The notes beneath the pieces were generated by a model. It was not told where the DNA came from. It was given only the letters and a program-made list of their open reading frames with translations, and searched no databases. The translations under genes were made by a program, and so were the position numbers. Of a DNA stretch of 34,714 nucleotides, positions 1-34,714 are shown piece by piece. The stretch covers positions 1 to 34,714 of the forward strand of contig JAEOTM010000120.1 of NCBI GenBank assembly GCA_016839815.1, written 5' to 3'. Each line of letters opens with the position of its first letter. Position 1 is the stretch's first letter. Source of the DNA: Candidatus Hodarchaeota archaeon. Its GTDB lineage: Archaea; Asgardarchaeota; Heimdallarchaeia; Hodarchaeales; Hodarchaeaceae.

Positions 1-749
1 AACTGTTTACGTTTCATGCTCTTTTTGTCAAATAACGCAATTTTAGGAGGTGGGTAGGTGTTTTGGATCATTTGATTGACCAAATCTTGTGTTAGATGAG
101 GTATGGCATACTTAGCACACATATGGCCAATTGCATATTCGGAACTACTCATTTGCTTTGTAAATTTCTGAGGATAGTGATTTCCTCCGAAGCCTATACT
201 AGAAATCCAAGTTTTATTCTCATACAGATTATCAAAATCAGTCATATTGACTGCATCAGCAATTAAGCGACATGCCTCTAAATCAGCCCATTGGTCTTCT
301 GATGATCCAACCTCGATGTAAGTAATGGGATTTGGGGTGTAAGGCCCATGATGAGTGACTTCAATACTTGTTTCATACTCATACTGCAAATCATAGTTAT
401 CAGAAGAATGTAAATTAACTATATTTAGATAAAGTTGTTTTTGAATAAAAGAATTGCATTTAATAAGGGTATTATCTGTTCCCCCAAATTCGGCTTTAGA
501 AAAATTCCCAATAGGATGGAGTGTCAAGCTAGGCCTTAGACTCTTCGCTCTATGTCGTGATAGAAAGATGAGTGTATACGAATCATGCTCAATATGCGCA
601 GCAAGTTCGTCGTCAGCAAATATCGATTCCCCTTCTATCACAATAGTGTCCTCCTGCAGAGGTTGTTTGATGAACTTTAGAATATTCATACCTGCATTAT
701 CAATTCTACTTGCTAGTAATTGTATCTGGGGAGGGATTCTGTTTGGCAT
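1..749 (-). CDS. dtdA: Archaeal-type D-aminoacyl-tRNA deacylase (DTD2/GEK1 family), 3' end runs off the window
   Basis: Not in the ORF track because there is no stop inside the window. Manual translation from ATG at 749: MPNRIPPQIQLLASRIDNAGMNI...IFLSRHRAKSLRPSLTLHPIGNFSKAEFGG...EVTHHGPY...YIEVGSSEDQW...IGFGGNHY...GHMCAKY. SRH, HxxGN, ExTHHGP, ExGS and GFGGxHY are DTD2 family motifs. Confidence 0.92.
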   Translation of the reverse strand, partial: MPNRIPPQIQLLASRIDNAGMNILKFIKQPLQEDTIVIEGESIFADDELAAHIEHDSYTLIFLSRHRAKSLRPSLTLHPIGNFSKAEFGGTDNTLIKCNSFIQKQLYLNIVNLHSSDNYDLQYEYETSIEVTHHGPYTPNPITYIEVGSSEDQWADLEACRLIADAVNMTDFDNLYENKTWISSIGFGGNHYPQKFTKQMSSSEYAIGHMCAKYAIPHLTQDLVNQMIQNTYPPPKIALFDKKSMKRKQ

Positions 750-758
750 ATATACACG

Positions 759-2066
759 TCATCTACTTGAATTTGATGTTTCCTCAATCAAAACACTGAG
801 ATATGCAACCAGTAATTTCATTGCATCGAGAACTAAGGTTTTATTTACATTCGTCATGTTATCATTCTTTGAATGAATCATTTTGCTTCCATTGATTAAC
901 CAATTAGTACGATGACCGTCATATAGCCAATGAGCAAAATCTGATCCTGGATACATGAAATTTGATCCTTTAAGGTCAATATCTAGCTGTTCTGCTAATT
1001 CAATGAGTTGATCATTGAATTGTGTATCCAGCTTTGTTCTCAGGATTGGATTAATACCCTTCACATAAGCTATTGGAGGTTTTTCACCGATCATATCTAC
1101 AGAAATTACGTGAGTATTCTTGTCTATGGACGAATTTCTATGAAAAAAGGATGATCCTATTAATCCTGCTTCTTCTGCACCAAAAAATCCGAATGTAAAT
1201 CGAAAGTTATCTATATTTTGAGTTTTTAAATACCTAGCCAACTCTAATAGAATAGCTACACCTGTACCATCGTCAATAATACCGTGTGAATTATTTCCAC
1301 GAAAAATCCGCGAGATCATTAAGAACTCTAATGGTATAGCAAGTGTGAATAGTAAAATTACATAAAATGGAAAGAGTAAGTCAAAAATTTCCCACTCAAA
1401 AAAGAAATTTCCTAAATATTCGGTAGTATAGATTAAAGTAAATAGTAAAAACGAGATAAATCCTATTATTCCGATTATTTTTGAATATCTCATTGGAAGT
1501 TTAGAAGAAATTGAATCAAAATGAGCAGTAAAGAGAATTTGATGAGAGGCATCCTCTTGTCCAATTTCAGTAATAACATTTTGACTCGGGATTATCGTTT
1601 CTTTATCTTTCTCAGACAGGTCCTTATCTTTGATATTTTGTTCTAACTTCTCTAATTCTTTCCGTTTTCTCTTAAAGAAAAATTTCATTACAGATTCGAA
1701 TCTAAATATAACGAATAAAATAATTAATGGGAGAATAAAGGTAATTAGACTAATTAGTTTATTATTGTCTAAAAAGGTAAGGTTTAGCAGTGTAATAATT
1801 GCCCACAAAGCGATAACAAGTGGAATTCTAAAACTTGAAACCAACGACGACTTTTTGTGATGGAATTCTTGGATTATAGGTTTATATCCCAAAGTACTCA
1901 AAGTTGAAGCTATATATTTAGCAGCATTCTTATCCCCTAGGGTTCCAGCTCTTCTTGGAAAATCAAGCTGTTTTAGGTGAGAAAGGGGATCAATCCCTGA
2001 CCTAAAGATCTCATTGATCTTATCTTTGAGGGTATATTTTGAAGAGGGATGTAAAGTGGCATCCAT
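759..2066 (-). CDS. Membrane-bound M28 family metallopeptidase
   Basis: Zn-ligand/catalytic motifs TAHFDS, DDGTG, GAEE, VDMIG, GSD and IHS; N-terminal PRRAGT; two pairs of TM helices inserted in the catalytic domain. Confidence 0.85.
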   Translation of the reverse strand: MDATLHPSSKYTLKDKINEIFRSGIDPLSHLKQLDFPRRAGTLGDKNAAKYIASTLSTLGYKPIIQEFHHKKSSLVSSFRIPLVIALWAIITLLNLTFLDNNKLISLITFILPLIILFVIFRFESVMKFFFKRKRKELEKLEQNIKDKDLSEKDKETIIPSQNVITEIGQEDASHQILFTAHFDSISSKLPMRYSKIIGIIGFISFLLFTLIYTTEYLGNFFFEWEIFDLLFPFYVILLFTLAIPLEFLMISRIFRGNNSHGIIDDGTGVAILLELARYLKTQNIDNFRFTFGFFGAEEAGLIGSSFFHRNSSIDKNTHVISVDMIGEKPPIAYVKGINPILRTKLDTQFNDQLIELAEQLDIDLKGSNFMYPGSDFAHWLYDGHRTNWLINGSKMIHSKNDNMTNVNKTLVLDAMKLLVAYLSVLIEETSNSSR

Positions 2067-2083
2067 ATAATCATCAACCGAAA

Positions 2084-2854
2084 TTATGATTCCATAACAT
2101 CAAGGAATTCAACTGCAGAAATTGCACACTTTATTGTATTTAGAACTCCTTGTTCAAATTTTTTGAGATTCTCCTCAACTGATCCTGTGTAAATACTATC
2201 TGGATCATTAAGATTACCATCTGAGGTTAAGATTGTACCAGTATGTACATTTTTAGTTAAACCAAAAATATAAAGAAGAGCTGATTCCATCTCGACACAC
2301 GTTCCACCAACTGTATTCCACTTCTTAAATTGGTTTTGATCTTCAGAATAGTATACATCAGATGTCCAAACTAATCCTGTGTGATAATTTATGTGCAAAT
2401 TGGTAGCTGCTTGACACAGAGCCTGAAAAACTGGTGGTGAAGCTACAGCAGGAACTTTTAATGAGGCAAATTTTGGAGAAGTTCCATCGTCTCGAATCGC
2501 TCCATAGGGAATATAGATGGAACCAATACCATACTCATCTCCAGGAAGTAAGGAACCTGTAGATCCAATTCTAATGAATATTCTGCCACCTGCACGATAA
2601 GCTTCTTCTAAAACAATAGCTGTACTTGGACATCCCATTCCTGTTGTTAGTACAGTAACTGGGATATTTTTTGAGGGAGTGACTCCCTTATAGGCAATTA
2701 GTCCTCTGTGTTCTGCGACTTTTTTTTCGTTTTTCAAATGAGAAGCAATAGTCGGGACTCTATCGGGATTCCCTGCTATAAAGCAAACTTGATCGACCTC
2801 TTGTACCTTGATGTGAGGTTGTAACGGTTTTTCAGACATAGGAATTTCCTTCAT
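2084..2854 (-). CDS. Nucleoside phosphorylase (uridine phosphorylase/PNP_UDP_1 family)
   Basis: Motifs GNPDRV, TGMGCPS, RIGSTGSL, RDDGTS, TSDVYY and VEMES. The start may be the second Met (2839). Confidence 0.88.
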   Translation of the reverse strand: MKEIPMSEKPLQPHIKVQEVDQVCFIAGNPDRVPTIASHLKNEKKVAEHRGLIAYKGVTPSKNIPVTVLTTGMGCPSTAIVLEEAYRAGGRIFIRIGSTGSLLPGDEYGIGSIYIPYGAIRDDGTSPKFASLKVPAVASPPVFQALCQAATNLHINYHTGLVWTSDVYYSEDQNQFKKWNTVGGTCVEMESALLYIFGLTKNVHTGTILTSDGNLNDPDSIYTGSVEENLKKFEQGVLNTIKCAISAVEFLDVMES

Positions 2855-3016
2855 AAGATTTAGTTGATTCTAAAACATTATAAGTGATAATTGGTAGATT
2901 AGAAGGAAGAAATAAGAATTTTAGCTTCAAAAAAACAAACCTACAAATCCAGAAGAAATTAAAATATACACTCATTATTTGTACATTAATTGAATAATCT
3001 CTTAGAGGTATGATGT

Positions 3017-3943
3017 ATGGTTCGTATTGCGGGGATACAAATAGCTCCCATTGTATTAAATAGTCAGAAGACATGGGAGAAGCTGAGTGACTTCATTAGA
3101 GAAGCATGCGATCAAGAAGCTCAATTAGTCTCATGGGGGGAAACTCTGATCCCAGGATATCCATTTTGGCCTTCTCCCACTGGAGGTGCAAAATGGAATG
3201 ATTCCGATCAAAAAAAGACATATAGTACATATTGGCATGAAGCTTTGGATCTAACAAATTCATCAATACTACGAGAAATGCAGAATCTAGCAAAAGAATT
3301 AAAGGTTATGATGATGGGAGGAATAGCAGAAAAATCCAGTGGATCTACATACTGTACACTAATAACAATTGATGATAATGGAAAATTAATTAACAGACAT
3401 AGGAAAATCAAACCAACCTACGAAGAACGCTTGATATGGGCTGATGGGGATGCAAAAGGACTTGTAACTGTACCTTTTCAAAGCTATAAAATAGGAGGCT
3501 TAAATTGTTGGGAAAATTGGATCCCCTATGCTAGAGCTGCTCTACATCGTCAAAATGAAATGCTTCATATAGCTGTTTGGCCTGGAAGTGATGGTTTAAC
3601 CAAAGATATTACACGATTCATGGCTTTAGAGGGTCGCTATTGGGTAATTTCGGTTTCAGGCTTATTAAGGACAGAAGATTTAGTTAATTTATCTGAAACT
3701 GATTTTCCTGTTAAAAAATATTTAGATTTAGAGAATAATCAACCTAAATATTGGCAAAATGGAGGGACTGTAGTCGCGGATCCTAAAGGTAGACTCATCA
3801 ATGACCCCTTAATCGAGAAAGAAGGGATAGTTTACGCGGATATCAATTTTCGGGAAGTAATCGAAGAAAGAATGAATTTTGATTATTCTGGTCATTATTC
3901 TCGTTTTGATATCTTTAATGAACCTATGAATCAGGGAAAATGA
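3017..3943 (+). CDS. Nitrilase-family carbon-nitrogen hydrolase
   Basis: Catalytic triad E (WGETLIPGYP), K (HRKIKPTYEER) and C (LNCWEN); C-terminal DYSGHYSRFD typical of the nitrilase branch. Confidence 0.9.
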   Translation: MVRIAGIQIAPIVLNSQKTWEKLSDFIREACDQEAQLVSWGETLIPGYPFWPSPTGGAKWNDSDQKKTYSTYWHEALDLTNSSILREMQNLAKELKVMMMGGIAEKSSGSTYCTLITIDDNGKLINRHRKIKPTYEERLIWADGDAKGLVTVPFQSYKIGGLNCWENWIPYARAALHRQNEMLHIAVWPGSDGLTKDITRFMALEGRYWVISVSGLLRTEDLVNLSETDFPVKKYLDLENNQPKYWQNGGTVVADPKGRLINDPLIEKEGIVYADINFREVIEERMNFDYSGHYSRFDIFNEPMNQGK

Positions 3944-3974
3944 GTCATTAATGTCTTCGCAAGTAAGTTCTAAT

Positions 3975-4124
3975 TCAATGACCTTTTTGACGATGTTCTT
4001 TCAATAATTCCTTTGCAATAGTCAAATAATTAATAATGTCCGTCGCAATTTGACTTTGAGCTAGTTGGTGGTTTAGATGGGACTTTAATTTAGGATTTGA
4101 CTGTGAATTAGAATTGGGAGACAT
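3975..4124 (-). CDS. Candidate 49-aa small protein
   Basis: Manual translation MSPNSNSQSNPKLKSHLNHQLAQSQIATDIINYLTIAKELLKEHRQKGH*. It fills the gap, is co-oriented with and 41 bp downstream of 4166..4642, and has a GTGA SD-like motif upstream. Confidence 0.45.
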   Translation of the reverse strand: MSPNSNSQSNPKLKSHLNHQLAQSQIATDIINYLTIAKELLKEHRQKGH

Positions 4125-4165
4125 TTTAAGAATCACATAACCTTTGCTCATCATAGAAACTCGCT

Positions 4166-4642
4166 TTAATTGTCATTCTCATTATTTGTCTCTGCAACAA
4201 TATTTTCCAGCTTATCTAATAGCTCCTGTGCTTGTTCTTCTCTTTTCATCATTTCTTCAGCAAAGAATTTAACAATTTCAGGGAGATCAGAAACTAACTG
4301 GAATTGAACTTTTGAGGGTAACTCAATGAATTTTAGATTTTTACCCTTTCTAAGGCGTGGTAAATAATTGGATTTTACATCGGGAGGATAAGCTTTTAGG
4401 ATCCATAATCCTGATGAATCTAAAGCCAATACTACTGATCGTTCAGCCTCACCTTGATATTCCAGTGTAATGTATTGAACTACTTCACCATCTCTACCAA
4501 AATAAATTGGATCAAAACTACCTTCAACTTTCAAATACTCATCTGCAAATTCATTAAATGTTGAAACCAATCGTTCAGTTATTCGACTTATATTCACACT
4601 TCTCTCCTGCAAGTATCTTATGTCTTTTTGCATGATAATCAT
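4166..4642 (-). CDS. Hypothetical protein, alpha/beta core with coiled-coil-like ends
   Basis: 158-aa ORF with protein-like composition; no family motif recognised. Confidence 0.7.
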   Translation of the reverse strand: MIIMQKDIRYLQERSVNISRITERLVSTFNEFADEYLKVEGSFDPIYFGRDGEVVQYITLEYQGEAERSVVLALDSSGLWILKAYPPDVKSNYLPRLRKGKNLKFIELPSKVQFQLVSDLPEIVKFFAEEMMKREEQAQELLDKLENIVAETNNENDN

Positions 4643-4744
4643 CCTTATTCAAATAAGATATCTTATTTGAACAAACATCCTTATTCATATAAATACCTTT
4701 CTAGAGCTAAGAGTCTAACACAAGGATAATGAGTAGAATAGTAT

Positions 4745-5539
4745 TTAATTCTTAAAAGGAGTCATACCAAGTTTACTACGTAGAAATAAGACTGCGTTTG
4801 ATAATAAGAAAATGTTCAGAACGTATGTAACATCAATGAGATAGCCAAGATTAATTTTACTGGTTCCATATTGATCATTACCAATAAGCGTGTCTGAGAA
4901 CACAAACAAACCAGTCGCGATGATCATTAACCACCGAAATAATCCTGAACGACGATTATAAATTAGACCAAACCAAGAGATACATGCCATAATTCCAATA
5001 GCGACTACATAAGGGACAACTATCAGTGAATCTACATCACTATAAACTAAGACAAGGTAGATCGTGGGTATTAAAATCACCCATAGAAAAAGAGCTATAA
5101 CTATCTTTCTGAACGCTCCAGGATTAATTCGATACTTTAAGGGATTCACTGTTATTATTCCGGAGAAAGCTACAATTAAACAGAATTGCATGAGTAAATA
5201 AACCAGCATACCATAGATAAAATTCGAGTGTATTGTAATCGTGGCAATTAATCCAACTAACATGGAAACTACCATCCAATTCAAATAACGAGTTGGATTT
5301 AATTCATAAGCTTTCAATGGATTAGATTCAATCATTATTTGATTAACTCGTTTACTATCTAGTGAATAAAATCTGATGATCAATGTTGAAAGTACTACAA
5401 ATAAGCTTGCAAGCCAAGAAACTTCTACAATTTTTTCCCCTTGATCTATAACAATATATTCCGAGAAAAGAACTGTTAAAAATCCGATACTACCCAAAAT
5501 AAATGGGATTAGAAACCTACTTGATCGATACTGACTCAT
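4745..5539 (-). CDS. YhhN/TMEM86 (lysoplasmalogenase-like) multi-pass membrane protein
   Basis: About 8 TM helices; FIYGMLVYLLMQ, VPYVVAIGIM and GLFVFSDTLIG match the C-terminal half of YhhN. Confidence 0.65.
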   Translation of the reverse strand: MSQYRSSRFLIPFILGSIGFLTVLFSEYIVIDQGEKIVEVSWLASLFVVLSTLIIRFYSLDSKRVNQIMIESNPLKAYELNPTRYLNWMVVSMLVGLIATITIHSNFIYGMLVYLLMQFCLIVAFSGIITVNPLKYRINPGAFRKIVIALFLWVILIPTIYLVLVYSDVDSLIVVPYVVAIGIMACISWFGLIYNRRSGLFRWLMIIATGLFVFSDTLIGNDQYGTSKINLGYLIDVTYVLNIFLLSNAVLFLRSKLGMTPFKN

Positions 5540-5624
5540 ATTTTCAGCTCCAGAATAACGTTAGATTTACATAAACTGTCTATAAATATATCCCCCTTAA
5601 ATGAATATAGAAAGATACTATCGT

Positions 5625-5660
5625 AGAAGAAGAAAAAGTAGTACTAGTAGAACTAGTACT
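5625..5660 (-). terminator. Putative terminator of the sdh operon
   Basis: Perfect 9-bp inverted repeat AGTACTAGT-aga-ACTAGTACT (5640-5660), followed on the minus strand by CTTTTTCTTCTTCT, about 20 bp after the sdhB stop. Confidence 0.65.
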
Positions 5661-5678
5661 GAAAATTTTAAATTTTGA

Positions 5679-6422
5679 TCAGCCTCGTGACCAGAATTTG
5701 AATGCTTGTTTTGTAGCCTGTCGCTTCAGTGTTTGAATCGCTTCTTTGGGATTAAGTTCCTTTGGACAAGCCTCCACACAATTGAAAGCAGTGTGACACC
5801 TGTAAACACCATCTTCACTGGTAACTCGTTTTAAACGTGCTCTTCGATCTTCATCCCTTGTATCATTGGCAAACCTGAAAGCTTTGAGTAGCGCTCCTGG
5901 ACCTAAATAGTTGGTATCAGTCCATACAGAAACACAAGATGAATGACATGCTCCACAAAGAATACATTTCGTCGCTTCTTCGATTATATGAAAATCATCT
6001 GGACTCTGGAGAATTTCTGTTTCTGGATCTTTTGAATGATCACGTTTAAGATAGGGATCAATAGCTAGAAGCTTCTCATAGAATTGAGACATGTCTACGA
6101 CGAGATCTTTGATCACTGGATATGATGGGAGTGGTTCAAGCTTAATCACCTTTTTCTTAAGCTGTAGAACCAAAGTTTCACATGCTAATTCATACTTATT
6201 GTTCACAAGAAGGGCACATGATCCACAGACACCTGCTCGACAATTATATCGCATCGCGATCGAACCATCTTGTTTGGCAATAAGCTCCTGAATTGCAATT
6301 AGAACCGTAGTACCCTCATTACATTCTAATTCATAAGAATCCCAGTAAGGTTTATCATCAACAACAGGATTGAAGCGTTTGATTTTGAATGTTAATACTT
6401 TAGTTTCTTTAGTTGAACTCAT
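5679..6422 (-). CDS. sdhB: Succinate dehydrogenase/fumarate reductase iron-sulfur subunit
   Basis: CRAGVCGSC...LAC (2Fe-2S), CILCGACHSSC (4Fe-4S) and CHTAFNCVEACP (3Fe-4S). Confidence 0.96.
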   Translation of the reverse strand: MSSTKETKVLTFKIKRFNPVVDDKPYWDSYELECNEGTTVLIAIQELIAKQDGSIAMRYNCRAGVCGSCALLVNNKYELACETLVLQLKKKVIKLEPLPSYPVIKDLVVDMSQFYEKLLAIDPYLKRDHSKDPETEILQSPDDFHIIEEATKCILCGACHSSCVSVWTDTNYLGPGALLKAFRFANDTRDEDRRARLKRVTSEDGVYRCHTAFNCVEACPKELNPKEAIQTLKRQATKQAFKFWSRG

Positions 6423-6431
6423 GATAACACC

Positions 6432-8150
6432 TCAGTACTTCCTCTCTTCAGGTTGCCATTTTGTGATCTGGACATCCTGATACCTTAGCTTTCCTACACC
6501 ATTTTCGAAATTGACTAAAGAGTGCTTTAAGAAGTTTTCATCATCTCTTTTTAGATGATCTAAACGCCAATGACTTCCACGACATTCTTTTCTAGCCAGA
6601 GCTCCCATACAAATTGCTTCTGATTCATCAAGCATTCCCTTGAGAGCAAATACCCACTCTAATTCTCTGTTATATTGTCTAACTTTTGATTTCAAATAGA
6701 CACCCTCATTGAATCGCTTTTTCAGGGCTCTAATGTTGTCGAGAGCTTTTTGGAGTTGTTCTTCCTTTCGATAGACAAAAACATTTAGCTTCATGACAGC
6801 TCGCATCTCTTCCATAATTTCAAAAGGATCATTCTTACCTTCACCACTGTACCAAAAGTCCACTTCTTCTTGTTGCTTTTTATAAGCGTCAAAGATAGAA
6901 TATTGAGCATCAGGTACAGGTGGATTATCTTTGACATACTTAGCTGCTTCTAAACCAGCTACTTTGCCAAAAACAGCACAACCCAAAAGAGAATTTCCTC
7001 CAAGTCGGTTAGCACCATGAACTGAAATACAAGCGCCTTCTCCAGTGGCATAAAAACCAGCTAATTCCTGACTGGCACAGTTTTCATCAACATGGATACC
7101 ACCCATCAAATAGTGGAATCCAGGTTGTACAGGGATTGGATCTTTTACCATATCTTGACCAGAGAAGCGTAAGGCCAACTCACGAATTTGGGGCAAACGT
7201 TCAAGAATTTGTGATTCTGGGAGATGAGTTAAATCCAGATGGACATATCCGTTTTCCTTTGTCCCATAACCTCTACCTTCCAATACTTCCTGATAAATTG
7301 AACGAGACACAATATCTCTAGGAGCTAATTCCATCTTTTCAGGTGCGTACTTTTCCATAAAGCGCTCACCCTTATTGTTTCGAAGGTAACCACCTTCTCC
7401 ACGGGCAGCCTCACTAATAAGAACGTTATTCCCATACAATGATGTAGGATGAAATTGAATGAATTCCATATCTTTCATTGCAACTCCAGCCCATGCGGCA
7501 ACGGCAATTCCAAATCCTGTACAATTAAGAGCATTAGAAGTAGCCCCATAAATTTGGCCAGCTCCGCCTATGGCAAAAACTACTGCGTCACATTCCCACA
7601 TCTCAAGCTCTCCTGTGACAAAATTCAAGGCAACTAATCCTGTGACTTTTTTGTCCTTTGTCGCAACGCGTACGACAAAGCGATCCTCATATACTGGAAC
7701 TCCCAATTTTTCAGATCTTTCCCAGAGTACGTGAATAACAGAATGTCCTGTTCTATCAGCAGCAAAACATGTACGGGGGTAACCTGCGCCACCAAATGGA
7801 CGTTGACCAATTTTCCCATCTTCAAATCGTGAAAATGGACAACCCCAATGCTCTAGCTCATAAATTGTTTCTTTAGCTAATCCAATCATCTTGATAACTG
7901 CTGGTTGATCGGCTAAATAATCAGAACCTTTGACAGTATCAAAAGCATGTCTTTCAACAGAATCATCTTTCGATTCAGGTGCATTCCCTAACGGTGCATT
8001 AATACCACCCTGTGCAGCCACGCTGTGACTTCTCACTGGTTGACATATTGAAATTACCGCACAATCTACTCCGCTCTCTTTTGCTGCAATAGCAGCTCGC
8101 ATTCCTGCTAAACCAGATCCAACGACTAATACTGAATGTTTTTTAATCAT
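6432..8150 (-). CDS. sdhA: Succinate dehydrogenase/fumarate reductase flavoprotein subunit
   Basis: [16 protein letters not shown] (covalent FAD His), [24 protein letters not shown] and [11 protein letters not shown]. Confidence 0.97.
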
Positions 8151-8156
8151 GGTTAT

Positions 8157-8681
8157 TCACTCTCCAGCTAAAACTATCTCTGGAACAATCATTATGAGAT
8201 ACATGGCTAAAATCCAAGAGATAATACCAAGGATAAACAATATCCAGAAAACCTGTTTTTGTTTCCGAATTCCAATTCCTAGATCAAAGAGAACTACACG
8301 TATTCCATTATACCCGTGATAAACTAATGCAGCTAATAGAGCTGCATCAATCAAAAAAGAAAATCGGAGCATACTTTCTACTACATCAGGAAAACCCATT
8401 CCCTCAACGAGAGAAGAGCCCATTGCAGATGTTATACTATTATAGAGTAAACCAGGTGTTTCAAAACCAAGGAATGTGTCCAACATCATCGTTCCAATAA
8501 TACCAAAATGTATGAAAACGTACATTATGAGAAACAGACCTGTTAATCGTTGAGCTAACCAAGAATACATCCCAATACCACGGGAGAAAGGATTAAACCA
8601 ACGATAGAACTTAGAACCATGGCTATCCGTTTCAACCTGAGTTTGGTGTACAATTTGTTCAGTTTCTGACATGTGTTTCAC
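8157..8681 (-). CDS. sdhC: Succinate dehydrogenase cytochrome b membrane anchor (SdhC-like)
   Basis: 3 TM helices; WLAQRLTG...H...HGYNGIRVVLFDLG; directly upstream of sdhA. Confidence 0.8.
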   Translation of the reverse strand: MKHMSETEQIVHQTQVETDSHGSKFYRWFNPFSRGIGMYSWLAQRLTGLFLIMYVFIHFGIIGTMMLDTFLGFETPGLLYNSITSAMGSSLVEGMGFPDVVESMLRFSFLIDAALLAALVYHGYNGIRVVLFDLGIGIRKQKQVFWILFILGIISWILAMYLIMIVPEIVLAGE

Positions 8682-9109
8682 CCTAACGATAGCACAGTTG
8701 AATTAAGTGTAAATGCGTATATTACCGCTAACACTCCGATAAGAAGTAGTAAGATACCAATAAGCTTTCTAAACGAATGACCTGTAGCTATATCCAGTAC
8801 AACCATTCTAAATCCATTTAACATGTGTAACATTAGAAAAACTACAAATAAAATGGATATCCAGAAATACAATGGATTCTGCATTTTCCATTGAACAGCC
8901 GCGAACGATGCGATTCCTTCTTCTAGCTCAGGATGTGCATCAGTATCCATCAATAAAGTTAGATAATGATTGACAATCATATGGAAGAGGACAAAGAGAA
9001 ATACGAGAAAACCCGAAACTCTTTGCAGTACCCACCAGAAAGCTGATGAACCAGAATGTTTAGGAATAAATACTTTGACCTTTTGTTTTTGAGAAGGATT
9101 TAATTTCAT
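8678..9109 (-). CDS. sdhD: Succinate dehydrogenase hydrophobic anchor (SdhD-like)
   Basis: WWVLQRVSG...FH...LHMLNGFRMVVLD. Start placed at ATG 9109 (MKLNPSQK), preceded by GTGAGGT; the ORF-track extension to 9187 overlaps AT-rich promoter sequence. Confidence 0.78.
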   Translation of the reverse strand: MKLNPSQKQKVKVFIPKHSGSSAFWWVLQRVSGFLVFLFVLFHMIVNHYLTLLMDTDAHPELEEGIASFAAVQWKMQNPLYFWISILFVVFLMLHMLNGFRMVVLDIATGHSFRKLIGILLLLIGVLAVIYAFTLNSTVLSLG

Positions 9110-9333
9110 GGAAGACCTCACTTCACAAATTTTTGACCGTAGATGTAATTTATAATAAAATACATTATAAAGTATCTGTTTTTCCACTTTTTAGTAAGAT
9201 AAAACACATATTTTATAATTATAACGCCTGATAGCCATGTTGTAGCCCTTATCTATTGTTAAGATTACGTTTGCAGGCATTTGGGAATTCCTTTTAACTA
9301 ACAATCAAATCCCTCCCATAGGAGGAGCAATCT

Positions 9334-9861
9334 ATGTCCAACGAAGTTATTATTAAACTCAATTCTGTCGGTTCTTTTTCAGTTGGAAAGACTTCTCTCA
9401 TCAGACGATATACTAACAACACCTTTTCTGAAGATTATCTACCTACTCTTGGAGTAGACATCACTGTCAAGCGAGGAATAATCATTGATGCTAAACCAAT
9501 TCGATTAGTCTTTATGGACACAGCTGGAGAGGAAAAGTTTGGGAGTTTGCGAAAAACTTACTTTGAAGGTTCATTAGGGTGCATTGCTGTTTATGATATT
9601 ACCCGTCCCGAAACCATGAAAGATCTAGATAATTGGTTAAAGGAGTACCGGAGTGTTGCGGGAGAAGATAAGATTATTTCTGTAATAGGAAACAAAATTG
9701 ATTTAGCAGGAAGAAGAAAGGTACCTGCCACAGATGGACAGCGCTATGCTAGATCCGAAGGATCTGATTTTTACGAAGCATCAGCTAAATTCGGTGGAAA
9801 AATTATTCCAAAGATTTTTATTGATCTAGTTCAAAAAGTTCTTACTAATTTGAATAAATAG
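9334..9861 (+). CDS. Rab-like small GTPase (eukaryotic signature protein)
   Basis: G1 GSFSVGKTS, G2 PTLGVD, G3 DTAGEE, G4 NKID, G5 SAK; AVYDIT RabF5-like motif; AGGAGG SD; no C-terminal Cys motif. Confidence 0.93.
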   Translation: MSNEVIIKLNSVGSFSVGKTSLIRRYTNNTFSEDYLPTLGVDITVKRGIIIDAKPIRLVFMDTAGEEKFGSLRKTYFEGSLGCIAVYDITRPETMKDLDNWLKEYRSVAGEDKIISVIGNKIDLAGRRKVPATDGQRYARSEGSDFYEASAKFGGKIIPKIFIDLVQKVLTNLNK

Positions 9862-9919
9862 AGAAAGTTGATCCTATTTTAGATTGAATAGTACTCATCA
9901 AATTTCATCTCAATGGATC

Positions 9920-10195
9920 TTATTTGGATTCAATTAACCAATGATATGAAGTATGTCTCTCTTTCTTTTCTCTAGTTACGTCACCTGTTAATTCAAGTTC
10001 ATCTAAGACTAGAAATATTGTATCTCTTGGAGAAGTTCCTTTTATCTTTCGTTTTCTATACCATGGAATACTTCTATACCGGAACCAATAACTAAACTGG
10101 TCATTCATTAGTTTTTCGTCGATTTTCTTTGAATTTTCAAGAGAATACCCTCTAATCTTCCACTCTTTCTTCCTATGAGTTCTTCCTTTACCCAT
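9920..10195 (-). CDS. Small basic hypothetical protein, possible winged-helix
   Basis: 91 aa, K/R-rich; the C-terminal TIFLVLDELELTGDVTREKKERHTSYHW resembles a wHTH recognition helix plus wing. Confidence 0.6.
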   Translation of the reverse strand: MGKGRTHRKKEWKIRGYSLENSKKIDEKLMNDQFSYWFRYRSIPWYRKRKIKGTSPRDTIFLVLDELELTGDVTREKKERHTSYHWLIESK

Positions 10196-10406
10196 AATAA
10201 AGTCAGGATTACTTTAATCTTCACATTTAAGTCCATTCAGAAGAAGGCAATTAGAAAATTATGGATTATTACAATATTACTATTTGGTATTCTATCTTCA
10301 CTTTTGTACCCAACTTCAATTTGGTTTTACCATGAACGTAGAGATTAAAAGGTGATTAATCCAAAACTATCTCTGTTTTACTTCATACTCACTGGAGTTT
10401 TGAATC

Positions 10407-11213
10407 TTGGAACACTTACCAAAGAGTTTAGAACATTCAGGAGCCTTGGATATAAAAAGGCAGTTAGAAAATATTATTGGTGGGAATATACTTGATGTGG
10501 CTACACAAAGTGGAAGTTTTATTCAAACCTTAATGGATTTTTTATCTGATTATGTTTCTTTTACTGCTATTGATATCACCAGTAAAGAATGGAATCACTC
10601 CAGGTTTACCGATAAACCCGTAACCTTTTTGCAAATGAATGCTGAGATTCTAGAATTTAAGAATTCTACATTCGATACGGTCACGATTTCCCACTCTTTG
10701 CATCATTTAACCTCTGTGGAAAAAGTATTGACGGAAATGAAAAGAGTTCTAAGACCAAATGGGTACTTCATCCTACAAGAAATGTTTTCTGATAAACCCC
10801 AGACTCAAGCTCAAAGGACAGATGTTTACTCTCATCATTGGGGGGCAAAGATTGATACATTATTTGGTATTCCCCATTATTCAACTTTAAGTAAGGATGA
10901 TATCAAACAGTATATTTCTGATTTGGGACTAGAAACTGAAGCTATGATTGAATCTACTCACCCTGTAAAATGTTTACTGTGTGATGACAAATTCAAGTGT
11001 TCTAATCCCAAGAATCCTAGCATCATAAAATTCGCGCTGAAAGAAATTAAAGAAAATAAGGCTAAATTGCAAAAAGGAATAGCTGAAGGGAAGATTATAG
11101 AGAGTACTTATGTGAATAACCTCATCCTTGAGGGAGAAATGATTAAGAACAGAATCAAGATGTATGGATCTGCTTCTGCTTCTCATTTGATTTTTATAGG
11201 GAGAAAATCTTAA
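10407..11213 (+). CDS. Class I SAM-dependent methyltransferase
   Basis: ILDVATQSG (motif I variant), AIDI, QMNAEILEFKNSTFDTV, SLHHL and EMKRVLRPNGYFILQE. Exact start uncertain. Confidence 0.85.
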   Translation: MEHLPKSLEHSGALDIKRQLENIIGGNILDVATQSGSFIQTLMDFLSDYVSFTAIDITSKEWNHSRFTDKPVTFLQMNAEILEFKNSTFDTVTISHSLHHLTSVEKVLTEMKRVLRPNGYFILQEMFSDKPQTQAQRTDVYSHHWGAKIDTLFGIPHYSTLSKDDIKQYISDLGLETEAMIESTHPVKCLLCDDKFKCSNPKNPSIIKFALKEIKENKAKLQKGIAEGKIIESTYVNNLILEGEMIKNRIKMYGSASASHLIFIGRKS

Positions 11214-11231
11214 TAGAATACCTTTATTAGC

Positions 11232-12656
11232 TTATCGACCCTTTTTTCTGGGAAAGGTATAGATGATTAATGATACTATGGCAAATACACAACTAATAAG
11301 GGGAGTACTCTTGGAAGTATCTGTTGTAGCCGTCTCAGAAGCTTTCAATCCATGTGCATAATAAATATCCATTTCATCATTCCTGCCATCAGACCAGACA
11401 ACATGGGGAAAATTATTTGGATCAACTCGAATGGTAAAATAATCTCCAGGTCTTGTAAAGGTATTTGATGTGGGAACTCCGTTTGAAATATCAATGGGGG
11501 TATTAAAAATGGGTTCTTCTGATACTGGAAATTCTAGTACTCGATAAAACGGTTTAAAAGATGATCCACCTTCATCATCATAATAAACAACGTGAACATT
11601 CCCCTCAGAATCGATATCCATGTCAGGTTCCCATTGATTCCCTGGAGTAGTAGGATTAACTTGATATCTGGGACTAAATGTAAGTCCATAATCATCTGAA
11701 TATCTTAGGTATACATCCCACAAACCATCCTCGACATATTTTTCCGACCATAGGACATATAATCGGTCGTTTCGATCAAAATGTATAACAGGAATAGATC
11801 CTTTTGTGGGTCTTTGATCTAAAGAAGTTTCAAATGTACCATTCTCACCATCTTGATTGATATCAACTGGAATAGTGAATGTTTGCCCTTGATCAGTGGA
11901 AGAAGTGACATAGATATCTCCCCATATGTTGTCAGTAAACCATAACCAGGCGATAAACACATTATTATTACTATCAGTTGTCACATAAGGAGCTAGATGA
12001 TCTACGGGATTAGTGATGGAATCTGTTATCAAACCAACTTCAGTAAATGTACTTCCACCATCATCAGAACGTGTTAGGCGAACATAGGTAGCACCCGACG
12101 TGATATTGATATCATCATACGCAACATAGAGTTTTCCATCATTACTAACTGTCATGGTTTCTTTATCTGCAAAACCAATTCCATAACTTGCAGTTACCAT
12201 AGTCCATGAATCTCCATAATCCGTACTCTTCGCAACAGTCATTTGTGAAAATCCCTCCCCTAAAGGGGCATTTAACGCATATTCTAGGTATGTATAATAC
12301 AAGGTCTTGGTTTCTTCATACCAAACTAACCAAGGATCCGATTGTCCGGTACCAGGAATAAAATTTGGCATATTGAAAGGTTCTAACCATGTTGCTCCAT
12401 TATCAACTGACTTTGAAAAACTAACACGAACACCCCCACCATTGTGAGTATATGCTTCCTTCCATCCCGCAAAAATTATTCCTTCACCACTAATAGCAAG
12501 TGTGGGTTCAACATGATGAGTATATGGAGAATCTCTGGTTGATAATAATTTATTTTCAGAGAAAGACTGGATTGAGGAGTCTTCAGCAGAGATTAGACCA
12601 ATTTCAACCTGTATAAATTGAACTAGTATTATCAGAAGGAGTAATTCTTTTTTCAT
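11232..12656 (-). CDS. Secreted, C-terminally anchored BNR/Asp-box (sialidase-fold) protein
   Basis: Signal peptide; five Asp-boxes (SVDNGATW, STDYGDSW, SDDGGSTF, STDQGQTF, SDDYGLTF); GDY motif; Thr/Ser linker, TM helix and RKKGR tail. Confidence 0.85.
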   Translation of the reverse strand: MKKELLLLIILVQFIQVEIGLISAEDSSIQSFSENKLLSTRDSPYTHHVEPTLAISGEGIIFAGWKEAYTHNGGGVRVSFSKSVDNGATWLEPFNMPNFIPGTGQSDPWLVWYEETKTLYYTYLEYALNAPLGEGFSQMTVAKSTDYGDSWTMVTASYGIGFADKETMTVSNDGKLYVAYDDINITSGATYVRLTRSDDGGSTFTEVGLITDSITNPVDHLAPYVTTDSNNNVFIAWLWFTDNIWGDIYVTSSTDQGQTFTIPVDINQDGENGTFETSLDQRPTKGSIPVIHFDRNDRLYVLWSEKYVEDGLWDVYLRYSDDYGLTFSPRYQVNPTTPGNQWEPDMDIDSEGNVHVVYYDDEGGSSFKPFYRVLEFPVSEEPIFNTPIDISNGVPTSNTFTRPGDYFTIRVDPNNFPHVVWSDGRNDEMDIYYAHGLKASETATTDTSKSTPLISCVFAIVSLIIYTFPRKKGR

Positions 12657-12946
12657 TCAACTCTCAACTCGTTATATGAAGGATATCCAGCTACTAATTC
12701 CACCGTCTTTTAGGTTTTCTAGATGTGTGCAACTACTAATATTATTTTCAAGAGAAAAAAGGATGAAATTTAATCAGATTTTATGGTTCCCTAGTTCGAA
12801 TTTTGGGTTTTTTTCACACAAAAATTTAAATATCTGTGCAACGCCTGAACAAAATTATCTCGGATACATTCTAGTTGAGTTATGATCTAAATATGGATTT
12901 ATTACTCTTTCCCGAGATCAACTTAGAACATTTTTGGTGTAAAAAT

Positions 12947-14356
12947 ATGAAAACACGTGTAAAAATAACACTTTTACTTGTTGGAATAATGTTTTTTTCA
13001 ACAGTAGCTATTAATGTTAGAGCAGCACCTCAAAAAACGCATGCTCTACCAGCGGAAATAAAAGTAGGAGGAGTTTTCCCTATTACTGCACGACCTGACG
13101 CTGGTCCAGATCGTCGTGATGGATTCCTCATTGCAATCGCTGAAATCAATAACCAATCAGGTCCAGACCGAATTTTACCTGAAGGCGTTACCTTAGTTCC
13201 AAATGTCCAAGACGACTTGAACACTGCCGCAGGAGGAACAGCTGCAGCTGAAACTCTGTTAGCTTGGGAAGCAGACATTGTACTTGGTTCTTCTGGAAGT
13301 AGTGTAAGTGCTGCAATTGCTAGCACATTAACTCCATCGAAAATTGTACAAATCTCCTATGCTTCTTCTTCACCTTCGTTAAGTGACAGAGAACTATATC
13401 CATACTTCATGCGAGTATGTGCTTCTGATGCTGATCAAGGATTGGCTCTTGCTAAATTAGTTATTGCTTTTGGATGGGAGCGTGGTGCAGTTATTCACAC
13501 AAGTGATTCCTATGGAACAGGATTGATTGAGATTTTCAAATCCTCCTTTAATCAAACTGGTAAGGTGTTAACAGATCAATCGTTTGAAGCTGGAGCAACT
13601 GATGTCTCAGCAGCAGTCCAGGCCCTCAAAGATAAAGATCCAGAATTCATTTTGGGTAACTTTATTGATGAAGATGCTAAAACAGTCATGAAGAAAGCTC
13701 ACGATTTAGGCATGTTAGACTTTGTTTGGTTAACAACCGATGGTTGGTCAACACAAGCGACAATTACAGATGCTAAAGTCAAAGAAGCTATGAACTATTC
13801 CATTGGTACAAACCCCGCTCCTGCAGGAGGAACAGGTCTCGCTGATTTCAATGATACTTGGTTTGATCCTAATTGGGCTTATTTAGAAACACCTGGTAAC
13901 AGTCAAAGTACTGGTACTCCCTTTAATTCCTATGCACCCTTTTCTTATGATGCAGTTTATGTTGCAGCTAAAGGATTAGCTGCTGCTGGAACTACAGAAG
14001 GAGATGCCTTAAAAGCAGCCCTTTATGATGTTACTCATGAAGGTGCTACTGGATTCATAGAATTTAACAACCTAGGAGAAGTCATTGGTAGATATGACTA
14101 TGTTCAGCTCAGAGATGCTATATATGTCAAATTTGGAGAATATGCCATACCTGCAGGTGGTGGTGCTGCAACAGCTGTCTTAGATGATACATCTGCCTTC
14201 TACTTGAAAGATGAATCAGAATGGTCAATTTCCAACAATGTCGTAACAAATGTCAAAGAAGGTATTCATGGAAAAGTGGCTTCTGGTTTTGAACTTCTAG
14301 CTGTAGTACTTAGTATCGGTGTTTTAACCATCTTCATAAAGAAGCGAAAAAAATAA
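12947..14356 (+). CDS. ABC transporter substrate-binding protein, LIVBP/ANF-receptor (Venus flytrap) fold, membrane-anchored
   Basis: Signal peptide from ATG 12947; GSSGSSVS, QISYASSSPSLSD..YPYFMR and YDAV motifs; C-terminal SGF-TM-KKRKK; first gene of the liv-type cluster. Confidence 0.88.
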   Translation: MKTRVKITLLLVGIMFFSTVAINVRAAPQKTHALPAEIKVGGVFPITARPDAGPDRRDGFLIAIAEINNQSGPDRILPEGVTLVPNVQDDLNTAAGGTAAAETLLAWEADIVLGSSGSSVSAAIASTLTPSKIVQISYASSSPSLSDRELYPYFMRVCASDADQGLALAKLVIAFGWERGAVIHTSDSYGTGLIEIFKSSFNQTGKVLTDQSFEAGATDVSAAVQALKDKDPEFILGNFIDEDAKTVMKKAHDLGMLDFVWLTTDGWSTQATITDAKVKEAMNYSIGTNPAPAGGTGLADFNDTWFDPNWAYLETPGNSQSTGTPFNSYAPFSYDAVYVAAKGLAAAGTTEGDALKAALYDVTHEGATGFIEFNNLGEVIGRYDYVQLRDAIYVKFGEYAIPAGGGAATAVLDDTSAFYLKDESEWSISNNVVTNVKEGIHGKVASGFELLAVVLSIGVLTIFIKKRKK

Positions 14357-14358
14357 TT

Positions 14359-14411
14359 GTTAGAATTGCTTAAATCACAATTTAAGTATCTAACTTCCCC
14401 TTTTCTTTTTT
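14359..14411 (+). terminator. Hairpin plus T-tract after the binding-protein gene
   Basis: GTTAGA..GCTTAAAT-caca-ATTTAAGT.TCTAAC followed by CCCCTTTTCTTTTTT. Confidence 0.55.
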
Positions 14412-14470
14412 ACATAAAGATATTATATTATGATTCTTGACATTTCAACTCGTATTTTGGATGTATTTAC

Positions 14471-15205
14471 ATGGGTCAAACAGTGCTCCGCGGTGAACAA
14501 ATTTATTCTGGGTATGGTAAACTTCAGGTAATTAATGGAATTGATATTTATATTGATGAAGGCGAATTGGTGACCATTATTGGGCCAAATGGTTCAGGAA
14601 AATCAACTCTAATTAGGACTATGATTGGCCTGGTTGAGCTATTTAATGGCCATGTTTATATTCGTGGTAAGGAAGTGAGTGGAATGAAACCACACGAAAT
14701 TATTGAAGCAGGCATCCCACTCGGTTATGTTCCGCAACTAGCTAATGTATTCCCAAGTTTAACGATTGAAGAAAATCTTAAAATGGGCCTATTTGTAAAA
14801 AAGTGGGATGAGTACTATCAACAACGAACAGAGGAAATGTTTAAACTTTTCCCAATTTTGGAGGAAAGAATTAAACAAAAAGCGAGTCTTCTAAGCGGAG
14901 GAGAAAGGCAAATGCTAGCATTAGCACGAGCACTAATGCCCTCCCCAGAAGTATTAATCTTGGACGAACCTACAGCAGCATTAGCTCCAAATTTAGCTGA
15001 AGATATGTTACAATTAGTCGTTTCATTAAAGAAGGAATTAAATATATCCATTTTACTAGTCGAACAGCGTGCTAAACGATCAATGGAGCTTTCTGATCGT
15101 GGATATGTGTTAGTTACTGGGGAAATCGCGGCAGAAGGTCCAGCAAACGAATTACTTGCTGAAGATAGAATAAGGAAATTATACCTTGGAGTTAGAGATC
15201 GTTAA
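14471..15205 (+). CDS. livF: Branched-chain amino acid-type ABC ATPase (LivF-like)
   Basis: GPNGSGKST, YVPQ, LSGGERQMLA, ILDEPTAALAP and LLVEQ. Confidence 0.9.
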   Translation: MGQTVLRGEQIYSGYGKLQVINGIDIYIDEGELVTIIGPNGSGKSTLIRTMIGLVELFNGHVYIRGKEVSGMKPHEIIEAGIPLGYVPQLANVFPSLTIEENLKMGLFVKKWDEYYQQRTEEMFKLFPILEERIKQKASLLSGGERQMLALARALMPSPEVLILDEPTAALAPNLAEDMLQLVVSLKKELNISILLVEQRAKRSMELSDRGYVLVTGEIAAEGPANELLAEDRIRKLYLGVRDR

Positions 15206-15254
15206 GACTAATCAAAGTATAAAGAGAAGTATAAAGAAAAAAAGTGAATAAAAA

Positions 15255-16364
15255 ATGGTAATAGCAGGTTTAATACCCATAGATGTTTTCAGTCACACAG
15301 CCTTAATGATTGTTTATGCATGTACATTGATATTATTAACCATTGGATTAAATATGGTCTATTCTGTTCTTAAATTCTCAAATTTTGCACATGCAGAGTT
15401 TATTACGTTTGGAATGTTTACTTCATGGTGGTTACTCCAAATTCTAACCTTTGCTATCCCATGGGATAGCACTAACTTTTTAATAAATAATTTAATCGTT
15501 CATGCATTATTTGCGTTTGTAATGGTTGGTTCTCTTGGTATTGCTAGTGAAGTATTGGTATTTGGAAGGTTAAAAAAGCTTGCAGCAAGCCCAAGATCTT
15601 TTACTGTCGCATCTATTGGAATAGGTCTTATAGTTAGAAATTTCTTAGCAATGATTTTTGGGAATTTTCCAAAACCAAGAATTGGAGGCACCTCTGTTGG
15701 GGAAGTTCCAGCCATATTTGAATGGATTATTGAACCCTTTCCAACACGACAATACTTCTTCCGAAATCATCCTATATTTAGTAATCAAGCAATTTTCATT
15801 ACTGACTACGAAGTATTAATCATTGTAATGAGTATTTGTACAGTCATTGCCGTAGATTATATGTTTCGCAAGACTAAGCTTGGAATTTCAATGCGTGCTA
15901 CATCTGATTCAGTTGAACTTGCACAAGTATCAGGTATTAATACACGAAAGGTTGTTTTCTATACTTGGTTTTTAGCTGCTGGAATTACGGGTTTCGGTGC
16001 AGCTTTATTACGTGCTAACCAACCAAGATTTAGTACCTTAGACGGTTTTATGATGCTCTTACCAATTTTCGCTGTGGTAATTCTAGGGGGTGTTGGCTCA
16101 TTTCGAGGTGGTATTATTTCAGCTTTTATTATTGCTGGAGCTCGACAGTCAACAGTTATTCTTTTTACTCAATTTCAAAGTCCAGGTGGTCTTGAATACA
16201 TGATTGAAGACTTTTTTTACAATATCCTTGGAATAAAAGGACTAACTATCTCTTTTGCTCCTGGATATGCGGATGGAGTCGGTTTTTTTGTACTTATTCT
16301 TGTCCTCTTGTTCAGACCACAAGGGATAGCAGGAACCATTGATGCAACTAGGGAGAGAGTTTGA
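15255..16364 (+). CDS. livH: Branched-chain amino acid-type ABC permease (LivH-like)
   Basis: NFAHAEF, TKLGISMRATS...AQVSGIN, VILGGVGS and RPQGIAG. Confidence 0.9.
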   Translation: MVIAGLIPIDVFSHTALMIVYACTLILLTIGLNMVYSVLKFSNFAHAEFITFGMFTSWWLLQILTFAIPWDSTNFLINNLIVHALFAFVMVGSLGIASEVLVFGRLKKLAASPRSFTVASIGIGLIVRNFLAMIFGNFPKPRIGGTSVGEVPAIFEWIIEPFPTRQYFFRNHPIFSNQAIFITDYEVLIIVMSICTVIAVDYMFRKTKLGISMRATSDSVELAQVSGINTRKVVFYTWFLAAGITGFGAALLRANQPRFSTLDGFMMLLPIFAVVILGGVGSFRGGIISAFIIAGARQSTVILFTQFQSPGGLEYMIEDFFYNILGIKGLTISFAPGYADGVGFFVLILVLLFRPQGIAGTIDATRERV

Positions 16365-16381
16365 GAAAAAGGTGATCCACT

Positions 16382-17704
16382 ATGTCAAGAATATTTAAAC
16401 GTGAAATGAGCGACAAATTACGAAGTATTCTCGTTGGTGCTACTCTTGCAGTCCCCATAATTTATCTTTTTATTTACGCTTTCCTACTTCAATCGAATAA
16501 ATCGATTTTTCTCATTGGTACTCTTCTAACAATCTTAGTCTTCTTTGTAGGAGCACTGAGCTTGGATCTGGAAGTAGGTTCTGTCGGATTACCTAATTTT
16601 GGGAAAGTGGGCTTTTTTGCGCTAGGTGCATATGTCTCAACTCTTCTCTATAGCGTTTATCAGTGGCCATTCTACCATATTCCAGGTATTGGACCGATTG
16701 CACAATTCCTTTTTTCTAGTTTTGTAGCAATAATTGTTGCTGCGCTAGTTGGTTATTTAGTTTCAATACCAACAGTTAAGCTTCGAGCTGACTACTTTGC
16801 AATCATGACGATTGCTGGTGGAGAAATCATCCGTTTGTTATTACAATATGAACGAAGATGGTTCTGGGCACCAGCTCCTGTAGGGCCTCCCACTCAGGTT
16901 ATCTCAAATCGTGTAAAGGTTGATTTCACAGGCCTTTATCCCTTTGATCAAACTTTAGCCCAATACTTTGGATTTACTTTCTTTGAAGATAATAACTTAG
17001 GTTCAATCTTTATTTGGCAGATAGTCTTAATTATCGTATTCGTTCTAATTGCAGTTATCGTTTACTGGTTTGTTGAGCAAATAAGAACATCTCCTTATGG
17101 AAGAACATTACGTGCTATACGAGAAGACGATATTACAGTTACCTCTGTAGGTAAAGATGTTTCTCGATTCCGCTGGCAAGTAACCACACTTGCTGCGTGT
17201 ATTGGTGGTGTAGCAGGAATAATGTACGCAATGACCTTTGCTGCTTTTGAAGCAGGTGATTTCAGGCCGTTCTTGACTTTTGATCTTTATATTTTCATCA
17301 TAATCGGAGGATTAGGAAATAGTCGTGGGGCATTTGCAGGAACAGCCCTAGTCCAAATGTTTCTCCGAGCAGCTCAAGTTCAAGAAGTAAAAGAAAATAT
17401 TTACCTGTATTTAGGGAGTGACACACCAATTTTCGGTCCACTGTTGGACTTTTTGCAATTAGATGTCTCTATAAACCCTGATAATATGAGATTAGTGATT
17501 TTAGGAGTTATTTTAATTTTATTCTTGTTATTCATGCCTGCGGGGTTAATCCCAGAACCAAAAACAAATAATGAAAAATATCTAAAGTCCTTGACTCCTG
17601 AAGAACGTAGACGTTCAGATGAAGCAGTTACAGCCCGTCAAAGTCTAACTGAAAGAGAAAGAATTGATAATGAAGCTACATCTAAGAAAATGGAGGCCTT
17701 GTAA
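16382..17704 (+). CDS. livM: Branched-chain amino acid-type ABC permease (LivM-like)
   Basis: GLPNFGKVGFFALGAY, KLRADYFAIMT, SPYGRTLRAIRED and IIGGLGN. Confidence 0.9.
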   Translation: MSRIFKREMSDKLRSILVGATLAVPIIYLFIYAFLLQSNKSIFLIGTLLTILVFFVGALSLDLEVGSVGLPNFGKVGFFALGAYVSTLLYSVYQWPFYHIPGIGPIAQFLFSSFVAIIVAALVGYLVSIPTVKLRADYFAIMTIAGGEIIRLLLQYERRWFWAPAPVGPPTQVISNRVKVDFTGLYPFDQTLAQYFGFTFFEDNNLGSIFIWQIVLIIVFVLIAVIVYWFVEQIRTSPYGRTLRAIREDDITVTSVGKDVSRFRWQVTTLAACIGGVAGIMYAMTFAAFEAGDFRPFLTFDLYIFIIIGGLGNSRGAFAGTALVQMFLRAAQVQEVKENIYLYLGSDTPIFGPLLDFLQLDVSINPDNMRLVILGVILILFLLFMPAGLIPEPKTNNEKYLKSLTPEERRRSDEAVTARQSLTERERIDNEATSKKMEAL

Positions 17705-18601
17705 ATGGCAAAAGCACAAAATGATGTAAGTCTAACCGCTAAAAATATACACAAATATTTTGGAGGAGTAAAAGCATTAGAAGGAGCATCAGTAGTTGTT
17801 TCTAAAAACAAATTAATATCTCTCATTGGTCCGAATGGTTCAGGAAAAACGACTCTTTTTAATGTAATATCTTGTTGGCTGGACAAATCTCATCCTGACG
17901 ACTTCATTGCAGATAAAGCTAGTGAGGAAAAAGTTAGAAGAGGGCTTCTAAGAAGTATTAAAAGTAGGTTTATCGGAAAGACAGAAAGTGAGGAGGATAC
18001 CCCGAAAGAGGTAGGTCATGTCAAATTTGAAGATTTACATCTTGATGGACTTAGTGCACATGAAGCTGCTCTAACAGGAATGATGAGAACTTTTCAAACA
18101 ACAAGAAATTGGCCAAAATTAACCGTTCTTGAAAATTTACTCGTTGCACCCCAATATCAAACTGGGGAATCATTCTTAAATATTTTCTTCAAACGTAAGC
18201 AAATAGCAGAAGAAGAACATCAGAATACCCTACGAGCTTTAGAAATATTGGATTTTCTTGAGATTACTCATATCCGGGATCAGATTGGGGAGGAACTTTC
18301 TGGAGGCCAACTAAAACTACTAGCCTTAGGACGTTTATTGATGACTGCACCCCGATTGATCCTATTGGATGAACCAATGGCAGGTGTAAATCCTACTCTA
18401 GGTAATAAAATCATGGACAAAATTCTAGAACTGAAGGTAGACTCTACAATCTTTCTAATTGAACATAATATGGATGTGGTATTCAACTACTCCGATGAGA
18501 TTTTTGTTATGGCTAGAGGAAAAATTATTGCACAAGGAACTCCTACTGAGATTGAAACGAATAAGGAAGTCATTGAAGCATACTTAGGAGCAGATTATTA
18601 A
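17705..18601 (+). CDS. livG: Branched-chain amino acid-type ABC ATPase (LivG-like) with an insertion after Walker A
   Basis: GPNGSGKTT, RTFQ, LSGGQ, LLDEPMAGVNP, IEHNM and VIEAYLG. Confidence 0.9.
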   Translation: MAKAQNDVSLTAKNIHKYFGGVKALEGASVVVSKNKLISLIGPNGSGKTTLFNVISCWLDKSHPDDFIADKASEEKVRRGLLRSIKSRFIGKTESEEDTPKEVGHVKFEDLHLDGLSAHEAALTGMMRTFQTTRNWPKLTVLENLLVAPQYQTGESFLNIFFKRKQIAEEEHQNTLRALEILDFLEITHIRDQIGEELSGGQLKLLALGRLLMTAPRLILLDEPMAGVNPTLGNKIMDKILELKVDSTIFLIEHNMDVVFNYSDEIFVMARGKIIAQGTPTEIETNKEVIEAYLGADY

Positions 18602-18616
18602 AAACAACACCTAAAG

Positions 18617-19876
18617 ATGAAGAATTCTCAAAAGTACGAAATACACCCTAATACTACCTTAGCTTCCGCGTTTCTGGTTCATTTATTTGTGGAAGCTCCT
18701 TATTTCATTTTTCCTGTGCTTATTCTGGTAATTGGTGAAGATCTAAATTTAGGAGACTTCATGTGGATAGGCCTAGGATCAATAGGTACAATTGGTGCAC
18801 TAGCGGCTGGTTTACCGGCCCCACTTTTTGGTTGGCTCTCTGATCGATACCAAAGGGGAGTAATGATGTGTATAAGTTTAGTACTTAGTGCTTCAGGAGC
18901 TTTATTGATTGGTTTATTCGGTTCAAGTTTTTTGGTTATAATTATAGGTTATGGAATAATTGGACTTGGAGTTGGCCTCTACCATCCGCCAGGATTATCA
19001 TGGGTTACGTCTGCATTTAAAGATGAGGAAAAAGGTGAGTATTCGAATTATCTAAATAGAATTTTGGGTATTCATGGTGTAGGTGGGACAATTGGATCAG
19101 CTATAGGCCCAATTTCAGTTTTTTTCCTATTAGATTTCATGGATTGGAGAGTTATTTATTTAATTTGGTCGATTCCTTTATTTATACTAAGTTTGATCTT
19201 TTGGATCTTCGTTGCGAGGTTTGAAACTTCATCCAAACAGAGAGAAATTTTTAATTCCTCCAATAGAACGATTAAATTATACAGTTTACTTAAACTAAAT
19301 CTAAAGGATAATCTTGTTTTAATATTTCTTTTTATGATCATGATGTCGCTCACATGGGGAATGACCAATTTTATACTTGCACCATTTCTTTTTGATATCA
19401 AAGGTTTTGAGATATCATATGCAGCATTATTTATTGGAGTATCACACCTTTTTGGTGCTTCTGGTCAGATATTAGGGGGAATTATTGCCGATAAATATTC
19501 TGAAAAAATTGCTCTTCTATTCGCTTCTGCTCTTCAGAGCATAGTCATACTCGGGATTTATGTTCTTAACCTTCCATTGCAATTATTTTTTCTGTATATG
19601 ATTTTGTTTATTGTGAACGCAATTTTCTGGCCCATAACTAATAGTTTCTTAGCAAAAAATACAATTCAAATTGGCAGTGCGTTTGGTGGGTTTATGCTAA
19701 CAGTGAATGTTGTACGAGCAGTAGGGCCTAGCATAGATGGCTTTCTAATTACCTATTTTCCGAGTGAATATCTTTTGATATTTCTATTAGGAATTTTATT
19801 TTCAACGATAGCCTTTGTAACACTTCTACCCATTGAATCCAAGCAAGCAAAGGTTCATGATCTCGAAGGGCAGTGA
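18617..19876 (+). CDS. MFS transporter
   Basis: About 12 TM helices; GWLSDRYQR and GIIADKYSEK motif A copies; YHPPG. Confidence 0.88.
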   Translation: MKNSQKYEIHPNTTLASAFLVHLFVEAPYFIFPVLILVIGEDLNLGDFMWIGLGSIGTIGALAAGLPAPLFGWLSDRYQRGVMMCISLVLSASGALLIGLFGSSFLVIIIGYGIIGLGVGLYHPPGLSWVTSAFKDEEKGEYSNYLNRILGIHGVGGTIGSAIGPISVFFLLDFMDWRVIYLIWSIPLFILSLIFWIFVARFETSSKQREIFNSSNRTIKLYSLLKLNLKDNLVLIFLFMIMMSLTWGMTNFILAPFLFDIKGFEISYAALFIGVSHLFGASGQILGGIIADKYSEKIALLFASALQSIVILGIYVLNLPLQLFFLYMILFIVNAIFWPITNSFLAKNTIQIGSAFGGFMLTVNVVRAVGPSIDGFLITYFPSEYLLIFLLGILFSTIAFVTLLPIESKQAKVHDLEGQ

Positions 19877-20244
19877 ATAATTGCCTCAATCTCTACATGA
19901 ACATCCCTCAGTAATGGACCAACTTGAACAGTTGATCGTGCAGGAGGATTTTTAGGAAAAAATTCAGCATAAGTAGCATTAAACTTTTCAAACAACCTCA
20001 TATCGGTTAAAAATACAGTAGTTTTTACTACATTCTTTAAAGATGTACCTGCTGCCTCTGCAATCGCAGAGAGATTTTGCATTACTTGACGAGTTTCAGC
20101 TTCAATGTTTTCATTAACTATCTTCTTAGTTTCAGGATTAACGGCAATCTGACCCGCTGTAAATAAGAAGTCTCCTACTTTTATGCCCTGACTATAGTAA
20201 CCTCCGGGAGGAGTCCCCCTTTCCGTTTTTATTACTTCAAGCAT
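19855..20244 (-). CDS. ridA: RidA family reactive enamine/imine deaminase
   Basis: YSQGIKVG, TAGQI, VVKTTVFL, PARSTV (catalytic Arg) and VEIEA. Confidence 0.92.
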   Translation of the reverse strand: MLEVIKTERGTPPGGYYSQGIKVGDFLFTAGQIAVNPETKKIVNENIEAETRQVMQNLSAIAEAAGTSLKNVVKTTVFLTDMRLFEKFNATYAEFFPKNPPARSTVQVGPLLRDVHVEIEAIIHCPSRS

Positions 20245-20313
20245 GAATTTATCCTCCTTCAGAGAAGCTTCCCCAACTTTTAATTATCTTACGAAGAGAA
20301 AAAGTAGGAATTT

Positions 20314-22128
20314 TTAGTAGTAATACCAGATACTTCTATAATCAGAAGGATCTTCTCCACCTTTCCTTAATTTCTCTAAATAGGATTGAATACTTACATC
20401 TGTATAGAGATATGGTTTTACTTTAGCAAGGTTTTTTTCCCATGGATGAAACGAATACATCCTTCTACCATCTGGAAGAATTGAGATAAGCTCATGATCC
20501 TGCCATGCCCGTAAATGATTTTTTCCCAGAAAAGGGACGTTGAAAACAGGTTCATCACCCCTAAAAATTCCTGGTAATAGACGTGCCTCTTCTTTTCTCT
20601 CCTGAAGAATTCGTGCCATCGGAACCGAGTAATCAATTATTTCATCTTTACCCTTCATATTAAAACTATAATATGGATCTATTCCAATTTCTTTGAGTTT
20701 AAGCCTAAGCACAGCGGTTTCAAATCGTTTACTGTTGTAAAAGGTAAAAACTTGTTGGTTATACACGTCTAATTCACTTTGTTTTACCTTCTTTATTGCT
20801 TCAGCCATATGATAAGTAATTTCATAGGGATGTTCCACATGAATTACCATACTAAGATATCTTTTTCCAATTTCCTGATATTTAGCAAAAATTTTGCATA
20901 ATTCTTTAGTGATCCGCATTGGAACAGTAATAGGAATTCTAGTGGCAATACGAATACTACGAATGTGTTGCATTTGAGACAAATGATCTAGTATGTATTC
21001 AATGCGATCATTAGACATAACAAGAGGATCTCCACCAGTAACTAATACATCCATAATCTCTTGATGTTCTTTAAACCAATCTAGAGCTTTATTCAAGGAT
21101 TCGTTACTAGCCATTGCTCCTGGCATAAAAGGAGATGTAATTTCCCAATTTCGTTGGCAGTAAACGCATATCTGTGGACAGGAATCATAGGGTTTGATGA
21201 TAGCTACCTTAGGATAACGTCTTGTAACCAATCGAACAGGGGAGGTATCTGATTCTCGCATAAAATCGAGACTTGAACGGTCTTCTCCAATATCTATCAT
21301 TTTTTTAACATATGATACTGGAGGGATTACTTGTCTACGAACACATAAATCTTTAGAACTGGGTCTTTCATCCATGAGATGTAAATAATGGGGAGTAATT
21401 CCAAAAGGAATATTATTTTCGAGAGCGAGCTGTATTGCAGAGTCTTCTTCTGACGTAAGCTCGATTAATTCCTTTAATACAGAAAAACTATCCAAATCCT
21501 TAAAGACATGTTTAAATTGCCAGCGCCAATCCATCCACTCTTCTTCAGACCCACCTAGAGCATCCAAAATTTTAAATTTATGTTGTATCCTTTCTTGTAT
21601 AATTTTCTTGTTGAAACCACTGGGGTATTTAATAAGATGAGTATTCATACTTTTTGCCAATTCATCTAAGTAGTTAGATCTTTTCACACTCGCTTCATGT
21701 CCAAAAATTCCTTCAAAATTAGGAATAGTGAGCTTATCCAAGAATAATGGTGGATAGATCTCTGCATTTCCGTTAATTGCATGAAATAGATGATAAAACT
21801 CTTGTATGAATCCATTATCAACTTCTGTATCTCCTTTTGTTGCAGCCATCCAGAGATGTTCAAGAGAAGAACAAAGAGCTAATCGTTCATTTCGAGGTGA
21901 AACAATATTTTTCATACACCTAACTGCTTCTTTCAAAATAATATAATCCCACGAAGCAATTTGAGTCATATCACGCCTGTATGCCCATTCTAATCCCTCT
22001 AAATAATGAATTAATTTTTCTCTGGCTTCATCAATGGTATTACTTCTTTTTAATAACATATATATTGCTGGATCTGAGTTCCAACAATTTTCCCATCTAG
22101 AATTCATTTCTTCGACGTTTGATAGCAT
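20314..22128 (-). CDS. KamA family radical SAM/PLP aminomutase, long form with N-terminal extension
   Basis: WMDWRWQ, ITPHY, VTRRYP, CPQICVYCQR (CX3CX2C), VTGGDPL, RIATR, PMRIT and PYY; candidate PLP Lys in PFLGKNH. Substrate unknown. Confidence 0.88.
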   Translation of the reverse strand: MLSNVEEMNSRWENCWNSDPAIYMLLKRSNTIDEAREKLIHYLEGLEWAYRRDMTQIASWDYIILKEAVRCMKNIVSPRNERLALCSSLEHLWMAATKGDTEVDNGFIQEFYHLFHAINGNAEIYPPLFLDKLTIPNFEGIFGHEASVKRSNYLDELAKSMNTHLIKYPSGFNKKIIQERIQHKFKILDALGGSEEEWMDWRWQFKHVFKDLDSFSVLKELIELTSEEDSAIQLALENNIPFGITPHYLHLMDERPSSKDLCVRRQVIPPVSYVKKMIDIGEDRSSLDFMRESDTSPVRLVTRRYPKVAIIKPYDSCPQICVYCQRNWEITSPFMPGAMASNESLNKALDWFKEHQEIMDVLVTGGDPLVMSNDRIEYILDHLSQMQHIRSIRIATRIPITVPMRITKELCKIFAKYQEIGKRYLSMVIHVEHPYEITYHMAEAIKKVKQSELDVYNQQVFTFYNSKRFETAVLRLKLKEIGIDPYYSFNMKGKDEIIDYSVPMARILQERKEEARLLPGIFRGDEPVFNVPFLGKNHLRAWQDHELISILPDGRRMYSFHPWEKNLAKVKPYLYTDVSIQSYLEKLRKGGEDPSDYRSIWYYY

Positions 22129-22137
22129 TACTAACTA

Positions 22138-22231
22138 CTCAGCTCTTTTGAGACTGAGAATAATAGCACCCTTAAGTAAAAAGACTCATTTAAGTTTAGG
22201 TGCTCATTCTCCTCAAGGACCCCGAGGGGTC
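22138..22231 (-). promoter_or_regulatory. Structured 5' leader (three stem-loops) upstream of the kamA-like gene
   Basis: Inverted repeats at 22138-22158, 22156-22211 and 22218-22231; see findings. Confidence 0.4.
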
Positions 22232-22414
22232 AATCTTCTTACTATAAGTATTTCTAACTTTTTGTGAAATGACAGAATAATATGTAGCGTTGGTCTGTCC
22301 CGGTATATGTATTCACTATTGAGCAGGTTTATATAGAGGAGATTTCAGCATAAGTCAAAACTATTTATTCTTAATAATGATTGATTTGATTGGATTATCT
22401 TAGGAAACAAGAAA

Positions 22415-23704
22415 ATGGAAATTGTTCCTGAAATAATGAGGTTAAAACCGTCAGCGACTTTAGCAATTAATGAACTAGTAATTAAAATGCGTAAGAAAGG
22501 ACAGAAAATTTATCATATGGGATTTGGAGAATCACCCTTTCCTGTGCAAGCAAGAGTTAAGAAAGCCTTATGTGCACATGCAGATAAGAAATACTATTCC
22601 CCTACTCAGGGTTTCCTCGCATTGCGAAAGCAAATCTGTTCATTTTATGAAAAAGTCTTCAACCTGAATTTTAAACCTAAGCAGGTTATAGTTGCCCTTG
22701 GTAGTAAATCATTGATTTTCCACGCAATCGCTGCACTTGAAGGTCCTCTTCTTCTCCCCACTCCATCTTGGGTAAGTTATCAGCATCAAGCATATCTAGT
22801 ACATAAGAAAGTTGTTTATATGGAGACTTCACCTAAGTCCTCATATCTTTTAACTCCGTCCTTATTACTGTCTTCTTTGGAAAAAACGCATCTAGATTTA
22901 TCTAAACAAAAATTGTTGTTATTGAATTATCCGGGTAATCCAACAGGACAGTCTTACACAAAGGAACAATTAGAGGCACTAGTACCGATCTTAAGGAAGC
23001 ATAATGTAATAGTCATTTCAGATGAAATCTATTCTTTGATAAGTTATAATGGGCAAAACCATTATTCCATTGCATCACTATATCCTGAGGGTACAATAGT
23101 GACTGGTGGATTCTCAAAAGACCGATCACTAGGGGGTTACAGGTTAGGTGTCCTACTACTTCCTAAACGAAACGATGATGTTAAACGGGCGATTCTATCA
23201 ATTGTGAGCGAGATATGGTCTTCTGCTTCGTCACCTATTCAATTTGCCGCTATTGATGCTTATAATCCTAATGAAGAGATGATGAATTTTATTCAGAGGT
23301 GTACAGATATCCATGGCATTATGACAAACTATGTTTATAGGCGCTTGAAAGATGCAGGAATATCATGTGTTGCACCTAAAGGTGGGTTTTACTTATTCCC
23401 AGATTGGAATGATAAGAAGAAAATACTCAAATCAATGAATCTAACAACCTCAAAAAAACTTGCGAAATATCTTCTTAGAGAATATAATCTCGCTTCCTTA
23501 CCAGGATCCGAATTTGGGATGCCAAGGAAATATTTATCTCTTCGTTTATCAACAGTCGATTATGATGGTGGTCTTGTACTAAAAGAATACACTGAAAATA
23601 CCTCAATAGTGCAAAAAAATCCAATAAAATTCGTGGAACAATACGCTCCGAATCTAGTAACAGCCTGTGACATTTTAGAGAAATTCACATCTTCTTTACA
23701 GTAA
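22415..23704 (+). CDS. PLP-dependent aminotransferase class I/II (aspartate aminotransferase-like)
   Basis: PSATLAIN, GFGESPF, PSWVSY, NYPGNPTG, SDEIY, GGFSK (PLP Lys), GYRLG and GGFY. Confidence 0.92.
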   Translation: MEIVPEIMRLKPSATLAINELVIKMRKKGQKIYHMGFGESPFPVQARVKKALCAHADKKYYSPTQGFLALRKQICSFYEKVFNLNFKPKQVIVALGSKSLIFHAIAALEGPLLLPTPSWVSYQHQAYLVHKKVVYMETSPKSSYLLTPSLLLSSLEKTHLDLSKQKLLLLNYPGNPTGQSYTKEQLEALVPILRKHNVIVISDEIYSLISYNGQNHYSIASLYPEGTIVTGGFSKDRSLGGYRLGVLLLPKRNDDVKRAILSIVSEIWSSASSPIQFAAIDAYNPNEEMMNFIQRCTDIHGIMTNYVYRRLKDAGISCVAPKGGFYLFPDWNDKKKILKSMNLTTSKKLAKYLLREYNLASLPGSEFGMPRKYLSLRLSTVDYDGGLVLKEYTENTSIVQKNPIKFVEQYAPNLVTACDILEKFTSSLQ

Positions 23705-23792
23705 TTCTATTCTATAGTAATGCTCATAATACTCATTACTCGCCAGTAATGATATCTTTTTCTCATATTTACTAGCTGGACTTATTTCAGAT

Positions 23793-24414
23793 TTACTTCT
23801 TCTTCTTTCTTTTAGTCTTGGAATCCTTTTCAAAGAGTAATTTTCGGACAAACGAACCCAAAAATACGAAGACTATACAGAATCCTGTTGTAAGAAATAA
23901 TTCAACAACTAGATTGGCTGGTATTAAAATAAGTCAATTTGAAAAATTCCTCTCCAAGTCCTTGGACTACTTGTTGGTCTTCAGGGGATAATCCTGCAGT
24001 TGGTATTGTAGCTGGAGTAATTATAGCGAGTACTAGCCCAAAAATTGTACTTAACACGAATAATAATAGTACTGAAGGAATTCCTTTCTTTATTCCAACA
24101 AAATAACCTATTAATCCACTAGCTCCTAATAGTAAAAGAAATAGTATCAAGGAAGGTAATGAGAGTGGAGAAAGTAAAATGTTTAAGCTAATTACGTGAA
24201 TAAATGTAGAGGAAGTCCATAAGTTGAATACTAAACCAAAATACTCAAACGTATAGCTACTAGTGGATCCATATCGCTGAAGAAATTCTTTTAGCGCGGA
24301 GAATGGATCTGCCAAGGCAATTAAAGATAATCCTACAGTACCTACGGCAACTAGCACCCAACCTGAAAAACTGACGATAAAAGTTTCCTTTATATACGCT
24401 TTCATTTTCTTCAA
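23793..24414 (-). pseudogene. Membrane protein gene with an apparent frameshift near 23926-23929
   Basis: The track ORF ends ...KLTYFNTSQSSC*. Removing one T from TATTTTAATA gives ...KLTYLIPANLVVELFLTTGFCIVFVFLGSFVRKLLFEKDSKTKRKKKK* (stop 23793-23795), a natural final TM plus basic tail. Could be an assembly error. Confidence 0.65.
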
Positions 24415-24818
24415 TCCTTCTTTTGCCGATTACATTGGTGTTGCCTTCTCATTCTGCTGACAAGAGGGATTACTATCACTAATAATGTGAAGAAACTAAA
24501 CCCTGATACATCAAGATTACTCATTACATTATCTATATCGCTTGCATACTCCGCTACCTGTTGTGCATCTTCACCCCAATATGGTGGCAACTCAACATAA
24601 TAATTTAGGACATAGTATCCTTCACCTCGGTACAAGGTATCTGTCCCCGAAATAAGTTTAGCAATACCCAGTTGTGTTTCCCTAATGGTTTCTGTATGGT
24701 GTTGAGTTAAAACCTCTGCAACTTTGGCAAGGAACGATGGTGGCACATATGTTGAATATACTCAGAGTGTAAAGCGATAATGGAAATTTGCATAATCATC
24801 TTCATCTGAAAAATTCAC
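24411..24818 (-). pseudogene. C-terminal remnant of a secreted protein with an SGF-TM-basic sorting tail
   Basis: Ends VSGFSFFTLLVIVIPLVSRMRR but has no signal peptide. The frame extends upstream (VNFSDEDDYANFHYRFTL) across an in-frame TGA at 24762-24764 and then closes. Confidence 0.55.
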
Positions 24819-24867
24819 CTGATTCTTTTATATAGTCTTTTGGTTGTGTAATCGGAAAAAATTATTA

Positions 24868-24885
24868 TTAAACCTTAGGGTTAAA
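24868..24885 (+). promoter_or_regulatory. Putative ArsR autoregulatory operator
   Basis: Imperfect palindrome TTAAACC-TTAG-GGTTAAA about 15 bp upstream of the arsR-family start. Confidence 0.6.
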
Positions 24886-24899
24886 TATCAAATAACAAT

Positions 24900-25292
24900 A
24901 TGAATCTTCATCAAAAAACTCCAGATCCTCTTAGTCGCGTTTTTTTGGCTCTGGCGCATCCTATTAGACGAAAAATTCTTTCAAGTCTCGTAAATGGAGA
25001 AGTATCAGTGGGAGAGCTAGCAGAAATAGTACAAAGAATTCCCAAATATGACAATATAAGTCTTGTAGCAGTCACGAAGCATATGAAAATCTTAGAAAAA
25101 GCAGGTCTCATAACAAAACGCAAGGACAAACAACTAAGGCTTTCATATCTACAAGCAAAACCATTGAGAGAGGCAGGCGAGTGGATTATCGGATATCGAC
25201 AATTTTGGGATGAGAGCTTGGATAAATTAGAAGAATATATTGAAGAACAGAAAAAGAAGGAAAAACAAAATGAAACAACAAACAGTAAATGA
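24900..25292 (+). CDS. ArsR/SmtB family transcriptional regulator
   Basis: VFLALAHPIRRKIL, SVGELA, VTKHMKILEKAGLI and FWDESLDKLEEY, typical of SRPBCC-associated ArsR proteins. Confidence 0.92.
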   Translation: MNLHQKTPDPLSRVFLALAHPIRRKILSSLVNGEVSVGELAEIVQRIPKYDNISLVAVTKHMKILEKAGLITKRKDKQLRLSYLQAKPLREAGEWIIGYRQFWDESLDKLEEYIEEQKKKEKQNETTNSK

Positions 25293-25740
25293 AAATATAA
25301 AAGAATTGACGATCACACGAACATTTAATGCAAACCGTGAGATGGTTTTTAAAATGTGGACTGATCCAGAACACGTTTCCAAATGGTATGGCCCTAAAGG
25401 GTTTTCAATCACTGAATGTAAAATAGATTTACGTCCTGGTGGTGAATGGTTAGCACAAATGAAATCACCTGATGGTAAAGTCTATCCATCAAAAGGGTTC
25501 TACAAAGAAATCGTCCCCTCGGAAAAACTTGTCTTCTTGTTTCCCTCACATTTTGATGAGAATGGAAATTCACAGGTTGAAATGTTAAATACTGTCACTT
25601 TGATTGAGAAGGAAGGTAAAACAAAGATGACTCTTCATATAGTTGAGGTTAAAACCATCCCTGGTGTAGTACCGCTCAAAGGTTTAGATTATGCTTGGGG
25701 ACAAAGTTTCGATAAGTTAGCAGCAGTTTTAGAAGAATAA
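25270..25740 (+). CDS. SRPBCC/AHSA1-like (START-fold) protein
   Basis: ITRTFNA.REMVFKMWTDPE...WYGP, DLRPGG and W...FDKL. Start placed at ATG 25270, overlapping the arsR 3' end. Confidence 0.9.
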   Translation: MKQQTVNENIKELTITRTFNANREMVFKMWTDPEHVSKWYGPKGFSITECKIDLRPGGEWLAQMKSPDGKVYPSKGFYKEIVPSEKLVFLFPSHFDENGNSQVEMLNTVTLIEKEGKTKMTLHIVEVKTIPGVVPLKGLDYAWGQSFDKLAAVLEE

Positions 25741-25755
25741 ATTCGTTTCTTCAGT

Positions 25756-26265
25756 TTACATCATTAACGGATTTGTGATAAGGTAATTATAGACAAACCT
25801 TAACAGTTTTTTTTCCACAGCCCATTCTATTAAGTTATAAGCAATTTCAAAGCTGCACCATTTCCAAGCTGTATGTTCAGCAGGATTTAACACTGGATCT
25901 TGAGATTGATCTATACATGCAATGAAATTATAAAATATAATCTCTTTCATTGCTTCTTGAAGGTGAAGAGGAGATTTTTCCCCTTCATCCTCTTCATTTT
26001 CTGTGTAGAATTCATGAGGAATGTTAAGTGGGTGTATAAGAGTAGGAATGTATCCCGTTTCTTCAAAAAGTTCTCTTTTTGCACACTCAAGGGGGTCCTC
26101 TCCTTTCGGATGATCAAGCGCCCCCATTGTATCTCCAACAGAGCCACTCACACATTGCCAATTATAACTCAATGTAGCTCTTTTTATGATAAGGAACTCT
26201 ATATCGTTATTTTTGTGTCTAATGGGATAAACATTAACCATAGTTTTCTGAACCATTTTTTTCAC
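25756..26265 (-). CDS. Nudix hydrolase (NudB-like)
   Basis: EFLIIKR, WQCVSG...GEDPLECAKRELFEETG and LNPAEHTAWKW. Confidence 0.85.
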   Translation of the reverse strand: MKKMVQKTMVNVYPIRHKNNDIEFLIIKRATLSYNWQCVSGSVGDTMGALDHPKGEDPLECAKRELFEETGYIPTLIHPLNIPHEFYTENEEDEGEKSPLHLQEAMKEIIFYNFIACIDQSQDPVLNPAEHTAWKWCSFEIAYNLIEWAVEKKLLRFVYNYLITNPLMM

Positions 26266-26332
26266 CTATATTTCAAATGAGTAGCATCTCTATAGGCTTT
26301 AAATAACAAACTTGAACTTATTATTGCCTCTT

Positions 26333-26473
26333 CTATAAATTGATTGTAAGTTTTCCCCTTAGATGACCTTTTTCAAGATAACAGATTGCATCTGGAACCT
26401 TTTCCAAAGTGTAACTCCGATCGATAACTGTTTTTATTTTTCCAGCTTCAAGAAGATGTGGGATTCGCCACAT
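26333..26473 (-). pseudogene. C-terminal remnant of a medium-chain NAD(P)-dependent dehydrogenase/quinone oxidoreductase
   Basis: Manual translation (MWRIPH)LLEAGKIKTVIDRSYTLEKVPDAICYLEKGHLRGKLTINL* matches the MDR C-terminal pattern GKIKxVIDRxYxL...GHxxGK; the rest of the gene is absent. Confidence 0.75.
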
Positions 26474-26510
26474 ATGAGATCAACTTCTTGCACCTCTAAT
26501 TTTCTCCGTA

Positions 26511-26768
26511 TTGCGTTTTACACCCAAAGTAAAAAGAATACACTATTATGGTAATTCTTTTTCTGGAGTCTTAGTCTCATATTTTTTTGTTAAAGACGAT
26601 TATGGTGAATATATTCTTGATAACGCTGATGCTTTTCTTGTTGAAATAAATATGAGCTTACTAGATATACATGTGAACAGAGCCCCAACTGATGGAAATA
26701 TTGAAACAGTCAGCGGTCAGAAGGCTGTTTTTCGGGTTAAGTTTGGGCAAAAAATCTTTCAATTGTAA
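26511..26768 (+). pseudogene. Internal fragment of phosphatidylserine/archaetidylserine decarboxylase
   Basis: VEINMSLLDIHVNRAPTDGNI matches the Psd motif IxMSxxDVHVNRAPxxG; the N-terminus and the GS autocleavage site are missing. Confidence 0.7.
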
Positions 26769-29700
26769 TAGCGTTCTTTGCTTTTTGCTTTTTCTTTTTT
26801 ATCATAATTGCGGAACCATTTATAACAGTAACAACAATTAAAACTGGCACAACTGGGTCGTTATTAAATTCTAACAATACTCCGACCAGTAATGAAATAG
26901 TATCATCTTCATGAGACGAAATTGTAGTGGTGGTATCTCCTTTAGAGTTATATTCCACTGCTACATAGTCAATAAATAAAATTTGCTTTTGAGAATCAGA
27001 AAATATATTATCAGATACATACCTCCATCTAATACTAGTACCAACTATTCCTGTAAAGCTAGATAAAGAAATATTGTACCATTGCAAAGTATCATTGTCA
27101 ATATTGATGTTTGAATTTATCCATGAATTATCATTTGAATCCCAAAATTCGATAGAAATGTTTTTTCCTTCAGCAACAGCTGCATAAATCGTAATAGTAT
27201 AATCTGATCCATCTTGATCAATACCGAGTACTTGATGATGCCCTAACAAATGATTTTCATCGGATGTAAAAGAATTTTCTTCTGATCCCCAAAAAACTTG
27301 TACGGTATCATCAACATCTAAAGAAGCTGATAGAGAGGAAACTGATGGATTACCATAATAAAGATAAATAATTTGATTCGATCGAGATAAGTCACCATCT
27401 AATTCCACCCAAAAACGAGCGTGTTTGCCAACCGTTCCGTTCAAGAATCCTTCCGATCCCCATGCAAACAGTTTGATGAAATTAAAATTTGAACCAGAAA
27501 TGTGCCACTCCGTAATATATAGAGTGAATTCGTCATCATAACCTCCTCTTGGGATAAAAGCCTGATGCCAACCGGGACTAACACCATCCCACGTATAAAT
27601 CGTTTCCTCTAATGTCCACATTGTTCCGTTCCAGCTGTAACGTACCAAATCCCTATCTTCTGCACCAAAATAAGCAGTTATATTAGTCGATGAATGAACA
27701 ATGAAATCAGTTGGGGGACTATTTCGATAATAAGTGCTGACATTATCAATATCTGACCATGCCGATAACGTGTCGTTCCAATAACGAAACATAACTTTTG
27801 CATTATCAGGAGGAGGGACAACCATTCCCCAAACGATATAAGGATTACTATTAGCATCTACATGTACTTTTTCAGCTTGAACAGCAGTGAATTGAGAATT
27901 AAAGACCAGACAATAATCATCTTCATCATAACTTATTTGTGTACCTAGATCATAATCAGAGGCATTATACAAACGACCCGAGGTAATATTGAGGTAAGCG
28001 TAAAAAATAGACTCATAATTTCCACTACGAGATCCATTGTACCTACTCCAGACTATATGAAGAAGTTCCTGATTGTTAGGGTCGAGTTCACCTTGCTCAT
28101 AATATATAGTCGTTCCGTTTGGTGGTTGGCCGTCACCTATATTGAGATTGACAATAATCTGAGCATCACTCCATGTATATCCATGATCAGTAGAATTCAT
28201 ATAAACCATGACAACTCCCGTACCCGTAATAATCTCTCTATGCGTCATATGAACAACATCATTAATCGTATCATAAAAAACATGAGGATAGGTCATGTCA
28301 GGTGAACCATCATCACTAGTTGACCATACTCCAGTATAATTACCATTAAGGATGTGAACCCAACTACTGATATCTTCTGGATATTCTGAGACATAGTGCT
28401 GGAAATAGTCATTGTGACTCCCAGCAAAAATATGTATATACCCATCGTTATCCACAAAAAGGGCTGGTGAGCCGTGAGTATCAGTATAACCCAAAACATT
28501 CTCTGATACATACACTACGTCTCCCCATGTATCATTTTCATGATCATAATAGGTAATGTGTATATTAAGATAAGCTGGGTCTCTACTCTGATCTAATTCT
28601 CCAACAAAACCACAATAAGTACGATTATTATAATAATACGCAGCTGGATAATTGAAAAGATAATGACCATAAGCTACACTAGAATTAGTGAAGTGAAAAG
28701 TGTTATCTTCTTCAAAAGTAGTTTCAAGCCAGTAATTGAGTAAGGTTTTTCCTTGATCATCAGTGAATCGAATATCGTCAAAATCGGGCTGGCTTTTTCT
28801 ATCAGTAAATACTCTTATTCCATGATCCGTACTTGCTTGATAATAATCCCCATAGTACACATCAATAGGGATTGTATATTTCGGACCAGTAGAGGTATCT
28901 TGTGGTAAAAATATGGCTTTTCGATAGTCCCAACCTGCTAACCAGTTCACATTTTCAATATATGTTATATTCAAGAATGCATGATGATCATCAGAATTTT
29001 CATAAGATTCTAATTGATTATCATTTGGTAAATATCTATCTAATGAATACTGTACGCCAAAATAGTATCCAGATTGCCATTCTGGTAGTTTTACTTGATC
29101 TTGAAGCATGTTTGTGATAACTGTTGTACCCCATGCTGATGCACTCTTATTAAAAGGATGATAGGCGAGATTAGTGTCAGTAACATCTGGTATCTCAGTA
29201 TCACTCTCGAGAGCACCTACGTTAGTTTCATTAATTCTCCTAACAGTTGCATCATACTCACCAGATTCCTGTATCTCCCATACATTAACGGTAGCATATT
29301 GTATTGTCGAATATTGTGGAATTGGCACACTCCATCGAAAATTAGAATATTCTCGACCTCTAGTTGGATCATACGTAACACGAACTCGAATTTCTTCGGT
29401 GTGATGAGTCCAACCTGACTTATTTTGCCAATAATCATCATCTACACCACTTGCAATGGGAATTATGAGATTTTTTGATACTTCCTCAACATAGCTGACA
29501 TTTATATAGGAATGATGAGTATTGATGTGTGAATAATCCTCAAATGAATTAGTAACATCATCCTCCGAATTCATACTGAATCTTACACCAAAATAATTGC
29601 CATGGACCCAATCTCCCAAATTTAACTGATCTTGAAGCATATCTGTTATATTTATTACCTTCCATTCACTTCCCGAATTATCGAAATCATGTTCAACCGA

Positions 29701-31239
29701 ATTAATATTCGTTGTAAGAGGTATTATGATATCATCTTCTAATGAACCCACATTGGTTTCATCAATTCTTTCTATTGTTGCATTAATTGTTGTCCTATCA
29801 TTTATTTCCCATACTGTAAGATTAGCACTAGTTATTGTTACTCCTTGAGGAATGTTTAATTGAAAACGCATTTGAGCAAGATCAGAACCATACGAACCGA
29901 AATCACGTACACTCACCTCATCCAACTTGGTATTGTGCGTATAAGCTCCTGCTTCTTCCTGACTTGCAAAATTCATAAAGGTAGAAACACTATATTGATT
30001 ATTCCATTCTGTATTAATCCAACTAGCAGAACGATTAGTGGAAAGAACTCTTGTCTCATCTAGAATACCGTTCAAATCATTATTAGCTCCCATTTTATAT
30101 CCTCCTAGTCTAAACTTTTCTCCAGTATTTTTTGAGGCAATATAAGACCCAGACATCATCCGAAGGGAAGAATTATCTTGACCGTTGAGAAACATGCTTA
30201 ATCCCTCCTCAGTAGAATTTCCACTATAAGTTCCACAAATATAGTACCACTCCCCAGTTACTAGAGTATCAGAGCTATAAAGACAAATGTATGGCGAAGT
30301 AGAGTCATTTCCATAAATTATCAAATATAATCTGTTATTAGAAGCAAGAGAAAGAGTAAATTCTCTATTGGAAAAAGTTTTCGAGAAAATAATTTGATTT
30401 CTATTAATTTCATCAAATTTAACCCACGTACTCAACGTAAATGGAAAATCCTGAGCACCATTCCCAACAGATAAGTCGTCAGAATCAGGATACTCAACAA
30501 ACTGATCATCCCCATCAAATGCTTTCCCTCCTGCAATCTGACCATCTATATTATGAGTGTTATAATTAGTGCCGTTGTGCGAGTTGCTGGTGGAATCATC
30601 ATAGCTGTAGGCGTCCAAATGCCAGACAGCCTCATAATCACCACTCCAAACGTTATTAACATCCTCCTGATTACTAATTGAGTTATTTCCATAATACATT
30701 GATATTGTGGTATCAGAAGATGTTGAAAGACTGGGTATCCGTACCCAAGCTGTTAATTCTCCATTAGTCTTATTATAAAATTCTATTTCGTGATCAAGCT
30801 GTGTAGAACCTAGATAGAAAGCAATATCCTCACCATTAGCTCGAGTACATTCGGCTAAATCAGAATCTATTACATCAATAAGAACAGTAAAATTAATATG
30901 CGACCCTGTACCGGTAATTTTACTATTAAGAAACGTAATATTCTTTCTATATGACCAAGTGTTAAGAAATAACCCTCCTTCTAAAAAATTCCAAAAATCA
31001 TCATCAGAATCGGCCTTTATTACTGATGATACTGTATTAGTTCCATTAAAATTCCAGAAATCGTCATCACTATCCATTGTGACTGGTACAACAATGTTTT
31101 TTGTGTTATTCCGATTTGTTACAATTGTTTTTGCTTCGAACTTGAAAAGTTCATTTATTTTAAGAAAAAAAGCTGGAGCTAGAAATAGAATCAGAAGTAG
31201 AGAGATTTTTCTTTTTGTTTTGAGTTTCATTTTTTCCAT
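26737..31239 (-). CDS. Giant (1500 aa) cell-surface protein: DUF2341 + LamG, two tandem beta-sandwich repeats, a second split DUF2341 hosting a BNR_4-like propeller, C-terminal jelly-roll, TM and basic tail
   Basis: Signal peptide; WSYRKNIT...GEDIAF..LDHEIE..AWVRIP..MYYGN (DUF2341); FDGDD..FTLSTWV..WYYICGTY..LNGILDETRV (LamG); DTHGSPALFVDNDGYIHIF (BNR_4-like); many NxS/T sequons. Confidence 0.85.
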   Translation of the reverse strand: MEKMKLKTKRKISLLLILFLAPAFFLKINELFKFEAKTIVTNRNNTKNIVVPVTMDSDDDFWNFNGTNTVSSVIKADSDDDFWNFLEGGLFLNTWSYRKNITFLNSKITGTGSHINFTVLIDVIDSDLAECTRANGEDIAFYLGSTQLDHEIEFYNKTNGELTAWVRIPSLSTSSDTTISMYYGNNSISNQEDVNNVWSGDYEAVWHLDAYSYDDSTSNSHNGTNYNTHNIDGQIAGGKAFDGDDQFVEYPDSDDLSVGNGAQDFPFTLSTWVKFDEINRNQIIFSKTFSNREFTLSLASNNRLYLIIYGNDSTSPYICLYSSDTLVTGEWYYICGTYSGNSTEEGLSMFLNGQDNSSLRMMSGSYIASKNTGEKFRLGGYKMGANNDLNGILDETRVLSTNRSASWINTEWNNQYSVSTFMNFASQEEAGAYTHNTKLDEVSVRDFGSYGSDLAQMRFQLNIPQGVTITSANLTVWEINDRTTINATIERIDETNVGSLEDDIIIPLTTNINSVEHDFDNSGSEWKVINITDMLQDQLNLGDWVHGNYFGVRFSMNSEDDVTNSFEDYSHINTHHSYINVSYVEEVSKNLIIPIASGVDDDYWQNKSGWTHHTEEIRVRVTYDPTRGREYSNFRWSVPIPQYSTIQYATVNVWEIQESGEYDATVRRINETNVGALESDTEIPDVTDTNLAYHPFNKSASAWGTTVITNMLQDQVKLPEWQSGYYFGVQYSLDRYLPNDNQLESYENSDDHHAFLNITYIENVNWLAGWDYRKAIFLPQDTSTGPKYTIPIDVYYGDYYQASTDHGIRVFTDRKSQPDFDDIRFTDDQGKTLLNYWLETTFEEDNTFHFTNSSVAYGHYLFNYPAAYYYNNRTYCGFVGELDQSRDPAYLNIHITYYDHENDTWGDVVYVSENVLGYTDTHGSPALFVDNDGYIHIFAGSHNDYFQHYVSEYPEDISSWVHILNGNYTGVWSTSDDGSPDMTYPHVFYDTINDVVHMTHREIITGTGVVMVYMNSTDHGYTWSDAQIIVNLNIGDGQPPNGTTIYYEQGELDPNNQELLHIVWSRYNGSRSGNYESIFYAYLNITSGRLYNASDYDLGTQISYDEDDYCLVFNSQFTAVQAEKVHVDANSNPYIVWGMVVPPPDNAKVMFRYWNDTLSAWSDIDNVSTYYRNSPPTDFIVHSSTNITAYFGAEDRDLVRYSWNGTMWTLEETIYTWDGVSPGWHQAFIPRGGYDDEFTLYITEWHISGSNFNFIKLFAWGSEGFLNGTVGKHARFWVELDGDLSRSNQIIYLYYGNPSVSSLSASLDVDDTVQVFWGSEENSFTSDENHLLGHHQVLGIDQDGSDYTITIYAAVAEGKNISIEFWDSNDNSWINSNINIDNDTLQWYNISLSSFTGIVGTSIRWRYVSDNIFSDSQKQILFIDYVAVEYNSKGDTTTTISSHEDDTISLLVGVLLEFNNDPVVPVLIVVTVINGSAIMIKKKKQKAKNAITIERFFAQT
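30985..31074 (-). repeat. Intragenic tandem duplication encoding DSDDDFWNF twice (63-bp period)
   Basis: aaaattccaaaaatcatcatcagaatc (30985-31011) versus aaaattccagaaatcgtcatcactatc (31048-31074); synonymous differences only. Confidence 0.85.
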
Positions 31240-31644
31240 CTATCAATCTAGTCAATTCTTGATATCAATCATGATTCCAAATAGACTCTATTATGAATTT
31301 CAAAAATCTTCATCTAAAAGGGTTTCTGAACATTTTATCAGCAGATTATATAAATACCCGAGAATTGATCAAGTTTTAGTTTGTCATTCGTCGTATTATT
31401 TAAACAATCTCTCCGACATAACGTATGATATTAAGAAAAAAAGTAAGAGGACAAATTAAATTGTCTTATTCTAGTATAGACTGAATAGAAAGGATTCTGA
31501 TGAGTTTTGTCGAAAAAAAAAATCACCAGTCTTCGTACCGACAAAAATTCTAGACTTGATAATACGTTCGTAAAGATGAGTAAATATATATTTTAAGCAC
31601 AAAAAAACCATTTTACGTATGTTTTTACGTAAATATATTGACTT

Positions 31645-31742
31645 ATCCAACATTTAACGACATTTCTAGGATTATACAAATCTCTTTAATTGCAAAGACT
31701 TGAAAATGACTTTATTTCATATACCAATCCAACATTTGACGA
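31645..31742. repeat. Intergenic 16-bp direct repeat
   Basis: ATCCAACATTTAACGA (31645-31660) and ATCCAACATTTGACGA (31727-31742), one mismatch. Confidence 0.7.
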
Positions 31743-31791
31743 AAGCCAACTTTTCCAAATTAATTTGATGATTTATTAATGAACCCTAAAT

Positions 31792-32472
31792 TTACAACAA
31801 CTTATTGTGAGCTCTTCGTAGAACTACACCAAATGCGATGAGGGGTAAAAATAGAAGAATCGTCCATCCAGTTGTCAAATTTGATGTACTTGTCACGTTA
31901 TTGGGCTCCGATGTTTCAGACGAAGTTTTAGTTAATGATGATCCCGTTGTCCCAGAAAATTCAGAAATGCTTGTTGTATTTGTGGGAGGTTTATAGTCTT
32001 CTGTCGTGGTAGACTCCGGTATAGTGGATGTTTCGGTGGTTATTGAAGTGATAGCTTCTATCCAAGCAGTATATCCTCCCAACATATTATAAACACAAGT
32101 ATAGTTTAATGAAATCAATGTATTTGAAGCCGTCACAGATCGGCCCCCTAATCTACAATAAACAAGGATGGGACGTGATTTATTCTGTGGAAGTTCATCT
32201 TGTCTCAATTCAAGGAGATTATAAGGAATTAAAACTGAATCGTTAATATGTCCAGCATTATATTCCTCTTCTGTCCTAACATCCAAAATAAATAACGTTG
32301 TTGTACTTTCAATTAGTTGAATCGCTTCGGTAACACTGATATTTGTGTAATTCTCTAGAGACCTAGCTTGGATAGATATTGCTTCCCTGTTGTGAACAAA
32401 ATTAGGATTCAAAAGAAATAGGAATAAAACCGAAAATAATAATTTGTTTTTCTTAATTTTAACAAAGGATAT
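31792..32472 (-). CDS. Secreted, membrane-anchored rhodanese-domain protein
   Basis: ILDVRTEEEY..GHI, active loop YCRLGGRS, YNMLGGYTAW; Thr/Ser-rich linker; TGW-TM-RR tail. The frame is open upstream of the track start (32412) and encodes a signal peptide; start codon uncertain. Confidence 0.85.
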   Translation of the reverse strand: MSFVKIKKNKLLFSVLFLFLLNPNFVHNREAISIQARSLENYTNISVTEAIQLIESTTTLFILDVRTEEEYNAGHINDSVLIPYNLLELRQDELPQNKSRPILVYCRLGGRSVTASNTLISLNYTCVYNMLGGYTAWIEAITSITTETSTIPESTTTEDYKPPTNTTSISEFSGTTGSSLTKTSSETSEPNNVTSTSNLTTGWTILLFLPLIAFGVVLRRAHNKLL

Positions 32473-32688
32473 CAGTAGTCACCTAATGAAACGGTGATTG
32501 GGCCAGATTTATATGAAACTAATGGAGAATTTAAATGTACTATTCCTGCTTAAAAATTCTCTACTGGAAGCTAAAAACAGATACCAGAGCTTATTTTCAA
32601 TCTAGATTAAAGCTGATTGCATCATGGGGACATAATTCGACACAACGATTACAAAAATAGCATTCACTTTTTCTACTATCAGTAGGGC

Positions 32689-33039
32689 ATGTCCTGGAGT
32701 GAGCTCCAGATTTCGAACCCTGAGGGTGCTGAATTTGTTCGCTTCTATATGGGGGAATTAGGCCTGCTCAAGGTGAGCTGGTCCTTCCTGGTCTTAGCCA
32801 TTACTCTAACTGGCTTCCGGAACGGAGAAAAGTGGGCTTGGTACACGCTGTGGTTTGTGCCTATTGTCTTGATGAGCAGTGCACTCTTTCACTTTAGCTA
32901 TTCTGGTCGTATCAGCGTATCGCTGCGGTGGATCCCGATTACGACTGTGTCAATAGTGGGACTCCTACTTCCCTACAGGACGTTCTTCCCAGAGAGTCAC
33001 TTTCGGAGATTGCTTGCGCGTATAAAGGGTCAAACATAA
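32689..33039 (+). CDS. Small membrane protein, possibly N-terminally truncated, on a GC-richer segment
   Basis: 2-3 TM helices with FRNGEKWAWYTLW; GC visibly higher than in the flanks. Confidence 0.55.
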   Translation: MSWSELQISNPEGAEFVRFYMGELGLLKVSWSFLVLAITLTGFRNGEKWAWYTLWFVPIVLMSSALFHFSYSGRISVSLRWIPITTVSIVGLLLPYRTFFPESHFRRLLARIKGQT

Positions 33040-33065
33040 GATTATCATACTCCCCGTATTTAATT

Positions 33066-33284
33066 CTAAATGAAAAATTGAGACAAAACTAAATCAAAAT
33101 TTTTTGGAAACACTAATCGTTGGTTATTGGAAGAAATGTTCGAATAATTATGTAAACAAAAAATGAGTTTTTTTATTGTTCCACCTATAAAATCAGCATC
33201 TATTGAATATCGTTCAGTAATAACTTCCTTTAATTTCTCTAAACTCATAAATCTTACTACATTTTCGAAAAATGCCAAAAACAC
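33066..33284 (-). CDS. Small hypothetical protein downstream of the pseudo-GTPase
   Basis: Co-oriented, 18 bp after the GTPase stop; helical pattern (MSLEKLKEVITERYSIDADFIGGTIKKLI). The start could be the internal Met. Confidence 0.4.
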   Translation of the reverse strand: MFLAFFENVVRFMSLEKLKEVITERYSIDADFIGGTIKKLIFCLHNYSNISSNNQRLVFPKNFDLVLSQFFI

Positions 33285-33302
33285 AGAGGTAAAAGACTAA
33301 CG

Positions 33303-34376
33303 CTATAATGAAACATTGGAGTCAATATCAGATAAGCGTGTTAATATATCAAGGGCAAGAGAAAGAATTAATTCCGAAAAGCTTTGTACTTTAGTCTCTC
33401 TCATTTCATAATAACTTACTCCTAACTCTTTAGCTAGTGTAAATCCTTCTTCACTAGTTATCACTTCGGAATCTCCGTTAAATCCAAGAAGAACCATTGG
33501 GACGTCGATAAAAGTACCCTTTTTTTCTCTTAATTCGTATTTGAGATTCGTATTCTTTTTAAACTCAGTATAATAGTTTTTAACCTGTCCAAATGATTTC
33601 CGATTACTTTTGTCAAAAGTAATGATTGCCCCACAAGCCCCGCGATAATAATTACCCCTTACTTTTCCAAAAAATTCCTGTTCTGCTGTATCCACTAAGA
33701 TCAACTTAATAAGATTATTTCTAATTTGAATGGTTTTGGTACAAACATCCACACCCAGAATTGGTAACCGATTAACATTATCTACTCCATCTGCATAATT
33801 CCGAATTATTTTAGTCCTAATTTCAGTTGAAGAACCAATAAAAACGATTTTCATCAAGTATTGGTTAAGTTCATCATATTCTTCAAAGTTAGAGATCAAT
33901 CGTTTGTATTTTCGGATCTTCTTACGTAATTCATGTAATTGACTCCTTCCTTTGCTATCAAGTTTGATGCCTAATACTCGCCGAATCACTGCTTCAGCTT
34001 GACCCATACTGATGGCTTTATCGTACTTTATGTGAAGATCTCCTGCTAGCGCTAAAATAAGCGAATTAATTCCAGTTTTTTCTTGTAGTTGCTCTTGTGA
34101 TTCTGTATTTAGCCGTTGAATAAATGTCCTAAACATATGTGTCATTTTTTTTTCTAGATTTTCACTCTGAAAATATTCAGTTGGGGAAGGAGCAGCTGGG
34201 TCAAGCTGGGTTGCCAGAGCGGTTTGAAAAATACTTGGAAAAAAATTTTCACCTTCGATAAAACGCTTAGAGAAAAAATTGTGTTTTTTAAGAAAGGAAA
34301 TTAGGTTGTCAATTTGCTCATCTGTGAATCTAGTTTTCTCTAGAGATGAATCCTCCAATACTTTTTTGTCAGTCAT
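33303..34376 (-). CDS. N-terminal helical domain fused to a degenerate Rab-like GTPase domain
   Basis: KIVFIG, PILGVD, KLILVDTAEQEFF, YYRGACGAIITFD and GFTLAKELGVSYYE give a Rab fold, but G1, G3, G4 and G5 are degenerate. Start placed at ATG 34376. Confidence 0.82.
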   Translation of the reverse strand: MTDKKVLEDSSLEKTRFTDEQIDNLISFLKKHNFFSKRFIEGENFFPSIFQTALATQLDPAAPSPTEYFQSENLEKKMTHMFRTFIQRLNTESQEQLQEKTGINSLILALAGDLHIKYDKAISMGQAEAVIRRVLGIKLDSKGRSQLHELRKKIRKYKRLISNFEEYDELNQYLMKIVFIGSSTEIRTKIIRNYADGVDNVNRLPILGVDVCTKTIQIRNNLIKLILVDTAEQEFFGKVRGNYYRGACGAIITFDKSNRKSFGQVKNYYTEFKKNTNLKYELREKKGTFIDVPMVLLGFNGDSEVITSEEGFTLAKELGVSYYEMRETKVQSFSELILSLALDILTRLSDIDSNVSL

Positions 34377-34380
34377 TTTT

Positions 34381-34551
34381 CTATTCCGCACTTCTTATTT
34401 TGTCATTTATGTCATTTATTCGTATTTCCAGTAAGTCTAAATGGTAAATAGCTGATTGCATAAACAGTTGGATAGTATTTGATAAGGAGGAGATTGTATC
34501 AGCTAATATTTCCACATTAGAATAATTAGAATCCATTTTAATTACCTTCAT
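34381..34551 (-). CDS. Candidate 56-aa coiled-coil microprotein
   Basis: Manual translation MKVIKMDSNYSNVEILADTISSLSNTIQLFMQSAIYHLDLLEIRINDINDKIRSAE*; purine-rich AAGGAAGG upstream; its stop lies 4 bp before the GTPase ATG. Confidence 0.55.
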   Translation of the reverse strand: MKVIKMDSNYSNVEILADTISSLSNTIQLFMQSAIYHLDLLEIRINDINDKIRSAE

Positions 34552-34578
34552 TTTGGTTTCCTTCCTTCATATTTAATG

Positions 34579-34687
34579 ATGGACGTCCATAATTAACATT
34601 TACGTCCATGAATTACTTGGACTTCAATATTTATAAACGTTTCTATTTTGTCCATGTCTGATTTCATCGTCCATAGTTAAAGTGGAC
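34579..34687. promoter_or_regulatory. Periodic GTCCA/TGGAC motif array around a TATA-like box
   Basis: GTCCAT at 34585, 34604, 34650 and 34669; TGGAC at 34580, 34618 and 34683; TTTATAAA at 34630-34637. Confidence 0.65.
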
Positions 34688-34714
34688 AATTGGTACAGGA
34701 ATATTAACGAAAAA

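Follow-up and report, generated by a model that had tools for sequence, protein, structure and literature searches.

The protein encoded at 12947-14356 of the window, by which we mean the whole 34,714-nucleotide stretch of archaeal DNA analysed here, is in our reading (probability about 0.8) the surface-anchored binding protein of a Hodarchaeales amino-acid ABC importer; its family, a second Heimdall family and eukaryotic Venus flytraps form one clan, and the receptor module most likely came from an archaeal substrate-binding protein (SBP) of this kind. Since the 1990s an origin from 'bacterial LIVBP-like periplasmic proteins' has been claimed for the flytraps of mGluR, GABA-B, CaSR and taste receptors, and we know of no specific donor lineage that has been named for them. 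The present results give this old and imprecise homology the form of a testable scenario for the origin of an ancient eukaryotic sensory module; the archaeal proteins are already tethered to the membrane beside the cell's amino-acid importer. They are also tractable proteins in which to ask how much of the ligand specificity, the closure dynamics and the dimerisation (class C flytraps are dimers) is older than the receptors. A search of the full-text literature for links between Asgard archaea and Venus flytraps, ANF_receptor or GPCRs returned nothing but a bare list entry, 'a class C GPCR', given as an Asgard-eukaryote cluster in an October 2026 preprint on structural clustering (10.64898/2026.10.28.762692). 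Below, family A denotes the query's own family in Hodarchaeales, family B the related SBPs of Kariarchaeaceae and others within Heimdall, and E the eukaryotic flytraps.

Architecture of the protein and its operon

The open reading frame runs from an ATG through its stop codon and yields a protein of 469 residues (Table 1). The frame is open upstream as far as a TTG at 12875, and the gene-caller version (P0002) has 487 residues with a start near 12893, while P0003 and P0004 have 469 and 467 residues; the ATG at 12947 is favoured because close orthologues start with MKTRVK. Relatives that are 78-87% identical carry the names Hodarchaeales or Heimdallarchaeota B3_Heim, which confirms the Asgard origin first proposed from the letters of the DNA. 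The presumed signal peptide coincides with a predicted helix at residues 2-19 and a transmembrane-like segment at residue 3. Pfam places ANF_receptor at residues 60-388 and Peripla_BP_6 at 37-383, and the envelope on a profile of eukaryotic flytraps spans 32-400. The AF2 model (pLDDT 92.6) has the two-lobed alpha/beta fold of type I binding proteins, with alternating beta-alpha elements; the stalk block is modelled at a pLDDT of mostly 85-96, which drops near residue 445, and a search of residues 401-444 for a family match found none.

Table 1. Features of the binding-protein gene and its operon, with positions in the window, and motifs by residue.
Feature	Position	Residues	Strand	Basis or remarks
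Substrate-binding protein gene	12947..14356		+	ORF translation, orthologue starts
Sec-type signal peptide	12947..13024	1-26	+	Basic start, hydrophobic helix, VRA-AP (predicted cleavage site)
Venus-flytrap / type I periplasmic-binding-protein domain	13040..14146	32-400	+	Pfam, profile envelope, AF2, Foldseek, motif regex
Short beta-rich stalk or linker, flytrap to anchor	14147..14278	401-444	+	AF2 strands 409-437
Heimdall-CTERM sorting/anchor tag	14279..14353	445-469	+	NF045529; SGF, hydrophobic helix, KKRKK
ABC ATPase, LivF/UrtE-like	14471..15205		+	ABC_tran 114 bits; LivF 189 and UrtE 207 bits, both under equivalog cut-offs
Permease, LivH/UrtB-like (BPD_transp_2)	15255..16364		+	Profile matches
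Permease, LivM-like (BPD_transp_2)	16382..17704		+	Profile matches
ABC ATPase, LivG-like	17705..18601		+	BCA_ABC_TP_C tail, insertion within ABC domain
Motif KVGGVFPI		39-46
Motif QISYASSS...RVCASD		135-161
Motif FGWERGAVIHTSDSYG		175-190
Motif FVWLTTDGWS		259-268
Motif YDAVYVAAKGL		334-344
Motif VTHEGATGFIEFNNLGEVIGRYDYVQL		362-388

The original prediction took the single helix behind the flytrap as receptor-like topology. A helix C-terminal to the flytrap is indeed present, yet the likeness to a receptor is superficial: by its profile match, the helix is a Heimdall-CTERM sorting/anchor tag and not a receptor transmembrane domain. The NF045529 model scores 28.9 bits at exactly 14279-14353 in the genome search (cut-off 24) and 23.5 bits in an hmmscan of the whole protein, below that cut-off, so the match is borderline but in the right location. 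The same model matches about 20 sites in this genome above the cut-off, and 40 at E<=0.01. Orthologues have a PGF motif, a transmembrane segment and a basic tail (C-termini APGFELL...KKRRK), the query reads SGF at this point, and beyond its helix there is just KKRKK, a cytoplasmic tail of five residues. A Pfam search of the query protein for 7tm_3 gave no match, the flytrap being followed by the one hydrophobic helix, and a literature search on Heimdall-CTERM found nothing specific.

The livF-, livH-, livM- and livG-type genes announced for the region directly downstream are all in place on the same strand (14471-18601), and genes of family B likewise adjoin LivFHMG genes. A gene for a KamA-family aminomutase lies in the neighbourhood of the query as well. 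This arrangement suggests an importer of the HAAT (LivFHMG-like) type in a Hodarchaeales host. A Sec signal peptide would direct the export of the protein, and the Heimdall-CTERM tag would keep it on the cell surface, either as a plain membrane anchor or as an anchor processed in the manner of a sortase substrate. The two lobes would close on a ligand that is probably an alpha-amino acid, with a Ser/Ser(Thr)/Asp/Tyr/Asp set gripping its glycine moiety as in mGluRs and LIVBPs, and the loaded protein would dock on the LivH/LivM-like permease, with import presumably driven by the LivF/LivG-like ATPases.

The residues that would contact the ligand belong to an eight-residue amino-acid-binding signature that a motif regex locates in the query at S118, S141, R156, D161, Q164, Y189, G190 and D265. 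Among them S118, S141, D161, Y189 and D265, placed by the regex together with the mGluR4 alignment, are what we take to be the equivalents of mGluR1 S165, T188, D208, Y236 and D318. A conserved Arg56 may be the counterpart of mGluR Arg78, in which case the side chain of the ligand might be acidic or polar. The eight-residue motif, as quoted in PMC12965686, is matched by 11/15 sequences of family A, 11/17 of family B, 18/34 of E and 17/35 others. As a separator of receptor-like from ordinary SBPs it fails, since 17 of the 35 ordinary SBPs carry it, and it therefore indicates just 'amino acid'.

Relationship to eukaryotic receptor flytraps

All six motifs on which the likeness to mGluR-type flytraps had been based are present in the translation and collinear. 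In the comparison of Pfam models proposed as a check, ANF_receptor (PF01094) is the best-scoring family for the query protein (161.9 bits), ahead of Peripla_BP_6 (105.9 bits), although both pass their gathering scores (25.4 and 31.7, respectively). Escherichia coli LivJ ranks the two models the opposite way, with 85.9 bits for ANF_receptor and 179.1 bits for Peripla_BP_6. Against the LivJ model PRK15404 the query reaches 63.6 bits, far short of the cut-off of 477, and for this reason the protein should not be called LivJ or LivK. Among solved structures, phmmer puts mGluR4, mGluR8 and mGluR7 on top (64.6 bits, E 6e-17), followed by GABA-B2 (57.5 bits) and the best bacterial LIVBP, 4n0q (54.8 bits). 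The alignment with mGluR4 pairs GSSGSSVS with GASGSSVS, QISYASSSPSLSD with QISYASTAPDLSD, YPYFMRVCASD with YDFFSRVVPSD, TDGW with SDSW, and GRYDY with GRYDI. Foldseek searches with the AF2 model likewise place mGluR4 and mGluR8 before bacterial LIVBPs, and they recover ligand-bound mGlu8, mGlu2 and mGlu5, CaSR, GABA-B and the Leu-bound SBP 4n0q (TMt 0.80); the margin is small, with E 5e-28 for the mGluRs vs 1e-25 for 4n0q. Judged by sequence, the resemblance of the query to mGluRs is far beyond chance.

The same relationship emerges from searches in both directions. In an exhaustive search with the query over 1.84 billion representatives, the matches next after the Heimdall relatives are eukaryotic 7tm_3 and PDE flytraps, with 119-110 bits per domain, which is level with or above the remaining short SBPs (111 bits at most). 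A possible archaeal source of the 7tm_3-bearing matches themselves was ruled out, their sources being EukProt transcriptomes or genomes of named protists. The best pairwise BLAST score of the query is 150 bits for a eukaryote and 120 bits for a bacterial SBP (P0184). With a reciprocal profile of 10 eukaryotic flytraps, the best short matches are Heimdall/Kariarchaeaceae SBPs (290-417 bits, 33-41% identity), while ordinary branched-chain amino acid SBPs score about 70 bits. On this profile family B obtains 358-417 bits, the query 264 and LivJ/K 76; the maximum is 160 bits in 301 Chloroflexota genomes and, one transferred family-A copy aside, 164 bits in 301 genomes of the Methanoperedens phylum. 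The query is 25-33% identical to eukaryotic flytraps, and family B reaches 43% (to a Thecamonas PDE flytrap). By these scores, the proteins nearest to eukaryotic flytraps are those of family B and not those of the query's family A, which corrects the original prediction on one point; the broader proposal, that a prokaryotic protein closely related to eukaryotic ectodomains is still at work in a transporter, is supported by both the liv-type neighbours and the tree described next.

Our main tree (IQ-TREE, LG+C20+F+G4 PMSF, 95 rows) samples outgroup and eukaryotic sequences that match the query or a protist-type profile, with NPR and iGluR-ATD references missing. The E set includes 7tm_3 GPCRs, a plant GLR, receptor PDEs and a receptor kinase; its members belong to Amoebozoa, Apusomonadida, stramenopiles, cryptophytes, Picozoa, Euglena, a fern, an ichthyosporean, a sponge and a coral. 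Families A and B and the eukaryotic sequences form a clan with 100/100 support, set apart from all other prokaryotic SBPs sampled by a branch of 0.66. Within it, support is 100/100 for A, 99/98 for B+E and 96/88 for B, and eukaryote monophyly receives 60/82; the topology is unchanged in a quick tree and in a thorough run under LG+F+G4. With ordinary SBPs at the root, A falls outside B+E, and the next outgroup consists of archaeal SBPs that include a third paralogue from this genome. The query thus falls outside the ordinary LivK-like SBPs, and the original proposal survives the refuting condition that had been set for it. AU tests, based on IQ-TREE runs under LG+F+G4 with thorough constrained searches, reject a placement of A with the ordinary archaeal clade nearest to it (p=0.0037, from an A+P12 constrained search that was not fully converged, with its last gain at iteration 43 and a delta lnL of 59). 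Also rejected is a grouping of A+B and that clade from which the eukaryotes are left out (p=1.3e-11). Monophyly of A+B is compatible with the data (p=0.45 with the thorough search), and the sister of A may be either B+E or just B; a rejection of A+B monophyly obtained earlier with fast constrained searches (p=0.03) was overturned when the thorough constrained tree beat the fast free tree. Of the prokaryotic proteins found here, those of families A and B are therefore the nearest kin of the flytraps in class C GPCRs, in the glutamate receptors of plants and in related receptors.

Origin of the receptor module

Because A, B and the eukaryotic sequences form a single well-supported clan, the eukaryotic module most likely derives from an archaeal, membrane-anchored transporter SBP of this kind, a direction of change that we infer. 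It is very hard to reconcile this clan and the rejections of its alternatives (p=0.0037 and 1e-11) with the idea that the query is an ordinary LivK/BraC-like SBP, resembling mGluRs in its motifs through conservation or convergence within a common amino-acid-binding fold, the eukaryotic flytraps having come from another, bacterial SBP lineage. That idea draws on real similarities, in that type I SBPs commonly have this fold and the eight-residue motif, Peripla_BP_6 scores well over its threshold, the fold match to 4n0q is nearly as good as those to receptors, and P0184 is not far under the best eukaryote. The eukaryotic profile nevertheless gives Heimdall SBPs 260-417 bits, its maximum across some 600 genomes of two other phyla being 164, and we regard this explanation as the least probable of those considered.

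Transfer in the other direction, in which a flytrap gene passed from eukaryotes into Heimdall lineages and was recruited to an ABC transporter, is unlikely but has more in its favour. The distribution in Asgard is patchy, with 26/400 genomes, only 5/21 other genomes of the window's genus and 0/31 of another Heimdall family, and family B was not found in this genome. Copies of the query's family, which is centred on Heimdallarchaeia, are also present in Methanoperedens/Methanosarcinales and in one Loki-type genome, and the family therefore moves by transfer. Some of its proteins occur as orphans or in fusion with beta-helix domains. The close match of family B to the Thecamonas PDE flytrap, the nesting of B among eukaryote lineages in a FastTree overview and the weak support for eukaryote monophyly would all suit an acquisition from eukaryotes. 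Against it stand the position of A outside B+E, with archaeal SBPs branching next, and the occurrence of both A and B in LivFHMG operons with archaeal anchor tags, for which two independent recruitments are a less parsimonious account. A different doubt concerns function, namely that the query might be mainly a membrane-tethered sensor or receptor, acting in signalling or chemotaxis through its helix or a partner, instead of a transporter component. Tethering by a single C-terminal helix, the orphan and beta-helix-fused relatives, and the existence in eukaryotes of anchored flytraps that lack signalling domains (GPI-anchored EhVFT; PMC12965686) agree with such a role, which we nonetheless judge very improbable: the tail in the cytoplasm is five residues long, the helix is a tag found at some 20-40 sites in the genome, no signalling gene is adjacent, and the gene heads a complete importer set with short intergenic gaps.

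Within the preferred reading of an archaeal SBP as the source, vertical descent, as opposed to an ancient transfer, is a narrower and more tentative proposition, to which we give somewhat less than even odds. The flytrap module would have been inherited from an anchored amino-acid-binding importer protein of the Heimdallarchaeial ancestor of eukaryotes, with A and B as surviving archaeal branches, and the same possible descent would take in class C GPCRs, the amino-terminal domains of plant and animal glutamate receptors, receptor phosphodiesterases and receptor kinases. If it is true, the flytrap is a previously uncharacterised Asgard-derived signalling module, and the SBPs of A and B are living models of the pre-receptor state.

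Comparison with known systems

Like PGF-CTERM and other archaeosortase-type signals, the tag of the query occupies the very C-terminus and consists of a small-residue/Gly/Phe motif, then a hydrophobic helix, then basic residues. It differs in reading SGF and not PGF, and no archaeosortase/exosortase homologue of the Exosortase_EpsH family (PF09721) was found in this 89.5%-complete genome. With LivJ/LivK of the HAAT family (TC 3.A.1.4) the protein has in common its fold, the alpha-amino-acid signature and the LivH/M and LivG/F partners, and the mechanism is presumably alike. However, identity to LivJ is 24% (47 bits) with the Pfam ranking reversed, and the query is tethered by a C-terminal archaeal tag where LivJ/LivK are free in the periplasm, and falls in a separate clan of the tree.

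EhVFT of Entamoeba histolytica, a GPI-anchored flytrap without a transmembrane signalling domain, is likewise held on the membrane by its anchor alone and demonstrates that such an intermediate architecture can work (PMC12965686); it is eukaryotic and not linked to a transporter, and its likeness to the query is architectural. The flytraps of class C GPCRs (mGluR4/8, GABA-B, CaSR) provide the top sequence and fold matches among solved structures, share long collinear motifs with the query and belong to the same clan, whereas the query has no 7tm_3, cysteine-rich NCD3G or signalling domain and is encoded in a transporter operon. The SBPs of family B (for example P0270, L019 and L036-L042), which are 37-38% identical to the query, combine a signal peptide, a flytrap, a PGF-type tag and a LivFHMG neighbourhood as it does; they come from other Heimdall families (f5, f6) and are markedly nearer to the eukaryotic flytraps.

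Gene, protein architecture and operon

The reading frame of the substrate-binding protein (SBP; hereafter the query) is open from a TTG at 12875, and ATG 12947 is the likely start codon, favored because close orthologues begin MKTRVK. Sequence and an AlphaFold2 model (mean pLDDT 92.6; 50-sequence alignment) delineate, from the N- to the C-terminus, a signal peptide, a Venus-flytrap (type I PBP) domain, a short β-rich stalk, and a C-terminal SGF, helix and KKRKK. All six motifs of the original prediction are present in this ORF in the predicted collinear order. The query matches exactly, at S118, S141, R156, D161, Q164, Y189, G190 and D265, the eight-residue amino-acid-binding motif that PMC12965686 gives for type I PBPs and class C GPCRs; as half of ordinary SBPs also meet it, the motif supports an α-amino acid, which we infer to be the ligand, and nothing further.

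Profile matches identify the genes of an importer (LivFHMG-like) 3′ of the query on the same strand, followed by genes for an MFS transporter and several enzymes; by its gene content, the neighborhood is one of amino-acid metabolism. The KamA-family protein (TIGR00238, 331.7 bits) is closest to glutamate 2,3-aminomutase, yet falls under that model's cut-off, and carries an N-terminal extension of ∼190 aa. It is flanked by RidA and the aminotransferase-like enzyme just beyond the importer, and the three may form a β-amino-acid pathway supplied by the transporter. In the LivG-like ATPase, the 137-position ABC_tran model is spread over residues 26–226 and NCBIfam models match in two stretches, indicating an insertion of roughly 60 residues within the nucleotide-binding domain. 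The protein encoded divergently from the query has weak BNR/Asp-box repeats below Pfam cut-offs and matched no NCBIfam family.

Features of the query gene and its neighborhood
Feature	Position	Strand	Remarks
Protein divergent from query	11232-12656	-	474 aa
SBP gene (query)	12947-14356	+	469 residues
ANF_receptor match	residues 60-388	+	161.9 bits
Heimdall-CTERM match (NCBIfam)	residues 445-469	+	
Heimdall-CTERM match (genome search)	14279-14353		28.9 bits
LivF/UrtE-like ATPase		+	3′ of query
LivH-like permease		+	3′ of query
LivM-like permease		+	3′ of query
LivG-like ATPase	17705-18601	+	3′ of query
MFS transporter			past importer genes
RidA	19855-20244	-	past importer genes
KamA-family radical-SAM aminomutase	20314-22128	-	604 aa; past importer genes
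Aspartate-aminotransferase-like enzyme	22415-23704	+	past importer genes

The single C-terminal helix had been taken as receptor-like topology. It coincides with a Heimdall-CTERM tag, which recurs at 40 sites in the same genome at E ≤ 0.01, ∼20 of them above cut-off (e.g., G000:C149:55090-55161 and C101:1402-1476). Orthologues of the query end in APGFELL...KKRRK, and unrelated archaeal SBPs too end in PGF tags. Because the tag is genome-wide and PGF tags occur on both orthologues and unrelated SBPs, the helix is best read as a general archaeal surface anchor, not an incipient receptor transmembrane domain. To our knowledge, archaea lack a periplasm that would retain an SBP. An Exosortase_EpsH-family enzyme was not detected in this genome (assembly 89.5% complete), and any processing of the tag is putative. 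The proposal that the protein still serves a transporter is supported by the signal peptide, flytrap, anchor tag and same-strand LivFHMG-type genes; the query is thus, as judged from these features, a transporter binding protein and not a receptor.

Relationship to eukaryotic flytraps

A word-indexed search returned ∼90 members of the query's family (family A; 44–87% identity); most come from Hodarchaeales/Heimdallarchaeota, and Promethearchaeota and Methanoperedens contribute a few. Below these members scores fall sharply, to 28% identity, the first match there being a 7tm_3 protein. The sole exhaustive search, started from the query, gave 8876 matches among 1.84 billion representatives. Beyond the family, per-domain scores are led by distant Heimdall (Kariarchaeaceae) SBPs (120–213 bits); flytraps fused to 7tm_3 or PDEase_I score 119–110 bits, on a par with the top remaining short SBPs (up to 111). 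The fused flytraps are truly eukaryotic in source (Platysulcus, Endostelium, Flabellula, Thecamonas, Euglena, Picozoa, Guillardia, Hanusia, fern, Chromosphaera, sponge, coral), and eukaryotic architectures include 7tm_3, Lig_chan (plant GLR), PDEase_I and protein kinase. These references are database matches picked by architecture and source names, not curated mGluR/NPR/iGluR sets.

Fusions also occur within family A: in Hodarchaeales proteins of 871–1113 aa (P0263–P0266, P0123) the flytrap is joined to parallel β-helix/NosD domains (PF13229, PF05048), and two further proteins carry two flytraps in tandem (P0122, 914 aa; P0127, 881 aa). The archaeal module thus already takes part in domain fusions. 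Giant eukaryotic proteins (P0132, 3927 aa; P0124, 3171 aa; P0145, P0143 and others) carry 5–10 tandem flytraps, often followed by seven TM helices, and such multi-flytrap GPCR-like proteins are abundant in protist and metagenomic sequences.

A reciprocal profile (A3) was built from ten eukaryotic flytraps of the fused proteins. Among proteins of 167–681 residues, its top matches are Heimdall/Kariarchaeaceae SBPs (290–417 bits, 33–41% identity), with ordinary ‘branched-chain amino acid’ SBPs at ∼70 bits. Eukaryotic members score 370–466 bits, a second Heimdall family (family B, also adjoined by LivFHMG genes) 358–417, family A 230–316 (query 264), an NCD3G-type class C receptor 172, Chloroflexota lipoprotein SBPs ∼100 and LivJ/K 76. 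In the query's genome the profile finds three copies; besides the query these are a second family-A gene on contig 191 and a paralogue of more ordinary type (160 bits). Matches occur in 26 of 400 Asgard genomes, mainly in four Heimdall families, two of which reach up to 418 bits; none of 31 genomes of another Heimdall family has one, and Loki-type genomes have weak matches only. In 301 Chloroflexota genomes no match exceeds 160 bits; in the Methanoperedens phylum (301 genomes) the top score is 164 bits, save one family-A copy.

A clan of families A and B and the eukaryotic flytraps was recovered in all four trees: a FastTree overview (200 domains), a quick IQ-TREE (101 rows), a careful IQ-TREE (95 rows, LG+C20+F+G4 PMSF) and a thorough LG+F+G4 search. 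The three IQ-TREE searches gave (other prokaryotic SBPs, (A, (B, eukaryotes))); the FastTree overview nested B among eukaryote lineages. Support in the careful tree is 100/100 for the clan (branch 0.66), 100/100 for A, 99/98 for B plus eukaryotes, 96/88 for B and 60/82 for eukaryotes. The closest outgroup is archaeal, a clade including the third paralogue of the query's genome. Nesting of the query among ordinary LivK-like SBPs, with eukaryotic flytraps elsewhere, was looked for in the ML trees and not found. In AU tests (LG+F+G4, constrained trees thoroughly searched), placing A with the nearest ordinary archaeal clade was rejected (ΔlnL 59, p = 0.0037), and excluding eukaryotes from the Asgard group strongly so (ΔlnL 141, p = 1.3e-11); monophyly of A plus B is compatible with the data (ΔlnL 7.4, p = 0.45). 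The clan's support and the rejection of both clan-breaking alternatives uphold the proposed close prokaryotic relative of eukaryotic receptor ectodomains.

Direction and mode of descent

Of the prokaryotic relatives found, two Heimdall SBP families lie nearest the eukaryotic flytrap module on these scores and trees, and the query belongs to the one farther from it. When the tree is rooted among ordinary SBPs, the archaeal families branch basally, which favors a direction from archaeon to eukaryote, and the breadth of eukaryotic groups suggests an early presence of the module in eukaryotes. The data fit both vertical inheritance from a Heimdall-related host and ancient transfer, which are inseparable here. 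A few Methanoperedens/Methanosarcinales MAGs (loci L012, L015, L016) and one non-Heimdall Asgard genome (G397, locus L049) carry family-A genes with 55–69% identity to the query; these nest inside family A, which points to their recent lateral spread from Hodarchaeales. Such movement into Methanoperedens and into a Loki-type genome, together with the patchy archaeal distribution, counsels caution on vertical descent.

Comparison with known flytraps

Homology of LIVBP and flytrap domains in general is textbook knowledge (stated in PMC13466386). Full-text literature searches found no specific Asgard–flytrap link, bar one preprint of 29 October 2026 that names ‘a class C GPCR’ among Asgard–eukaryote-exclusive structural clusters, without further analysis (10.64898/2026.10.28.762692).

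Against all PDB chains, phmmer ranks mGluR4/8/7 top (64.6 bits, E 6e-17), then GABA-B2 (57.5) and the best bacterial LIVBP (54.8). The query/mGluR4 alignment has a long common run, GSSGSSVS ... QISYAS..P.LSD...Y..F.RV..SD..Q, plus SYG, TDGW and GRYD. Anaerolineae (Chloroflexota) lipoprotein SBPs (loci L022, L024, L027, L028) also carry QISY...LSDK..YPYF words, group with ordinary SBPs on the tree and reach ∼100 bits with the eukaryotic profile, so that the QISY...LSDK motif alone is not diagnostic. Foldseek places mGlu8, mGlu2/4/5, CaSR and GABA-B on top (E 5e-28 to 1e-25). Since the Leu-bound bacterial SBP 4n0q (rank 42, TMt 0.80) has an E of 1.2e-25, near the mGluR values, the structural margin is small and the sequence margin clearer. 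The predicted likeness to mGluR over ordinary LivK/LivJ stands on these PDB matches and on the Pfam scores: ANF_receptor exceeds Peripla_BP_6 (105.9 bits) in the query, which scores weakly on the NCBIfam LivJ-type model (63.6 bits; cut-off 477), whereas the control, E. coli LivJ, only 24% identical to the query, shows the reverse order (Peripla_BP_6 179, ANF_receptor 86).
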